A DNA stretch of 64,000 nt. It comes from a virus (lineage: Duplodnaviria > Caudoviricetes). Numbering within the stretch: position 1 is the stretch's first letter; each line of letters starts with the position of its first letter. The position numbers and the translations under genes are program-made. Positions 1 through 64,000 of this stretch are shown here, in pieces. The stretch lies in IMG/VR virus record IMGVR_UViG_3300021426_000001, one strand, 5' to 3'. The notes under the pieces were generated by a model. It did not search any database. It saw only the letters and a list, made by a program, of their open reading frames with translations, and was not told the DNA's origin.

Positions 1-296
1 GTAGAGTGTGAGTACGGATCCGAGTTCGGTTCGATAGTCAGATTCTGTTTGACTTCTTCGTTTACAACTTCAGCAGCGATGCGCTTGATCATGTCATGGA
101 GAGGTTCGCTCTTCAGCTTTTCGATTTCTTCTTTGAGAGCCTTTTCGCGGTCGAGGAAGAACTTCTTCTGTTCTTCGAGCTCTAGCTGAATGCAGCGGAG
201 AGTCTCTTCAGTCATTACAGAAGCTAGCTTGTTTGCGCGATCGATGCTGATCTTGAGGTGGTCTCGTAAGAGTGATGCGAACATCGGAGTTTTCAT
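1..296 (-). CDS. hypothetical early protein, partial (runs off window start)
   Basis: Hand-translated MKTPMFASLLRDHLKISIDRANKLAS..., open to nt 1; downstream of early promoter 328-356. Confidence 0.7.
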   Translation of the reverse strand, partial: MKTPMFASLLRDHLKISIDRANKLASVMTEETLRCIQLELEEQKKFFLDREKALKEEIEKLKSEPLHDMIKRIAAEVVNEEVKQNLTIEPNSDPYSHS

Positions 297-327
297 TGTA
301 GTAGGTCCTTGTTGAAGTTACATCTAC

Positions 328-356
328 AATATAAGAAAATCGGGGCTTGTTGTAAA
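328..356 (-). promoter_or_regulatory. early promoter TTTACA-N17-TATATT overlapped by terminator hairpin
   Basis: Minus strand GGGG TTTACA ACAAGCCCCGATTTTCT TATATT; stem arms 337-345 and 357-365. Confidence 0.8.
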
Positions 357-387
357 CCCCGATTTGTTGATTTTATGCAAGTTTTTA

Positions 388-966
388 TTAGATGTGCTTA
401 TCTTCTTGAGCTCGATCACGATAGATTTCGCCAGCTTCGAGCGCTTCGTCGTGAGCTATGCAGAGCTGATCTAGCTCACGATCATCTTCAAGGATCCGCT
501 GGATGAAGAACAGTGCAGAGTCTGCGTCCTTGAAGAGAACACCTCTTCCCTCGGGAACTCCCTTAGCGAGATCTACGTTCTCTTTCTTGTCGTCGACCAA
601 GATGTCGCCCTCGTCGAGCTCCAGCCACTTGTCTATGCCCTTCTGCGTGATGATCACGTTCTTAGGATCGATCTCCGGGCAGTTCTTCTCCAGCCAGTAT
701 CTCTTGCCAGCCTTTCCGCAGCTGAGAAAGATAGCAGATGCGATTCCGATCTCGACGTCTGGGTACTTCTTCTTGAGTTCGAGGACGCCGTTGTAGAGCT
801 TGTGACCCTCTACGATCCACGGCATCGATGACCAGAAAGAAGCGCCGATCTTCTTGAGAAGATTCCAGTCGCACTTTCCGTTCTCTTTTCTAGCCTTGTA
901 GAACTCGACCTGGTGATCGAAGTCGCACAAGACTCCGTCCATGTCGAGCATGATTCTTCTCTTCAT
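388..966 (-). CDS. HAD-superfamily 5'(3')-deoxyribonucleotidase (NT5C-like)
   Basis: MKRRIMLDMDGVLCDF (DxDGV), K..W, ILVDD motif; start moved to ATG 966. Confidence 0.8.
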   Translation of the reverse strand: MKRRIMLDMDGVLCDFDHQVEFYKARKENGKCDWNLLKKIGASFWSSMPWIVEGHKLYNGVLELKKKYPDVEIGIASAIFLSCGKAGKRYWLEKNCPEIDPKNVIITQKGIDKWLELDEGDILVDDKKENVDLAKGVPEGRGVLFKDADSALFFIQRILEDDRELDQLCIAHDEALEAGEIYRDRAQEDKHI

Positions 967-970
967 TTTC

Positions 971-1402
971 TTACTTCCTCGGATTGACGCAGAGTTCGCC
1001 AGGATAGTCCTCGAACGACTCAAGCATCTTTTGAACTGTTTCGGCCGGCACCGCATGAACGTTCTGGAACTGACCAAACATACGGTAGATGTCATACTTT
1101 GCGCCAGCCTCTTCAGCGATCTTAACATAGATGTCTACATCCTTCTTCTTGACGCTAGTGTTGGATACGATCACGACATCGCAGTTCTGGAGGGCCTCAC
1201 GAACTTTGTTCTGGCACCACTGATGAGCGAAGCCGATCTGGTTCGGATTCCAGTGGTAGCTGCCGTCTTCGTGAGTGAAGAACATGTCTGCTTCGAAGTG
1301 AGCAGTCGTTCGTCCCTCAGCCTGATATGCCTTGATGAGGCTGTTAGCGTGTGTAGACTTTCCGGAGCCCGGAATGCCGCGAATGATTACAAGCTTCTTC
1401 AT
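971..1402 (-). CDS. P-loop polynucleotide/nucleotide kinase (AAA_33-like)
   Basis: IIRGIPGSGKST Walker A, VIVSNT, NVHAVP. Confidence 0.8.
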   Translation of the reverse strand: MKKLVIIRGIPGSGKSTHANSLIKAYQAEGRTTAHFEADMFFTHEDGSYHWNPNQIGFAHQWCQNKVREALQNCDVVIVSNTSVKKKDVDIYVKIAEEAGAKYDIYRMFGQFQNVHAVPAETVQKMLESFEDYPGELCVNPRK

Positions 1403-1418
1403 GTGTGTTATCCTGCAA

Positions 1419-1712
1419 TTATCCCTGTAATAGAGGTGAAAGTTTCTCTACGACCTTGTAGACCACGTAGATCCACGAGGTGCAGAAGTGAAGTATGCTC
1501 CAGAGGATCCCGTTGCCCAAGAAGTGCGAGAGAAACGCTGAAGCGAAGCAGCCGACGAGAGACGGTACAGCGACCTTTACTGTCAAGATTGGTCCCTGTC
1601 TCTTTCGGAGCACGTTTAGAAATAGAACGACGAGATCAGACCATGTGCGCTTTCTCGCGCTCATCTTCTTGAACCCATTGTTCTCTTCCGAAGTTCCAAT
1701 TAGTTCATCCAT
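1419..1712 (-). CDS. small membrane protein
   Basis: Two hydrophobic segments in C-terminal half; directly under promoter 1719-1747. Confidence 0.6.
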   Translation of the reverse strand: MDELIGTSEENNGFKKMSARKRTWSDLVVLFLNVLRKRQGPILTVKVAVPSLVGCFASAFLSHFLGNGILWSILHFCTSWIYVVYKVVEKLSPLLQG

Positions 1713-1718
1713 GCGTTA

Positions 1719-1747
1719 AATATAGGAAAGTCCAGAAGTCTTGTAAA
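1719..1747 (-). promoter_or_regulatory. early promoter overlapped by terminator hairpin
   Basis: TTTACA AGACTTCTGGACTTTCC TATATT; stem arms 1728-1735 and 1751-1758. Confidence 0.8.
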
Positions 1748-1796
1748 CCCCTGGACTTGGTTTTTCTCGCAAAAGCTAGAAATTAAAGCAGTTTCA

Positions 1797-2267
1797 CTAA
1801 GCGGCAGTTTCTACCGTTTCGACCTTCTTTTCCTTCTTAGGAGCCTTCTTTTCCTTCTTCGGAGCTTCCACGATCTTCATCGTGGCGAGATCTAGCTGAA
1901 GGATCTGGAGCGGCTGAGCCTGACCCTGCTTGGTCTTCGGAAGTTCGATAGCTGTGTAGTCGAACTCGTCGAGATCTGGCGTGTCAGTGAAGTCCACGAA
2001 GGAGACACGCTTGGAGCCGTCTGGGAATGTGACTTCGACATACGGATTCTTGGCTTTCTGACCGCTGTAGTCGTCGACCATCTTGTAGAGGCCGTCCTTG
2101 GTGCGATTGAGCTTGAAAGCAGAAGTGACCTTGCCCTTGCCCTGGTGGATCAGGATGAAGTCAATGTCTTTGACCTTGATCTTGCTGAGGTTCCACCAAG
2201 CGAGCGTCTTGAAGAAGTCTGCGCCCTTGGAGTGAATAGTGAGGACATTTACGATTTTGGATTTCAT
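1797..2267 (-). CDS. hypothetical protein with Lys-rich tail
   Basis: ORF with GGAG RBS; C-terminal APKKEKKAPKKEKK. Confidence 0.75.
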   Translation of the reverse strand: MKSKIVNVLTIHSKGADFFKTLAWWNLSKIKVKDIDFILIHQGKGKVTSAFKLNRTKDGLYKMVDDYSGQKAKNPYVEVTFPDGSKRVSFVDFTDTPDLDEFDYTAIELPKTKQGQAQPLQILQLDLATMKIVEAPKKEKKAPKKEKKVETVETAA

Positions 2268-2281
2268 GAGTTAGTTCTCCA

Positions 2282-2725
2282 TTACATGGCAGTTTCTGGT
2301 TTGCCGAACAGATCAGTCAGCCATGAAATGTCTGATCCGTCGAATTCATATCGTTCAGTGATCGTTCCGTGATAGATGTTCGGATTGTCTTTGTCTTTGA
2401 AGAGTTGTCGGATGATGAAGATTGAAAGTGTCTTCTCGTCGTCTTTGGTCTCTCGATAGCTCACCTGCATGAACTTGTCGTCTATGAGCATCGGCTCTCC
2501 ATTCTCGCAATTTAGCTTAAGAGTGCAGTCGACTTTGTAATCGATAGCTAGCTTTTTCTCGAGCTCTGCCATCTTTCGATTGTACTCTTCAGTGAACATC
2601 TCATCTTCATGATAGGTATGTTCCCTTTTCTCCCAATAGAAGAAACGTCCGATATTTCTAGCGAGCTTGTGCCATGAGCGAACGTCATTCATGAGCTCGC
2701 AAGGGATTGCGAGAAGTTTAGCCAT
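2282..2725 (-). CDS. hypothetical protein
   Basis: ORF coupled to upstream gene, GAGG RBS. Confidence 0.7.
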   Translation of the reverse strand: MAKLLAIPCELMNDVRSWHKLARNIGRFFYWEKREHTYHEDEMFTEEYNRKMAELEKKLAIDYKVDCTLKLNCENGEPMLIDDKFMQVSYRETKDDEKTLSIFIIRQLFKDKDNPNIYHGTITERYEFDGSDISWLTDLFGKPETAM

Positions 2726-3485
2726 TCTTTACCTCGTTGTTTACTTTCACCCAGGCGTCTACTTCGTAACCAGTGAAGTTGAGATTGTCGCCAGTCCATT
2801 CAATGAAGCCCTTGTGCTTGTCGATGCAGCAGTTGATGTAGTGCTGATCGATGTCCCACTGAGTGTATTCACGTTCAGGGAACTTCTTGACCATCTGAGG
2901 AGCTTCCTGACCATTAGCCTTAGCTTCTCTGACAGTCTTAACGTAGTTATCGTAGTCGTAGCAGAAGTAGTCCGGTTCGATGTCCTTGTCGTGGGTGTGA
3001 CCGTACAAGTTGATGAAGTGAGTGTTGCCCTTTCCGAGATAGACCGGTTCATGAGAGAGGACGAAGTTGTCTTCTACGATGACCGGTGTGTCATAGACCT
3101 TGTCGAATCCGATCTCTTCGTAGAATTCGATTCTGGACTGACCATGGAAGTGAAGTGTGTCGTGGTTGCCGAGAACCAAGAAGAGACGGCGGCTGTCGCC
3201 CTTCATGCACTTCACGATGTCTTTGAGCAAGAGGAAGTCTCCGTCGTTCATCTGATGGCTGCCACCAGCGAAGTAGAAGTCGCCGAGGTTCCAGATGTCG
3301 CAGTCTTTTGGAAGCTTGTCGAAAGCTTTGAGAATGTCTTCCTTCATCTGAATCATGAGCGGAGTGTTAGCTGGATTCTTGTTCGGAGCTACCGTAGCAT
3401 ACGGACGATTGCAGAATCGGCAGATGTTCGGATGACCGAAGTGAAGGTCGGAAGTGATGAAAGTTTTGCGAGAGCGGAAGAGCAT
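2718..3485 (-). CDS. calcineurin-like metallophosphoesterase
   Basis: SDLHFGH, LGDF, GNHD, LSHEP, GHTH motifs; ATG 3485 after GGAGG. Confidence 0.9.
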   Translation of the reverse strand: MLFRSRKTFITSDLHFGHPNICRFCNRPYATVAPNKNPANTPLMIQMKEDILKAFDKLPKDCDIWNLGDFYFAGGSHQMNDGDFLLLKDIVKCMKGDSRRLFLVLGNHDTLHFHGQSRIEFYEEIGFDKVYDTPVIVEDNFVLSHEPVYLGKGNTHFINLYGHTHDKDIEPDYFCYDYDNYVKTVREAKANGQEAPQMVKKFPEREYTQWDIDQHYINCCIDKHKGFIEWTGDNLNFTGYEVDAWVKVNNEVKNG

Positions 3486-3515
3486 TTGAGCCTCCAAGTT
3501 GAAAGTTACGTGAAC

Positions 3516-3544
3516 AATATAGGAAATTGTTCACAGTTTGTAAA
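3516..3544 (-). promoter_or_regulatory. early promoter
   Basis: TTTACA-N17-TATATT. Confidence 0.8.
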
Positions 3545-3553
3545 CCCAAAAAC

Positions 3554-3814
3554 TCAGTTTTCTCTGAGATGGTAGAATCCGAGACGCTTCAGAGCATCTT
3601 CTAGATCGTTGAAAGATCCGAACCAGACCTTGACTTCTTGGTCTACCCACGGCTTCACGATCAAAGCCTCTTCAGCAGATGTGTCATATCGGATGATGTA
3701 TTCTTGTCCGTACTCGTCCCAGAACTTGGTAGTGTTGAACTCAGCTGCGTGAAATCCTCTGAGCTTGCCCTCGAAGTTCTTGTACTTCCAGAGCGCGAAA
3801 GTTGAAGCGTCCAT
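3554..3814 (-). CDS. hypothetical protein
   Basis: ORF in tightly packed operon. Confidence 0.65.
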   Translation of the reverse strand: MDASTFALWKYKNFEGKLRGFHAAEFNTTKFWDEYGQEYIIRYDTSAEEALIVKPWVDQEVKVWFGSFNDLEDALKRLGFYHLREN

Positions 3815-3815
3815 T

Positions 3816-4103
3816 CTATACTGCCTCTTTTACTCGTTCCTTCCAGTCGTCAACGATCGATGTGATCCTCTCTGGAAGCGAAGCGATGTTTGAAGTTTGG
3901 AGTGTCTCCATTGGATTCCACTCGTCTATGATGAAAATTCTGCTGTTGCCGTAGACATACGAGATCATCAGCTCGTGGTCGCCATATCTGACCTTGATAG
4001 ATGCGCACTTGTTTGGAACGAAGTGATACTCAGTCCCGTGCTGAAGAGAGTATCTGTTGAGCATCTCTGACATGGTCTTGAATTCTTCGAGGTTGATGTC
4101 CAT
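3816..4103 (-). CDS. hypothetical protein
   Basis: ORF with TAAGG RBS. Confidence 0.65.
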   Translation of the reverse strand: MDINLEEFKTMSEMLNRYSLQHGTEYHFVPNKCASIKVRYGDHELMISYVYGNSRIFIIDEWNPMETLQTSNIASLPERITSIVDDWKERVKEAV

Positions 4104-4107
4104 AACC

Positions 4108-4245
4108 TTACCCAGTGATTTGACGGACCATGCTCCAGATCATAGAGATGACAGCTATGGTCCCTAGTCCAGCGAACAGCCAGATCACGACGTCGATCGG
4201 ATCAGCGTCAATGATCTTAGCTATCAGGTCAAAAAGCTTGTTCAC
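4108..4245 (-). CDS. 45-aa membrane protein (absent from ORF track)
   Basis: Hand-translated from GTG: MNKLFDLIAKIIDADPIDVVIWLFAGLGTIAVISMIWSMVRQITG; fills gap between neighbours. Confidence 0.6.
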   Translation of the reverse strand: MNKLFDLIAKIIDADPIDVVIWLFAGLGTIAVISMIWSMVRQITG

Positions 4246-4259
4246 CCTAAATTGTCGCC

Positions 4260-4718
4260 CTAAACCCAGTTGATCTGTCTCATAGATTCTGGCTCGTTGC
4301 AGAATGATCCATGGCCAAATTGAAGATCTTCGATCTTCCTGCAGAGATTAGAGAGCGCGAGGAAGAGAGGAGACTTGCGGTCGTGGTTGATTGCCTTGTA
4401 GACGTCATCAGCGATCTTGTCGAATGCGTCTGCGACTTCTGCCTTGAACATCTTGTTGATCTTTTCCTTCTCTTCCCTGACGGACTTGTAGTCGTCGTTA
4501 GCGAGCGCCCTAGAGATCCATGGAGCATCGATCATGGACTCAAAATCACTCACTCGATCAGACATCTTCTTGATCTTCTCGATGAGCGCCGGAGCCTTCT
4601 TAGCAGCTCTTCGTGCCTTAGCGCGTTCACGACGGCGAGCGATCTGTTCAGGTGTCTTTTCCACCTTGATGTGGTTTTCGTTGAGAACTTCGAGAGCTTT
4701 TTCGATTTTCATTTCCAT
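4260..4718 (-). CDS. hypothetical protein with shared N-terminal motif and Arg-rich helix
   Basis: MKIEKALEVLNENHIKVE then TPEQIARRRERAKARR; GAGG RBS. Confidence 0.75.
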   Translation of the reverse strand: MEMKIEKALEVLNENHIKVEKTPEQIARRRERAKARRAAKKAPALIEKIKKMSDRVSDFESMIDAPWISRALANDDYKSVREEKEKINKMFKAEVADAFDKIADDVYKAINHDRKSPLFLALSNLCRKIEDLQFGHGSFCNEPESMRQINWV

Positions 4719-4743
4719 AGTGTTTTACCTCTTTTACACTGAA

Positions 4744-4772
4744 AATATAAGAAAATCCTGGGTGCTTGTAAA
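4744..4772 (-). promoter_or_regulatory. early promoter overlapped by terminator hairpin
   Basis: TTTACA AGCACCCAGGATTTTCT TATATT; stem arms 4756-4763 and 4772-4779. Confidence 0.8.
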
Positions 4773-4799
4773 CCCAGGACTTGAAGTTTTTCTCAGATC

Positions 4800-5504
4800 T
4801 TAGCGTGAGATCTTCTTCCACTCAGCCATGAACTCCTTCAGAGCCTCGGTCACAGCCTTAGTGCCCTGAGCGTCAAGCTTCTTCTGGAACTCTTCGTGAG
4901 CTGGCTCGATCAGAGCGCCGATCTGGTCAGGCGTCTTAGTAACCAGACGCTCGACATAGAGGTTCGTAGACTCGTTGAGAACCCACTCGTAGGACTCGTT
5001 CACTGCGTTCACGTAAGCGTCTGGACAGCTCGGTCCATAGACTGCGTCGATCGTGATGAGGTGGAAGTTAGACTCGACGATTCCAGTCTTCTTGTCCACG
5101 TCTCCGACTCCACGTGAAGAGACGCCCATTCTCACGTCCTTGAGAAGGTTAGCGAGCATGTGACCGTTCGGCATGTAGTCTAGTACTTTAGCCTTTCCGA
5201 GAGCGAAGTCTTCGTCCATTCTCAGCTTGATGATCTTGATAGCGGCTTCCTTCGGGTTGACCTTGGAAGTCTCTGGGTGCTCAAGCTCGCCAAGTGCCTC
5301 GTTCGTTGCGATGAGGTCGTTGAATCTGTTTACTTCGCGCTCAAGAATCTCTCTGTGATACAGTCTGCCGTTACGGTTTCTCTTCTCGGCGCCCATGAAG
5401 ACGCCCTCAATGTAGAGGGTCTTTCCATCATCGCCACCGTTGTGATCGACAGTCAGATCGTTGATGAAGCCCTCGTTCAATAGCTTTTTAGGTTGTTCTG
5501 CCAT
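4800..5504 (-). CDS. gp21: prohead core protease (T4 gp21-like)
   Basis: LYIEGVFM..NRNGR.Y, GELEHP, GVSSRG.G, D.V..PS.PDA motifs. Confidence 0.95.
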   Translation of the reverse strand: MAEQPKKLLNEGFINDLTVDHNGGDDGKTLYIEGVFMGAEKRNRNGRLYHREILEREVNRFNDLIATNEALGELEHPETSKVNPKEAAIKIIKLRMDEDFALGKAKVLDYMPNGHMLANLLKDVRMGVSSRGVGDVDKKTGIVESNFHLITIDAVYGPSCPDAYVNAVNESYEWVLNESTNLYVERLVTKTPDQIGALIEPAHEEFQKKLDAQGTKAVTEALKEFMAEWKKISR

Positions 5505-5536
5505 TTTACAGCTCCTTAAGAACTCTTATTACCTAT

Positions 5537-5544
5537 TATTTATA
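5537..5544 (-). promoter_or_regulatory. T4-type late promoter TATAAATA
   Basis: Perfect TATAAATA upstream of gp21. Confidence 0.8.
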
Positions 5545-5555
5545 TGGCAGAAAAC

Positions 5556-5628
5556 TGTCTCAATTCTCGCTAAACACAAGAAAATCGAGACATTATGTCT
5601 CGATTCTTGTCTCGATTCTGTCTCAATT
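5556..5628. repeat. five copies of TGTCTC(A/G)ATT (four direct, one inverted)
   Basis: 5556, 5596, 5608, 5619 direct; 5583 inverted. Confidence 0.7.
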
Positions 5629-6140
5629 TACTTGAGTTCGATCTGCTCGCAGGTGATTCCGTTCTGTCGGAGATATTCCACTCCTGACGTATCATCATAC
5701 TTCTCAAGATAGTAGACTTCCTTGACTCCAGATGTCAGGATCAGCTTGCAGCAGTTCAGACACGGACTCGTGGTCAAGAACAGCTGTGCGCCCGTGATGT
5801 CGGTGTTGTTTCTCAGAGCGAAGCCCAAGCAGTTCATCTCTGCGTGAATCTCGAACTTGTCTGCGAACTCGTGATGGACCTTTCGGTACTGCTCGTAAGT
5901 GAGCTGGCGAACCTTGATCTTCTGGCCTGGAATTCTCTCATTGAAGTTGAAAGATCCGTCAGGATTTCTCGTGAAGATCTTGTTGCACTCCATAGCGCCC
6001 TTAGCGACTCCGTTGTAGCCAGAGCTGAGAATTCTAGAGTCTTTCACCAAGATTGCAGCTACCTGCAAGCGTGAGCAGGTAGAGTATGTTCTAAGCGAGT
6101 TCAGAACGTCGACATAGAAGCGGTTGAACTTACTTAACAT
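5628..6140 (-). CDS. cd: dCMP deaminase
   Basis: STC.R.QV, GYNG, HAE.N, PCxxC zinc motifs. Confidence 0.95.
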   Translation of the reverse strand: MLSKFNRFYVDVLNSLRTYSTCSRLQVAAILVKDSRILSSGYNGVAKGAMECNKIFTRNPDGSFNFNERIPGQKIKVRQLTYEQYRKVHHEFADKFEIHAEMNCLGFALRNNTDITGAQLFLTTSPCLNCCKLILTSGVKEVYYLEKYDDTSGVEYLRQNGITCEQIELK

Positions 6141-7002
6141 TGACTCTCTCCATGCTGCTGAATGCGTTAGCGTATTGAGGAGACTTGTCGAAGAGGTTCA
6201 TGCAGTCAGCTGCTTGGAAGAAGTTGATCACGTCTCTCTTAGACATCGGCTCCCACTTGTAGTTCTTGAGCTCGTCGATGACGGCGGTCTCTACCTCGAT
6301 AGGAATTCTGTCGAAGTCTATGAGAGTCTTGTTTCTCTCGAACTCAGCTCTCACGCCCTCTTTCTCGATCCACTCTTCGAGACCCTCGTCGATGATCTTC
6401 GGAGCGGTCTTTGTGGAGACTCTAGCCTTGACGTGAGGAACGCCGTCACCCTTGTCGCCGACGATCACTTTCTCTAGGAGATAGCGCTCTGGGTTGAGAA
6501 CTTCGACGTACTTTCTCTTGATCGGGTGGAACTGACGATAGCCCGGATATTTCAGAAGCTGGTAGAAGTCTCGGTCGGTAGAGACGCAGATCACGTCGTA
6601 GTCTGGAGTGAGATGCTTCGTGAGTGAAGCGACGACATCGTCTCCCTCTGCTCTCGGCACCCTGATCTGGTAGATGTTCGGCATGTACTGTCTGAGAAGC
6701 GAGCAGAAGCTGTCGAACATCGGATAGTAAGTCTCGAAGTCCATCTTTGCTTTAGCTTTCTCTTCCTTTCGGTGAGACTTGTACTGGTCGAACACTTCGT
6801 AGCGCCAGCACTTCTTGCCCTCCATAGCGAGAATCATGGACGTGGCTTCAGTTTCTCTCATCAGCCATACGAACTTTTCGAGGATCTCGCTCTTCCATCT
6901 CACGTAGCGAGTGTCTGTCGGGTCGTCCCTGTAGCACGCCATAGCAGTTCTGATGCCCATGTTGGCCATGTCTATAAGGAGTATCTTTTTTCTTTCTTTC
7001 AT
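6130..7002 (-). CDS. rnh: T4 RNase H-like 5'-3' exonuclease/flap endonuclease
   Basis: LLIDM.N, YK.HR, EGDD, STDRDF.QL, GDKGDGVP, RN..LIDF; start moved to ATG 7002. Confidence 0.9.
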   Translation of the reverse strand: MKERKKILLIDMANMGIRTAMACYRDDPTDTRYVRWKSEILEKFVWLMRETEATSMILAMEGKKCWRYEVFDQYKSHRKEEKAKAKMDFETYYPMFDSFCSLLRQYMPNIYQIRVPRAEGDDVVASLTKHLTPDYDVICVSTDRDFYQLLKYPGYRQFHPIKRKYVEVLNPERYLLEKVIVGDKGDGVPHVKARVSTKTAPKIIDEGLEEWIEKEGVRAEFERNKTLIDFDRIPIEVETAVIDELKNYKWEPMSKRDVINFFQAADCMNLFDKSPQYANAFSSMERVNVK

Positions 7003-7098
7003 GGTTTTACACCTATGTTGGTTGTGTTTGAAGTAAATATAGAACAAAATTTAATAAACAGTATTCTGTTTCCGCAGGGTTTTTATTATATTTTGAAC

Positions 7099-8733
7099 AT
7101 GAACATTGAATTTCCATACGAAAAGATCCGTCCGGAACAGCAAAAGTTCCTGGAAACTGTAAAAGATACTGAGAAAAAGTACATCGTCGCTCAGATGCCG
7201 ACTGGCTCTGGCAAATCAGGCATCGCTCTCTACGAGTCTCTGCTGTCCGACAACGCTTATCTGGTCGTTACCAACAAGGCGCTTCAGGATCAGTACTGGA
7301 ATGACTTCAAAGACAAGTACCCGATCAAGATGCTCAAGGGCATGAACAACTACGTCTGCCAGATCGCTACTGGCTGCCGTTGCGACCAGGGACCGTGTCA
7401 GGGCTCTGACTCTACATCCATCGGAATCAAGCGCTACTGCAAAGCCAACGACCTCTGTCCATATTACAGAACCGCTGGCGCAGCCTTCAAGTCTAAGATC
7501 TTCCTGGCTAACACCTCTATCATGAGAGCAGTCATCGGCCCGAAGCAGCTGAAGCGTCAGACGCTCATTATCGACGAAGCTCATCTCCTCGAAGACTTCC
7601 TCGTTGACTGCGGCACTATCAGATTCTCATACGATGTCGCAAGCAGAGTCCTTGAAGCTGAGAAGCGTCTCACCTCTCAGGATCTCGAATTCCTGAAGCA
7701 CGCTGAGCTAGAGTCCTCGGTCACTCCGACTGCTAAGATGGAGAAGTTCATCAGGATCTGCAAGACTCTCGTGACTGATGTCTACCACGACTTGGTGGAG
7801 TACGAGAACGAGCAGGCTAAGTCCATTCGAGACTCTGCCGTGAAGAGCGCTATCGAAGCTGCTGAGAACAAGAAGAAGCAGCGCTTCAAGCACAAGCGCG
7901 AGATCGTAGATCTGATGACGAAGCTTGAGTCCTACGAGAACGGAGGAGAAGCTAACAAGTGGGTCTACAACTGGGACAAGAAGAATCGGGCTCTCGACAT
8001 CGTTCCTCTGAACGTCGACTGGATCTTCAAGAAGTACTTTGACGGAATCGCTGACAAGATCATCTTCATGTCCGCTACAATCTTGAACTTCGCGAACTTC
8101 GCTAACACTCTCGGAATCCGCAAGGACGAGTGCTGCATCGTAGATGTCGCCTCTACCTTCGATCCGAAGAACGCGCCGATCATCAACATCGGCAACTGCG
8201 CTACGAGCTACAAGGACCTCCAGGACTCCGCTAACATGGACAAGATCGTGAAGACGGTCCAGTACATCCTCGATCAGCACAAGGGAGAACGCGGAATCAT
8301 CCACACTGGAAACATGAAGATCTCTAAGTACTTGAAGGAGAACTGCCGTGACAAGCGTCTCCTGGTCCGTCTGGATGATGTCACTAACGAAGACATTCTG
8401 GAAGAGCACAGCCTTCGCACTGACTCAGTTCTGGTCTCCTCTTCCATGACTGAGGGAATCGACCTTCACGACGACCTCTCTACATTCCAGATCATCGTTA
8501 AGCTTCCGTGGGACAGCTTGGCCAACTTGAGAACGAAGACTCTCGCTGAAGAGATCCCGCTCTGGTACTCGAACAAGATGTGGCAGAAGCTTCTTCAGGC
8601 GAGCGGCAGATCTATCCGTAGCCATACGGACTACGCAGAGACTTTCGTCTTGGACGCTTCCTTCAACTTCCAACACAAAAAGTTCTCGAGCTATCTGCCC
8701 GAGTACTTTGAAAAGCGCCTCATCAACCCGTAA
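7099..8733 (+). CDS. DinG/XPD-family Fe-S DNA helicase
   Basis: PTGSGKS, Cys cluster with CPYY, DEAH, MSAT, EGIDL, QASGRSIRS..DY; start ATG 7099. Confidence 0.88.
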   Translation: MNIEFPYEKIRPEQQKFLETVKDTEKKYIVAQMPTGSGKSGIALYESLLSDNAYLVVTNKALQDQYWNDFKDKYPIKMLKGMNNYVCQIATGCRCDQGPCQGSDSTSIGIKRYCKANDLCPYYRTAGAAFKSKIFLANTSIMRAVIGPKQLKRQTLIIDEAHLLEDFLVDCGTIRFSYDVASRVLEAEKRLTSQDLEFLKHAELESSVTPTAKMEKFIRICKTLVTDVYHDLVEYENEQAKSIRDSAVKSAIEAAENKKKQRFKHKREIVDLMTKLESYENGGEANKWVYNWDKKNRALDIVPLNVDWIFKKYFDGIADKIIFMSATILNFANFANTLGIRKDECCIVDVASTFDPKNAPIINIGNCATSYKDLQDSANMDKIVKTVQYILDQHKGERGIIHTGNMKISKYLKENCRDKRLLVRLDDVTNEDILEEHSLRTDSVLVSSSMTEGIDLHDDLSTFQIIVKLPWDSLANLRTKTLAEEIPLWYSNKMWQKLLQASGRSIRSHTDYAETFVLDASFNFQHKKFSSYLPEYFEKRLINP

Positions 8734-8741
8734 AACACAAT

Positions 8742-8779
8742 CAAAATTGGCCTCATAGATTTTTATGAGGCCAATTTTG
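8742..8779. terminator. bidirectional intrinsic terminator
   Basis: CAAAATTGGCCTCATA...TATGAGGCCAATTTTG between convergent genes. Confidence 0.85.
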
Positions 8780-8786
8780 TTGCTAG

Positions 8787-9689
8787 TTACCAGTCTCTGC
8801 TGTGTTCGCTGCTCTCTTCGCCTTTCGCAAGGTCAGCTTCGATCTGTGAAAGGATCTTTGGTGGTACCCAGTCCTTAGAGACTAGCTTAGCCATGTCCTC
8901 TACATCATATCTGATCCTCTTTCCTGCTAGAAGATCTGCTCCTCCAATGATTCCAAATGACTTCTGGAGAGTAGCGAGATCTTTGTAGCCGATATAGCTA
9001 GGAGCGGCTCCCTCTGCAGTAATCTTCACGTAGTATGGCTGATTTATTCGCTTCAGACGCTCTCTGCGAGCCTTTCTTCTTGCTCTTCTAGCTTCTATCT
9101 GCTCAGGAGTCAGCACGGCCTCGGAAAGGAGAGGCCATGAGATAGCAGATTCATCTAGATCAGACTCCCATGGCTCGTCTTCTGGCTGTACATACTTGAT
9201 CTTAGCGTCATCGAGAGTCTTCAGAGCGTCAGAGATGTTCATCTTGCTTGCGTATTCTGGATGCTTAGCTACGTTTCTGCCCTTGAGAACTTCATAGACG
9301 TAGTAGCAGTCAGCAACAGTAGATTGCTTCTTGCTCTTTCGCCATGAAGTGTCGAGAAAGTCAGTCTCTTCTGTGTTGTCTCTCTTCCAGTCAAGACCCT
9401 CCTCCTTGATGACTTGCTTGATCTTCTTAGCAAACCATGCCCTTATCTCCTCATCCTTCATCCAGCAGAATTGGTTGTTTGGATACGAATCTCGGTAGAG
9501 GTCCTTAGATATGTGTAGAACTACTTCCCCATTCTCAAACTTAGCTTCGAAATATGGCCAATAGCCTCTAGCAGATCGGCTGTTCTCCCACATACCGTCA
9601 GACAGCTGACCTTTCACCCCATTTAGAATGTCGCACTCTTGCTGTGTCTTCAAGCCAGTCTTGATGACTCTATAATCTACATCTCTCAT
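8787..9689 (-). CDS. hypothetical, possibly head-internal/processed protein
   Basis: Start ATG 9689 after GAGG; GQLSDGMWEN; internal MNISDALKTLDDAKIKY and TPEQIEARRARRKARR resemble ORF 4260-4718. Confidence 0.7.
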   Translation of the reverse strand: MRDVDYRVIKTGLKTQQECDILNGVKGQLSDGMWENSRSARGYWPYFEAKFENGEVVLHISKDLYRDSYPNNQFCWMKDEEIRAWFAKKIKQVIKEEGLDWKRDNTEETDFLDTSWRKSKKQSTVADCYYVYEVLKGRNVAKHPEYASKMNISDALKTLDDAKIKYVQPEDEPWESDLDESAISWPLLSEAVLTPEQIEARRARRKARRERLKRINQPYYVKITAEGAAPSYIGYKDLATLQKSFGIIGGADLLAGKRIRYDVEDMAKLVSKDWVPPKILSQIEADLAKGEESSEHSRDW

Positions 9690-9691
9690 TG

Positions 9692-10603
9692 TTACCTCTT
9701 CATAAATTCCAGCAGCTCTTTGCGAACTGAGTCGTAGTACTTGTCCCAGATCTCGATCACTTCCTGAACAGTCTTGTCGTCCACTTTGTCCATCTTGATC
9801 TTTGACGGATGTGAAGGAGAAGCTCTGAACACGTTCTCCTTTCCGATGTTGGCGCAGCACTCGTAGTAGTTGGATAGACCAGATCTTGCGACCCACTCAT
9901 CTAGAATGTACTCTAGCCAGCCAACAGCAGTCTTATTTCCAGAGTCAGTGTTTGGAGTGTCCATTCCAGTGTTGAACTGGAGAATCTTGAAGTTGTCGTG
10001 ACCAGAGTTCTTCAATCCAGACTCTAGAACCATTATCGGATCGTTAGCCCACATGCCGCCATCGCAGTATGAGTTCTTTCCGTCCATGATGACGTCGAAG
10101 TATGTCGGAGCTGCACAGCTAGTCAAGATAGCGAACCACTTCTCTACGTCCCCGTCTCCGAGGTCCCAGACCTTTTCGACGCTCTTTCCGTTCATGTGAG
10201 TCGTCGGAATGTAGATGGGCTTCTCCCAGTCTCTGATGTAGCCGCCGAACTTGCCTCTCAGTGCGCTTCTAGCGTCTCTGATGATTCCGATGAACTCTCG
10301 CTTCAGGATCTTCTTCAGATTAGAGTTGTCGTATGTCGGGCACTTTAGATTGAGTCTCTTGTACCACGAGTACTTGTCAAAAATCTTCTTCAGGTTTCCC
10401 TTGTAGAGATCCATGAGCTCCTGAGCAGACTTTCCCTCAGCGAGACCAGCAGCGATGATAGATCCAGTCGAAGTTCCGCCGTATGCGAAAGACACGTCAC
10501 ACAGCTTCTTTCCGAGATCTGACTCAAGTCTGCACATGAACTGAAGCGGGCCTACCCCGAGCATGCCTCCGCCATTGATCGAAATTCCCAATTTCTTACT
10601 CAT
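9692..10603 (-). CDS. patatin-like phospholipase
   Basis: GGGMLG oxyanion loop, GTSTG nucleophile, AAPTYF, DGG..AN.P; start ATG 10603. Confidence 0.92.
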   Translation of the reverse strand: MSKKLGISINGGGMLGVGPLQFMCRLESDLGKKLCDVSFAYGGTSTGSIIAAGLAEGKSAQELMDLYKGNLKKIFDKYSWYKRLNLKCPTYDNSNLKKILKREFIGIIRDARSALRGKFGGYIRDWEKPIYIPTTHMNGKSVEKVWDLGDGDVEKWFAILTSCAAPTYFDVIMDGKNSYCDGGMWANDPIMVLESGLKNSGHDNFKILQFNTGMDTPNTDSGNKTAVGWLEYILDEWVARSGLSNYYECCANIGKENVFRASPSHPSKIKMDKVDDKTVQEVIEIWDKYYDSVRKELLEFMKR

Positions 10604-10700
10604 TATCTTCCTCTCTTTTGCTACCTCTGATAGCTTTGACTGCACAAACGACTGCTAGTACGATGTACAGAATGAACATGATTCCCAGAATCCACAGCAT
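10596..10700 (-). CDS. 34-aa single-TM peptide (absent from ORF track)
   Basis: MLWILGIMFILYIVLAVVCAVKAIRGSKREEDNE; start overlaps endolysin stop, end overlaps patatin start. Confidence 0.65.
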   Translation of the reverse strand: MLWILGIMFILYIVLAVVCAVKAIRGSKREEDNE

Positions 10701-11251
10701 CACTTCAGCGCCCTGTAAGTCTTTCCGTTGTCAGTGCTCATCAGGAACTTCTTTCTCTTGATGGCGCTGGCTATGTTGGTTGCGAAGCTGAATATGAGCT
10801 CAGGATCATTTCCGAGATGGATCCACTCGTTTCCAGTCTTCGGGTTCTTCTCGTAGATCACCTGACCGAATGAGACGTGATCATGCTCGACTGAGTCCTT
10901 GATGAGAAGAGCGATCTCTCTCATGCTCAGCTTGCAGTTCGAGACTACTATGTCTGCTGCGCCGAGTGTCGGAAGTCCGTTTGGCTGGAGTCCGCACAGA
11001 TGATCTGAGTTCTCAGACGGATTGTAGCCCTGCTTCTTCAATCTCGCTATGTCAGCTTTAGTTCTGACTCCAGAAGTGATCGTGATGGTCACTGGCTTAT
11101 TTCCGGACTTGTGATCCTGAAGAAGATCTCTGACGAGCTGCAGCTCTCCAGCTAGAACTCGGAGAAGTTCGACCTGATAGTCATTCACTTGCTTCGGATC
11201 ACAGAATTCCGATAGCTTGAAGTTTTCTGTAAGTTTTATGTCTTTTGCCAT
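10700..11251 (-). CDS. peptidase M15-family endolysin
   Basis: LTENFKLSEF, ITSGVR, S.H...AADI, WIHL zinc-peptidase motifs. Confidence 0.85.
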   Translation of the reverse strand: MAKDIKLTENFKLSEFCDPKQVNDYQVELLRVLAGELQLVRDLLQDHKSGNKPVTITITSGVRTKADIARLKKQGYNPSENSDHLCGLQPNGLPTLGAADIVVSNCKLSMREIALLIKDSVEHDHVSFGQVIYEKNPKTGNEWIHLGNDPELIFSFATNIASAIKRKKFLMSTDNGKTYRALK

Positions 11252-11270
11252 TTTTAGTTAGTCCTCTTAG

Positions 11271-12155
11271 TTAGTCCCTCTCATAGAGGATTCCGCACTT
11301 GTCCAGAATCTCTAGCGCTTCGCTGACTCCAACGCCTGGAAAGTTCTTGTAGATGAATGAGCGTGCGTAAGCGTAGTATTTTCCGAAAGCAGCCTTTCCC
11401 TCTGGTGAGTCTAGAAGAGCTCTGATCTTCTTGATCGTCTCTGGATCAGCGACAGAGTCAGTGAGTCCAGTAGCTTTGACCTTCTTCTGAATAGCCCAGA
11501 ATGCGAAGACGAGCTTCTTAGCGTCTGATCCGACTTCGACTGGCTCTGCTGGTGTCTCGATGCCGTAGAACTTGTTGAATGCAGCCTTGCTCAGAACACG
11601 ACCCAGGAAGTCTCTAACCTTCGGATTGTCCTTGATGATCATGTCGTAAGTGAGCTTCTGTCCCTCTCTCTTGAAGTCTGACACGTCGCCAGAGTACATC
11701 TCTTCTGGAATCTGGAAGAGAATCTCCATGTCCCTGCCGTGAGGGTGATTCATCTCTCTGTCGTTGACGATAGAATCTTGATCTGGACCAGAGACGACGC
11801 CGAATCCGTCATATAGCTTCCATGTCGAGTCTGGACGGATCTCGCCCTGAGGAACTTCGAGGATCTTGAAGTAGATCGTTCCGTCCTCTCTCCTGCTCTC
11901 AAAGGCGCTTCCGCACTTGTTCAGAACAGTCAGATCAGGCATCTTAGCGAGCTTGTCAAGGAATTTCTTGACTGCTGGAACGACCCTCTTGCTGCTCATA
12001 TTGTGAACATCGACAGCAGAGCAGTAGGAGTCTGCATCTACGGATCCGCTTACGTGATCTCCGCGATTGCCTCTGTGCCAGCCGCTTCCGTATGATGAAT
12101 GGTGATAATAGTTGAAGCGTCCCGCTTCATTCAAATTGTCGAACATGCTTTCCAT
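11271..12155 (-). CDS. late hypothetical protein, probable head-internal protein
   Basis: Late promoter abuts ATG; N-terminal LNE; C-terminal VSEALEILDKCGILYE motif. Confidence 0.7.
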   Translation of the reverse strand: MESMFDNLNEAGRFNYYHHSSYGSGWHRGNRGDHVSGSVDADSYCSAVDVHNMSSKRVVPAVKKFLDKLAKMPDLTVLNKCGSAFESRREDGTIYFKILEVPQGEIRPDSTWKLYDGFGVVSGPDQDSIVNDREMNHPHGRDMEILFQIPEEMYSGDVSDFKREGQKLTYDMIIKDNPKVRDFLGRVLSKAAFNKFYGIETPAEPVEVGSDAKKLVFAFWAIQKKVKATGLTDSVADPETIKKIRALLDSPEGKAAFGKYYAYARSFIYKNFPGVGVSEALEILDKCGILYERD

Positions 12156-12159
12156 GTGT

Positions 12160-12167
12160 TATTTATA
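12160..12167 (-). promoter_or_regulatory. late promoter, 4 nt from ATG (leaderless)
   Basis: TATAAATA ACAC ATG. Confidence 0.75.
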
Positions 12168-12205
12168 CACAAAGATGGCGCTGATTTTACTCAGCGCCAA
12201 GGATT

Positions 12206-12649
12206 TTAGTGCAGAAGTTCTAGAGTTAGAGAGATTATCGAATATGCTAGAATAGCTAGCAGAGCTGCTGAGCATAGACCGACGAAGGTGCCAGCAGACT
12301 GATAGTACCACCAGTACTCGAACTTGCATCTAGCGTTCCAGATAGACTTCTTGATTGAAGCTTTGATCTGAGCTCCGTCATACTTCAGCTTTAGACACAG
12401 CAGAGTGATCACGAGTGATGTCGCTATAGCGTAGTTGAAGTATTGAGGCCATTGCCAGAACCCCTGCTGGATGTTCGTATAGAGGATGTAAGAGGCGCTC
12501 GTCAGGTTCCCCAATAGGGAAAGTAGGACGAACAGCAAGCTGATGTCTCCAGTGCTCTTACGCTTCTTTACGCGCAGGATTTGAGGAAGGGTGCATAGTG
12601 CGAAAGACGCTGCACCTATGAATCCGAGGATAGTGAAGAATATTGTCAT
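12206..12649 (-). CDS. PQ-loop / SemiSWEET-like membrane transporter
   Basis: LPQILRV.KRKSTGDIS motif, three TM helices plus C-terminal TM. Confidence 0.8.
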   Translation of the reverse strand: MTIFFTILGFIGAASFALCTLPQILRVKKRKSTGDISLLFVLLSLLGNLTSASYILYTNIQQGFWQWPQYFNYAIATSLVITLLCLKLKYDGAQIKASIKKSIWNARCKFEYWWYYQSAGTFVGLCSAALLAILAYSIISLTLELLH

Positions 12650-12654
12650 ACTTC

Positions 12655-13266
12655 CTATTTATCGGACTTTTCGCTCTGCTCTTCGAAGTAGCTTCCGAGC
12701 CCCTTAATCTTAGCAGCCCAATAGCCGCAGGTCTTGAACTCGGGACAGCTGTGAAGATACTCGCACTGAGGAACTAGCACATCTTCGAACTCTGGGTTCG
12801 TCTTTAGAACAGCCATCTTGATCATCTTCATGATCTTCTGGCAGTTCTTAGAAGCCATGTGACAGAGTCTCTTTCTCGCCATGAACATGAGCTCTTGAGC
12901 GTTCACTACCATGACGTGGGAGACTAGATGTCCCTGCGGCTCCTGGTAGCGGTCGAACTTGTCCTGACGGTCATTTCTCTGCGACTGAACGAAGTGTTCA
13001 ACGCCGAGCTTGTGACGGCAGAAGCACACAGAGTCGCAGTACGGGATCTGCATGCGGATGATGAACTGAAGATAGCGAATCGGAGAGTGCTCCGACTTCA
13101 GATACTTCTTCTTCATCTCGAGTGACGGCTCCTTAGAGTCCTTCTCGTCGTAGATCTTTCCAATTGTGTTCTGCGCTAGAAAGCGTACCCAAGCCCAGTC
13201 GATAGATGTCGGGTACTTGAGCACTTCTACGCAGATTCCTTGAACTCCCTCGGGTCCACAGATCAT
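12655..13266 (-). CDS. thyX: FAD-dependent thymidylate synthase
   Basis: EHSPIR, RHKLGVEHFVQSQR (RHRx7SxR-like), N...L....RLC, C-terminal Cys cluster. Confidence 0.8.
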   Translation of the reverse strand: MICGPEGVQGICVEVLKYPTSIDWAWVRFLAQNTIGKIYDEKDSKEPSLEMKKKYLKSEHSPIRYLQFIIRMQIPYCDSVCFCRHKLGVEHFVQSQRNDRQDKFDRYQEPQGHLVSHVMVVNAQELMFMARKRLCHMASKNCQKIMKMIKMAVLKTNPEFEDVLVPQCEYLHSCPEFKTCGYWAAKIKGLGSYFEEQSEKSDK

Positions 13267-13430
13267 CTTCCAAGCTCCTTCTTCAGTTGCGCTATCTCGT
13301 TCTCCAAGTTCATGATCTTGGAGTTGAGTTGGCTGTTGATGCGGAGAAGCGCACTATTGTCGGCGACGATCTGATTGATGTAGTTGCCGATGTTGTAGAG
13401 CGCATCTCTAGCTTCATCAGGATTGTTCAT
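13263..13430 (-). CDS. 55-aa coiled-coil protein (absent from ORF track)
   Basis: Hand-translated MNNPDEARDALYNIGNYINQIVADNSALLRINSQLNSKIMNLENEIAQLKKELGR; coupled on both sides. Confidence 0.65.
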   Translation of the reverse strand: MNNPDEARDALYNIGNYINQIVADNSALLRINSQLNSKIMNLENEIAQLKKELGR

Positions 13431-13861
13431 TAGTTGACTCCAGTGCTTCCAAATCCGCCGCGATCAGACTGATCAGACAGATCATCTTCGACGAACTCGA
13501 TCTCTGGCTGGCGCTCGATGATTCTGAACTGGCAGATTCTCGCACCTTTCTTGATTTCGATGTCCGTAGGACCCGGGTTGAAGGCTGGGAACTTCCACTC
13601 GTCATTTGGACCGGAGTAGGAGTTGTCCACTACGCCGACCGAGTTCGTCTGAAGGATCTTGAAGTTCTTGAAGGTGGAGGATCTCGGAGCGAGATGAGCT
13701 TCATAGCCCTCTGGAAGCTTCATAGCCACGCCGAGAGGAATGAGCTTCATTCCACCAGCTGGAACGATTACGTCTTCATTAGCCTGAAGATCGATCCAGT
13801 CGCCGTTAGCGCGAACCTTGATCTTCTCTGCACCTGGAAAATACTTGATTCTGATTAGCAT
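13430..13861 (-). CDS. dut: trimeric dUTPase
   Basis: DWIDL, PRSS, GVVDNSYSG, RICQ, RGGFGSTG. Confidence 0.95.
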   Translation of the reverse strand: MLIRIKYFPGAEKIKVRANGDWIDLQANEDVIVPAGGMKLIPLGVAMKLPEGYEAHLAPRSSTFKNFKILQTNSVGVVDNSYSGPNDEWKFPAFNPGPTDIEIKKGARICQFRIIERQPEIEFVEDDLSDQSDRGGFGSTGVN

Positions 13862-14392
13862 TTAGTTTCCCTTTTTGCTTGTTACAAAAGTCTTCTTGGA
13901 GTCGTCAGCGTCCTCGCTCACGGCATAAGTGCGATATGAGACATTGCTGTCGAACTGAAGAGATACGCGGTTCACGTTCTTCGGCCAGTTTTCGAGACAC
14001 TTCTGAATCGCTTGAGCAAGAGATGTGAGCTGATCTGCTGTCAGAACAACGGTGAACGGCTCAAAGTTTTTCTTCTCTTCCTTCTTGCACTGCTCTACTG
14101 GAACGTTCGTGAAGAGCTTGAGGGAGAGCTTATTGAGAGCCTTTCTACGAGCGTCGAATGCTCGCTTTACTATGATCAAGTAGTCCTTTGCCTTTGCATA
14201 GTCAGAAAGGAACTTGTCGTTGATAGTAGCGTGCTTGCGAAGACCGTTGATGTGCTTTCTAGCCTTCTTGTATCTCTTCTTGTTAGTGAGGAAGGACTTG
14301 TAGACCTCTTCCCATCTAGCTCTGAACTTCTCTGGGATAGATGGCCAGATTTTTTCGATTGCCTTAGATTCAAGGATTGACTTACCTTTCAT
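13862..14392 (-). CDS. basic hypothetical protein
   Basis: ORF with AGGAG RBS. Confidence 0.7.
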   Translation of the reverse strand: MKGKSILESKAIEKIWPSIPEKFRARWEEVYKSFLTNKKRYKKARKHINGLRKHATINDKFLSDYAKAKDYLIIVKRAFDARRKALNKLSLKLFTNVPVEQCKKEEKKNFEPFTVVLTADQLTSLAQAIQKCLENWPKNVNRVSLQFDSNVSYRTYAVSEDADDSKKTFVTSKKGN

Positions 14393-14415
14393 GTCAATTC
14401 TCCTTTTGATTAAAT

Positions 14416-14682
14416 TTAGTTATTTTCGTCTGTCTGATCGTTCTCATCAATGCGGATCAGCAGCTTTTCAAAGTTAGCCAAGTCATCTTTGCGTGCTAGC
14501 GCAAGAGTGACCTCTCGCTCACGCTCCGTCAGTCCAAGCCACAGCGTCTGAATGTTGTCTGCGAACTTCGGACGATAGAATAGGTCTGAGCGGGTAGCCT
14601 TGTAGTATCTGTCTAGGAAGTCTCTTACGACTCCGAACATCTTCATCATTTTGGTTTCTCCTGCTTTCTTAGTGTTCAGCAT
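14416..14682 (-). CDS. hypothetical protein
   Basis: ORF; ATG 14682 after GAGGTGGAG. Confidence 0.65.
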   Translation of the reverse strand: MLNTKKAGETKMMKMFGVVRDFLDRYYKATRSDLFYRPKFADNIQTLWLGLTEREREVTLALARKDDLANFEKLLIRIDENDQTDENN

Positions 14683-14690
14683 CTCCACCT

Positions 14691-15584
14691 CTATTTATAT
14701 TTCTCCGGGTTGAAGATCACTTCGAGATTGCACTCTTCCGAAGACTTGTCGTAGACGAACTTCTTCTCCTGCATGATCTTCTTCAGAGCCGAGGTAGCTC
14801 TCGCTAGCGCTCTCGAACGCTTCTGTCTCATTCTCTCGCCAGACAGACCTCTCAGCTTGCCCATCTCGTCCTGAGTCATCCCGTAGAGGTAGGTCTCACG
14901 GATCATGTTGTAGTCATCTTCCGAGCAAGAAGCCTTCAAAATCTCGCCGAGCTTTCTATCCATGTCTTCGTCTACGACTCTCTTGTGTGAATCGCCGCAG
15001 TCGCACGCGATAGTGTCTCCCAGAGTGATGGCGACATCTTCCATGCTCGACGTCTGAGTGCCGTTCTTGACTTTGACGTCGAGCGAGAGTACTGGCGCAG
15101 TAGCCCTGAGGAAGTCCACAGACCTCTGCTCCGAGGTGTCGAGCAGATTCTCTTTGAACTTCTTCATCATCACGGACTTTCCGTACATCGGAACGTGAAC
15201 TGCGTCATTGCAGCGGTATATCTCCTCGTTCATCTTCTGAGTGATCCACCAGATAGCGTAAGAGGTGAAACGGCACTTCTTGCCTCCGACCCTCTTTTCT
15301 GGATCGTAGTCGGTAGCAGCTCTTATTATTCCGATCACGCCAGCCTGATAGAGGTCGGGAATCCCTTGGCCGTTCTTCTTCGCCTTCATCCTAGCGACAC
15401 TAAATATTAGACGGCTGTGGGACTGAATGAGCTTGTTTCTAGCGAGAAGTCTGATCATCGCTGGCTTACTCTCGTCTCTCATGATGTCGATCGTTACACG
15501 CTCCTCGCGTTCAGTCATCACTGGCGAGTCTTTGAGCGTGTTCTTCAAGTAGTCTAGGTTTTCGTAGAGATCAATGTCATTCAT
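14691..15584 (-). CDS. sigma-70 family RNA polymerase sigma factor
   Basis: Region 2 DLYQAGVIGIIRAATDYDPE..RFTSYAIWWI; region 4 MTQDEMG...GLSGERMRQ..SRAL. Confidence 0.9.
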   Translation of the reverse strand: MNDIDLYENLDYLKNTLKDSPVMTEREERVTIDIMRDESKPAMIRLLARNKLIQSHSRLIFSVARMKAKKNGQGIPDLYQAGVIGIIRAATDYDPEKRVGGKKCRFTSYAIWWITQKMNEEIYRCNDAVHVPMYGKSVMMKKFKENLLDTSEQRSVDFLRATAPVLSLDVKVKNGTQTSSMEDVAITLGDTIACDCGDSHKRVVDEDMDRKLGEILKASCSEDDYNMIRETYLYGMTQDEMGKLRGLSGERMRQKRSRALARATSALKKIMQEKKFVYDKSSEECNLEVIFNPEKYK

Positions 15585-15604
15585 AGCTTTCAGAGAAATA
15601 TAGG

Positions 15605-15814
15605 TTATTTGAGGAACATATCATATACTTTCATGAGACCATTCAGTACGCAGAATATTGCGACGAAGTATGCGATCGGGAATACTATTCCGTCCATGAA
15701 CCATTCGACGACCTGTTTGTGATACGCTACTATGATCATCTCACGTTCTACGTCGGTGAGCTCGTGATCTTCAGCGAGCAGTTTTTCATAGTCCAAGTTC
15801 ATTTTTGTCCTCAC
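15605..15814 (-). CDS. small membrane protein
   Basis: C-terminal TM segment; downstream of promoter 15867-15895. Confidence 0.55.
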   Translation of the reverse strand: MRTKMNLDYEKLLAEDHELTDVEREMIIVAYHKQVVEWFMDGIVFPIAYFVAIFCVLNGLMKVYDMFLK

Positions 15815-15866
15815 AGTTTAGTGTACAATTTTAGAAGAGAGCACCGGTGGCGCCCTCTTCATGGTA

Positions 15867-15895
15867 AACTTAGATTATGTTAGCAGAAATGTAAA
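15867..15895 (-). promoter_or_regulatory. early promoter variant
   Basis: TTTACA-N17-TAAGTT. Confidence 0.55.
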
Positions 15896-15925
15896 TAGAT
15901 AAGTCTTTATTTTTTCGTTACGAAG

Positions 15926-16264
15926 CTATTTGTCTCTCGAATTCTCAACTCTCTCGATTCTCTTGTCTAGGTTCAAAATATTCTCTCGTATAGCTGACAG
16001 ATTCTCGTTGATCTTTCCAAGGAGCTCCTGCAGTGTGTCCCATCTGTTGCTGAGCATGTCGACCTGCTTCTTCAACATCTCGATGTCTTTTCCCTGTAGG
16101 GCGAGCTTCACATCCAGCTCCTTCTTGTCGGTGTCTCGCTTCGTAGCGGTCTTTTCGCGCTGGCCGCTGATGATGTAGTAAACGAGAAGAACAAGCCCTA
16201 CACAGATTATCACAGCTGGAGAGTTTGTCTTTATAGCCTCTAGGAGTACTGGTTCCATGTTCAA
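15926..16264 (-). CDS. N-terminal TM plus coiled-coil protein, holin-like candidate
   Basis: One TM then heptad repeats; late promoter at 16291-16298. Confidence 0.55.
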   Translation of the reverse strand: MNMEPVLLEAIKTNSPAVIICVGLVLLVYYIISGQREKTATKRDTDKKELDVKLALQGKDIEMLKKQVDMLSNRWDTLQELLGKINENLSAIRENILNLDKRIERVENSRDK

Positions 16265-16290
16265 TCCTTCTTTTTATGTGCCCTACTTAT

Positions 16291-16298
16291 TATTTATA
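16291..16298 (-). promoter_or_regulatory. late promoter
   Basis: TATAAATA. Confidence 0.75.
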
Positions 16299-16368
16299 CA
16301 GAAAAATTTCTGTTACCTTTCAGATAACAGAAATGTAAAGAAGAAAGAAGTGTATCAACTGTATGCAG

Positions 16369-17016
16369 TTATGCGTCGTTAGCTGCTGTGAAGTCCTTCT
16401 CGCTCGGCTCAGCGTATTCGATAGCGTCAGCCGCGTCCATCATAGCTACGTACTTAGCGACTCTCTCCTCGGTCAAGAAGCTGTCGTATTCCATAGCCTG
16501 AATAGCGTGCTTAGCCTCTCGGAAGGATCCTGTCGTGAGAGCAGTTACTACTGGAGCTAGCTTAGCCATCAGCTCATCTGGAGTTATGTTGACGAACTCT
16601 GTGTATACCGTCTCTTCCTTGAACAGAGAGATGAACTCGCTTGCGACTTCGATGTTGTAGAGGACTTCGCCGGTGAGTCCATTTATCGACAATAGTCGAT
16701 TTAGATTGCTGTTGAATTCGTCGACATATCTGTCATAGGTCACTGGTTTTCCCAAGAAGTCTAGGACCTCATGTTCAGCGAAATTCTCTTTGGTGATCGG
16801 ATTCTCTACTGCCGTCTTTGTCCAGTACTCCCTATTGTTGTAGATGCATTTTCCATCGACGTACGTTATTCGTGATGCGTCCTTCATACAAAACTCCTGT
16901 AGGATTAGATAGTCTTTGATGTCAGCTTTTGCCTGCTCCATCATGATGTCGAGATTCTGCTTGTTAGGGCAGACAAAGTGAACTTTCTGATCTTCTTTGC
17001 CTATAGCGTATAGCAT
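16369..17016 (-). CDS. tail-fibre-associated protein (assembly chaperone candidate)
   Basis: Last gene of fibre operon; position only. Confidence 0.45.
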   Translation of the reverse strand: MLYAIGKEDQKVHFVCPNKQNLDIMMEQAKADIKDYLILQEFCMKDASRITYVDGKCIYNNREYWTKTAVENPITKENFAEHEVLDFLGKPVTYDRYVDEFNSNLNRLLSINGLTGEVLYNIEVASEFISLFKEETVYTEFVNITPDELMAKLAPVVTALTTGSFREAKHAIQAMEYDSFLTEERVAKYVAMMDAADAIEYAEPSEKDFTAANDA

Positions 17017-18230
17017 TAAAATACCTCATTTCCATTAAGTCGGAAGTATAACTTATCGCCGGTTGTTACTGAAACGTTGTTGAAGTCCTTTGCATAGTTA
17101 TCATTTACTTTTTCAGCATAGTTGGTTGCGGTATATGTGCTATCAGCAGTAAACTCAACATTATAGCCTTTAGCAATTTCCCACTGATTATTATTCCACG
17201 CAACAACAGCACGCTGGCTGATATTACCCCAAGTCTGAGCATTAGACTTGTAATAAATTCCCCAGTTTTCAGGATTGCTTGGCGGACTATCCATTGGTGT
17301 CATACTAGTAATATGATTTCTCGCCATGTTGGAAGAAAGCGTAAAAATCTTTTGCCTATTACCATTGAAAGCTACGTATGACTGATCCGAAGGATCAATG
17401 TTAAAGCCTCTATCCCAATAGTTAGTGTTCATGATGAACTCATCGCCTGGAGTATTTCCAACGATATAGAAGAGATATGCATAACGTGCTACGTCGTCAT
17501 TATAGTTTCCGATAGGCACATTACTAAATTCAGGATCAGTAAAAACGTGCTTTACTCTGCTCATATCTCGTTTGAGCAGATATGGATATGGGTTACCAGA
17601 ACCGCTCTCTGATGGGACCATCCCGTTCTCCATCTGATTCCCTCGCCAAATGAAATAGCCTACGCCTTTTTGGCAAATCTCGGAGAAAGTCTCAGCGGAT
17701 CCATAGCATTTGTGATTCCATGCGTCAGAAGAATAGACCCCATTTATGTTTGCGATCCCTGACCATAGTTTTTGTCTTCCAGTAAGACCAATGTACGTTG
17801 ATCCAGTCATTCCAGAGCCTTCGCCGTCACCGCTATAAGGCCCTTTAATGTTGATGTAATAGACATTGTCTTTAAACAACGTAACCGTTCCAAGACTTGT
17901 GAAGGTTTTCAGTGAACCTCCAAGATTGTAAACAGTGACGTTGAGTTGAACGCCATTTTCATCACGATACACTACACAGATTCCTACTTCATTCAGGATT
18001 CTCAATTTAGCGTGTGTATCTGACGAGTTGTTACCAGAAAAGAACTCGACGTCAGTAAGCACAATATCTTCAGTCGGAATAAATTCGAAGCACTCGTGAT
18101 GCAAAAACGCAGACTGTAGCTGCTTTACTACACGCGTCCATACAAGCTTGTTGCCTCGGTAGATCGAAGCAACTCGCTTATTGCCGAAGTACATGTCGGC
18201 TGGATTCTTTTGATGTATTACTATGCTCAT
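17016..18230 (-). CDS. receptor-binding/tip protein candidate
   Basis: N-terminal MYFGNKRVASIYRGNKLVW adaptor-like motif; Asn/Gly/Tyr-rich; AT-richer codons than flanks. Confidence 0.6.
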   Translation of the reverse strand: MSIVIHQKNPADMYFGNKRVASIYRGNKLVWTRVVKQLQSAFLHHECFEFIPTEDIVLTDVEFFSGNNSSDTHAKLRILNEVGICVVYRDENGVQLNVTVYNLGGSLKTFTSLGTVTLFKDNVYYINIKGPYSGDGEGSGMTGSTYIGLTGRQKLWSGIANINGVYSSDAWNHKCYGSAETFSEICQKGVGYFIWRGNQMENGMVPSESGSGNPYPYLLKRDMSRVKHVFTDPEFSNVPIGNYNDDVARYAYLFYIVGNTPGDEFIMNTNYWDRGFNIDPSDQSYVAFNGNRQKIFTLSSNMARNHITSMTPMDSPPSNPENWGIYYKSNAQTWGNISQRAVVAWNNNQWEIAKGYNVEFTADSTYTATNYAEKVNDNYAKDFNNVSVTTGDKLYFRLNGNEVF

Positions 18231-18231
18231 C

Positions 18232-20277
18232 TTAGCTTTCTAGGAAGATTCTAAGTACTCCATCATCAGGCAGATTTGAGGTCGATGTGCCTGCTGGATA
18301 TACCTGCACATTATTTATTCCCTGGTAGCTTCCAACGTTGTCAGATCCGCTCTTGTTAGCGAAACGTGTAGCAGATACCCCGCCGTCCATTCCAACTACC
18401 ATAGCATCGGATCTTCGGTTTCCGTTTCCAGTACCGTTGCCTACGACGAATAGAGCATTTGACTGAGTCTTGTTCCATCCGCCTATTGCTAGACCTCCTC
18501 TTCCAGTAGCAGTAGTCTCTCCAGTGAACTTGACTCCACGACCGAATGCCTGAGAGAAGTTGTATGCCTCGCAAGCATCACCCATAGCGACAGAGTAGTT
18601 ATTTGCGATGCACTTGCCATCGTCGTTATTGTAGCCACCGTAACCTATAGCTACGGAGTGATTATAAGCGCTTACTTTATTGCCTCCAGCTAGAGAGTAT
18701 AGCGCAGCAGAGCTAGTACAGCCAAAAGCGAACGAGTTATCCCAAGCCACGTTGTTATCGTTTACAGCGCATGAGTTTCCAGACACGTTGCATCCGTTAC
18801 CGATAGCGACGCACTTTCCATCATTCTGAACGGTGTTGTTGTTTCCGATATTTAGAGAAAGGCCTTCTGATCCCTTCCTAATGTATCTACCGTCAGAGGA
18901 AGACTTCGTGTAGAATGTGTTAGAAAGATCTACCCAGCCTGAAGTGTTATTTGAGCTGTCGAGATAATAGCCAAGGTATTGTCTATCAGCGTTCGGCATA
19001 GGTGCAAATGAGCCCGAGTAGTCATCCCATACCTCTTGATCAAGCTTCGCACGATCAAGATAGTTGAACATATTTGTGAACTTTAGATAATGTCCTTCGT
19101 GCTCGTCCCAGTAGCCTTCAGCGGATTGTGCGCTGTAAGAGCGTTCGATTTCTCCGTAGATCTTTCCATCAGCGCTAAGATCTCCTGCAGCCCATAGGGT
19201 TCCATCACGGTAGAAGATGAAAGCGTCACTGAGTACGTAAGATGCATCGTATTGTACGTCAGGATGGAGTCTGTGACCGTTACCGATCACCTTCAGAATT
19301 CCTCCATGAACTGGACCACGAGTCTCATTCACACCGCTGTACGGAGTCTCTCTAGTCTTGTTGCAGATTCCCTCAACAGATGCGCCAGCTCCGTGGTTCC
19401 ACCACTTGTCTCCACCATCTCCACTATCAGAGATGAAGCATGTCCATAGACCCTGAGCGTTCACGCCATAGCCGATTGCCGAACATCCTACGTTCTGAGC
19501 ATGATTTCCCTGACCCTTCGCATAGGTCCACATGCCCTCTACGTGGTTAGCTCCACCGGACACCCAGGTCTCATGACCCTCGACCATGTTCCAGAATCCG
19601 CCAGCGTCAGTACCATCAGTGTTGAAGCAGATGTTTCCGGCAGTATCAAATCTTAGATCAGGACCATTTAGCTTAGCCTGAATGGTATCATGTTCTTGTC
19701 CAGTAACAATCTGAATACCAGGTCCTTCAAGATATGATCCACCTCCGCCACCTCCCTGTCCAGGTGCACCGTTGAATGCGGAGTAAGATATGTTCTTCGG
19801 ATCTCCTTCTCCATAGTAGAAAGTTATTCTAGTTCCGCCGTTAGTATCAGCTGGATCAGTCGTCTGGTGAGAGATGGCTTCTAGACGAACTTCTGGTGTA
19901 ACGCCGTCCTTTCCGTCAGTTCCATTGGTTCCGTCAACACCATCTTTACCAGCAGGACCAACTGCGCCAGAAGTCGTCTGATTTGTATCGTACCAAGTGA
20001 CACGATCTCTACTCCACTTGAGATGAGAATTCACAGGATCGACCATCAGAAAAGGCGCTTTCCCCTCAGGTCCTCTAATGTTCATTGTAGGAGGAACATC
20101 TCTCGAATTTTCCTCATCGTAAGTCCATGAGATATCACCTCCAGCATTTACTGCTGGACGCCAGATTCCCTTTCCGGTGATTACGCCAGACAGAGTGAGG
20201 CTGAGATTCTGATTCTCCTCCTCAGAGAGCGGTACCGGGAAGTTCGTTATCAGCTTGTTAGATTCAATTTTTGCCAT
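18232..20277 (-). CDS. tail fibre with collagen-like and YadA-head-like repeats
   Basis: GAVGPAGKDGVDGTNGTDGKDG; repeated S.A.G...A units; two V.GNG..SDA neck-like motifs. Confidence 0.8.
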   Translation of the reverse strand: MAKIESNKLITNFPVPLSEEENQNLSLTLSGVITGKGIWRPAVNAGGDISWTYDEENSRDVPPTMNIRGPEGKAPFLMVDPVNSHLKWSRDRVTWYDTNQTTSGAVGPAGKDGVDGTNGTDGKDGVTPEVRLEAISHQTTDPADTNGGTRITFYYGEGDPKNISYSAFNGAPGQGGGGGGSYLEGPGIQIVTGQEHDTIQAKLNGPDLRFDTAGNICFNTDGTDAGGFWNMVEGHETWVSGGANHVEGMWTYAKGQGNHAQNVGCSAIGYGVNAQGLWTCFISDSGDGGDKWWNHGAGASVEGICNKTRETPYSGVNETRGPVHGGILKVIGNGHRLHPDVQYDASYVLSDAFIFYRDGTLWAAGDLSADGKIYGEIERSYSAQSAEGYWDEHEGHYLKFTNMFNYLDRAKLDQEVWDDYSGSFAPMPNADRQYLGYYLDSSNNTSGWVDLSNTFYTKSSSDGRYIRKGSEGLSLNIGNNNTVQNDGKCVAIGNGCNVSGNSCAVNDNNVAWDNSFAFGCTSSAALYSLAGGNKVSAYNHSVAIGYGGYNNDDGKCIANNYSVAMGDACEAYNFSQAFGRGVKFTGETTATGRGGLAIGGWNKTQSNALFVVGNGTGNGNRRSDAMVVGMDGGVSATRFANKSGSDNVGSYQGINNVQVYPAGTSTSNLPDDGVLRIFLES

Positions 20278-20292
20278 TTCTCAATTCCTCTA

Positions 20293-22866
20293 CTACGTGC
20301 CAACGTGATTTCTGATTTGAAGGAAGAAGCGCTTCATCGGAGCGTACTCTGCATACTCCGAGTTCCACCAGTCGCTATTTCCGAGTGAGCAGTCAGGACT
20401 GTTCCAGTTAGAGATTCCAGCTACGTTCTGCCATCTCCAGTTGAGTGTCGGATTAGCGTGGACGTCGTTGTCGTAACCGTTTGCGCAAGCTAGGAAGAGT
20501 CCAGTGTTGTGAACTGCCGGAATAGCGATCGCAGCGTAGTATGCTCTGTCTGATCTCAGCTCGTTGTGTTCTGGGTTGATGTGAGTTACTCGGAAGTCGA
20601 GTCTGTCGCTAGCTGACTGCTTACCAAGACTGATCGGGCCAGTGTCGCATACCCACTCGGTAGTACCAGATCCGTTGTTTCCCTCGAAGTCATACTCGAA
20701 GATTCCAAGCATGACCTTGGTGTTAGGGTAGCCAGTGTCCATCATGTAGACAGTGAAGTAAGTGTCTTCAGTGATCATGTGGTTCAGAGATACGGAGAAG
20801 AGCTGGCAGATGCAGCAGTCGCCGTTCATGCTCTGAAGATAGTCTGTGAAGTCCTGATGGGTGTTAGTGATCAGCGGGTACGGGAAGTTAGTCGTCAGCT
20901 TTCCATCTAGCTCTCTCTTCAGTCTGTTGACCGTGTCGACGACGCCCTCGACCTCCTGGTCGAGGATGATCTGCTTTCCAGAGTAGGTGAGACCGTAGCC
21001 AACATCCACGCACATCTGACCAGCAGAGTTGAATGACAGACCTGAGTTGATGTTAGCCATCAGGTTGCCGTTCTGATCGAACTTGATGCCTGAGTTTACT
21101 CCAACGTGTAGCGCAGAAGTAGTCGGGTCAGTCTTTAGACCTGCTCCGAGATTCAGATCCAGAACTGCTCTGTCTGCGCCTGGAGTCCAAGCAAGGCCAG
21201 GACCAATGTCGAAGTCTTCTGCCTTTGTGTCGATCATGTCAAGGATGTCTTCGTAAGTTGACTGAATGCTGAGAGGATTTCCTACAGTTCCATCACCCTC
21301 GATAGTGTCATCCGTAGCTACATGCTCAAGACCGCCAGAAGATCCTCCTCCAACGCATGAGTCAAGCTTCACGATCTGAAGCTTCTGAATATAGCAGTCT
21401 GTCCACTGAACCTTAGTCGATGGTGCAAAGTACAGAACCTTTCCATCACTTTCTGTAACGTGACGTACGAACGTGACTCGGAGATTGTGTCGATTGCCGT
21501 TAGCTTCAGGTCCAGACGAGTCAAGCTGATAAGCTATAGACTCGTTAGCGTTGCCATATCCAGTGTAGACCAAGACTTCATCAAGAGTATTCGAGAGATC
21601 TTCTCTATCCTGCTGATATCTGATGATGCAGTCAATGTAGTATAGACCTGGCTTCAAATAGATGTAGCCATCGTAAACCCCGTCAGGATATGGACATTTC
21701 TCTATGTGATCGATGAAGTCTCCAACATAATCTACTGCTCCACTTCCCTGTAGGCGACCCGTGCTGATGCCAAGGGTATGTCCTATGTTATCGCCAGGGA
21801 ACGGCATATAGCTCGGGCCGTATCCGCCAAGCCAGTGCTGGCAAGATTCCTTGCTGATCTCTAGGTTGAAGTGTCCCGCAGCAGAGCTAGTGATGTCGAT
21901 CGTCTTTCCAGAAGAAGTGATGTCGACATCTACCTTCACGTCTCCACTGAGACCGACAGCGTAAGAACCATGCTCTTCGTCGAAGTGTGCCTCTACTCCG
22001 TCATAGCCGTAGATGTCTGGAATGTTGATCGTCTCAACTGACAGATCGAATACTCGGTTTCCGTTCTCGTCATATCCGCTATTGACGCCTATGCTTCCGT
22101 TAGTTGAGTGAACTCTCGTGTTGTGGAAAGAGCTGACTTCGTTCCATGCTGCTGAATGTTCATGGAGAGTGTCGTAAGCGCCGTCCCACTTTCCTGAGAG
22201 ATCGTCTAGAGCGTCAGCTGGCATGTAGTCGCCCTTCAGCTGATACTTAGCGAACTCGTCTGCGAGCTCTTGCTTTCCGCTAGTCTCCGTCTTGGCGTAG
22301 ACTTCTTCCTTGGTGTAGTAGTCGTCAAGATTGAACTTATGCTGGTAATTCTCCTCTACCCAAGCAGACTGAGCATAAGCGCTCATGCCCGAAGCGTCGA
22401 ACTTGCTAGATACGTCATTCCAGCGGTCTACTGCTTCTTTCCATATTCCGAACGGAGAAGAGTCAGTTCCGTCTCCGCTGACTGGATATTGCGAAGATGC
22501 GCCGCTGAAGATGAAGTTAACGTTAGTCTTGCCCTCTACAGTATCTTTTCTAACTTCGATTCCGTAGCCGCCCACATAGTCAACGAGGCCTGGAATGTCT
22601 GACTTCTTCGCGTAGTCGCCAGAGACTGAGATCTGGTGACCATCGACTTTGATTCCGTCTCCTCCCTTATACTCTTCGATGTCCCAGTGCTGTGTCTGTG
22701 CAGACCAGGATTCGAATGCGCTCTTGTCAAGCTTTGCGCTCGTCTTCTGGATTTCTTCGTAAAGACGCTGATCCAGGCCGAGAGGCACCTTCACGCCGTC
22801 ACCAGAAAACGTGACGTCGTGTTCAACCTTGTGTATGGCCAGGATATTTCCACCTGAAACAATCAT
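20293..22866 (-). CDS. long tail fibre protein
   Basis: Repeated GDG(T)..P(L/F) motifs and beta-spiral-like G.GL repeats; late promoter upstream. Confidence 0.75.
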   Translation of the reverse strand: MIVSGGNILAIHKVEHDVTFSGDGVKVPLGLDQRLYEEIQKTSAKLDKSAFESWSAQTQHWDIEEYKGGDGIKVDGHQISVSGDYAKKSDIPGLVDYVGGYGIEVRKDTVEGKTNVNFIFSGASSQYPVSGDGTDSSPFGIWKEAVDRWNDVSSKFDASGMSAYAQSAWVEENYQHKFNLDDYYTKEEVYAKTETSGKQELADEFAKYQLKGDYMPADALDDLSGKWDGAYDTLHEHSAAWNEVSSFHNTRVHSTNGSIGVNSGYDENGNRVFDLSVETINIPDIYGYDGVEAHFDEEHGSYAVGLSGDVKVDVDITSSGKTIDITSSAAGHFNLEISKESCQHWLGGYGPSYMPFPGDNIGHTLGISTGRLQGSGAVDYVGDFIDHIEKCPYPDGVYDGYIYLKPGLYYIDCIIRYQQDREDLSNTLDEVLVYTGYGNANESIAYQLDSSGPEANGNRHNLRVTFVRHVTESDGKVLYFAPSTKVQWTDCYIQKLQIVKLDSCVGGGSSGGLEHVATDDTIEGDGTVGNPLSIQSTYEDILDMIDTKAEDFDIGPGLAWTPGADRAVLDLNLGAGLKTDPTTSALHVGVNSGIKFDQNGNLMANINSGLSFNSAGQMCVDVGYGLTYSGKQIILDQEVEGVVDTVNRLKRELDGKLTTNFPYPLITNTHQDFTDYLQSMNGDCCICQLFSVSLNHMITEDTYFTVYMMDTGYPNTKVMLGIFEYDFEGNNGSGTTEWVCDTGPISLGKQSASDRLDFRVTHINPEHNELRSDRAYYAAIAIPAVHNTGLFLACANGYDNDVHANPTLNWRWQNVAGISNWNSPDCSLGNSDWWNSEYAEYAPMKRFFLQIRNHVGT

Positions 22867-22896
22867 TATCTAAACCTGCTTTGCTATCCTATGCTT

Positions 22897-22904
22897 TATT
22901 TATA
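22897..22904 (-). promoter_or_regulatory. late promoter for fibre operon
   Basis: TATAAATA. Confidence 0.75.
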
Positions 22905-22920
22905 GCTTGGAACACAAAGA

Positions 22921-23000
22921 GGGCGCTGAGGAAATGCCCGAACCTCAGCGCCCGACTCCGCCAAAGAAGGTAAAAGCGGAGCCTAGGAGACCTTTCTAGG
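22921..23000 (-). terminator. three tandem hairpins ending in a terminator
   Basis: GGGCGCTGAGG/CCTCAGCGCCC, CTCCGC/GCGGAG, CCTAG/CTAGG. Confidence 0.6.
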
Positions 23001-23007
23001 AGATCAT

Positions 23008-23208
23008 TTAGTGCTGCGAGATGAAGTCAAGTGCAGCGCCGAGCCAGAGAGCGCCAAACATGAGAGCAGAAGCCCCGACGATGCAGCAAGCGAGCTTCAT
23101 CTTTGCGAAAGCTTCGCGAGCCATAGCTTTTCGATTTTCTGAGTTTCTCTCAGCCTGATAGAAGTCGTTCCAAGAAGTGAAGCCAGTCGGGAAATATTCT
23201 CTTGTCAT
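23008..23208 (-). CDS. small early membrane protein
   Basis: C-terminal TM; AAGGA RBS; promoter 23240-23268. Confidence 0.7.
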   Translation of the reverse strand: MTREYFPTGFTSWNDFYQAERNSENRKAMAREAFAKMKLACCIVGASALMFGALWLGAALDFISQH

Positions 23209-23239
23209 TTTGACGGTCCTTGTTGTTGGTTATGCGATA

Positions 23240-23268
23240 AATATAAGTAAAATATTACGAACTCTAAA
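23240..23268 (-). promoter_or_regulatory. early promoter variant
   Basis: GGG TTTAGA-N17-TATATT. Confidence 0.65.
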
Positions 23269-23298
23269 CCCTTTTTCTGAAAAAACTTGGAGATTCTT

Positions 23299-23775
23299 AT
23301 GGAGAAGATGAGCATCGAGAGACAGCAGAACCGAATGCTGGTTGAAGCAATCCGCAAAGTCGTGACAAATCCCAGAACGCCGGGCTGGATCAAGAATCCG
23401 CTCACAGAGGCTGTAAAAGAGGCGAAAGCGCTCAAGCCGACTGTCACTACGGCTGTTCAAAAAGAAGAGCCAGAACAAGAGTTCTGGCCGCCATACGTGG
23501 GAGCTGAGTGTGTCGATGCGCTAGATCCGAGAGACAAGTGCCTCTACAAGATCATGAGAAAGGGAATCGTGATAGATCAGATCCAGCTCTACGATGTCCA
23601 AGTCCTCAAGGGAGACAGCAAGACTCCTCCCGGAGTGATCATGCACAATGTCCCGAGCAACTATCTGAAGGCTATCAAGCCGGAGCCAGCGCCTCAGGAT
23701 CTTCAGGATCATCGTGATGTCCAAGAGGCGGCTCAAGCCCAACCTTCATCTTCCACTCCTGAACATCAAGCATAA
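23299..23775 (+). CDS. hypothetical protein
   Basis: GGAG RBS, phage-like codon usage; overlaps convergent gene by about 100 nt. Confidence 0.65.
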   Translation: MEKMSIERQQNRMLVEAIRKVVTNPRTPGWIKNPLTEAVKEAKALKPTVTTAVQKEEPEQEFWPPYVGAECVDALDPRDKCLYKIMRKGIVIDQIQLYDVQVLKGDSKTPPGVIMHNVPSNYLKAIKPEPAPQDLQDHRDVQEAAQAQPSSSTPEHQA

Positions 23776-24184
23776 AGTTCATCCATACATCCACGCTAGC
23801 CTCTTCTGACGACTCACCCATGTCGCCATAGAGACGATAGTAGTACGTGTCGCCGAGTGTCTTTCTGACCCAGCCGTCGAGAAGACTGTAGATGTTTCCA
23901 GCGCCTGTCGGCGTCTTGAAGGTCTTGTCCTCTCTGACATTGTAGAACTGAAGCATGTACTGTTGATTGAACTCTATTCCGACGAGAACGAGCTCTGATG
24001 TTCCAGTGAAGTCTAGCTTGTCCATAATGTAGCACAGACAGTCTAGCAGCTCACGGTTCGACAGAGGAGCCAGGCTGTACGTGATCTCCTTCATCAAGAG
24101 ATCGTTGAAGTCGTAAGCTTCCTGCTCTTCTGGCGAAAGGTCATCCTCGCCCTCGTAGTCATCTTCTTCAAAATCTTCTCTCAT
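23675..24184 (-). CDS. acidic hypothetical protein
   Basis: ATGA-coupled to gp14. Confidence 0.65.
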   Translation of the reverse strand: MREDFEEDDYEGEDDLSPEEQEAYDFNDLLMKEITYSLAPLSNRELLDCLCYIMDKLDFTGTSELVLVGIEFNQQYMLQFYNVREDKTFKTPTGAGNIYSLLDGWVRKTLGDTYYYRLYGDMGESSEEASVDVWMNFMLDVQEWKMKVGLEPPLGHHDDPEDPEALAPA

Positions 24185-24936
24185 GGCAGCTCGTCTGATC
24201 TGAACTTGTACTCCCAGTCGAACAGGTCGACATGGTCCTTGTCGGGAACATCTTTCTGTTCCAGTCTGAGTATGTCTGGTGTAGGTCTGTCAGCGTCAAG
24301 GCCTATAGACGGAGCGACTTCACGGATCGGATCATCATCTGGGATCGTCGGATTCTGGAGGACTGGTCTCTTCAAGTCTTTGTAGACTCTCATCGTGATG
24401 GTGCTGTATCTGGAGTTTAGACCGAAAGCCTCTTCGTACTGCTTCACGTCCACGATCTCGTAGAAAGTGCCGTTGTTGGGAATTCTGACGATGTCTCCGA
24501 TTCTCGGCGTGATCGCTTCATCTTTGTAGACTTCTGGCGTGTTTCGATCTGCTCCGCCGTAAGTGGAGAAGTACTTGAAAGCAGCGTTAGCAACGTATAC
24601 CTGCACAACGTCCTCGCCCCAGATGCCCTGCAGCTGGTAGGTGCGAACGTTCGGAGGCAGCTGTGTCACATAGCCCATGAACCAGAAAGCTCTCTCGATA
24701 GACTCTAGCTGATCCTCGCCGAAGAGCGGATCACGATGTGTGCAGACATGGACTGCGTAGTAAGCCATCTTGAGACCGTAGAGATCGATCCCCTCGATAG
24801 AGACTCGCTCTGAGTTCGCTGTGTCTGGCTCTGAGACGTTCTTTCCGTCATCAGTTCCGCACGGATCGGGCAGCTCCCTCACTGTGCTGCACAGCCACGG
24901 CTGCTCGAAGATTCCTCTATCTTGTCCATATCCCAT
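24181..24936 (-). CDS. gp14: neck protein (T4 gp14-like)
   Basis: IDLYG...YY...DPLFGED, P.IGD.V.IP..FYEI..V. Confidence 0.7.
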   Translation of the reverse strand: MGYGQDRGIFEQPWLCSTVRELPDPCGTDDGKNVSEPDTANSERVSIEGIDLYGLKMAYYAVHVCTHRDPLFGEDQLESIERAFWFMGYVTQLPPNVRTYQLQGIWGEDVVQVYVANAAFKYFSTYGGADRNTPEVYKDEAITPRIGDIVRIPNNGTFYEIVDVKQYEEAFGLNSRYSTITMRVYKDLKRPVLQNPTIPDDDPIREVAPSIGLDADRPTPDILRLEQKDVPDKDHVDLFDWEYKFRSDELP

Positions 24937-24939
24937 AGA

Positions 24940-25497
24940 TCACTCCTGCTTGGATTTCTCTCCGAAGACGATCTGATTGACGACGGATCCGAGAAGGATT
25001 GACAGTATTCTCGGGCTGACTCCCTTGACCTGACGGTTCACGTCCCTGAGACAGCATACTCTAGCGACGACTGGAGTGTCGAGAATCTCTCTGTTCTTCT
25101 TCTCTCCCTCTGCCATTCTGTCGAAGAACGGCTTGAACTCGCCAGTCTTGAGCTCTTCAAGCTCTCTGCTGAACTCTACCGCGTTCTCTTCCACCGAGAC
25201 AGATCCGTCCTTGCGGAACTTGATCTTTCCCATGTTGTCGCGGTCAGCGTGCTTCTCCAGGAGACCAGCCTCGGCTCTCTTCCAGTCTTCCCACTGCTCG
25301 TCTCTCTCTTTGCTCCATAGAGATCCGACAGTCTTCTCGTACCAGTCTGCTAAGATTCCCTCGTTGATAGAGATCGCGAGTCCGACGACCGGATCCTCGC
25401 ACGGCTGATCGAGACTAGATCTGCACCAGTCGTAGAAGTTGAGAAGTCCCTGAGTCACTATCTTGAGATTCGCCATCTCCAGAAATTCATTTTTCAT
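24940..25497 (-). CDS. hypothetical protein
   Basis: ORF with GAGGA RBS. Confidence 0.7.
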   Translation of the reverse strand: MKNEFLEMANLKIVTQGLLNFYDWCRSSLDQPCEDPVVGLAISINEGILADWYEKTVGSLWSKERDEQWEDWKRAEAGLLEKHADRDNMGKIKFRKDGSVSVEENAVEFSRELEELKTGEFKPFFDRMAEGEKKNREILDTPVVARVCCLRDVNRQVKGVSPRILSILLGSVVNQIVFGEKSKQE

Positions 25498-25564
25498 AGT
25501 TTCCTCTACATTCAGTTTATTCTGAATATATATAGAAACTTTTTGGACCCAGTCAACTTCGCAG

Positions 25565-25780
25565 TCACTTCTGATCGTACTCTCTTATCACAGTTCTCTT
25601 GTCTCCGCCCTTGAGCTTGAGATACTCAGAGACGTACTTCTCAGCTGCTTCGAGTGTCGGAAGCCACGGATGAAGAAGATGCTCCCACCAGAAGAAGTAC
25701 TTCCTCTCCACGTGATAGCAGACTTGGACTTCACTGTCGGTAGATCCCATCTCCTCGACTTTTACTATTCTCAGCTTCAC
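25565..25780 (-). CDS. hypothetical protein
   Basis: GTGA-coupled; Y.VERK.FFWW. Confidence 0.65.
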   Translation of the reverse strand: MKLRIVKVEEMGSTDSEVQVCYHVERKYFFWWEHLLHPWLPTLEAAEKYVSEYLKLKGGDKRTVIREYDQK

Positions 25781-26154
25781 TTATCATCCTCCATCTTCTT
25801 CAACTCGTTGAAGTACTTCTTTCCGTATCTCTTCACGATCCAGTAGTCCACGTACTTCTGATAGTCTTCAGCAGAGATCTCGTACAGCTTTTTAGCGTAG
25901 ACTGGATTGATGAAGGTGCCGAAACAGGTCAAGCACATTCCGTTATAGAGCCAAGCCTCTGGTCCGCCATAGTCTATGTCTCCAGTCCAGTAAGCGTGAC
26001 CCTCCTGAAGGTCTTTCCTTTCGACTAGCTTTCCGAGTTCGATCTTCGGCTTACTAGTGTTGGATTTCTCGCGCTTCTTAAACCACTTCTCTAGCTTCTG
26101 CTCTAGTCCGTTCTCTTCGACGAACTCTTTGTATAGCTTCAATGGTATCTTCAT
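25777..26154 (-). CDS. hypothetical early protein
   Basis: ATG 26154 after GAGG; promoter 26187-26215. Confidence 0.7.
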   Translation of the reverse strand: MKIPLKLYKEFVEENGLEQKLEKWFKKREKSNTSKPKIELGKLVERKDLQEGHAYWTGDIDYGGPEAWLYNGMCLTCFGTFINPVYAKKLYEISAEDYQKYVDYWIVKRYGKKYFNELKKMEDDK

Positions 26155-26186
26155 TTGTACCTCAATTGACAATATAAGCATTTGAC

Positions 26187-26215
26187 AATATAAGAAATGA
26201 GAGCGCATTTGTAAA
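26187..26215 (-). promoter_or_regulatory. early promoter with duplicated -10 region
   Basis: TTTACA-N17-TATATT; TTGACAATATAAG direct repeat at 26166 and 26182. Confidence 0.8.
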
Positions 26216-26222
26216 CCCTATT

Positions 26223-26815
26223 TCATCATCAACATCATCACAGACGGGAATCACGGGCGATCCCGGGCGAACATTCGTGAGGAAATAATGAGGATGTCTT
26301 GGGTATGTAGCGCCCAAAAATTTTGTGAAAAAATTTTGTAAAAAATTTTTTACAGACTAACATTTCGGGCGATTTTGCAGAAAAAAATTTTGTGGAAAAT
26401 TTTCGAAAAAATTTTGAAAAAAAATTTGCGAAAAATTCTGTGCCGTGTTACATTTGCTCCGTTTTGCGGATTTCGGGTAAAGCGGACAGTGACTTTTCGC
26501 AATTTTTTCGAAAAAATTTTGGCGCCATCTTTTCGGGAGGTCTCGGGTATTTTCGGGAATTTTACGGGAATTTTTGATAAAAAATTTTGCGAAAATCTCT
26601 GCACGGGTGAACGGGAGGTCAAGTCGCGATATAGGGCGGGATCCGAAGTTCGGGGCGCCCCATATCCCTAATAGGGTGATACAATCTTTTTGAGTTGATG
26701 ATGATGTTTCTACTGGGACCTAGGGGTTCTGGCATATATACCGGCCCGGAATCCCGCCAAGATACATGCCAGTTCTGGGAGGGTAGCGGGAGGGTATCTG
26801 GAGGTGTTCACGGGA
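26223..26815. repeat. non-coding A/T-tract and CGGG repeat locus (origin/pac/terminus candidate)
   Basis: About 10 AAAA(A)TTTT tracts, about 15 plus-strand CGGG motifs often 10 nt apart, 11-bp inverted repeat 26223-26233 / 26694-26704. Confidence 0.7.
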
Positions 26816-27385
26816 TCACACATCATCGTCTCGGGAGGGATCGGGAGTCCTGGGAGGATAGCTTCGTCTGATGATCAGAAGAGGAGGAGAAGCAGTAGGG
26901 ATGTAGACTGATCCGTTCTCTGTGCGCATGTGGTTGATCATGTGGGTGAGATCTGCTAGGTATCTATTGAAGTCGTCTGAGGATAGGGGCTCATCTCGCA
27001 TTCTACGGCCGAGCATGCGGATAGCAATAGGGTCAAGGAATCTGTGAGCTGCTAGGTCACTATCAGATAGGAGGATAGCGCCGTCATAGATAGCGCACGT
27101 GGGCCTTGAGTATCTGTTGTCGCCCACTAGCCATCTAGATATGTGGTAGAGTGTTGGGATGTATGTAGCTATCGGGCCATATCCGTATGTGAGTATAGCC
27201 CTGTACAGCTCGGCATCATCTGAGACATTCTCTCTGATGTCTCTGTTGATGTCTGCTACTAGGGCTTCTCCAGTAGCGAGGCCACTTATGGGAGTATATC
27301 GTCTGAATAGGGTGTTTGCATGGAATTGATATATGGTGTCATCCATGCGCTTGCGGCACGTGTATACGATAGTTGTCGGCTTCAT
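26816..27385 (-). CDS. hypothetical protein with atypical codon usage
   Basis: ATGA-coupled ORF of 189 aa. Confidence 0.5.
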   Translation of the reverse strand: MKPTTIVYTCRKRMDDTIYQFHANTLFRRYTPISGLATGEALVADINRDIRENVSDDAELYRAILTYGYGPIATYIPTLYHISRWLVGDNRYSRPTCAIYDGAILLSDSDLAAHRFLDPIAIRMLGRRMRDEPLSSDDFNRYLADLTHMINHMRTENGSVYIPTASPPLLIIRRSYPPRTPDPSRDDDV

Positions 27386-27588
27386 CTGGCAGTGACTCCA
27401 TTTGCTGAGTGCATATCATCTCTGTCGTCTTCCTCTTCCCAGTAGAATAGAGTGAAGGATGTGTCTGGGTAGCTGCCCTTCATGTTGAACGAGTGGGTGA
27501 TGGATTGAATATCTTCACGCTTTAGATTGCTGTTGACGAACTTCAACAAGTCTCTCGTGAATTCGAATGTCTTTGATCTGAGCTTCAT
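27382..27588 (-). CDS. hypothetical protein
   Basis: Coupled small ORF, FTLFYWE. Confidence 0.65.
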   Translation of the reverse strand: MKLRSKTFEFTRDLLKFVNSNLKREDIQSITHSFNMKGSYPDTSFTLFYWEEEDDRDDMHSANGVTAR

Positions 27589-27956
27589 CGGCTTTTCCTT
27601 TCATCGAGTGCTGTACTTCTCCTCACGTCGAAGTATCTGTGTATGGTGTCTATGCGCTTCTTGCGCTTCTCTGTGTCTATCCTGCTGGGAGACTCTAGCA
27701 GCCAGGATATGGCTAAGTCTACCTCGCTCATGGGATGAGAGAACATGATGACGGCTTTCTCAGCGTCTGCATAGAGGGTAGAGACGCCATCTGGGTTGAG
27801 TGAGGGGTAGTACTTGGCTATGCAGACATAGTTGTCATAGACATCGCCCACTGGCTCTCCACGGTGCATCACCGTCGTGCTCTGAGATGCATCGCTGCTC
27901 ACTCTGAGGATGAAGCCTCGGTCTCTGAGCCTCTTCTCTACCTGTTCTCTCGTCAT
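27585..27956 (-). CDS. hypothetical protein
   Basis: Coupled ORF with GGAGG RBS. Confidence 0.65.
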   Translation of the reverse strand: MTREQVEKRLRDRGFILRVSSDASQSTTVMHRGEPVGDVYDNYVCIAKYYPSLNPDGVSTLYADAEKAVIMFSHPMSEVDLAISWLLESPSRIDTEKRKKRIDTIHRYFDVRRSTALDERKSR

Positions 27957-27959
27957 CTG

Positions 27960-28355
27960 CTACATGCCTCCAAAGAGCTTGTCTATCTTGTCGAGCTCTG
28001 CCATCATCTGCTCTTCGCTGCGTACTTGTTTTGGACCGTTTGAGAGGTGACGGACAGTCTCTTGAGGGATCTGAGGGATAGAGGGTCTTCTGCGTGGTGC
28101 GAACTCTCCATCGGGAGGGCACGGGAGATCTTCGGCGTTGAACGTGATCGGCTGGAACTTGGCGTGATCTGGATGCGCATACTGAGTGATCTCTAGGGCT
28201 GCTGGAGAGGCTGCTATCTCTGTGTCTGGCGTGATGTCTGAGAATCCCGCAAGGATAGCGTCAGTGTCTAGCTGAACGTGTGAGACGTCATACGGAGACA
28301 CTGGCTCTGCTGGAATGTCCATGCGGAATCTTGGAATTGACGGATCCCAGCCCAT
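27960..28355 (-). CDS. Pro-rich hypothetical protein
   Basis: Start moved to ATG 28355 (TGATG overlap, AGGAG RBS). Confidence 0.6.
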   Translation of the reverse strand: MGWDPSIPRFRMDIPAEPVSPYDVSHVQLDTDAILAGFSDITPDTEIAASPAALEITQYAHPDHAKFQPITFNAEDLPCPPDGEFAPRRRPSIPQIPQETVRHLSNGPKQVRSEEQMMAELDKIDKLFGGM

Positions 28356-28648
28356 CAGCGTCTTCTCCTGCTGCGGATCGCAGAGCAGCGGACTGGAGCG
28401 CCAGTAGAGTCGACTCGTACTGTTATTCCTCCCTTGTTCCAGCCCATCTTGATGTACGTGACGTCCATCTCTTCGTCGCAGAATAGCGCGAAGTGGTTGC
28501 GTGGAGTCGTTCCGTCTATCCTGTTGAGGCCGAACGGAGCTGACTCGTACTTCTCTGCTGGCGAGCTGCACGCTGTGAGTCCTATCCCTGTCGCGAACGC
28601 TGTTAGCGCTACTATCGCATATATGCAGATCTTCTGTTTTGATGTCAT
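28355..28648 (-). CDS. lipoprotein, DUF6440-like (paralogue 1)
   Basis: Signal peptide with LTAC lipobox; CDEE.DV.YI...GGIT.RVD..G. Confidence 0.7.
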   Translation of the reverse strand: MTSKQKICIYAIVALTAFATGIGLTACSSPAEKYESAPFGLNRIDGTTPRNHFALFCDEEMDVTYIKMGWNKGGITVRVDSTGAPVRCSAIRSRRRR

Positions 28649-28935
28649 TTTCTGTTCCTCCTGAGGTCTGAGCACTTGACTATCTTCCCGTTCTCGTCAA
28701 GGTACGGGGTGATCCCTCCGTGAACCTGGCTGAGCTGAAGATATACGTTGTTCCTGCTCTCGTCGCAGATGAGGTAGAAGGAGATGCCGAGCGTGTCTCC
28801 ATCTATGCTTCTCATGCGGTTGTACTGAGTGTCCCTGATGCGGTTCTCGTACTGGATCTGCTTGTCGATGTCAGAGCATGCTCCCGTTATCGCTGCTATC
28901 GCGAGGATCACTATCGCTTTGATTGCTGTCTTCAT
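28645..28935 (-). CDS. lipoprotein, DUF6440-like (paralogue 2)
   Basis: Signal peptide with TGAC lipobox; CDES.N.YL...GGITPYLDENG. Confidence 0.7.
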   Translation of the reverse strand: MKTAIKAIVILAIAAITGACSDIDKQIQYENRIRDTQYNRMRSIDGDTLGISFYLICDESRNNVYLQLSQVHGGITPYLDENGKIVKCSDLRRNRK

Positions 28936-29264
28936 TGTTCTATCTCCTTTTTCTTGCGGTACATTGTTGCCCTGCTGACTCCCAGAGCCTCGGCTGCCTG
29001 TGCGACATTGCCGTTAGCGCTCTTGAGAGCTTCGCGGGCGAGAAAGTCTTCCATGTCTGCCCTGTTCATAGTGAGAACCTCTGATCTCTGGCTCATGAGG
29101 AGATTCTCGTACTTGTCGAGCTGGTAGTCGAGCTGATCCAGCACCTGCTTGAGCGTCATAGAGGTCCCGTAGACCCTTATTAGCTCCAGGACCATTCCCT
29201 TGTGCTCGCGGGCGCAGCAGTAGATGTTGAGGTCGTTCTGAAAGTCGTGCTTCTCTATGCTCAT
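28932..29264 (-). CDS. Fis-family helix-turn-helix protein
   Basis: EALKSANGNVAQAAEALGVSRATMYRK. Confidence 0.88.
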   Translation of the reverse strand: MSIEKHDFQNDLNIYCCAREHKGMVLELIRVYGTSMTLKQVLDQLDYQLDKYENLLMSQRSEVLTMNRADMEDFLAREALKSANGNVAQAAEALGVSRATMYRKKKEIEQ

Positions 29265-29434
29265 TTTCTCTCCCAGCCGATCAACTGGTCGGCGTTGACC
29301 AGAGGCTTTCGCTGCTCTGGAATCAGCATTGACGGATAGTCGTAAAATTGGATCGGCTCTGGACGTCTCATGAGGTAAGCCCTCGCGTCGAACCTCATCG
29401 CCTCCATTAGAGTGCCTGTAGTTATTCTGTTCAT
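29261..29434 (-). CDS. hypothetical protein
   Basis: Start moved to ATG 29434; coupled. Confidence 0.5.
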   Translation of the reverse strand: MNRITTGTLMEAMRFDARAYLMRRPEPIQFYDYPSMLIPEQRKPLVNADQLIGWERK

Positions 29435-29438
29435 GTCG

Positions 29439-29864
29439 TTACCATTCCTTCGCTGGCGCAATGATGTGCCATATCCTTTCGCCAGTCTTGAAGATGATCT
29501 CTCTCGTGTTGATGATTCTGCCGTCACCGACTAGACCCTCTTTGTTCACCTTGAGATATCCGAGTTCGATCCTGTACCAGCCCTTTTCGCGGGCTTCGTT
29601 GATGACAGAGAGGAGCCTGTCTGCGAAGACATTGACCTCTCTTAGCTCCTTGAGGGCTTCTCTCTTCTCTTCGTCGTAGTCGGAATTCGTCTTCTTGTCG
29701 AAGTCAGTTATCTCTTCTACTGTCTTCACTACTTCGTCGCCCAGCTCTTCGACGCTCTTGCCCTTGACCGCTCGAATGAGGTCCTGAAGGCTGTTGGCGT
29801 AGTTGAGCAGCTGCACCTTCCACGTCTTGCACTCGTCAAGGTCTGATTGATATGCGTGTGGCAT
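29439..29864 (-). CDS. hypothetical protein
   Basis: TAATG-coupled ORF. Confidence 0.7.
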   Translation of the reverse strand: MPHAYQSDLDECKTWKVQLLNYANSLQDLIRAVKGKSVEELGDEVVKTVEEITDFDKKTNSDYDEEKREALKELREVNVFADRLLSVINEAREKGWYRIELGYLKVNKEGLVGDGRIINTREIIFKTGERIWHIIAPAKEW

Positions 29865-30196
29865 TACTTGCCTCCGAGAAGCTTAGCGATCTGGTCGGGA
29901 TCGATTCCGTTGCTCTTGAGGATCTTCGGCGTGTCGTAGCCGTCGCTTGCGAGACACTGACTCAAGCACTTGACGGCAGCGATGAGAATGTCCCTGTCGC
30001 CTCCCTTGTACTGCTTGAAGTCGTCTTCACGTAACTTGAGCATGATTCCTACGTTTTCAGTGGGTTCTCCGTATTCCCATGCATAGCTCACCTCGCCAGA
30101 GTGGCGGCGGACGACATCGATAGCCTGAGCTTCTGTGAGATGATGTTTGTTGATGAGGACGTGTTTGACAGCTGCGAAGTATTCAGATTGAGTCAT
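29864..30196 (-). CDS. hypothetical early protein
   Basis: GGAG RBS; first gene after promoter 30243-30271. Confidence 0.7.
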   Translation of the reverse strand: MTQSEYFAAVKHVLINKHHLTEAQAIDVVRRHSGEVSYAWEYGEPTENVGIMLKLREDDFKQYKGGDRDILIAAVKCLSQCLASDGYDTPKILKSNGIDPDQIAKLLGGK

Positions 30197-30242
30197 GTGT
30201 TTCTCCCTGACCAGATGGTGATTAGATGGTGATTACATGTCT

Positions 30243-30271
30243 AATATAGGTAATTTGTCTCAGTTTGTAAA
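30243..30271 (-). promoter_or_regulatory. early promoter
   Basis: TTTACA-N17-TATATT. Confidence 0.8.
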
Positions 30272-30342
30272 TGGATAATCTCAAAAATACACAAAAAAGT
30301 CTGCCCGCGATGGACAGACTCTGAAAGATTGGAGGTTTTTGC

Positions 30343-31005
30343 CTAGCCGTTGAGATAGTCTTCTTCGAACTTGGCTGGCTCTCGCTTCTCTGGCGCATCC
30401 TCGAAGAGGCGCTCCATAGCTTCATCAAGACGCTCGGACGGGAAGAGCTTCTCCATCTTCGCTTCGTTCACAGTGTTCTGCTGCTTCTCTGCCCATGGCA
30501 GATCTGCGTAAGCGATAGACTCGCCGATCTTGAGAGCGTTCTCAGCTGGCACCCTAGACTTGAAAGCGAGAATGACTGGAACCTGGTCACCCCAGACGAA
30601 GGTAGAGTTGATCCATCCAGGGAAGTCCTCGTCTCCCTCCTTGAGGAGAGTTTCGAGGTCCTTGATAGCCTCTTCCTTAGTCTTGCCCTCCTCGGTGGCG
30701 TTCTCCATGAATCCGCGAAGGTCACGCTGGATTTCCGGTCCCATCTTCTTGATGAGACGCTGGAACATCTTATCCACTTTGGCTTCGTTGTTGATGCCGT
30801 AGTAGTCAGCGAGCTCTTGCATGTTCGTTACGTAGATCTCAACTCCGAGTCCAGTTCGACCCTCGATAGGACGAGCGTCCAGTGCGCCAGCTTCGTCCAT
30901 GACCCCATTCTCTTCCATGTTGAATAGAGCGAGACGGATGAGCGGGATAGCCTTGTTCGGATCGAGCTTTTCGATGGTGAGTGTGCCGTTGAACGGATTG
31001 ATCAT
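30343..31005 (-). CDS. acidic hypothetical early protein
   Basis: GGAG RBS; own early promoter. Confidence 0.75.
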   Translation of the reverse strand: MINPFNGTLTIEKLDPNKAIPLIRLALFNMEENGVMDEAGALDARPIEGRTGLGVEIYVTNMQELADYYGINNEAKVDKMFQRLIKKMGPEIQRDLRGFMENATEEGKTKEEAIKDLETLLKEGDEDFPGWINSTFVWGDQVPVILAFKSRVPAENALKIGESIAYADLPWAEKQQNTVNEAKMEKLFPSERLDEAMERLFEDAPEKREPAKFEEDYLNG

Positions 31006-31039
31006 ATTTTCTTCTCCCTTTCTTATTATTTACATGTGA

Positions 31040-31068
31040 AATATAGGATTTTCTAGTCCTTTTGTAAA
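31040..31068 (-). promoter_or_regulatory. early promoter
   Basis: TTTACA-N17-TATATT. Confidence 0.75.
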
Positions 31069-31775
31069 GCGTTTTCTTGTGCTATCTTGGCTTCTGCTGC
31101 TCTGAGATACGGCTCCAGAGGTCCTATTCCCTTCTCAGCGCATACCTTGTCAACCTTCTCTGCGAAACGGATCCAGTTCTTCCACTTGCATGTAGGAGTC
31201 TTGGCTCGGAGATATGCTGCAACGCACGCTCTGCCGAACTGATACGAGCATACCTGCTCTGGTGTGTAGCCGTTCTTGAGGAACCACATGAGCGAGTGGA
31301 TCACCTTCGGTCTGATGTAGCCGATCTCGAATCGTATCTCACGGTCTGCGAAGCCCATCTCCCTCAAGAGATCTTCTATCATAACCAGATCGAACTGGAG
31401 ATTCCAAGGGATGACAGACGCACGCAGAACGACGGTCACTCGATCCCTCGTAATGACCATCTTAGTGAGACATCCACCCTTAATGTGGTCGAACTCGTGC
31501 TGGACGTTCTTGAACTTGAACTCAGCAACGCCGTTCTTCAGATACTCCTTGTGGCATCTGTCTAGCTCTGACTCTTCGACGTACAGGCGTCTGAGCTGCT
31601 TCATCTTCTTCGGGTGCTCTGATGCCATCTCTCGGGTTAGCGGGCAGTTAGTAGATCCGCAGATGATGACGACATCGTCCTCTCTGCTCGTGTTGCACTT
31701 GAATGTCTCCAGCGTGTACTTGGACAGACGCAGCATGGCGTCGTCGAAGTCTTTGCAGTTGAATGTGTTAGCCAA
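31053..31775 (-). CDS. divergent thymidylate-synthase-fold protein (dCMP-modifying candidate)
   Basis: GGCL...LRASVIPWNLQFD aligns by eye with TS C146...RSCDVFLGLPFN; TTG start after GAGGA. Confidence 0.5.
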   Translation of the reverse strand: MANTFNCKDFDDAMLRLSKYTLETFKCNTSREDDVVIICGSTNCPLTREMASEHPKKMKQLRRLYVEESELDRCHKEYLKNGVAEFKFKNVQHEFDHIKGGCLTKMVITRDRVTVVLRASVIPWNLQFDLVMIEDLLREMGFADREIRFEIGYIRPKVIHSLMWFLKNGYTPEQVCSYQFGRACVAAYLRAKTPTCKWKNWIRFAEKVDKVCAEKGIGPLEPYLRAAEAKIAQENALQKD

Positions 31776-31776
31776 C

Positions 31777-32439
31777 TTAGTTCCTCTCTTTTCTCGGTTT
31801 CCACATGACCGAGCGTGTTCTGTTCTTCCAAAACTCCTGAATGTGCTTCGGGAACGGGCTCGGATCAGAGTCATTTTGCTCTATCAAGAGCTCCGTTCTT
31901 AGTGACTCGGCAGCGCCGTACGCGTCTACCACGTCTGAGAGTCCCGGCGTTCCCTTCTTTCCGTTAGTCACTGGCGGGAAAATGCTCAGGTCTGGCTTCA
32001 TCAGTGTGAGTGACTTGTACGTGTTCCACATAGAGAGCTTGTCTGAGTCTCCGTGACCCGTGAAGATCTTCTTTATCGTCATCGGTGAGTAGAGATAGAG
32101 CGGCTTCTCCATGCGCCAGAGGCTCTGACGGATCCAGCCCTCGAACTCAGCAAGGTCGAATACTAGGCCTACAGCGCCGGTCTTGCCGTATGCGTAGTCT
32201 TCTGCCGCTACCATGTCAGCGTTTCTCGCGAAGGCGAGAATTCTCTCCTGCATGAACTCGTACTTGTCATATTTATCCAAAAAGCCGTCCTTGTTGTACC
32301 AGATCGAGTGCTCGGACGCATACTTCTTAGTGGTGGTGAAAGTGAGCCAGTCAGTGTCGATGATGTTCAGCCTATCATCTAGTGTCATCATCACGCAGCC
32401 CGTGTGGGTCACTGACATGTCCAGTCCAACTATCTTCAT
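31777..32439 (-). CDS. RuvC-like Holliday junction resolvase
   Basis: IVGLDMS.THTG, AEDYAYG, P.TIKK..TG.G.SDK, D.VDA. Confidence 0.85.
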   Translation of the reverse strand: MKIVGLDMSVTHTGCVMMTLDDRLNIIDTDWLTFTTTKKYASEHSIWYNKDGFLDKYDKYEFMQERILAFARNADMVAAEDYAYGKTGAVGLVFDLAEFEGWIRQSLWRMEKPLYLYSPMTIKKIFTGHGDSDKLSMWNTYKSLTLMKPDLSIFPPVTNGKKGTPGLSDVVDAYGAAESLRTELLIEQNDSDPSPFPKHIQEFWKNRTRSVMWKPRKERN

Positions 32440-32794
32440 CAGTTAGTTCCTTCATTCTTTCGAGCGTTGCTCTTAGTCTGTCTAAAATAGAAAAATCTTC
32501 GCCGTTGGTGATTTGCCACAGCCAGTGAACGACCTTGTGGCTCATCTCCGTCAGCAGCATGAAGTCGTCATCCTTGGAGAATGCTCCATACTGCTCGGCT
32601 CTGAGATTCATGTGATGGCAGGTTAGTCTGTCGTCGTGTGTGAGCTCCCTGCAAGTTAGCTCATCTATCAGTCCCCTCGCCTTGATCAGTCTCTGCTTCA
32701 GATCTTGCCACTCACGCGTGTGACGCAGCTTGAACTTTCGCTTCTGATCGATCTTCTTGTGGGACGGACGGTCATCAGAACGTCCAGACTCCAT
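32375..32794 (-). CDS. HNH endonuclease
   Basis: EW..LK, LTCHH, F.LL...SHKVVH; start ATG 32794 after GAGGA. Confidence 0.7.
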   Translation of the reverse strand: MESGRSDDRPSHKKIDQKRKFKLRHTREWQDLKQRLIKARGLIDELTCRELTHDDRLTCHHMNLRAEQYGAFSKDDDFMLLTEMSHKVVHWLWQITNGEDFSILDRLRATLERMKELTDEDSWTGHVSDPHGLRDDDTR

Positions 32795-33857
32795 CGTCCT
32801 CTTCTGGAAATATTGTCTGCGGGACTTCAACGAGTTCCTCCCTTTTGTTCATGTCTACCTTGAGATTGTCTAGGTCAATCTCTGGCTGGATAGTCGCGTA
32901 GACGGCCCAGTAGAGAGCCGATACGAGGTCATCGTGCGAGTTAGAGGACGCCTTGAACACGTTCGGGCTCACTTCGATGAAGGTAGTGAGCTCCTTCAGT
33001 GTAGCCGAGTCGTGCAGAATGAGAGCGTCTCTGTTGACTTCACGCTGGAGAAGAAGACAAGCTTCGAGCTTGTTCGACTTGTTAGCGTTGGTGCCAATTC
33101 CGTGAGGATCGGTGTTGATTATGTTCTGGCAGTCCATCGTGTACCAGAGTTCTTCTGCTACCTTTCCGCCAGGACCGTTGTTTTCGATGATTATGAGTGC
33201 GTTGTTGTACCACTCGGACAGATCCTTGATTATCTGGCTGAACTTGCCGTAGGTCGTTCTGTCGTCGTGGAACGTGCAGACTTGTTCGAACTTGTCCTTT
33301 GATACTACCTTCAGGATCTGAATGGCCGAGAAGTCGAGACCAGAGCCGGTAGCCGTGTCGACTCCCATCACGTAGACGGCGCCAGGGATAGGCTCTTCCC
33401 AGATCGAGACCATGTACCCGTACTTGAATGACTTTGGCTCAGACGGGAACAGCTTGCCCAGCTTATCGAGTTCGATGAGGGTCGTTGAAGATCCCATGAA
33501 TTCGCAGTTGTGGTGGATCTGGTCACTTTCGCCGTTCTCGTCCACTGTGCTGTAGAGATGGCCTCTCACAGAGTATGGACCGTAGAAGTCACCCTCGGTC
33601 TCCTTTATCTCGATTATCTCGCTGCCGCATATCTCGTCGCCGACCTGAAGTGACTCGACAGCGACCTGCCAGTTGTCCCTCATGAAGATGTGGCCCTCGG
33701 AGTAAGAGACTTCGCGGCCGTCTTTTAGCTTAATCTTGTAACCCTTTGACTTCTTGTGGATGAGGCCCCAGAACGGCTCATATCTGCCGTCTGGACCCAT
33801 TATCTCGAAGCCTGAGTTGTTCTTTTCGATGCTTATTGCTGCTTTTGAGTCTGCCAT
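32775..33857 (-). CDS. gp17: split-intein C-fragment fused to terminase large subunit C-terminal (nuclease) half
   Basis: 117-aa Hint fragment ending HHN, then CEFMGSSTTLI; GVDTATG.G.DFS, IIENNG.G, HDDLV.AL. Confidence 0.9.
   Translation of the reverse strand: MADSKAAISIEKNNSGFEIMGPDGRYEPFWGLIHKKSKGYKIKLKDGREVSYSEGHIFMRDNWQVAVESLQVGDEICGSEIIEIKETEGDFYGPYSVRGHLYSTVDENGESDQIHHNCEFMGSSTTLIELDKLGKLFPSEPKSFKYGYMVSIWEEPIPGAVYVMGVDTATGSGLDFSAIQILKVVSKDKFEQVCTFHDDRTTYGKFSQIIKDLSEWYNNALIIIENNGPGGKVAEELWYTMDCQNIINTDPHGIGTNANKSNKLEACLLLQREVNRDALILHDSATLKELTTFIEVSPNVFKASSNSHDDLVSALYWAVYATIQPEIDLDNLKVDMNKREELVEVPQTIFPEEDDGVWTF
33507..33857 (-). other. atypically split intein, IntC (117 aa)
   Basis: GPDG..F.G, SEGH (block B), L.VGD, HN|C junction; no Cys1/block A; resembles AceL/GOS-TerL IntC. 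Confidence 0.85.
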
Positions 33858-33893
33858 ATCGTCTTTTTTGCTCGTTTTGAGCAGTTTATGAAG

Positions 33894-33901
33894 TATTTAT
33901 G
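33894..33901 (-). promoter_or_regulatory. late promoter variant for TerL C-half
   Basis: CATAAATA. Confidence 0.55.
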
Positions 33902-33983
33902 CTGCAAAATTCAAAAAGGGACACGCGCATCTGTGCATGGTACCCCCTATTTTTGCTGTTTTTTGGAAAGGTGTATAAATAGA

Positions 33984-35393
33984 CTATTTGGCCTCGTTGA
34001 CGGCCTTCGACATCTTAGTCTCGTCTGCTGGATGCGCTGCGTCAGTAGCGACCCTGAGCTTTATCTCCAAGTCACTGCCCTTTCTGAACATCCACTCTAT
34101 CGTGTGAATGACGCACTTTCCGCTGTCTACCATAGATTCACGGCTCATAGAGCTGTAGTCGACGTCCAGAACGTCTCCTATGCGCAAATCTTGGTCTCCA
34201 AAGCATGGCAGCTGCTTGCCAGCGTTCAGTTTTATCGTGTGTCGGTTGGCGAAGAACTCGGATCTGAGTATGCTGTTGATGGTCGGACAGAGCTCCCAGC
34301 CCGGGTGAAGATTCATGTTCGTGTAGCCGTTGAAGTGTCGATAGCGAGTGACTTCCGAGTCACGTCCGTCTGCCGCTAGCTCACCGCTACAGAACTGCTT
34401 GTAAGCGAGCGTGTGAGTCAGATGATAGAAGCCATCGAACTCCAAGTCGTCTGAGTCATATAGTATGGACTCCAGCATCGGGTCAAATACCTCTACCTTC
34501 GCAGTGTTTCCAGCGACATCGGCAGTCCAGCCGCTGTTGTTCTTCTGCATCTCCTCGATGAGAATGTAGCAGTTGTTCGAGTACTTGTCCTTCAGCTCGT
34601 CCACAGTCATCTTCTGTACATCACGCTGGAAGAGGTCGTTGAAGATCACGTGCTTGACCTTCTCTTTGAGCTTCCTATTCACGTCTGTCTCGAAGAAGTA
34701 AGGTACGCCGTTCTCAAGGTTTTGACGCATTCCGTAGAAGCGGGCCTCACAGTTCTTGTTGATCCAGAACATACCGAAGTCGTTCTCGCTAACGTAGCTG
34801 TGATTGACCACGAAAGTGATGAAGTCGTCGGCGTTCATGTTGGGGTTGAACCAGAGCTGGTCATCAGACGGCTCCACGTTCGTAGACAGCTTACCCAAGC
34901 CTATCTGTCCAGCGACTGATCCGAGCACATCAGTTGACTTAGAAGATGAGCCAGGCGATGTCTCTGGGTACTTCGGAATGCAGTTGAACATGCCGAGCGC
35001 ATCGCTCACGAAAGTGACTACGTACTCAGTTCTGCCGTCACCAGCCTTCTTGGTCTTGGATCCGACTATTCTGAAGCGTCCCTTGCTCACATTGTTCTTG
35101 GTGGACTCGTCGCTCTGAGTGTATTCGAAGCCGATCCACAGCGTTCTGCCCGAGTAGAAGCGGTTTATCTCGCGTGAGGATCCGTAGTCGTAGAAAGTGA
35201 ACTCGCCGACTGGCAGCTTGAGAAACATTGACTCTATGAGCTTGAAAGATCCGATGTTGGGCAGCTCTACCTGAAACGCCCTCTCAGTTCCATACTCGTC
35301 TAGCCAGATGCGCATATTCATTCTCGCATTCTGGCTCAGATTTGCTTCTTTCGCTCTTGAGAGTATCTGTGCAGTTGAAAGCTGGTCAGACAT
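33984..35393 (-). CDS. baseplate hub protein (gp27-like) candidate
   Basis: FNPNM....I.F....SY...DF.MFWIN....F; C-terminal L.IGD.....DSGK.VI..I. Confidence 0.55.
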   Translation of the reverse strand: MSDQLSTAQILSRAKEANLSQNARMNMRIWLDEYGTERAFQVELPNIGSFKLIESMFLKLPVGEFTFYDYGSSREINRFYSGRTLWIGFEYTQSDESTKNNVSKGRFRIVGSKTKKAGDGRTEYVVTFVSDALGMFNCIPKYPETSPGSSSKSTDVLGSVAGQIGLGKLSTNVEPSDDQLWFNPNMNADDFITFVVNHSYVSENDFGMFWINKNCEARFYGMRQNLENGVPYFFETDVNRKLKEKVKHVIFNDLFQRDVQKMTVDELKDKYSNNCYILIEEMQKNNSGWTADVAGNTAKVEVFDPMLESILYDSDDLEFDGFYHLTHTLAYKQFCSGELAADGRDSEVTRYRHFNGYTNMNLHPGWELCPTINSILRSEFFANRHTIKLNAGKQLPCFGDQDLRIGDVLDVDYSSMSRESMVDSGKCVIHTIEWMFRKGSDLEIKLRVATDAAHPADETKMSKAVNEAK

Positions 35394-35395
35394 CG

Positions 35396-36316
35396 CTACC
35401 TCAGTGTCACTTTGATGCCATGCTCTCCCTCGCGCCATGCGTTGATGGACATCTTGGAGATTATGTCGTATGCCTCGTATAGGTCTTGCGGGGCGTTGAA
35501 CATTCTGAACTCGTCGTCGTTCACTATCAGGAGATAGTCATTCTTCTCTACCTTCATGTAGCAGTAGAGGTGCATGGCTGCGACCGTCCTTATGAGCTGG
35601 CCCTTGTCGAAATAGAGCTTAGTAGCCGCTCTGCTGACGCCGTTGTCCTCCTTCCATAGATTCTGGAGGTACGTGAAGATCTTCATCGCCTTCTTCTCGT
35701 CCAGTCCTAGCGCCTTCTTGATCTTGTACGCGTTGTCCTGATTGAGCGCCCAGTCTTTCATGTCGTTGATCTGCAGCTCACGGCAGATGTCCCTCATTAG
35801 TCTCGCAGTCATCGGCTTGAAGGCCTTGTTCTGACCGTTTCCGAGCGGAGCGCCGACTCCCTTGACCTCTATCTTGCTGCCAGTGTCTAGATCCACCAAG
35901 TCGCCAACGCTGCTAGAGAATCCGATGTTCTTGAATGTAGCCGCGAACAAGAACTCGCCCTTTCCGATAGCTGGACGTGTCGTGGTGACTCCTAGGCACA
36001 TGGATATGTACTCCTTCTTCAGATCGTCTCTGAGCGGAGTCTTAGCTAGCAGAGCAGTTAGCTTATCTGCCATCTTTCCGGGCTTCATAGTAGACTTGAA
36101 GAGATCGGCCCTGAACTCGTCTGGATCGATCAATAGCGTCTTCTCTATAATGCTCACGTAGTCGCTGACAAGCTCGTTGTGCTTGCCGAGCTTTCTGTCT
36201 GTCCAGAACTCCCTCGCGATAGCCTTGATCTTCGGCTCCTTCGCTAGGTTCGTGATCTTCTGGGCTGTGCCGTTGTCGACTTTAACTGTCTGTCCGTTTA
36301 GATTTATGTTTGGCAT
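35396..36316 (-). CDS. late protein with PD-(D/E)xK-like motif
   Basis: IGKGEF...GDLVD...IEVKG; late promoter 36337-36344; start ATG 36316. Confidence 0.55.
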   Translation of the reverse strand: MPNINLNGQTVKVDNGTAQKITNLAKEPKIKAIAREFWTDRKLGKHNELVSDYVSIIEKTLLIDPDEFRADLFKSTMKPGKMADKLTALLAKTPLRDDLKKEYISMCLGVTTTRPAIGKGEFLFAATFKNIGFSSSVGDLVDLDTGSKIEVKGVGAPLGNGQNKAFKPMTARLMRDICRELQINDMKDWALNQDNAYKIKKALGLDEKKAMKIFTYLQNLWKEDNGVSRAATKLYFDKGQLIRTVAAMHLYCYMKVEKNDYLLIVNDDEFRMFNAPQDLYEAYDIISKMSINAWREGEHGIKVTLR

Positions 36317-36336
36317 ATTCAGGCTCTTATACTCAG

Positions 36337-36344
36337 TATTTATA
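36337..36344 (-). promoter_or_regulatory. late promoter
   Basis: TATAAATA. Confidence 0.75.
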
Positions 36345-36400
36345 GCTGCAAAGAGACCGCTGAAGGTCATCCAGCGGTCCTCATTTTATCATTACGATTT

Positions 36401-39076
36401 TTAGTCGTTAGCTTTCCACTGCGGCTCGAACGCTCTGTAGCAGAAGCGGTCGTCCACTAGGTTAGCGAGACATGTTTGTCCGTATCTATCCCAAGCGTTC
36501 CAAGATACTGGTGTGTCAGACTCTCCAGCCCATAGATCAGGATTGATTCTGATGACTGGCTTGCCGTCAGCGCCATACTCCCAGTACATGTGCTTGAGTA
36601 GCTTGTACAGCTTGAAGAGGTTGATTCTTCCCATGTTCTCGAATGCGTGCTTAGAGTAGTTCTCGTCAGTTCTTCCCTTGAGGAATCCGAGGTTGATAGC
36701 CTCTGAGCCGTAGTCGACTGTTCTTCCCTTCACGTCCTGCAGAGTCAGCTCAGTCTCCTTGATCCAGTGCGGCTCTCTGTCATTGGAGTCACCGTCAGTC
36801 CAGATTACGGGATCCTTTGGATGAACGAGCGTGAACTCGAAGCCGTTGTACTTGAACTCTGGAATCTCAGTAGATGCTGGTCTGTAAGAGCCTACGACGA
36901 TCTGCTTCGTCTGACCCTCCTGATAGTACTCCTGGTTGTTCAAGCCCATGAGGATAGTCGGACCGTTATTTCCAGCGCTGTGATATGCGTTCGTCTGACG
37001 GATGTCGTTTCTCAGTCCCTTACCGACATAGAACACGTCATGCTCATCGCATAGAGTCGTCTCAGCGGTTGGAGGCTCCCATGTAGCTCTCTCACGCTTC
37101 GTGTATATGTGGCAGTTTCTGCCAAATATGAAGCAGTCATCGACCTCGATGAGTCCTCCGTCGTTGTCACTGCCCTCGATGGTGTTGAGATCTTCTGAGT
37201 TCGATCCAGTGCCGAAGATACGGCAGTTCTTAGCGTTTTTGGCAGTGAATAGACCACCGATGAAGATGTTGTTCTTGCCGTTCGTGAGCGTAGACCAGTG
37301 GTCTGTGTAGACTCCATCGATCTGAGACTTGACGCGCCAGCCATTGATTCCGAGCATCACATCGTTGTCGCCGTTCTCGATTCCAGTTCTGTTACAGCCG
37401 ATCAGAACTGATCTAGCTTGCTCTTCCGTGTTGAAGGAGTCAGTTCCGTTTCCAGTGTTGTCGATCTTCACGTAGTTAGAGTTGAGGATCATGGTGAGCG
37501 GATTGTTCTTTCCACGCTCGCCGTGCTTACCCTTTACTCTCTGGAACACTTCCACGTCCTGAGAGTTTGCGATGAGGGCGTTGTAGCGGTATAGATCACG
37601 GTTCTTGCCGTTGGTCAGGTCATCATCCTTTCCAAGATGTCTAGTGTAGCACTTGACTCGGCTAGAGTTCATGATGAGGTTGTTGCCTCTAGAGATCACG
37701 TCTGCCGTGTTCAGGTTAGTGCCATCACCGCAAGCCAGTGACTTGTGCGTGAAGAGATTGTTGCCATTAGCGAAGCAAGCGCTGTTAGCCGCCCAGTTCG
37801 CTAGATCATACTCGCTTCCACCCTCTAGATACTTCGAGAAGTCAGTCTCCTGGAAGATGTGCGGTCTGTGGTTGGCCGTGTAGATAGAAGCGTCTGTGAA
37901 CAGCCAGTCGCTGAAGAAGTCACATCCTGGCTTAGTCTTCGAGATCCAGTTGACGTCATATACTGATCCAGAGCTGCATGCCCAGTTCTCGTTGTTCGTT
38001 CCCTGAGCCATGAAGTAGCTCTCTACTACTCCGTCGAGCGATCCGTGGACGTATCCTGCAGTGTCTCTCTCGAAGCCCACCTTTCCGAGCATGAACTGAG
38101 GTGTTCTGTACTCGTTCACAGCAGATGCGTTAGTGAGAATTGTGAGTCTCGCTGGAGATCCGAAGTCTACGTTGTGGTCCCACTCGTCCTCTTGCACATC
38201 GTTCGTGAAGAAGAGGCGTGACTTGAAGTCAATGGTCTCTTCGTTGTAGTTCGGATATGCAGACGAAGCATAGATTCCCTCGTCGTACTTGTAGAGTGGA
38301 TTGTCACGCTCTGCGATGTCGTGTCCGCTGATGACGTATGATGAAGTGGTGAGAAGATTGTCGTTCACCACGTGCATCGTTCCAGCGAACTTCTGCCAGT
38401 TCTCATAAGCGCGTGAATCTTCTACTGCTTCAGTTATATCATGAACGCCAGTGACCTGAATAGCGATCTTCAGCGTGAACTTAGTCTTGTTGTTGCTAGA
38501 AGATGAAGGATTCAGGCCAGGTCTTTGATCGCTGGTGAAGCCAACGATTCCGATAGGAACTGAGCGCTCGATCTTTCCCTGCTGAGTCTCTGAGTAGAAG
38601 TCAGTGTTGTAGGCCTGTCCATAGAGAACGATAGCGTCAACATCGAATTCTCCCTGAATTCTGTCGCCGAACATCGTGTCATAGAGAGGAATCTCGATGA
38701 CGCAGGATCCGCGTTCTAGCTCTCCGTCGTACGATAGCTTGATCTCCTCAGCTGCCTCTACGACGAGTCCCTGGAACATGTGACTGCCAGGATCGGTGAC
38801 AGCGCTGTTGTACTTAGTGTCATTGCTGCGGACGTATCCGTCGTTGACGATGTAGCTTATGTCCCTGTAGAGGACAGTTCCGCCCTGCTTAACCACCTCA
38901 TCTAGCGTAAACGACTCATTACCCAGTAGCTTGTTTGCTATCCAGTTCTTTCTGGTTTTATCCTTTGGAAGTGAGATCAAAGCGAAGCCGTTGAACTGCA
39001 AAGATAGACCGCGAGACTGGTTAGCGCTCACGTCTGGATCTGCTAGGAGGGCGAACCTATACTGGTATGTTGCCAT
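36401..39076 (-). CDS. large virion structural protein (baseplate/fibre, beta-helix-like repeats)
   Basis: Asn/Gly repeats (NNIFIGG, NCRIFG, CFIFGRN); inside tail module. Confidence 0.55.
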   Translation of the reverse strand: MATYQYRFALLADPDVSANQSRGLSLQFNGFALISLPKDKTRKNWIANKLLGNESFTLDEVVKQGGTVLYRDISYIVNDGYVRSNDTKYNSAVTDPGSHMFQGLVVEAAEEIKLSYDGELERGSCVIEIPLYDTMFGDRIQGEFDVDAIVLYGQAYNTDFYSETQQGKIERSVPIGIVGFTSDQRPGLNPSSSSNNKTKFTLKIAIQVTGVHDITEAVEDSRAYENWQKFAGTMHVVNDNLLTTSSYVISGHDIAERDNPLYKYDEGIYASSAYPNYNEETIDFKSRLFFTNDVQEDEWDHNVDFGSPARLTILTNASAVNEYRTPQFMLGKVGFERDTAGYVHGSLDGVVESYFMAQGTNNENWACSSGSVYDVNWISKTKPGCDFFSDWLFTDASIYTANHRPHIFQETDFSKYLEGGSEYDLANWAANSACFANGNNLFTHKSLACGDGTNLNTADVISRGNNLIMNSSRVKCYTRHLGKDDDLTNGKNRDLYRYNALIANSQDVEVFQRVKGKHGERGKNNPLTMILNSNYVKIDNTGNGTDSFNTEEQARSVLIGCNRTGIENGDNDVMLGINGWRVKSQIDGVYTDHWSTLTNGKNNIFIGGLFTAKNAKNCRIFGTGSNSEDLNTIEGSDNDGGLIEVDDCFIFGRNCHIYTKRERATWEPPTAETTLCDEHDVFYVGKGLRNDIRQTNAYHSAGNNGPTILMGLNNQEYYQEGQTKQIVVGSYRPASTEIPEFKYNGFEFTLVHPKDPVIWTDGDSNDREPHWIKETELTLQDVKGRTVDYGSEAINLGFLKGRTDENYSKHAFENMGRINLFKLYKLLKHMYWEYGADGKPVIRINPDLWAGESDTPVSWNAWDRYGQTCLANLVDDRFCYRAFEPQWKAND

Positions 39077-39094
39077 CAGTTCTCCTGAAAATGT

Positions 39095-39454
39095 TTAGTG
39101 CTGCTTGCTGAGCTCAGTCTGGAACACTGGCATCACGATTCCCGTCTGGTCCTCGATCTGGTTGAAGGACTGACAAGAGCCCTGCGGCTCTTCGAGAGTG
39201 TGGTGGTGATTTCCAGCGATGATCTTGCCGTCAATGATCAGGTGCATGTGACCGTCGATTCCAGCCTTGTCCGTGTGGCCTAGGTTTGAATACTTGTCCA
39301 TGTAGTAGTGATGACGGTGCGGATCCACCTCGCACTTCTCTGTGTTAGGGATAGCGTCAGAGGTAGAACCAAACACGACGCTGCCTGGGAATTCTCTAGG
39401 TCCAAGAGATCCGAGAACCTGCTCAACTAGATAATCATTCAATTTCTTGCTCAT
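39095..39454 (-). CDS. His-rich late protein
   Basis: HRHH, GHT, GHMH, HHH; leaderless late promoter. Confidence 0.65.
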   Translation of the reverse strand: MSKKLNDYLVEQVLGSLGPREFPGSVVFGSTSDAIPNTEKCEVDPHRHHYYMDKYSNLGHTDKAGIDGHMHLIIDGKIIAGNHHHTLEEPQGSCQSFNQIEDQTGIVMPVFQTELSKQH

Positions 39455-39458
39455 AGTT

Positions 39459-39466
39459 TATTTATA
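39459..39466 (-). promoter_or_regulatory. late promoter, 4 nt from ATG
   Basis: TATAAATA AACT ATG. Confidence 0.75.
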
Positions 39467-40142
39467 CCTCCCTCAAAGGCGTCATTCTCTGATATGTTAT
39501 CGTCGCGTCTATCGTTCTGATAGTCTCATTGCCCTCGTTAGTGTTCTGCTCGGCGCCAAGCTTTGAGACATAGCAGAACTCGTACTTGTATGCCTGAACC
39601 GTCGCAGCCTCGGCTACCTTGTCAGCGCCGTCTGTCGGATCATACTGGTTCACTCGCTCGACATCGTATACTCTCACTATCATGTCGAAATAGAAGCATG
39701 GAGGCAGCGTTGGACGAGTGTTTCCGTCCGTCTGGTAGTCTAGGCCGTCTGCCTGCATAAGCTGCTCCAGAATGAATCTAATGTCCCTCTTGATGTTGTC
39801 ATTGAAGGTGAGCGTTATGCTGTGCGCTTGGTCATATCGGCTGGAGTAAGTCTTGTAGTAGCCAGGATAGAAGATGTTGAATGTGCCCGCTGGCTCTGGG
39901 TGCTTGATGGGGATCTTAGCTACTGCCTTTCCGAGCTTGTTCATCCACTCTTCTCTGCCGAACCTTCCAGTAGAGTTTAGCTTGTCCACGACATCCTGAA
40001 GAAGCTTTGGTGGATCGCCCTGAATCTCTACTCGGTTCTCCTGAATATCCAAGTCCTCGGAGAGAATGAACTCTACCGTGAAAGCCCAGTTCGGCTCTGG
40101 CTTGACATCGAAGAACGGATTTTTGAAGATGTTGTACATCAC
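39462..40142 (-). CDS. tail-tube-fold protein (gp19/gp48/gp54-like)
   Basis: ITLTFND, Y.YEFCYVSKLG, ATITY; shared YNIF N-terminus. Confidence 0.65.
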   Translation of the reverse strand: MMYNIFKNPFFDVKPEPNWAFTVEFILSEDLDIQENRVEIQGDPPKLLQDVVDKLNSTGRFGREEWMNKLGKAVAKIPIKHPEPAGTFNIFYPGYYKTYSSRYDQAHSITLTFNDNIKRDIRFILEQLMQADGLDYQTDGNTRPTLPPCFYFDMIVRVYDVERVNQYDPTDGADKVAEAATVQAYKYEFCYVSKLGAEQNTNEGNETIRTIDATITYQRMTPLREV

Positions 40143-40696
40143 TCCTCCACTGGGTGGACATCGAAGTTGTCATAGGCCACGTTAGCAGTGAGACGATAGA
40201 TCTCTGAGCTAGAGGCGTCAAGGTCTGTCCATCCGACATCCTTCACGTTGCAGTTGTAGAGAGTGTAGACGAGTCCGCTCTCGAACTTCTGATCTCTGAC
40301 GATCAGCTCGATCTTATCGAACTTCTTGTTGAACTCTACGTGCTTGTAGCGCTGATCCTCGTCCATGAATGCGTTTCCGATAGGGACGCCGAGGAATTGA
40401 ATGAGCTGCATGTTCTGCTTTGCGTTGCAGCGCATGTAGAACTCGACTGGAATCTCTCCTCCGCGATCTGAGTTGATCACGTCCCTGCGGTATGTGCCGA
40501 AATACCAGCGCTTAGCGAGTACGTTCGACTGCTTTGGCGTTCCAGACCTGAACGGATAGAACTGATTTGACTCAGAGGCCGCGTATCTGAACGTGAAGCC
40601 AGTGCTGTCGTAGAATACGACTGAGAACAGGTCCGTTCTCATCGGATCTGCGAATGTGTCTAGCTCGCTCGTAAAGATGTTGTATTGCTCTTCCAT
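40139..40696 (-). CDS. tail-tube-fold protein
   Basis: DPMRTDLFSV.F, YTLYNC....VG..DLD.SS, A..AYD.F. Confidence 0.65.
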   Translation of the reverse strand: MEEQYNIFTSELDTFADPMRTDLFSVVFYDSTGFTFRYAASESNQFYPFRSGTPKQSNVLAKRWYFGTYRRDVINSDRGGEIPVEFYMRCNAKQNMQLIQFLGVPIGNAFMDEDQRYKHVEFNKKFDKIELIVRDQKFESGLVYTLYNCNVKDVGWTDLDASSSEIYRLTANVAYDNFDVHPVEE

Positions 40697-40704
40697 CGGT
40701 TCTC

Positions 40705-41346
40705 CTAATTCTCAGGGTTCGGGTCAATAGAGTATTTCATGAACGAGAATGATGCGCTCGGCTGAATGAATCCAGCGCTCTCGTAGTCAAGCTTGTATGC
40801 GTAGTCGTAGTCAACGAGACGACAGCTCCTGAAGATGTGTGTCAGGACCTTCTTGTGCAGGTTGTTGTCCCAGATGTGAACGCGAATCTCGTCAATGTAG
40901 CGATACGGATTGTAGCTCATTCTGGACTTGTCCACGTCCTCGTCGTAGAAGTTCTTCGCAAGGCAGTACTTGAGAAACTTCATCGCATACTGTCTCTCTG
41001 TCTCGTGGAACTTGATCTGGAACGGATTTGGCTTGTCCTTGTTCGGTACATAGATGACTCTGGTCGTGTTGCAGTACTTGAGATCGACCTCTCCTGGCTT
41101 ATAGGTCGGAGGCGTGAATCCTGTGCAGTTCTTGAAGGTGAAGAGTCTGTGCTTGTAGTTGGCGTCATCTACGCTCGTCTTTATTCCGTAAGCGGTCACG
41201 TCCTGCGGAGTGAAGTACTTGTTCAGGTTGGTGTCCCTCTCCCTCTGCCAAGACGGCTCACGGTCAGAGATCTCGACGCTGTAGGCATCGGACATCTTGA
41301 ATGACTTAGTGACCAAGTAGTCTTTTATGGAGAATTCTGGATCCAT
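40705..41346 (-). CDS. tail-tube-fold protein
   Basis: FQIKFHET, H.F..C.L.DY...LDYES, ASFSF. Confidence 0.6.
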   Translation of the reverse strand: MDPEFSIKDYLVTKSFKMSDAYSVEISDREPSWQRERDTNLNKYFTPQDVTAYGIKTSVDDANYKHRLFTFKNCTGFTPPTYKPGEVDLKYCNTTRVIYVPNKDKPNPFQIKFHETERQYAMKFLKYCLAKNFYDEDVDKSRMSYNPYRYIDEIRVHIWDNNLHKKVLTHIFRSCRLVDYDYAYKLDYESAGFIQPSASFSFMKYSIDPNPEN

Positions 41347-41350
41347 CCTC

Positions 41351-41671
41351 TTAGCTCTTTATCCTTCTGTACTTGAACGCGTTGTTGATCTTGTCGATCG
41401 GAATGTACTTGAGAACGACATCTGGCATCAGATCGTGCCACGGATCTGAGATTCCGTTGAGCCACATCACGAACCACCAGAGCTCGTCAGTGCCATAGAG
41501 ACGGTAGCTGACGAGATCTGGTCTGCAATACTCCTGATCCCTCACAGTCGTCCAGCTGTAGACCTTCGCCTCATCTAGCTCTGGAAAGTCGATGCTGCCC
41601 ATGTCTACTTCTTTCACATCGTCTATGATGTTCTTCTGGAATAGAGTCTCTCTGTTGTAAATTCCGGCCAT
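41351..41671 (-). CDS. gp53: baseplate wedge protein (gp53-like, LysM-like)
   Basis: RPDLVSYRLYGTDELWW.V..LNGISDPW. Confidence 0.85.
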   Translation of the reverse strand: MAGIYNRETLFQKNIIDDVKEVDMGSIDFPELDEAKVYSWTTVRDQEYCRPDLVSYRLYGTDELWWFVMWLNGISDPWHDLMPDVVLKYIPIDKINNAFKYRRIKS

Positions 41672-41676
41672 ATATT

Positions 41677-43233
41677 CTATTTATCCTCGGTGAGGGCTTT
41701 GAGCTTCGCCGTCTCAGTTTCGATTCTCTGTCTTGACTCCTTCAGGAGACGGTCGTAGTAGTCCTGATTCTCGTTGAACGTCTTCATCGCGTGCATCTTG
41801 TCGCCAGTGTAGCCGCCCATCTTGTACTTTCTAGCGTCAAGGAGCTTCTGAGACTTTATCTCACGCTGTACTTCTTCCTGCTCTCTGATTATCTTCTGAG
41901 CTGCCTGAATCTTAGCAGCCCTCTCGTCCATGTGCTGAGCTTTCTTTCCGTCCTTGCGCTCCTCGTACCACTGATCTGTGCTCTGAGTGTCGTTCATCTC
42001 GACTGCGCCAGCGTCTCTGAAGTTCTCACGAACCGTCTCGTTCTCCCACTTGACTAGAGATTCCACGTCGCGGTCGAACGCTCTCTTCTTATCCATTATC
42101 TGAGGTACGAGATCCCATTGAGGAAGATCATAGCTGGTCTTTCCTCCCTCCTCGACGACTGCTTGCTGAGCAGCTATCACTTGATTCTTCACGGTCTTCT
42201 CATCAGCAGTCAGATCGATTCCATACTTCTGGAACTCCTTTACTTTGTGCTTCTCGACGAGCGCATCGACTTCTGGCTGGAGAACAGCCTCTACAGCCTC
42301 TTCTCGCTCCCTAGCAGTGACATAGTCGCCGTTCGACAGCATTCCGTTCTTGTCTGCCTCTTTTCTGGCCTCGGCCACAGCAGTCTCGCGCTCTTCTTTG
42401 GCTTTTCTCTTCTCTTCGTCGAGAACTTTGTGAGCGAAGTCGACAGCTGCCTTGTCATCGAATACATCGTCAGAGAGGACCCTCTTGTCTGTCTCTGTGT
42501 CTCTCTTCCACTCGCTCGTAGAGTCCGGTCCCTTGCTGTTCGGAAGCTGGAGATCTGATTGTCTCGGCTCCTGATCCAGTGAGTTGAGCTTGATCTTGTT
42601 CTTGCTCGCGTACTCGTTGCTGATGTCGTTGAAGACGATTGTCGTGCCCCATTCGACGCAGTCTTCTGAGCTGTAGTCGAACTCTACCTCGTCTAGCTTC
42701 TCTGCGAAGCAGTCCTTGAAGTAGTATTGAGCGACGACATCAGCGTCGAAGTTCTGAGTGCCGCTTATGACTTCTTCCCCAGCAGCGTTCCTTCCGAAAG
42801 TCACGGCAGTGTCGACATTGTTGGTCACTCTCGGATCGAGAATCTCTACCAAGAATATGACATCCTGGCTGAAGTCTGAATACTTCGGCGCATACTTGTT
42901 TCCGTCTGCGGCCTCGATCTTGTCCTCACGGTTGTCGTAGGTTCTGCGGAATATCTTCAACAGCTGCTTGTAGACAGAGAGATTCTTGTCGTCATAGAAC
43001 TTGACATTGAAGCTTCCTGAGTTGCGGTAGCGTGTCGGAACGTGGAAGTTCATTCCTCCGAAGTGGACCTGAAATGTCATCACTTCCATGTCTGGCAGCT
43101 GCACCTCTTTCACAGCCTGTCTGAGCTTCAGAATCTCCTGCGGAGGATCTCCGATGAACACAGTCAAGCGGTACGCCCACGGAAGTCCGGGCATATCGTC
43201 GTAGAAGTCATTGTGAAAGATGTTGTACTGCAT
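41677..43233 (-). CDS. tail-tube-fold domain plus long coiled-coil extension
   Basis: V.LP, FNVKFYD, Y.FKDCF...L....FDYSS; charged helical C-half. Confidence 0.6.
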   Translation of the reverse strand: MQYNIFHNDFYDDMPGLPWAYRLTVFIGDPPQEILKLRQAVKEVQLPDMEVMTFQVHFGGMNFHVPTRYRNSGSFNVKFYDDKNLSVYKQLLKIFRRTYDNREDKIEAADGNKYAPKYSDFSQDVIFLVEILDPRVTNNVDTAVTFGRNAAGEEVISGTQNFDADVVAQYYFKDCFAEKLDEVEFDYSSEDCVEWGTTIVFNDISNEYASKNKIKLNSLDQEPRQSDLQLPNSKGPDSTSEWKRDTETDKRVLSDDVFDDKAAVDFAHKVLDEEKRKAKEERETAVAEARKEADKNGMLSNGDYVTAREREEAVEAVLQPEVDALVEKHKVKEFQKYGIDLTADEKTVKNQVIAAQQAVVEEGGKTSYDLPQWDLVPQIMDKKRAFDRDVESLVKWENETVRENFRDAGAVEMNDTQSTDQWYEERKDGKKAQHMDERAAKIQAAQKIIREQEEVQREIKSQKLLDARKYKMGGYTGDKMHAMKTFNENQDYYDRLLKESRQRIETETAKLKALTEDK

Positions 43234-44709
43234 TTACTTCTTCCCGTTGAGAATGTTCTTGTAGCTGTCGTTTATCTCTTCTGCCTGACGATCTTCTCTG
43301 GTCTGGTTCAGTCTCACCTTCATGTCTGCCTTAGTCTCGTTTCCGCTAGGCAGGAAGCTTGATCTCTTGCTTCTCTCCTCATCAGTCATTCTCATCACGT
43401 GGACCTCGTCCACCTTGTGAGTCAGAGCGAGACCAGACATGCTGTTCTGTCTCGTGTCGGATGTAGTGTACCAGCCTCTCTTCTTGTCATATAGGACAGT
43501 GACTACGTGACCGGCTTCCTTGTCGGACGAGTCATAGTCGATGATGATCTTGTCGCCCTCACGTATCTTTCCGCTGTTCGCCAGACTCGTGATGTATGAG
43601 TTGACGTCACTGACGTTGCTAACTTTTCTGGACTCTGTCTCTTTGAATCCAGCAGCTTCCCACTCGTCTCGGCTCGAAGAGGCAGTCGGCGCTTTGACTC
43701 TCGTATTTCCGCTCACGATAGCTTCAAGGACAGACACTCCACGCTGGCAGTAGCCGTTGCTCAGCTTTCCGAATACTCCCATGTCAACGAGCGCATCAGA
43801 TACCTCCGAGTAGTCATTCACGTTCACTCCCTGCTCTCTCAGAACTTGACGAAGATGATCAATCTCTCTATCGTTTCCTGCTAACGTAGCTACTCTTACC
43901 AAGCTGTTCTTTCCAAGACGCTCAGACTCCGCTCGTAGCGCAGAGTTGCTGCTCACGTTATCAGTAGTGAATTGATGATGTATGTCAGTGTTAGCGTTCT
44001 GCTTTCCGTCAGGACCTAGCTCTGCGTTGCTTCCATACTTCTCTCTGTATGGATCCATGATGGCTGCGATTCTGTTGCCGACCTCTTCTGTGTTGAGCAT
44101 CGCTGGATCTGGCTCTTTGTCATGCAGCTGCATCTCTGCTGCTGCGTTCACTGGAGAATTCAGATTTCCGTGACTGTACTCGGCAGTCAGAGAGTTGAAA
44201 GTGACCTTCGTCTTCAGTAGCGTCACATCACTAGTTCTGATGAACTCAGGCAGTCCGATCTCCTTAGTCTTCAGCGCATACTCGTGCGAGAATATCTCTC
44301 TCTTCTTGATTCCGAACGTGTTTCTCTGGTCGTAGATCGCTACCCTCACGTAGAGATCTGCCTGGCCCCAGAAGAGCATCGTAGTAGCCTTCCATCTCCC
44401 CTGATTCAGGTAGTGGTAGAAGAGCTTAGTTATCTCCATCTCGTCCGTCTCGAAGAAGTCGAACTCGATGTCCTTCTTGCCCGTAGCCCAGAACGGAAAC
44501 GTTACGAAGAATGAGCCGTAAGACATCACATCTGCTGACTCAGACTCCATTCTTGGAAGATTCAGGCTGACGACAGAGTAGTTGAGCTTCTTGATCACTC
44601 TATCGTTCAGAACCTTGTCTCCCTCCCTCGCGTAGAACTCGCAAGAGAACAAGAACGCGCCGAGCGGTCTCATGTGAATGTCATCTTGATGTCCGTCTAT
44701 TCTAGCCAT
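43234..44709 (-). CDS. tail-tube-fold domain fused to Cys-His peptidoglycan amidase
   Basis: N-terminal SLNLP, FDFFET; C-terminal GYCQRGV...GD.III...GHV...W..SDTRQ. Confidence 0.6.
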   Translation of the reverse strand: MARIDGHQDDIHMRPLGAFLFSCEFYAREGDKVLNDRVIKKLNYSVVSLNLPRMESESADVMSYGSFFVTFPFWATGKKDIEFDFFETDEMEITKLFYHYLNQGRWKATTMLFWGQADLYVRVAIYDQRNTFGIKKREIFSHEYALKTKEIGLPEFIRTSDVTLLKTKVTFNSLTAEYSHGNLNSPVNAAAEMQLHDKEPDPAMLNTEEVGNRIAAIMDPYREKYGSNAELGPDGKQNANTDIHHQFTTDNVSSNSALRAESERLGKNSLVRVATLAGNDREIDHLRQVLREQGVNVNDYSEVSDALVDMGVFGKLSNGYCQRGVSVLEAIVSGNTRVKAPTASSSRDEWEAAGFKETESRKVSNVSDVNSYITSLANSGKIREGDKIIIDYDSSDKEAGHVVTVLYDKKRGWYTTSDTRQNSMSGLALTHKVDEVHVMRMTDEERSKRSSFLPSGNETKADMKVRLNQTREDRQAEEINDSYKNILNGKK

Positions 44710-47047
44710 TCTGACTCTCCGGATCGTAAGGCGTCTGTGATGCTGCCATATCCTTGAACTCTGTGTATGATAGCGGCTTGCAGTAGTTCTTCACTAGACG
44801 AGAGAATGCGAAGCCGTAGCCGATCGTTCCAGCGGATGCTAGAATGTTTGTGTTGAACTTGCTCATCTGGACTGCGTTCTCCCTAGTGTTCTTGCACTTT
44901 ACGAAGACCCTGTCGCCCTCTAGGATGATTCCAGACGCCTCTAGATCAACTTCTATCATCTGTGTCTCGCCACTGAGGAAAGCGATCTTTAGCGGGACGC
45001 TGTCGTAAGTCTTCAACATGTCAGCGTAGCGAGAGAAGTAGAAGCCGCAGTTCTCTGGAATCGGCCACTCTTTAGTAGAATCTGAGTCGTGACCGACTAT
45101 CGTCTTTGACGGGTACATAGGGAGCGGAAGATATAGCTCACCGCACGTAGCTACCATCGGTTCTGGTCTGTAGCTGCTATTTCCCCAGTCGCACTCGAAG
45201 TAGATCTTCTCGTCTTTTACGTCTTTCTCCTCGCGTGAGAGGTCTATGTGAGTGAGCTTGATCTCGCCTCCGCCATCAACGTCGTCAACGATGTTCACTT
45301 CCGAGAGAACTCTGTTCACTGGAAGAATAGACTTGACTGCTACCATAGCGAAGTCAGAAAGTTCGCGTATGTCACGGTTCGAGTATCTGTCAGCGTTGAG
45401 GATCAGGGCCAAGTGAGCGGTTAGACGGTAGTCTGGCTTCGCTTTGTCCTCATAGACCATCTGTCCATCAGGTCCCTCCCAAAGCGGCTCTATTTCCGCG
45501 TCTATGCCCAAAACGCGATATAGCAGCTCAAATGATCTCTTCGTTCCCTTCCAGCGGTCGATGTACGGAAGTATCATGAAGTATCTGCGATAGATCGACT
45601 CAACGAGGTCACGAGTGTTCATGTTATTGTTCTGAGCGTACTTCTGAATAACCTTAGCTGCCCTCTCTACCTGCTCGTAAGTGAAAGCGAGCTCGGATCC
45701 GTGTTCTTCTGCGAATCTCGGCAAAAGCTCCATCTCGCACTCGTCTGGATTCTTGAACTGAGAGATTCTGTGAATCTTCTCAAGGATTCCGATACGGCAG
45801 TCTCCAGACATCGGCGTGTACATCGTGTTCAGCTCACGTTCGAGCAGCTTGCACAGACCGTAGATCTCTTCGTTCTTCAGGACGCTAGGGATGAACGGAT
45901 CTACGTTCAGCTTTCTCTTGTTGCTGTCGCACTCGACTATGAATCTTCCGAGTTCTCCCTCTGTGTAAGTGAGTGATCTGATCTCAGTAGCGAGGTCAGG
46001 ATCCATCATCACTACGATCTCCTCCTTATCGGATAGATAGCATTTTACCTCTCCAAGTGTGCCATCAAGATATGCGTAAGCCTTCACGTAGCCAGAGCTG
46101 TCGATTCCGTCAACTTGCTGCGTATAGACTCTTTCGTCTGGACCATCAGTATCACCTGAGAGATAGCCGACAGAGCCGTCTAGGAGTCCGATTTTCGCCT
46201 TGAATCCGTATTCAGCGAGTGTCTCGTTCGGATCATAGACGCTGATGGTTGTCTTGCCTATCGTGTCCCTGTCTACGAAGAGGTTGGCTGGATTAGTGTC
46301 AACGAAGTCTAGCTTGAGACGCTGAACGTCTTCGAGCATCTCATCCTTAGTCGCCTTGTAGAGGGTGAATGCACGCTCAAGCTCCTCATCGAGCTCATTT
46401 CCCGCGATGTCGTAGAACTTGTACCCCAAGACGATGTAGTCGAACTGATCAGTGCAGCTCAGTAGGACTTCTTTCACCTCATCATAAGTCGGATCGATCT
46501 CGATCGTAACCCTGAACATCGTAGAGTCAACGCTTGACTGCTCGAACTCTACAGAGACTCCAGACATGACGGTATGCTCGCCAGTCTTTCTGCTAAGCTT
46601 TGCGATAGTGTGACCGTTGGCAGTAATCTCATAGGCGCCGTTGTCGATTCCAGAGTCGTCTTGGAGAATCATCTCCAGCTGCCATGTTCCACGGGTCTCG
46701 TAGTCATAATTTCCGTGTCTGCCCGAGTGTCCGTGTTCCTCAGTACGGAAGGAAGTGAATACTCCAGTGTAAGATCGCAGAACTGGCTTTGTGTAGTCGA
46801 TGACGACATTCTTCTGCGTAGAGATTAGCTTCTGATCTCCGACTACGTTTCCGTCGAAGTAGATAGTGCCTGGAAGATCCTTTGCTAGAGGCGCCAAGTC
46901 GTTCTGATACGGCTGTCTTCTGTACGCATCGGTCGGACCGTCGCGATGATTCTCGCTGCCGAACAGCCAAGTCACTCTGTCAGGATTTATAGCGTCAAAG
47001 AGACGTAGAGAATCAGCCCCAAATTCTTTAAACACTTCGATCTTCAT
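44702..47047 (-). CDS. baseplate wedge protein (gp7/P2 gpI-like)
   Basis: PD.CE..LLP.FA, RWKGTKRSF.LLYR.LG, ILPVN; late promoter 47055-47062. Confidence 0.6.
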   Translation of the reverse strand: MKIEVFKEFGADSLRLFDAINPDRVTWLFGSENHRDGPTDAYRRQPYQNDLAPLAKDLPGTIYFDGNVVGDQKLISTQKNVVIDYTKPVLRSYTGVFTSFRTEEHGHSGRHGNYDYETRGTWQLEMILQDDSGIDNGAYEITANGHTIAKLSRKTGEHTVMSGVSVEFEQSSVDSTMFRVTIEIDPTYDEVKEVLLSCTDQFDYIVLGYKFYDIAGNELDEELERAFTLYKATKDEMLEDVQRLKLDFVDTNPANLFVDRDTIGKTTISVYDPNETLAEYGFKAKIGLLDGSVGYLSGDTDGPDERVYTQQVDGIDSSGYVKAYAYLDGTLGEVKCYLSDKEEIVVMMDPDLATEIRSLTYTEGELGRFIVECDSNKRKLNVDPFIPSVLKNEEIYGLCKLLERELNTMYTPMSGDCRIGILEKIHRISQFKNPDECEMELLPRFAEEHGSELAFTYEQVERAAKVIQKYAQNNNMNTRDLVESIYRRYFMILPYIDRWKGTKRSFELLYRVLGIDAEIEPLWEGPDGQMVYEDKAKPDYRLTAHLALILNADRYSNRDIRELSDFAMVAVKSILPVNRVLSEVNIVDDVDGGGEIKLTHIDLSREEKDVKDEKIYFECDWGNSSYRPEPMVATCGELYLPLPMYPSKTIVGHDSDSTKEWPIPENCGFYFSRYADMLKTYDSVPLKIAFLSGETQMIEVDLEASGIILEGDRVFVKCKNTRENAVQMSKFNTNILASAGTIGYGFAFSRLVKNYCKPLSYTEFKDMAASQTPYDPESQNG

Positions 47048-47054
47048 ATCAAAG

Positions 47055-47062
47055 TATTTATA
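47055..47062 (-). promoter_or_regulatory. late promoter
   Basis: TATAAATA 7 nt from ATG 47047. Confidence 0.75.
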
Positions 47063-47149
47063 GTCTACGCGAAAGGCGCCCGCGAAGAGCGCCATTCCTA
47101 ACATTTTTCTAGATCCTAACGATTGGAAATGTTAGCTTTCAGAAAAATG

Positions 47150-48124
47150 TTAACATTCATTCATGCCGTCGATGTAGAGCGAGCAGTCTGGCTGATAGTA
47201 GAAGATCTCGCTTCCCTCAGCTGCTACGTGAGCCTGGTTGCCGAGACAGCAGACCCAAGCCTTCTGTGGAAGATAGATCTCGTGCCACTTCCCGTCTTCT
47301 GTCAGCATGTGTCCGACCTCTCTTCCAGCGTCGAACATCTCGTGGTCTGGGTTTGTCACTTCGCAGATGTACTCGATGAATCCGTAAGGTCCGTGCCATG
47401 TGAACGCCTGCATCTTTGCTATTGGCGGGAACATCTGATCTACCTGTTTGAAGATGCTTAGATCCTCTACCTTAGATAGCGATACGATTAGCTTGACGAG
47501 GAAGTCTACCTGTGAGCCCTGAATGTCGCCCTCCAACATGCAGTCTCCCATGCCTCCGAGCTCGACCGTGAATCCGACATTACCCTGCTTGATAGTTCTC
47601 GACTTTAGAGTTCCCTGAGGACCGTCGCGAAGAATGTATGCGATCCTGTTCTCGATACACCACTTCACGTAAGCCTTCGCGTACGGACCGTTGTCGATCA
47701 GGACGCAGTTGTGGATAGATGGAGAATTATGGACATCAAGGACGATGTCCATTTCGTTCGCAAGGCACATCACCTTGCTTCTAGCGAGATCCATGTCGTC
47801 GACTTTTTCCTCAGTAGGGAATGCGCGATTGAGATTTCTGTCTTCTGGGAGAGCTGAAGGATCCTTGAAGTCTGTATATTCTCTCGTGCCAGCAACGAGT
47901 CCAGGAGCGTTTGCGCCCATGTATAGATCAAGTGAACCGTTGATTAGATTCTCGTTCTTGATGCGAGAGTACGCTTCGTAAGATGCGAGAACTGCTAGCT
48001 GCTCGTCTCCGTGAACACCAGAAACCATGAGGATGTTGTAGCCCTCATAGTTCTTGTAATTGAACGAAAACGGTCTCGGAGTCTTTGACTCCAGCAAGTA
48101 GTCATAAGTTGTTGGGATTGCCAT
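47150..48124 (-). CDS. M14 metallopeptidase, succinylglutamate desuccinylase/aspartoacylase family
   Basis: GVHGDE, NLNRAFP, LDVH, TVELGG. Confidence 0.88.
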   Translation of the reverse strand: MAIPTTYDYLLESKTPRPFSFNYKNYEGYNILMVSGVHGDEQLAVLASYEAYSRIKNENLINGSLDLYMGANAPGLVAGTREYTDFKDPSALPEDRNLNRAFPTEEKVDDMDLARSKVMCLANEMDIVLDVHNSPSIHNCVLIDNGPYAKAYVKWCIENRIAYILRDGPQGTLKSRTIKQGNVGFTVELGGMGDCMLEGDIQGSQVDFLVKLIVSLSKVEDLSIFKQVDQMFPPIAKMQAFTWHGPYGFIEYICEVTNPDHEMFDAGREVGHMLTEDGKWHEIYLPQKAWVCCLGNQAHVAAEGSEIFYYQPDCSLYIDGMNEC

Positions 48125-48159
48125 TGGTATACCTCAGTTAGAATATACCAAATTTATAG

Positions 48160-48630
48160 CTACTGCAGCTTTCGCTTGTCTGCCCTGTAGAATCCGTCAT
48201 GAAGAAGACGATGAATCACGCCCTTTGCGATGATCGGCGTGCAGCCACGATCCACCATGTAGTCATAGAGTTCTCTGGCTCTGTCAGTGTCCTCGTCCAC
48301 GAACACGTCCACAAACACTTTCTTAGTGCCCAGAATGCGCACAGCAGCAGTGAGCGTGCAAGCCTCATCGACGTTGGAGGTCGGAATCATCTGAACTCCA
48401 GCGATGTAGAGCAGCTTGTGAGCCATCACGTGCTCACGAACAGTGAGAAACACCTTGTTCCACGGACGGCCAGCTAGCTCGTGGTCGTCGATCATGTACT
48501 TTGGGATGATGTGATGCTCTTCTCGGTATTTGATCTTCTTGTACTCAGGCTTGGCGCGGGCGATTCCCTTGCGGATCAGTTCCCAGTACCAGTGGAGAGC
48601 TTGCCGTTTCCGGAATTTGGAATATTCCAT
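48160..48630 (-). CDS. HNH homing-endonuclease-like protein
   Basis: EEHHIIPK, N.VFLT.REH..AH.LL. Confidence 0.8.
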   Translation of the reverse strand: MEYSKFRKRQALHWYWELIRKGIARAKPEYKKIKYREEHHIIPKYMIDDHELAGRPWNKVFLTVREHVMAHKLLYIAGVQMIPTSNVDEACTLTAAVRILGTKKVFVDVFVDEDTDRARELYDYMVDRGCTPIIAKGVIHRLLHDGFYRADKRKLQ

Positions 48631-48941
48631 CAGTTGTCGTAGCCCTCCTTCCTTGCCAAGTAAGCGAAGTGAGTCTTAGTGCAGCGGTCCCAGTCATTGA
48701 TGAACTCGAGCATCATTTCAACCATCTTGCGAACGACGGCGTCCGCGTTAGCAGACCAGCCCTTCGCGTAGCACATCTCTTTGTCGACATCGACATCGAT
48801 GAGCTTGAGAGCAGTGGAGGTCTTGACCATCTTGACCTTGATCGGACAGACATCGCCCTTGTTCAGGAGGAATTGTTCGCCGTTCTTGAGGTTCTTGATC
48901 TTGTTGCACATGCGGATGATTTGGCTTTCGGTGTAGTTCAT
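48630..48941 (-). CDS. hypothetical early protein
   Basis: AGGA RBS; promoter 48969-48997. Confidence 0.7.
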   Translation of the reverse strand: MNYTESQIIRMCNKIKNLKNGEQFLLNKGDVCPIKVKMVKTSTALKLIDVDVDKEMCYAKGWSANADAVVRKMVEMMLEFINDWDRCTKTHFAYLARKEGYDN

Positions 48942-48968
48942 AGCTAGGTCCTTTTCTTTTACATAGTC

Positions 48969-48997
48969 AATATAGGTATTTCAGTCCTCTTTGTAAA
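48969..48997 (-). promoter_or_regulatory. early promoter
   Basis: TTTACA-N17-TATATT. Confidence 0.8.
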
Positions 48998-49016
48998 CCC
49001 ATAAGTTTGGATTTTC

Positions 49017-49024
49017 TATAAATA
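49017..49024 (+). promoter_or_regulatory. late promoter
   Basis: TATAAATA upstream of gp26-like gene. Confidence 0.75.
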
Positions 49025-49049
49025 TTTTAGCAACTCGAAGGAGAGTATC

Positions 49050-49802
49050 ATGCACTCAATCCGTGATGAACAAAAACCAACTCAGAAAGGTCCAAAGCTA
49101 ATTCCAATCGACAAGAATCTTCTGCCGTCAAGAGGCCGATACTACAAGTCCGACCTCTTCTGCAGGAAGCTCACAGCCATCGAGACGAAAGATCTCTCGA
49201 AGCTCAAGACGAACACTGTCAACAGTGTCTTCAATCAGGTTCTCAGCGGCGCAATCAGCGGCATCGATGTAGAAGACATCATGCTGAACGACAGACTCTG
49301 GCTCATCTACTATCTCAGATCGATCACTTACGACGACATTCCGTTCAAGGTGTTCGGCACTTGTCCGATCTGCGGCGATTCAGGGTGGTTCGAGTACAAG
49401 CTCAAGGATCTGGACGTGACATACGCAAACGAAGATCTAGAGCGTGACCTCGAATTGACGAACGGCGACAAAGTGACTCTGTCTTTCCCGACCATCGGAG
49501 ACGAGCTAGAGATCGCTAGAACGAAGGCAGACCCGAACCTGATGGAGAACATTGACGTAGACGTGATGACTGTCGCATCTCACATCAGATCGATCAACGG
49601 CGAGCCAGTGTCAATCTACGAAGCTTACGTGTACTTCTCTCGTGGAAATGGATCCGCGAAGGACTACAGCCGTCTGCTCACTCATCTTCGCAAATACGCC
49701 TTTGGCGCAAGTCCAAAGGGCGCATTCAAGTGCAGAAAGTGTAAGCAGAATCTTCTAATCGACATTCCGCTCGGAAGTGATTTCTTCCTTCCAGAGATCT
49801 AG
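49050..49802 (+). CDS. gp26: baseplate hub assembly protein (gp26-like)
   Basis: LPSRG..Y, D...L...LRSITY, CPIC, FPT..D, C..C, FF.P. Confidence 0.75.
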   Translation: MHSIRDEQKPTQKGPKLIPIDKNLLPSRGRYYKSDLFCRKLTAIETKDLSKLKTNTVNSVFNQVLSGAISGIDVEDIMLNDRLWLIYYLRSITYDDIPFKVFGTCPICGDSGWFEYKLKDLDVTYANEDLERDLELTNGDKVTLSFPTIGDELEIARTKADPNLMENIDVDVMTVASHIRSINGEPVSIYEAYVYFSRGNGSAKDYSRLLTHLRKYAFGASPKGAFKCRKCKQNLLIDIPLGSDFFLPEI

Positions 49803-50458
49803 CGTCGACCAGCAGTGCTTACAGCTTGTCTCAGAGGCTCGAGGACATAAGATCCGTCGGGCCTCTTTCTCTGAATGGAGATTCCGAACTGCTCGTATTC
49901 GAAAGTCGTAGAGAACGTTACAACGTCTGCTACGCCGAACTCAAGATGAAGTGATCCGAGTCCAGTGAGGAAGCAGCGGTAGAACGACATGACGGCAGTC
50001 GGCATCTTTCCGGTGTTGTCTAGCGCATAGACGTCGAGACGGTCAATGCAGTTGTCCCTAAGGAGTCCAGGCTTTCCAGGCTCACGTTGTCTCGCTGGAA
50101 TTCCGTATAGCGTTCCGTTGGCCCACGAGTCGAAGAGGAAGAAGTTGAGGAAGTTCTCGTCAAGGATCCACTCGACCGTCATTGTGTTCTTGTCTCTAGC
50201 GCCGACTGGATTCGGGTGCTTCTGCTCCTCATGCTGCCAGTTGGACTTTAGCATCGGAATGTTCTTGTTCGGGACTTCCAAGTTCTTCACGTTCGCGTTG
50301 AACACGTTCAGATTGACTTCGCTGTCTGGAATGTTGCTAAGGTTCGGGAAGTTGCTGATGTTCAGCTGGAATTTGTTCTTGGTGAAGCTGTTGGTCTCGC
50401 CCTTGTTGAAGGTCTCAGCCATCACGTCGCCCTGAGTCGTTCTGTCATTCTCAATCAT
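49799..50458 (-). CDS. tail tube terminator / tube-fold protein (gp3-like)
   Basis: ILDENF.N, F..CF.T.LG.L.L, FSTTFEY. Confidence 0.65.
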   Translation of the reverse strand: MIENDRTTQGDVMAETFNKGETNSFTKNKFQLNISNFPNLSNIPDSEVNLNVFNANVKNLEVPNKNIPMLKSNWQHEEQKHPNPVGARDKNTMTVEWILDENFLNFFLFDSWANGTLYGIPARQREPGKPGLLRDNCIDRLDVYALDNTGKMPTAVMSFYRCFLTGLGSLHLEFGVADVVTFSTTFEYEQFGISIQRKRPDGSYVLEPLRQAVSTAGRR

Positions 50459-51173
50459 ATTTCATGCTCCCGTATATGTAGCCCTCTGCTATTCCGGGCT
50501 CTGGATTTCCCTGTATCTTCATTGATCCCTGATAGTGTCTCCACAGGAATCCGTTGCGTGTAGCTGCCTCTTTGACAGCTTTTCCGAGATGGTCGTATAG
50601 AGTTATCGGATCAGTCAGCTTCAGAGCGTCTATCTTCTCGAAGAACTTATTTCCAGCAGCCTTCCAGTCATCAAGGACTTTCTTCGGCGTCAGGACGTTT
50701 CCCCTCGATAGATAGAAGCTGCCGTTAGCGAACATCGTCTTGAACTCGTATGGGAACGGAGTCGAAGCTTGATCTGGAGCTTCTTCATCAGGAGCTGGTA
50801 TAAGCGGCGCAATCGTCAGTATGCAGCGCGTAAATCCTAGCCCTATGAGATAGAACAGCTGCTCCCAGAAAGCGCCAACAGCTGCCTGCGAGAGCTTCGC
50901 ACAAGCGTCATACTCTTCAGGAAGGACAGTGCCTGGCACAAATGTAACGATGGCTCCGCATCTAGCGCCCGTGTTCGGAGGAACGAGATATGGGGCTGGA
51001 GCAGCTGGAGGGAACTCTAGAGTCCCGCTGAATCCGAACTGCTTTCGTCCCAGGTTGCTCGTGAGTGTGCCCAAGATGTACTGATTGACAGCCCATACCA
51101 TCTTGAGCCTCGTGAACTCGTACTCTGGCTTTGGATCCGCGAACGCCGTCTTGAACAGTGTGCCGAAGTCCAT
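50451..51173 (-). CDS. hypothetical protein, probably virion
   Basis: Coupled ORF in late operon. Confidence 0.6.
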   Translation of the reverse strand: MDFGTLFKTAFADPKPEYEFTRLKMVWAVNQYILGTLTSNLGRKQFGFSGTLEFPPAAPAPYLVPPNTGARCGAIVTFVPGTVLPEEYDACAKLSQAAVGAFWEQLFYLIGLGFTRCILTIAPLIPAPDEEAPDQASTPFPYEFKTMFANGSFYLSRGNVLTPKKVLDDWKAAGNKFFEKIDALKLTDPITLYDHLGKAVKEAATRNGFLWRHYQGSMKIQGNPEPGIAEGYIYGSMKYD

Positions 51174-51683
51174 TTACTCTTCCTGTGTCACCTTGATCTT
51201 TCTGGTGTTGACCTTGCGCTTAGCGATGTTGATGCTGAGAAGTCCGTTCTTGACGCTTGACTTGAGGGTGTCGAGATCGTAGACCTTCGGATCGATGAGC
51301 GTGCCGTATTCAAGAGTCTCTGGATTAGCTACCTTGACGATCAGCTTTCTCTCCTTCGGATTGAAGATGTCTGGATTGATCTTCACCTTGAGATAGCCCT
51401 GATCAGAGAGTTCGATGTCCACGTCTTCGCTAGTCTTGCCCGGAATCTGAATCTCGTAAGTCTTGCTTCCGTCTTTCTCTTCCCAGATCGTTGCACCCTC
51501 GCATGCAGACGGAATGCACTCGCTGAGAGGCTTAGCTTCTGGGATCTGTTGATGATTGAGATCCATCTTCGCTTGCTGCTGCTCGTTGTCGTAGTCCATC
51601 GCGGTCTTAGTCGGAAGGCGGTTGAGCGCACTCTCGAGCTGATCTGCCAAGCCGTTCATTCCGTATGCTGTCTTCTGTTCCAT
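51174..51683 (-). CDS. small heat-shock protein (Hsp20/alpha-crystallin)
   Basis: IPG...EDVDIEL, S.KNGLLSI.I.K, RKIKV. Confidence 0.85.
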   Translation of the reverse strand: MEQKTAYGMNGLADQLESALNRLPTKTAMDYDNEQQQAKMDLNHQQIPEAKPLSECIPSACEGATIWEEKDGSKTYEIQIPGKTSEDVDIELSDQGYLKVKINPDIFNPKERKLIVKVANPETLEYGTLIDPKVYDLDTLKSSVKNGLLSINIAKRKVNTRKIKVTQEE

Positions 51684-51706
51684 AGTTCATTCTCCATTAG
51701 TTAAAC

Positions 51707-51735
51707 AAAAAAAGAAGCGCCCGTGAGAGCGCTTC
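51707..51735 (-). terminator. intrinsic terminator
   Basis: GAAGCGCTC TCAC GGGCGCTTC followed by T7. Confidence 0.8.
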
Positions 51736-51753
51736 GTCCTCTCGTTCGTAAGA

Positions 51754-51761
51754 TATTTATA
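51754..51761 (-). promoter_or_regulatory. late promoter
   Basis: TATAAATA. Confidence 0.6.
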
Positions 51762-51793
51762 CGAAGAGAGCATGGCAACAAAGCCTAAGAGGC

Positions 51794-52024
51794 CTAGGTG
51801 TATTCTGAGGTTCTTCCGCCGCAGAGCTCATAGTTCGGAGTGACTCCGAAATGGTCTTTGAGCAGCTGGCCAGCAGCAGAGCAGAAGATGAACTTGCGAA
51901 GCTTGAAGCCCCAGTAGTGGAGCGACTGGAGTTCGTGGCGTTCCATCCCCTGGATCGTTTCACGGGCTTCGCGGTATGACTTCTGTTCTACGATAGACTT
52001 GATCATCTGATCGGTCATACCCAC
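51794..52024 (-). CDS. hypothetical protein
   Basis: ORF with GGAGG RBS. Confidence 0.6.
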   Translation of the reverse strand: MGMTDQMIKSIVEQKSYREARETIQGMERHELQSLHYWGFKLRKFIFCSAAGQLLKDHFGVTPNYELCGGRTSEYT

Positions 52025-52030
52025 CTCCCC

Positions 52031-52504
52031 TTAGTCTCGCGGACGGATGTTGTCCGGATAGAAGTAGGAGATGCGAATGTCTTCCATTCGGCAGTAGAAT
52101 CGAGTGAGCCAGTAGTAGAGCTCAGATTCCGGAACCCACTTGAACTTGACATACTTCGGGATCTTCATGTTGCTGCCCTTGTCGTAGCGAGTGAGCTCGC
52201 AGACGGCCATGCTGGCAGGGAATTCATGATCCACTACCACTTCGGTGCGGTAGTTGACCTTGTCGTCATCGAGAATCTGCTTGTATTCAAGCTTGTTCTT
52301 CGCGACTGAGTCGATGTCCAGTCCACCGGTGAGACCGGCGAAGAGTTCCTTCACGGCAGAGATCGGGTCGTTGCCCGTCATGAGGTCGTTCGGGAGGGTC
52401 CAAGAGTTGTGACCATCAGTCTTAGTGGTGGTCGGGAGAGCAATGAGCACTTTGCCATTGCAGGAGATCTTGAGGTTATAACGTGCGATTGCCATCGTTA
52501 TCAT
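52031..52504 (-). CDS. degenerate Nudix-fold protein
   Basis: VLI, WTLP....DPISA..ELF..LTG, FKWVP..EL. Confidence 0.45.
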   Translation of the reverse strand: MITMAIARYNLKISCNGKVLIALPTTTKTDGHNSWTLPNDLMTGNDPISAVKELFAGLTGGLDIDSVAKNKLEYKQILDDDKVNYRTEVVVDHEFPASMAVCELTRYDKGSNMKIPKYVKFKWVPESELYYWLTRFYCRMEDIRISYFYPDNIRPRD

Positions 52505-52572
52505 TCCTTAAGTTGCGAACCAAGAAGAAGCGCCAAGTGAAGTTAGGCGCCTCCTCGCAGTTCTGGTGAGAG

Positions 52573-53088
52573 TTAGATGATGGTCTTTCCATCGACCTTC
52601 ATCGAGATGATGTTGTCGATGTCGATGGAGACCGGTACCAAGCCGTTGGCTTCTTCGTTGAGATGACGAGCGGGCTTGAGGTACTGAGCGAAGGATTCTT
52701 TGTCATCCCACTTCTTGCCATCGAGGAGGAAGTGAGAGCGGGACTTGTGATCCTTGTCCGTGTAGATGCGGAGGCAGATCTTACCCGTTTCAGAGTTCTG
52801 GGCGAGGATTCCTTCATATCCCTCTACCCAGTGGTAATTGCTGTTGCGTTCGCGTTTGACTTCCTTCTCGTGACCAGCGTTCTTGGCGTAGAGTTCCTTG
52901 AAGTCGTAACCGTTACCGGCGTAAGAGTCGAACTCGGTGATCTTGACCATCTTGTCAAGATCGAGACCCTCATTGAGGAGAGCTTCCTTGGTGCAAGCGG
53001 ATTTGCGGAACGGATGACCAGCCTTAGCAGTGGTGATCTGGATGTTGTGGCGGCCAAAGAGAGCGGAGAAGAGTTCGTTGTTGATCAT
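52573..53088 (-). CDS. hypothetical early protein
   Basis: ORF after promoter 53131-53159. Confidence 0.75.
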   Translation of the reverse strand: MINNELFSALFGRHNIQITTAKAGHPFRKSACTKEALLNEGLDLDKMVKITEFDSYAGNGYDFKELYAKNAGHEKEVKRERNSNYHWVEGYEGILAQNSETGKICLRIYTDKDHKSRSHFLLDGKKWDDKESFAQYLKPARHLNEEANGLVPVSIDIDNIISMKVDGKTII

Positions 53089-53130
53089 TTTTGATGTCCC
53101 GGTTAGGAGGTTAATTTTGATTACGATTGT

Positions 53131-53159
53131 AATATAGGTATTTTCGCTCCGCTTGTAAA
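53131..53159 (-). promoter_or_regulatory. early promoter
   Basis: TTTACA-N17-TATATT. Confidence 0.8.
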
Positions 53160-53162
53160 CCC

Positions 53163-53660
53163 CTAAATCAAAAATTTTTTCATTTTTTCTGTTTTTTCTT
53201 GTTCTGGCTCAGTTCCGAAGATCTTCGAGCGCAATCTATTTAGTCTGCTACAGAACTCTTGGGTAGTGAGAACCGTCTCGCCCTCCTTGCGCTTTCCGAC
53301 AGAGTGGGTGAAGACAGCGTTGCCTGCAGCCTTTAGCGCCTTGCGGAAGCCCGGATTCTCTCCGAGAGCGTCATAGGCTCGATCTAAGAGCCGCTGATAG
53401 AATACGCTGCGGCGGTCGTAAGACTTGCCCTGCCAGTACAGCTTCTGTCTCTTCTTCCAGTCGTTGCGCTCGCGTCCAGCTCGCTTTGCAGCTATTCCTA
53501 TCAGGGAGCAGATGTGCTTCTGCATTTCTGGATTCTTGCACTTCAAGGATTGCAGAAAGCCCTCCATAGAAGCGCATCTGACCCCATCAAGGTAAAACTC
53601 ATGCGCTGCGAAATTGCTCAGCGCACAGCTCGGATATTCATTCTGACTTCCAATGTCCAT
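53163..53660 (-). CDS. T4 gp30.3-like NADAR-family protein
   Basis: PSCALSNFA..F..DG....EGFLQ..K, LYWQG, TVLT..EF. Confidence 0.85.
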   Translation of the reverse strand: MDIGSQNEYPSCALSNFAAHEFYLDGVRCASMEGFLQSLKCKNPEMQKHICSLIGIAAKRAGRERNDWKKRQKLYWQGKSYDRRSVFYQRLLDRAYDALGENPGFRKALKAAGNAVFTHSVGKRKEGETVLTTQEFCSRLNRLRSKIFGTEPEQEKTEKMKKFLI

Positions 53661-53672
53661 GAGTAGAATATA

Positions 53673-54476
53673 CTATTTCTTGACGTACTCAAGGAACTCA
53701 TCTGTTCCGATCAACTCAGCGCCGAACAGCTTCTCACGGATCAAGTCAGTGAGATCGTAGCACTTGATCGTCTTCATCTTGCCCTTTCCAGGGATCTGGA
53801 AGAGTCTTAACTCTCCGATCTTCAGGTCCGTGTACTTCTCCACGATGTACTTGTACAGGCTAAGCTGAAGGCTGTACTCAGAGACGTTAGTGTTCGGGTA
53901 TGCGCTGAACGGATCCTTCATCATCTGAGATCCGCCGCTGACTGAGAACTGCTTAGAAGTCTTCCAGTCCAGAATGTCTACCGTATCAGTGCGCTTGTTG
54001 TAGGCGACGAAGTCGATCGTTCCTGCGAGTCCTAGAGCTGGATCGTTGACGATGATCTCGTTAGCTATCGGAACATAGACGTTCTTCATCTTGTCGTATA
54101 GCTCCTGACAGATCTTGCTGCGATACTCGAAGTCTTCCCTCATTCCCTGATAGCGGTCGATCTCTTTCCAGTCTGGCTGGTTTTCGTCTCCCTTCCAGAG
54201 GTGCTCCATAACAGCGTGAACCTCGGTTCCGAGACGGCGTGCATAAGCGCCCTTGAACTCCCAGCTGTCTAGAACATCCTTCACGTTCAGTCCGTTTCTC
54301 ATAGCGTAGTCTAGCGCCTTGCGGTTCTTGTCAAACGGAATCGAGTACTTGCCGACGAAGGTAGTGACGGAAGTGTAGCTTGTCTGATTGCTGTCGTAGT
54401 AGATGTGCGGACCAGGGTCTATCCTGATGTCGTTGAACTTCTTCAGCTCACTCTTTGCGAACTCTACAATCTCCAT
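53673..54476 (-). CDS. PD-(D/E)xK exonuclease (Cas4/RecB-like)
   Basis: SVTT, GTEVH, E....AGTID, ILDWKT, Y.LQLSLY. Confidence 0.85.
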   Translation of the reverse strand: MEIVEFAKSELKKFNDIRIDPGPHIYYDSNQTSYTSVTTFVGKYSIPFDKNRKALDYAMRNGLNVKDVLDSWEFKGAYARRLGTEVHAVMEHLWKGDENQPDWKEIDRYQGMREDFEYRSKICQELYDKMKNVYVPIANEIIVNDPALGLAGTIDFVAYNKRTDTVDILDWKTSKQFSVSGGSQMMKDPFSAYPNTNVSEYSLQLSLYKYIVEKYTDLKIGELRLFQIPGKGKMKTIKCYDLTDLIREKLFGAELIGTDEFLEYVKK

Positions 54477-54868
54477 ATAAGTTCCCTCTTGCCTGAGATT
54501 CTTCTTAGAACCTCTTTGTCACTCAGCGATGGATCAAGCTGCTTGACGTTGTTGTAGTTGATGTGTCTCGTAACCTCGTCTGTGAAGTCCAGTCCGAGCT
54601 TCTTGTATGCTTGCGCCGCGATCTTGTTCGCGTTCAGTTCGATCTCCCTTGTGTCGCCGTAGAGAGTCATGAGCATCCTCTGAACTCTGTGCGAGAGCTC
54701 ATGGAGGATCTTGAACTTGTCCAAGAATCTGGTCTCCTTCTCGAAGTTGAGCGTGATTTTGTCTGTCTGCGGGTCGTATGAGCAGACCTTGCCGTACTCG
54801 GCTTGCTGCATGTCGAACTTGCGATACTCGGCGATGACCCTATTTGCTAAATCGTCTAGTGAATTCAT
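54464..54868 (-). CDS. HExxH metallopeptidase-like (ImmA/IrrE-like) protein
   Basis: LHELSH...E.NAN. Confidence 0.6.
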   Translation of the reverse strand: MNSLDDLANRVIAEYRKFDMQQAEYGKVCSYDPQTDKITLNFEKETRFLDKFKILHELSHRVQRMLMTLYGDTREIELNANKIAAQAYKKLGLDFTDEVTRHINYNNVKQLDPSLSDKEVLRRISGKRELIWRL

Positions 54869-55250
54869 GATTAGTTATTGCCCCGTCTCTAGTGGAGTAC
54901 TTGAAGTGTATTGCGAGGATGTGCGGATCGTCTGTCTGACCGAGTCCGCCGGTTGATCGGTCAATTGTTATGTTGAGGAGGTCTTCCATCTGCTGGAATA
55001 CCTTGTTTCTGATCTCGTCTTGGTTCACGTTCTTGGAGAACAGGATCTTGTAGAGCGGGCTGCCAAAGGCGAGGTTGAACAGCCTCTCTCCTGGAATAGT
55101 CAAGAGGTAGTTCTCTAGAGCCTGATCCATAGCGTGAGTACCCTTGCACTCGTAAGCATCAGGTTCGTTGTAGAGAGTCAGGTCGTAGTAGCCCGCTTCG
55201 ACTGTGTCGCCCACTCTCTTGAAGTCTGGAGAAGCTGTAATGTCTAGCAT
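54840..55250 (-). CDS. gp25: baseplate wedge protein (gp25-like)
   Basis: LLT.PGER.FN..FGS.L...LF. Confidence 0.85.
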   Translation of the reverse strand: MLDITASPDFKRVGDTVEAGYYDLTLYNEPDAYECKGTHAMDQALENYLLTIPGERLFNLAFGSPLYKILFSKNVNQDEIRNKVFQQMEDLLNITIDRSTGGLGQTDDPHILAIHFKYSTRDGAITNHEFTRRFSK

Positions 55251-55254
55251 AGTT

Positions 55255-55262
55255 TATTTATC
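55255..55262 (-). promoter_or_regulatory. late promoter variant, 4 nt from ATG
   Basis: GATAAATA AACT ATG. Confidence 0.6.
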
Positions 55263-55265
55263 AAG

Positions 55266-55294
55266 AAAAAAGCCCGGCTGTGGTTAAGCCGGGC
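55266..55294 (-). terminator. intrinsic terminator after sheath gene
   Basis: GCCCGGCT..AGCCGGGC followed by T-run. Confidence 0.8.
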
Positions 55295-55321
55295 GTGCGG
55301 AGGTTCATAAGCGAGATGGTA

Positions 55322-58300
55322 TTAGATTCTGGTCGTTGACTCCACCGGAGTGATCGACTGAGACTGTCTGTTGAGGATCAAAGTTACCTCGATTCTCTCG
55401 ATAGACTCAGTAGGAACGAAGCTGATGTTCACGTAGACCAAGTGAGTGTTCGTCGGATCTGGAATGACCTTCACGTCCTTGTCGAGAATTCCCTGACCTG
55501 ACATAATTCTGCCGAGGAATGCATCTACTGCCGTCTTCATCGCAGATCTGTTGGTCGTAGTGTTCTTCTGGTAGAGGAACGGAATGAGCTTCGTCTCGAG
55601 GTGCTTCTCGATGTAGTTGCAGAGCTTTCTGACATCGACACGGTTGAGAGCAGACTCCTTCTTGAGCATCGTCTTCTGACCCATGATTGCGTCGCCGTAG
55701 CCTGGGAAGTTGAGCGTGCTGTTGATGTGAATGTCGTAGAGCTGGCCGTACTCGTCATCGTCGAGACGTGTCATCGGACGATCAGAGTAAGCGATCCTTC
55801 CGTTTGTGACGCCTGCAGGTGCCATCCACGGCTTGTCGAAGTTGTCTACATAGCAGCATGCGGTAGCAGCAGCCACGGATCTCGGTAGCATAACGTATGT
55901 GCTCGTGAACGGATCGAAGTAGCGGTCGTAGTCGTCGTAAGCTGCGACATAAGAGCCATCACTGTAAGCAAATGTCTTACCCTCAGACAGCTTGAGACGG
56001 ATCGTCTTAGCTTCCTTAGAAGTTGCCTGGATGATTCCTAGGTCAAGCTTTCTAGAGATAGCGATCTGAGCGATTCTATCCTGCATTGCCTTGTACTTCT
56101 GCTTTCCAGAGAACGTCTCGATCGGCTCCACGTTGAACAGGTAGTCGAAGTAAGCCTTCTTTCTGTTCTTGTAGAGATCGAGAGCCTTCGTCTTCTCCTT
56201 CACGTTGTTAAGCTCAGAGTTTGTACCGCCAGTGAGCTGGTAGATGGAGAATGTCTGCTCTGGCATGCAGTACTCGCCCTTGTAGTTGACGGACTGCTCG
56301 ACAGACTTCTTTGAGACATAGATGAACTTAGACTTGCCGTTGATCACGTACGGTGCCCAGAGGCTGTTTCCGTTCTCGTCCTTTGCGTTCGGATCGTTTG
56401 ACACGAGCCATGACTCGACTGGAGACTGCATTAGAGCGTCCAGACCGAAGCCCCAGACTGCCTGAGTCTTAGAAGGTGCCTTCACGTAGACATTGATCTT
56501 GTAGACCTTCTTCCAAGTGAGGTTCTCCTTGTTACTCTTGTAGTCAAGACCTGCAGCGTCAACCTTGTCCTCGTCGTCATAGCGGTAGAGCCATGAGAAT
56601 CCGTTTTGTCCGTAGAGTGCTGGAATCTGAGCAGCAGCTGGCGTGATGATAGAGACTCCGACATCGTTTCCGAACTCGCCAGGACCGATAGCGCCGATGA
56701 TGAGCTGGTTAGTCTTGTTGGACTGGTACATCTCGATGTCGCCGTTGCCCGGCTCTGCGTCCGTCTCGCATCCAGGAGTGTAGCCGTCTTTCCAGATTCC
56801 AGTAGGATCTGAGAAGACTTCCGTAGAAGAGATAGCGATGAGCTTGTCGACTTCGTTGTCGCCGTCGAATTCAACCTGCCAAGGCTTCACGATGGATTCT
56901 GGATTCTCTGCTCCGTAGTGAGACTTGATCACTGGCTTCTTTGCGCCGTACTCAAGATACATAGCCCAAGTGTACTCATACTCGTTAGCAGCATGAACTC
57001 CAGTCTTGTAGAGGTCAGTGTCTACCACAGCGAGAACTTGGATCTGCTCAGTTCCATCTCCCTTAGCGAGAGTGTACTGGATGATTGCATAGTTTCCGTT
57101 TGAGATGTCTGCGACTTCAAGACCGTAGTCAGAAGCAACATCTCTGAGAAGAGCCTTCTGCTCAGTCGTTGTGCACTTGCTGCAAAGCGTTATCGTTACA
57201 GCGCCCTTCGTGATGACGTACTTGCTGTCAGCAGTTCCGTACTCAGTGAACTGAAGTCCCTTGACATCGTGTCTGCCGTTATCCCAGTCAGTCTTCGTGA
57301 TGACGAACGTCTTCGTGAGACCGTCATCCCAGTCAACTAGGTTCACCTGATAGACATCGAAGACTCCGTCAGTCGGAGTCGGCTTCAGATCCGTGACCTT
57401 GCTTACTGTGTTAGAGATGATGGTCTGGAGGCTCGTGGTCTCAGTAGTGATCTGTGTAGAATACAGGATCAAGTCAATTGATCTGTTGTTCAGCGATACG
57501 CTAGCAGGAATGTGAACGACCGTCTCGTAGTACTTAGTATCAGCGTTGCCAACGGTCTTCGTGATCGGAGTAGAGTTGAGATTCTGGAACCAGTAGAAGT
57601 CAGTCGTCTTAGAAGTCGTGGTCTTCTTGTTGATCGACTTGCTGTAGTCTGTGGTTGATACAGAGAAGAGTGCTGGATCGAGGTGAATTCCTGAAGCAGC
57701 ATCATCTGTCCAGACCTTACCAGCCTTTCCAGCGACAGACTCCAAAGAGCCACCAGAACGATCGCGGTAAACGTAGATCTCCTGGATCGGATTTCCGTTG
57801 AACTTTCTGTAGATGTCGTCGATCATGACGCTCTTAGACTTTCCGTGGTATGCGAAAGCGCTCTCATCTCCAGCCTTCTCATACGCTTCGAAACCGTCAT
57901 CAACTGCCTTGTTCGGATCGTAGTCATTCTTCGTCATGACCTGAATGAGTCTCAGATTGTTCAAGAGCTCGTTGTCAACGAAGCTGATCTTCTGAATACC
58001 GGTCATCGTCGTGATCGTCTGACCCTCGTGTTCTGGATCAGGAATTGATCTTGTGCCACCGATAATGTTCTTGTCGACTGAATCCGTGAACGGGAACTGA
58101 ATCTGAGCGTAGCCTTCATCACCCTGCGTAGCTCTCACGACGAGAAGCTGTGTAGCGCCGCCCTGTTCGAAGTAGACTTGAGCAGCGAAGTGACCATACT
58201 GGTTTGGATTGTCTGGAGTGCCGAAGAACTCGTGGAACTTGTCGATCGTTGTGCAGAGAACACGCTGGTTCGGAACGCCACGGTTAGCGTTTATCACAAT

Positions 58301-58396
58301 AGCGCCGATGCCGTCTCCAGGTTCAGCATTCGGTCTTACTGTGTTGTCGATTTCTTTGAAACCGATGCCAGGGACGTTGTAAGCCGTATTAGCCAT
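55322..58396 (-). CDS. gp18: tail sheath protein (gp18-like) with large insertion
   Basis: PGI.F.EID, FG.P, VVRA, PWMAPAG..NG, GQKT...SALNRVDVR.L; start ATG 58396. Confidence 0.92.
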   Translation of the reverse strand: MANTAYNVPGIGFKEIDNTVRPNAEPGDGIGAIVINANRGVPNQRVLCTTIDKFHEFFGTPDNPNQYGHFAAQVYFEQGGATQLLVVRATQGDEGYAQIQFPFTDSVDKNIIGGTRSIPDPEHEGQTITTMTGIQKISFVDNELLNNLRLIQVMTKNDYDPNKAVDDGFEAYEKAGDESAFAYHGKSKSVMIDDIYRKFNGNPIQEIYVYRDRSGGSLESVAGKAGKVWTDDAASGIHLDPALFSVSTTDYSKSINKKTTTSKTTDFYWFQNLNSTPITKTVGNADTKYYETVVHIPASVSLNNRSIDLILYSTQITTETTSLQTIISNTVSKVTDLKPTPTDGVFDVYQVNLVDWDDGLTKTFVITKTDWDNGRHDVKGLQFTEYGTADSKYVITKGAVTITLCSKCTTTEQKALLRDVASDYGLEVADISNGNYAIIQYTLAKGDGTEQIQVLAVVDTDLYKTGVHAANEYEYTWAMYLEYGAKKPVIKSHYGAENPESIVKPWQVEFDGDNEVDKLIAISSTEVFSDPTGIWKDGYTPGCETDAEPGNGDIEMYQSNKTNQLIIGAIGPGEFGNDVGVSIITPAAAQIPALYGQNGFSWLYRYDDEDKVDAAGLDYKSNKENLTWKKVYKINVYVKAPSKTQAVWGFGLDALMQSPVESWLVSNDPNAKDENGNSLWAPYVINGKSKFIYVSKKSVEQSVNYKGEYCMPEQTFSIYQLTGGTNSELNNVKEKTKALDLYKNRKKAYFDYLFNVEPIETFSGKQKYKAMQDRIAQIAISRKLDLGIIQATSKEAKTIRLKLSEGKTFAYSDGSYVAAYDDYDRYFDPFTSTYVMLPRSVAAATACCYVDNFDKPWMAPAGVTNGRIAYSDRPMTRLDDDEYGQLYDIHINSTLNFPGYGDAIMGQKTMLKKESALNRVDVRKLCNYIEKHLETKLIPFLYQKNTTTNRSAMKTAVDAFLGRIMSGQGILDKDVKVIPDPTNTHLVYVNISFVPTESIERIEVTLILNRQSQSITPVESTTRI

Positions 58397-58447
58397 GCTT
58401 AAAATCTCCTTAAATTTCGACGGGTACAACCCGTCTCTCGTTTAGAT

Positions 58448-58455
58448 TATTTATA
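58448..58455 (-). promoter_or_regulatory. late promoter
   Basis: TATAAATA. Confidence 0.78.
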
Positions 58456-58482
58456 CCGAGTTGTCAAGGAGATTAGTTGAGT

Positions 58483-59976
58483 TTAGATCGGGTAAAGTTG
58501 AGATTTCTGAGTGAATTCCTGCTCTTGGTAGTACTTCGCTCTCTCGACCCAGTGGTCGTAGAGGTAGTTCGAGTGAACTTTGCCCCTCTTTGACTTCCAT
58601 CTCATGTCGTCCACGATGTCGAAAATCACGATTCTGCTCTTCTCAGGGTGCTTTCTCAGACCTCTTCCGAGAGACTGAAGAACCTTGATCTTGGACTTAG
58701 AGTTCGAATACAGGACGATCTCGTGGATCTTCTTGATGTTGACGCCAGTTGACATGGTGCCGAAAGTAGCCACGATGATGAGTCCGTCCGACTCTTCTGC
58801 CGAGACACGGATGAACTCTCGCTCGGCAGACTTGACTGATCCAGTGATCTTCGTGATTCTTCTGTTTGGAGCGATCTTCTTCAAGTATTCCACAGTTGCG
58901 TCTACGTGATCTACGTGATTGCAGAGAATGAGCATGTTGTGGTTCTGAGGCATAGCGCCGAGGATCTTGTCAAGAATCGTCTTGCGGTTCTCGTACTCCT
59001 CCACCATTCTCACTTCCTCAGGGAACGTTCTCTCCTGATTAGAGAGAATGAAGTCCATCGGGTACTGGAGGAAGATGTTTGCGATGATTATCTTGGTCAA
59101 GAAGCCTCTCTCGATCAGCTCCTTTGAAGTGATTTTGTATAGCGTCTTTCCAAGAACTGACTTGCAGGTCCACTGATCGCACTTAGATGTCGGAAGAGTT
59201 CCGGTCGTTCCGATCTTGAACTCTGCCCTCATGCAGAACTTGAGGTAGTCCGAGATCTTCACGCCTCTTGCTCCATGGCACTCGTCAACGACGACTGCTT
59301 GCTGCTTCATGAAGAAGTCAACATCCTCTTTCTTTAGGGACTGCCAAGTGGTGATCAGAATCGGCACATTGAAGGTCGGAACGTGATCCTTGTCCTGGAG
59401 CTCGCACCACTTATCGATGTCAGTCCAGCCATAGTCCTTGAAGTCCTCGTACATCTGAGTGACGAGCATGATTGACGGAACGATCAAGAGCATGTGCTTG
59501 AACTGCTTCTCCATCATCAAATTTCTCAGGAAGAGGTAGATCATGAGCGACTTTCCAGAGGAGGTGCAGCACTCGAGGATGCCCTTCTTGTTGTTCAGGG
59601 CAGCGAAAGTGGCTTCAGCCTGATAGTCGCGGACCTGATACTTAGAGCCAGCGAGGATCTGCTTGCAGTTGGAGTCGAACTTCTCTCGGGACAGCCACGG
59701 CTTTGGATCTCTCTCGAAGTCCACGAACTCTAGCGAGTGGTTGTGAGTCTTGGCGAATCTAGCGAGCTCGTCAACGAGTCCTATCGGCAGCATCATGTTG
59801 GCTGTCTTGAAAAAGTGCGTGAAGCCGTCCCATGCATGGCACTTGTATCTCGGGTGGAACTCGTATCCCTCCGGATGAACAGCGAAGGAGGCATCCAGCT
59901 CGTATAGAATGTCTCCGTCATTTGCGCTTAGATGGAAGTAGCTCTCGTTAACCTTTCTCGCTATGATCTTTCCCAT
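58483..59976 (-). CDS. uvsW: UvsW-like SF2 DNA helicase
   Basis: WDG, RDYQ, TSSGKS, DECH, GTTGT, STGVNI, LQSLGR.LR. Confidence 0.93.
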   Translation of the reverse strand: MGKIIARKVNESYFHLSANDGDILYELDASFAVHPEGYEFHPRYKCHAWDGFTHFFKTANMMLPIGLVDELARFAKTHNHSLEFVDFERDPKPWLSREKFDSNCKQILAGSKYQVRDYQAEATFAALNNKKGILECCTSSGKSLMIYLFLRNLMMEKQFKHMLLIVPSIMLVTQMYEDFKDYGWTDIDKWCELQDKDHVPTFNVPILITTWQSLKKEDVDFFMKQQAVVVDECHGARGVKISDYLKFCMRAEFKIGTTGTLPTSKCDQWTCKSVLGKTLYKITSKELIERGFLTKIIIANIFLQYPMDFILSNQERTFPEEVRMVEEYENRKTILDKILGAMPQNHNMLILCNHVDHVDATVEYLKKIAPNRRITKITGSVKSAEREFIRVSAEESDGLIIVATFGTMSTGVNIKKIHEIVLYSNSKSKIKVLQSLGRGLRKHPEKSRIVIFDIVDDMRWKSKRGKVHSNYLYDHWVERAKYYQEQEFTQKSQLYPI

Positions 59977-60003
59977 AGTTCAAATCTCCTCTTGAGTTCA
60001 CGC

Positions 60004-60011
60004 TATTTATA
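60004..60011 (-). promoter_or_regulatory. late promoter
   Basis: TATAAATA upstream of uvsW. Confidence 0.75.
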
Positions 60012-60014
60012 GCG

Positions 60015-63000
60015 CTATCTCAAGAACTTCCTCTTCGCCTTCGTCATCTTGTACTCGATGTAGTCCTTGCGAGAAGCAGACCAGCCGATGACCTCGAACA
60101 GAGCGTGGAACACGGACATGAAGAACTTCTCGAAGGTGGTGTCGTAGTCGACTGTGAAGATGTCGTCGAACTCCTTTGGCCATGTCTCGAAACCGATGAC
60201 TTCGAATCCGTACTTGTTGTTCGGATAGACGAAGAGATACTTCGCCTTCGAGCCTCTCTGGAGCGGATCTATCGGGAACTTGTTCTTCGCGGCGATGTAG
60301 TTGTGGTAGATGGCGATCTTGCAAGCCTGATGGGTGCCTGACGGAATGTTCAGTCCGTTCTGCACATACCAGTCCATTTCGTGGTCGAGGTATTTTCTCA
60401 CGTCTCCGACAGAGCGTGAAGCTGAGATGTCGTCCAGCTTGGCGTCCCTGAAGACAGAGTATGCATCTTGTATCTTGCGGATCGTCTCTTCCTTTGATGC
60501 GCCGAGAAGCACATCTGCTGTGATAGACACTGCCTTGTCCTGGCAGAACGGCGGGAACTCAGCCTTCTTGAGAACGAGGCCCTGAATCTTCAAGTGCTTG
60601 TGAGGGTCCTCTTCGTATCCGAAGAACTTTCCGTCCTTGTCGACGACTGAGCCGAGATAGAGCTTCTTGCCGTAAGAGATGAAGTTCGAGAACATGTTCT
60701 CACGGGTGAAGATGATTCGGTTAGTCATCTTGTTCTTCTCAGCCTTCATGTCTAGAATGACCTTCCAGAACCAGTTCATCTGCTTCTCCATGCAGTAGAA
60801 CCACTCCATGTCGTCCATGTACGGGAATAGTCCGATCTTGTGCTCGTCGAAGCAGTAGTAGTTGGAGTCCGTGTCCACCTGAACGACGACAGAGGCACGA
60901 TCTACGAAGCTAATCGGCTTCTCGATGACGTTCACGCAGTCGATTGCGTTTCCGTCAACCGTTGCGCCGCGAGCTAGGTCAAATCCAGTGACGGTCTGTC
61001 CCTCTGCGTTGGTGAAGCGTGCGCCGCCGTCAACGACTGAGATCTTCATCTTCATCGCAGTGTCGTTCAGAACGACCTCGATTGTCTCGTCGAGCTTGAA
61101 GAGATGGCACTCGCCCTTGTAGACCACGTTCACGAGCTTCTCAGTAGTGATCTTCTTGATAGGCTTGAGCGGCTCATGCTTGGTGAGGTCGTTGATGTAG
61201 AGGTCGATTGCAGCGCCATTTATCGTGTTCTTGGCGGTTATGTCGACGGCCTTGAGTTTACCCTGATCAGTCTCGACTTCGTCCTCCTGCTTGTACCATT
61301 TGCCGTTTATTCGGATGACTGGGAAGAACTTCATCGAGTCGCGAAGGATCTGCTCAGAGCGGTAGTATTTGTCCGTGTTGTCCTTGAGGTAGCGGATAGT
61401 GACACGAGCGCAGCGAGTGATCGAGCGAGCGCAGTCGATGTTGAAGAGGTGGAAGTTCTTGTACAGGCAAGCGCCGTATAGAGAGTTGATGAGCTTCTTA
61501 CGGGTTAGCTGAAGAGTGCGGTAGCGGTCAGCTGCGACAAGATCTCCCTTCTTCTCAGCGTCCTGCATGAGCAGCTTGAACTTGAGACGTTCGTCGAAGA
61601 TCTTTGACACGACAGACGGAAGAATTGCGTCGTCTGTGCGAAGGAATCCAACTCCGTTGACTTCTGAGCGGATAACGCGACCAGAGGCGATGTCCTCGGC
61701 GGTAGGCTTGATTACTCTCGTCTCAGGCGAGATGTTGTACATGATGATGTGGTTCGGGTAAGAAGAAGTGATGTCGCCCGACATGTTGTGCTGATAGCGG
61801 CCCGGATCTGCGTAGCAGTAGCCAGCCTTCACAGCGTATGGCTCGAACGAAGTCGGAGACTCGGGAGTGCAGTTCTGATACTCAATTATTCCGTTTCCGA
61901 GATCCTTCTTGAAGTAGCCCTCGTCGTGCCACCAGTCGGCTGGCTTCTCGTACATGTCGTTGTAGACCTGATCCTGCGCGTGAAGGAATCGCATGATGTA
62001 GCCGTCATGGGCAGAGGTCATCGCGAACACGTTGTCAAGGCATATCAGAGCTTCATTTGCGTAAGCGATCGTGGTCGGCCATAGACGCTTCTTAGCCTCG
62101 ATCTTGACCATCAGACGGACGTCCTGGACGTTATACTCGACGTAGGTCGTGTAGTCTTTGATGTAGTGCTCAGAGAGACCGTAGTCAAGCTTGACCTTTC
62201 CCTCTTTAACTTCCTTCTGACCGATGTAGTCGAGCTTCCAAGACGGAGAGTTCTTCACGAAGCCGATGAACTTGTACAGCTCCAGATAGTCCATCATGTA
62301 GAGGCCGGGAGAGCTGTAGTGGTAGCCCGTGATGATTCCGTTGTCGTCTGTGATTGGACGCTTCTGGACTGGCATCTTCAACGGCGACAGGAGACGAGTG
62401 AAGTCTCTCTTCTCGCCATGCTCTGCCTGAAGTCTGCGCATTCTGTTGATGATGTAGCTGTCATCGAACTTCTCTGAGTTCCAGCCAGTTAGCACGTCGA
62501 AGTGCTGCTGCCAGAACCAGATGTAGAAGTCCTTCATCATGTCGATCTCATTCTCGAACCATTTGTAGTTCGTGACTTCTGGAGAGTTGCCATTGTACGG
62601 CTCAAGACCCCAAGTGTAGGTCTGGTCGGTGACGGTGCTGTACACAGTGATCAGGTTGATGGGGTAGTTGGCGTCTTCTGGGTTCGGGAACTCTTGGTTG
62701 ATGAAGCAGCTGTCGTAGTAGCGCTTCCACTTGTTCTCTACGATGTCGAAAGCCTCGTACTTCTTCGTGTTTCCACGGTGCTCGAAGTCATAGATTGAGA
62801 TCGTCTCTTCATTCTCGGTGCCGAGAGGACGAACACGAATCTTCGTCTTCATCGGATAGCGTCTGGAGGTCTGTGTTTCAATATCGTAGAAGGCGATGCG
62901 GTAGTCCTTGTACTCTTCGTAGGTCAGCTCGGCCTTGTCATACTTCTCGTGGATGAACTTGACTGGCGCCTTCAGGTCCGACTCCGCCAAGCGCATCTTT

Positions 63001-63212
63001 TTCTTTAGGACCTTGTATGTCGCAAAGTCTTCCTTCGTATTGCACACCATCTGCTTCATCGGAACACCGAAGCAGTCACGGATCTTCGACTTCTTGTCTG
63101 GATCAGGCATGAAATACTTGAACACATAAGGGTACTTCTTGTACTCTAGGGAGCCCACCTCTCGCTCATAGATGGTGTTCGACTCTCTGTCATAAAACAC
63201 GTTCTTATACAT
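60015..63212 (-). CDS. gp43: family B DNA polymerase (gp43-like) with two insertions
   Basis: DIET, GWNSEKFD, YNVQDV, DITSSYP..NISPET, KKLINSLYG, DTDS, KKLY. Confidence 0.95.
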   Translation of the reverse strand: MYKNVFYDRESNTIYEREVGSLEYKKYPYVFKYFMPDPDKKSKIRDCFGVPMKQMVCNTKEDFATYKVLKKKMRLAESDLKAPVKFIHEKYDKAELTYEEYKDYRIAFYDIETQTSRRYPMKTKIRVRPLGTENEETISIYDFEHRGNTKKYEAFDIVENKWKRYYDSCFINQEFPNPEDANYPINLITVYSTVTDQTYTWGLEPYNGNSPEVTNYKWFENEIDMMKDFYIWFWQQHFDVLTGWNSEKFDDSYIINRMRRLQAEHGEKRDFTRLLSPLKMPVQKRPITDDNGIITGYHYSSPGLYMMDYLELYKFIGFVKNSPSWKLDYIGQKEVKEGKVKLDYGLSEHYIKDYTTYVEYNVQDVRLMVKIEAKKRLWPTTIAYANEALICLDNVFAMTSAHDGYIMRFLHAQDQVYNDMYEKPADWWHDEGYFKKDLGNGIIEYQNCTPESPTSFEPYAVKAGYCYADPGRYQHNMSGDITSSYPNHIIMYNISPETRVIKPTAEDIASGRVIRSEVNGVGFLRTDDAILPSVVSKIFDERLKFKLLMQDAEKKGDLVAADRYRTLQLTRKKLINSLYGACLYKNFHLFNIDCARSITRCARVTIRYLKDNTDKYYRSEQILRDSMKFFPVIRINGKWYKQEDEVETDQGKLKAVDITAKNTINGAAIDLYINDLTKHEPLKPIKKITTEKLVNVVYKGECHLFKLDETIEVVLNDTAMKMKISVVDGGARFTNAEGQTVTGFDLARGATVDGNAIDCVNVIEKPISFVDRASVVVQVDTDSNYYCFDEHKIGLFPYMDDMEWFYCMEKQMNWFWKVILDMKAEKNKMTNRIIFTRENMFSNFISYGKKLYLGSVVDKDGKFFGYEEDPHKHLKIQGLVLKKAEFPPFCQDKAVSITADVLLGASKEETIRKIQDAYSVFRDAKLDDISASRSVGDVRKYLDHEMDWYVQNGLNIPSGTHQACKIAIYHNYIAAKNKFPIDPLQRGSKAKYLFVYPNNKYGFEVIGFETWPKEFDDIFTVDYDTTFEKFFMSVFHALFEVIGWSASRKDYIEYKMTKAKRKFLR

Positions 63213-63258
63213 ATTTTCTCGCTAGTTTTCGAGTTAAATATAGAACTTGCACAAGAAA

Positions 63259-63281
63259 GGCCGTTTCGTCTCGAAACGGCC
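63259..63281 (-). terminator. hairpin/terminator
   Basis: GGCCGTTTCG..CGAAACGGCC. Confidence 0.65.
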
Positions 63282-63304
63282 AATTTGAATTCTCTTGAGA
63301 GGTT

Positions 63305-63679
63305 TTAGACGTCTTTTACGAGTTTAGCTCCAAGGAAAGTGAAGTCGCAACAGCTAGGCGTGTTTTTGTCCTGCTTTCCAGTCTCAGCATATCGAATTAC
63401 AGCGTCTCTTAGCTCATCGATCGAAGTAAAGCCCTCGTCCTCGTAGCAGGATAGCATCTCATCATCGTCACCAGCTGCGTGTATAGCTTCCATAGCTTTC
63501 CAGTAAGCTTCAGCTGGAGTCTTTGCTGCGGAGTATGGTACCTCCTCTGTGCTCTCGGAATAGCCCTCGTCAGGATCCTCGTATCTTACGACCCAATACG
63601 GTTCGCTGGAGTTCTCTTTGACGATCTTGTAACCTGTGCTCTCCAGCAGTCTTCTCGCTTTCGAAAATTTCATTTTCAT
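63305..63679 (-). CDS. late hypothetical protein, probable head-internal protein
   Basis: N-terminal MKFSKARRLLESTGYKIVKE motif; late promoter 63708-63715. Confidence 0.7.
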   Translation of the reverse strand: MKMKFSKARRLLESTGYKIVKENSSEPYWVVRYEDPDEGYSESTEEVPYSAAKTPAEAYWKAMEAIHAAGDDDEMLSCYEDEGFTSIDELRDAVIRYAETGKQDKNTPSCCDFTFLGAKLVKDV

Positions 63680-63707
63680 TTTGGAATTCTCCTATTTCCT
63701 TATAGCT

Positions 63708-63715
63708 TATTTATA
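63708..63715 (-). promoter_or_regulatory. late promoter
   Basis: TATAAATA. Confidence 0.75.
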
Positions 63716-63784
63716 CAAAAAGCTGACTGGGTTACAGTCAGCTTTCTATATGAGTAGTCGATCAAAGAAACGGTGAGCTTCTTA

Positions 63785-64000
63785 TTAGATGCCCATATCC
63801 TTGATGAACTGGCGGAACTTCACGACTTCGTCAAGAGCGCCCTTTGCGTAAGCCTTCTCTTGTGCGAGTGCGGAGCCCTGGAGTCCCTCAGGGATCTTGT
63901 AGTTCTTGACTTCCTCGATCTCGATGTCGAGTCTCTGCTTGAGCTTTCTCACGGCCTGGATGATGAAGTCATTGCTGTCGATAGTTGCGTCTGTAGAGTT
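63785..64000 (-). CDS. hypothetical protein, partial (C-terminus only)
   Basis: Hand-translated ...DFIIQAVRKLKQRLDIEIEEVKNYKIPEG...FRQFIKDMGI-stop. Confidence 0.65.
   Translation of the reverse strand, partial: NSTDATIDSNDFIIQAVRKLKQRLDIEIEEVKNYKIPEGLQGSALAQEKAYAKGALDEVVKFRQFIKDMGI

Follow-up and report, generated by a model that had tools for sequence, protein, structure and literature searches.

How does a phage come by a complete large terminase when the one clear terminase gene in the 64,000-nucleotide stretch of its genome analyzed here (hereafter, the window) opens inside an intein and carries the nuclease half of the protein? The preliminary description of this locus had read the open reading frame (ORF) as one that starts without Cys1 or block A, runs for 117 residues to HHN, and then continues with a Cys into the nuclease domain of a gp17-type terminase, and our translation and domain searches agreed with that reading (Table 1). 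Cys1 and block A were absent at the ORF start, where the open frame extends just about 14 codons farther upstream, and HHN (residues 115 to 117) was followed by Cys118 and then by EFMGSSTTLI. The downstream part matched Terminase_6C of Pfam (E 5.6e-11; 43.1 bits against a curated cut-off of 22.6), and PHROG large-terminase families also matched the ORF. In a tblastn search of 50,697 phage records, 2,233 records were matched, with most alignments beginning at approximately residue 116, the position of the ATPase-nuclease linker of gp17; a megablast search of 8 kb against phage records returned no match. From the linker onward, the C-half shared 32% identity with the intact large terminase (TerL) of Aeromonas phage Aswh_1, and the alignment placed nuclease residues D166, E224, and D309/D310 on the same residues of that protein. 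The 3′ end of the C-half gene is overlapped by about 20 to 56 nt by another ORF (32375-32830, minus strand; 139 to 151 aa), which was also called in ENA and Logan records and had no family match.

Table 1. Positions of the C-half gene, its parts, and the putative signals upstream of it in the window
Feature	Position	Strand	Extent or basis
Whole ORF: IntC plus C-terminal (nuclease) half of a T4-type large terminase	32775..33857	minus	360 aa + stop
IntC, residues 1-117: block B S53-x-x-H56, block F F-Y-G93-P94, block G to H116-N117	33507..33857	minus	Alignment A1, profile against PDB, AF2 model
C-extein, residues 118-360 + stop; Cys118 as +1 nucleophile (C-E-F-M-G-S-S)	32775..33506	minus	Collinear with intact Aswh_1 TerL
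RNase H-like terminase nuclease domain, residues 164-319	32901..33368	minus	Pfam Terminase_6C; acidic residues aligned to Aswh_1 TerL
Late-promoter-like motif CATAAATA, 36 nt upstream of ATG	33894..33901	minus	Motif match; NATAAATA in relatives
Terminator-like hairpin + T-run, between upstream gene and promoter-like motif	33922..33939	minus	Conserved in relatives

Our sequence and profile comparisons placed IntC within the AceL-TerL/GOS-TerL/Cat group of atypically split inteins. A single-sequence search of the PDB (phmmer) with IntC weakly placed the gp41-1 intein and CatC on top. A profile built from 31 homologous N-terminal regions of C-halves, ranging in identity from 96% to 26% (alignment A1), matched CatC (6dsl_B, "Consensus engineered intein CatC") with an E of 1.3e-21 over residues 12-114 of 118, and after this chain it matched inteins only (gp41-1, VidaL, and others). 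The same chain was the best Foldseek match (TM 0.72 normalised by target; E 7e-6) of the AlphaFold2 model of IntC (mean pLDDT, 82.9), and the top 50 matches of this model were all inteins or intein-like Hint (BIL) domains. When residues 1-130 were searched exhaustively against 1.8 billion representatives, further orphan C-halves emerged, alongside full-length TerL proteins that carry a contiguous intein between Terminase_6N and Terminase_6C (P0240, 724 aa; P0223, 1021 aa). Both the insertion site and the split site of IntC were identical to those of the known atypically split TerL inteins. The kinship with AceL and GOS-TerL that had been proposed from the CEF site, with a short IntN and a long IntC, is supported by the matches of both fragments to both Cat chains.

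The gene for the ATPase half had been described as missing from about 30 kb on either side, and it was missing from the whole window: a tblastn search of all 64 kb with an intact gp17-type TerL and two split N-halves returned the C-half and one weak hit besides (47150-48124, minus strand; E 0.14). The weak hit was rejected as the ATPase half, being an AstE/AspA-family protein. This 324-aa protein is a succinylglutamate desuccinylase/aspartoacylase (AstE_AspA; Pfam E 2.6e-14), an enzyme that is unusual within the structural region of a phage. The partner gene lay far away in close relatives, as had been suggested. IMG/VR relatives at 75-82% identity included G001 (243,336 bp with terminal repeats, 100% complete) and G002 (247,923 bp, 98% complete), both of which have exactly one Terminase_6C domain, located on the IntC-fused gene, and a Terminase_6N ORF 127-129 kb from the C-half. 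The latter ORF encodes 298 aa with intact Walker motifs, in which FAQEYA is followed by C-C-D... and a stop after a 32-aa IntN. As the partner, the preliminary description had envisaged an ATPase ORF with a tail of Cys plus about 25-35 aa, and such a tail, 32 aa long, was found both in the relatives and on a contig of run X1 (below). A database search with the N-half yielded 273 proteins at E ≤ 1e-20, nearly all of about 298-306 aa. Among the matches listed, every full-length N-half closed with the linker motif, a Cys, and 30-39 residues, and the profile of these N-tails had CatN (6dsl_A) as its best PDB match (E 1.3e-3).

The window protein is also encoded on a 262,403-bp ENA contig and on a Logan contig from one 2013 run. 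In the window's own genome, a sequence-index look-up identified an 897-nt stretch, 81,609 nt past the window end and about 112 kb from the C-half, that shares 52 of 77 words with the N-half P0128. In run X1, where every sampled word of the window was present (100%) and which is probably its source sample, the N-half gene is covered through ...Y-S-M-L-E-H-Q-I-stop by a contig of 60,686 bp (depth, 109), and the encoded tail is that of P0016, P0135, and P0174; in runs X2-X4, the N-half was covered just by short, divergent pieces. The window's contig was not among the 3 listed of the 12 contigs carrying P0128, and the exact own-genome N-half was not in the cluster listing of N-half candidates. The index look-up and the contig from the probable source run indicate that the own-genome N-half is probably present. 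When the two exteins (266 + 243 aa) were spliced in silico, the product was collinear with residues 113-607 of Aswh_1 TerL, and the junction fell within an ungapped block.

Several other genes were observed among these relatives. A second terminase paralogue (L016 1501-2277 in G004; L035 in G002) consists of an ATPase alone, 258 aa long and intact in its Walker A and B motifs; it ends with F-R-C-E-I-L-G-E-F-I-stop, exactly at the linker position at which the split TerL is cut, and has neither intein nor nuclease. As it is missing from the complete genome G001, it is regarded as accessory. In G001, a 469-aa ORF immediately following the N-half (L033 5788-7197) has weak matches to Vsr, DUF559, and MTES_1575 endonucleases and a Mom-like C-terminal part, and it is missing at that place in the P0128 contigs L021 and L022. 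Perhaps this ORF encodes a Vsr-like, free-standing homing endonuclease such as those known from fractured genes, and it may be a trace of a fractured-gene past. Upstream of the N-half, a GyrB-like topoisomerase subunit contains an intein with an HNH domain in L021 and L022 (1050-4263; 1070 aa), whereas its counterpart in G001 (L033 2509-4395; 628 aa) is without the intein, which is a presence/absence polymorphism of inteins in this phage group.

A gene that lacks a partner within the window, in a group where some relatives carry second Terminase_6N-like genes, might be the decaying remnant of a fractured terminase gene, with a working intact terminase encoded elsewhere in the genome. We consider this very improbable, as no intact terL was found in the near-complete relatives G001 and G002, where the only nuclease domain is the one on the IntC-fused gene. 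Moreover, the ORF is intact, its homologues occur at 74-97% identity in many samples, the catalytic residues of both intein and nuclease are kept, and G001, a complete genome, does not have the second ATPase paralogue. An assembly mis-join near 33860-33980, a risk raised in the preliminary description, would have produced a chimeric contig in which the gene is cut from its 5′ half. This is barely credible, and we exclude it because the locus recurs, with the same gene start, upstream intergenic region (hairpin and NATAAATA), and neighbors, in at least 10 independent contigs of different samples (IMG/VR, ENA, and Logan). Orphan C-halves also occur in more distant clades (40-45% identity), where, as far as the contigs reach, no Terminase_6N was found within 10 kb of the C-half, suggesting that the separation of the two genes is old and widespread.

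Whether the two fragments could still splice is best judged from the residues that would perform the reaction. Cys1 was invariant in the aligned N-tails (35/35) and was present in every full-length tail listed. Across the 31 C-halves, spanning 96% to 26% identity, H56 of block B, N117, and C118 were invariant, with S/T53 and H116 nearly so; of 80 representatives scanned, 71 had HN followed by C, and the remaining ones were mostly truncated or unaligned. Of the Class 1 set, the window protein itself has S53, H56, H116, N117, and C118. The retention of Cys1, the block B S/T-x-x-H, the terminal Asn, and Cys+1 down to about 26% identity argues for real trans-splicing, since invariant nucleophiles would be expected for ligation rather than for docking or C-terminal cleavage alone. 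In a model of the complex between IntC and an N-tail, the interface took in block B, block F, and the terminal HHN, with an ipSAE of 0.79 compared with 0.00 for the best of three controls; the runs had at least 68% contact agreement and a partner pLDDT of at least 63. Of the solved complexes, 58 of 80 attained that mark, compared with 2 of 110 mismatched pairs. The IntN in this model was that of a close relative (P0135), from which the cognate IntN may differ, and, with the Cat complex (6DSL) already solved, the pass may reflect likeness to Cat only.

One departure from the known family is in block F, where the preliminary description had seen the catalytic Asp apparently replaced by Gly. Block F reads F-Y-G-P, and alignment placed G93 on the Asp of CatC and gp41-1, so that the substitution itself stands; it is not private to this gene, as block F position 4 (F:4) was D in 25, G in 21, T in 15, E in 4, and S in 3 of the 74 representatives whose N-C junction was aligned. 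The Pro after this position was nearly invariant in the gut clades. The D422G substitution in the Mtu RecA mini-intein favors C-terminal cleavage without ligation (PMC9033041), and the Gly found here might therefore mark an intein that no longer ligates, whose fragments would act as a non-covalent docking module, or whose IntN would trigger C-cleavage to free the nuclease, leaving ATPase and nuclease as separate chains. That domain-only forms exist is illustrated by G002 and G004, which also have the ATPase-only paralogue ending at the same linker. We nevertheless judge a non-ligating intein to be improbable, given that nucleophiles are dispensable for docking, as are Cys1 and Cys+1 for C-cleavage alone, whereas none of Cys1, Cys+1, the terminal Asn, and the block B His varies between clades, down to about 26-40% identity. 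F:4 has been described as a "less conserved" assisting position in active inteins, most often Asp (Mills et al., PMC4031507), and within this family D, G, T, and S alternate there while all else is kept. Because the Gly belongs to a clade-wide polymorphism at such a position, it is no evidence of a new mechanism; splicing efficiency or side reactions could differ here. The acidic insertion before HN noted earlier was confirmed in alignment A1 as five mostly acidic residues within D-E-N-G-E-S-D-Q, and it was confined to the clade P0001-P0184. IntN position 2 is Cys in the window's clade.

The context of the C-half gene provided information on its probable expression. A late-type promoter had been assigned to this gene, and the motif CATAAATA upstream of the start codon, conserved as NATAAATA in relatives, upholds part of that assignment, although the motif is not a perfect TATAAATA and the promoter is assigned by motif only. 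In the window, TATAAATA was found 14 times (0.4 expected) and ATAAATA 21 times (2.5 expected), with nearly all copies on the minus (coding) strand and upstream of ORFs, a distribution that would fit late promoters of the T4 type in this phage. In relatives, GATAAATA or a close variant of it (GTAAATA in G001) lies about 50 nt ahead of the N-half gene. From the hairpin and the promoter-like motif, we infer that the C-half would form its own transcription unit. The upstream neighbor (33984-35438) had been called a baseplate gene, an identification that we could not confirm, as the ORF had no PHROG or Pfam match. When six neighboring ORFs were searched against PHROG and Pfam, nothing was matched save a RuvC-like Holliday junction resolvase (31777-32439, minus strand; PHROG 159; E 5e-24), which lies two genes downstream of the C-half. 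In distant relatives, the C-half was found amid genes with T4_baseplate hits and RegA-like genes.

Taken together, the terminase of this phage is probably rebuilt by protein trans-splicing of the AceL/GOS-TerL kind from the products of unlinked genes. This reading, by which the preliminary description had an essential motor assembled from unlinked genes through an atypically split intein, is supported because both fragments match the Cat chains, the near-complete relatives have a single nuclease domain, the N-half is found in the window's probable source sample and through the index of its genome, the splicing nucleophiles are kept, and the spliced product is collinear with an intact TerL. As a whole, we hold it highly probable that an IntC-nuclease protein and a distantly encoded ATPase-IntN protein yield a trans-spliced terminase in a jumbo phage of about 262 kb from the ruminant gut, a habitat taken from the sequencing runs that match the window or the N-half. 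In the mechanism that we propose, the 117-aa IntC and the T4-type nuclease half would be made as one protein, while the ATPase half would be a separate 298-aa protein, in which FAQEYA is followed by a 32-aa IntN starting with Cys, from a gene about 112 kb away in the same genome. Judging from the late-type NATAAATA motifs at both genes, both proteins would probably be produced late in infection. The short IntN would then dock into the nearly complete Hint fold of IntC, and Class 1 trans-splicing (through Cys1, the block B Ser/His, the terminal Asn, and Cys+1), as predicted from conservation and homology, would join the exteins and free the intein pieces. The product would be a 509-aa terminase collinear with gp17.

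The intein family itself was already known; what is new here is that the halves lie in unlinked genes, that block F lacks the Asp, and that an insertion precedes HHN. In the literature searched, no paper on an unlinked split TerL intein or on one from a jumbo phage was found, and within that literature the large reservoir of atypically split inteins in ruminant-gut jumbo phages is previously undescribed. To our knowledge, cold or marine metagenomes are the source of the natural atypically split inteins that have been characterized. Natural inteins of this type, whose IntN is very short, are valued for protein labeling and have been described as rare (PMC11766414). In a large clade of ruminant-gut jumbo phages, an atypically split intein appears to be the normal state of the terminase, providing a phage case of an essential motor dependent on predicted trans-splicing of unlinked gene products. 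The clade also offers a panel of warm-adapted natural variants (D, G, T, or S at F:4) for engineering and for study of the role of F:4. For annotation pipelines, it carries a warning, as such genomes are currently called "terminase N-terminal only" or have their C-half missed. A more speculative idea, with the odds against it, is that the loss of the block F Asp (to Gly, Thr, or Ser) and the gain of the insertion in the gut clade cause Asn cyclisation and branch formation to be coordinated unlike in AceL and Cat, making these inteins orthogonal to both, and that unlinked, separately promoted halves serve to time or titrate terminase assembly.

Among known systems, the closest are AceL, GOS-TerL, and Cat, which, like the window gene, have a gp17-type TerL host and the same linker site (...QE-x-A followed by C-E/S-F-x-G-S). 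They are also split after block A as the window intein is, with an IntN of 25-37 aa compared with 32 aa here and an IntC of 104-122 aa compared with 117 aa here; the reported IntN and IntC lengths are 25 + 104 aa in AceL-TerL, 37 + 115 aa in GOS-TerL, and 30 + 104 aa in Cat (PMC11766414). The Cys1/Cys+1 chemistry of AceL and Cat is shared with the window intein, and the CatC chain aligns with the window IntC through its C-E. The differences lie in block F, where the AceL-like members and Cat have Asp, an assisting residue that does not strictly define the family (PMC4031507), and the window intein has Gly, and in the five-residue insertion before HHN and the Cys at IntN position 2, which AceL, GOS, and Cat are without. 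Their origins differ as well, as AceL and GOS come from an Antarctic lake or the ocean, whereas the window clade comes from the warm ruminant gut.

The split of the GOS terminase locus was described as "unusual," its 122-residue C-part lacking N1 alone among the motifs, and the locus as a "fractured gene" (PMC2677866). As a fractured gene, it occupies a single locus (PMC2677866), whereas the halves of the window clade lie more than 100 kb apart. The window gene likewise departs from the "fractured gene" layout (Dassa et al. 2009), in which a free-standing homing endonuclease gene separates the two halves at one locus; the Vsr/DUF559-like ORF adjacent to the N-half, which recalls the endonuclease of fractured genes, was seen in G001 only. 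In the location of its halves, the window clade resembles the cyanobacterial DnaE split intein, likewise an essential enzyme encoded by unlinked genes and joined by trans-splicing (cited in PMC2677866), but DnaE differs in its canonical split (long IntN and short IntC), its host protein, and its cellular genome.

The cultured Vibrio phage EniLVp02 (Straboviridae, PP209424.1) has the same intein site and split type as the window gene. In this phage (L001 4809-7095), the N-half ends with ...EHN followed by C-L-A-G-H and a short IntN, and the next ORF carries an IntC of about 110 aa to THN followed by C-S-F-N-G-S; the half genes overlap and the block F Asp is kept. The C-half of EniLVp02 is annotated merely as "hypothetical protein." In both EniLVp02 and the likewise cultured Vibrio phage VP-1, the halves are adjacent, unlike those of the window clade, and the N-half of VP-1 has a much longer extension after Cys1 as well as a separate contiguous intein near Walker A. 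Finally, the metagenomic P0240 (724 aa) contains a homologous Hint domain at the same TerL site, but in a single unsplit polypeptide (cis-splicing).
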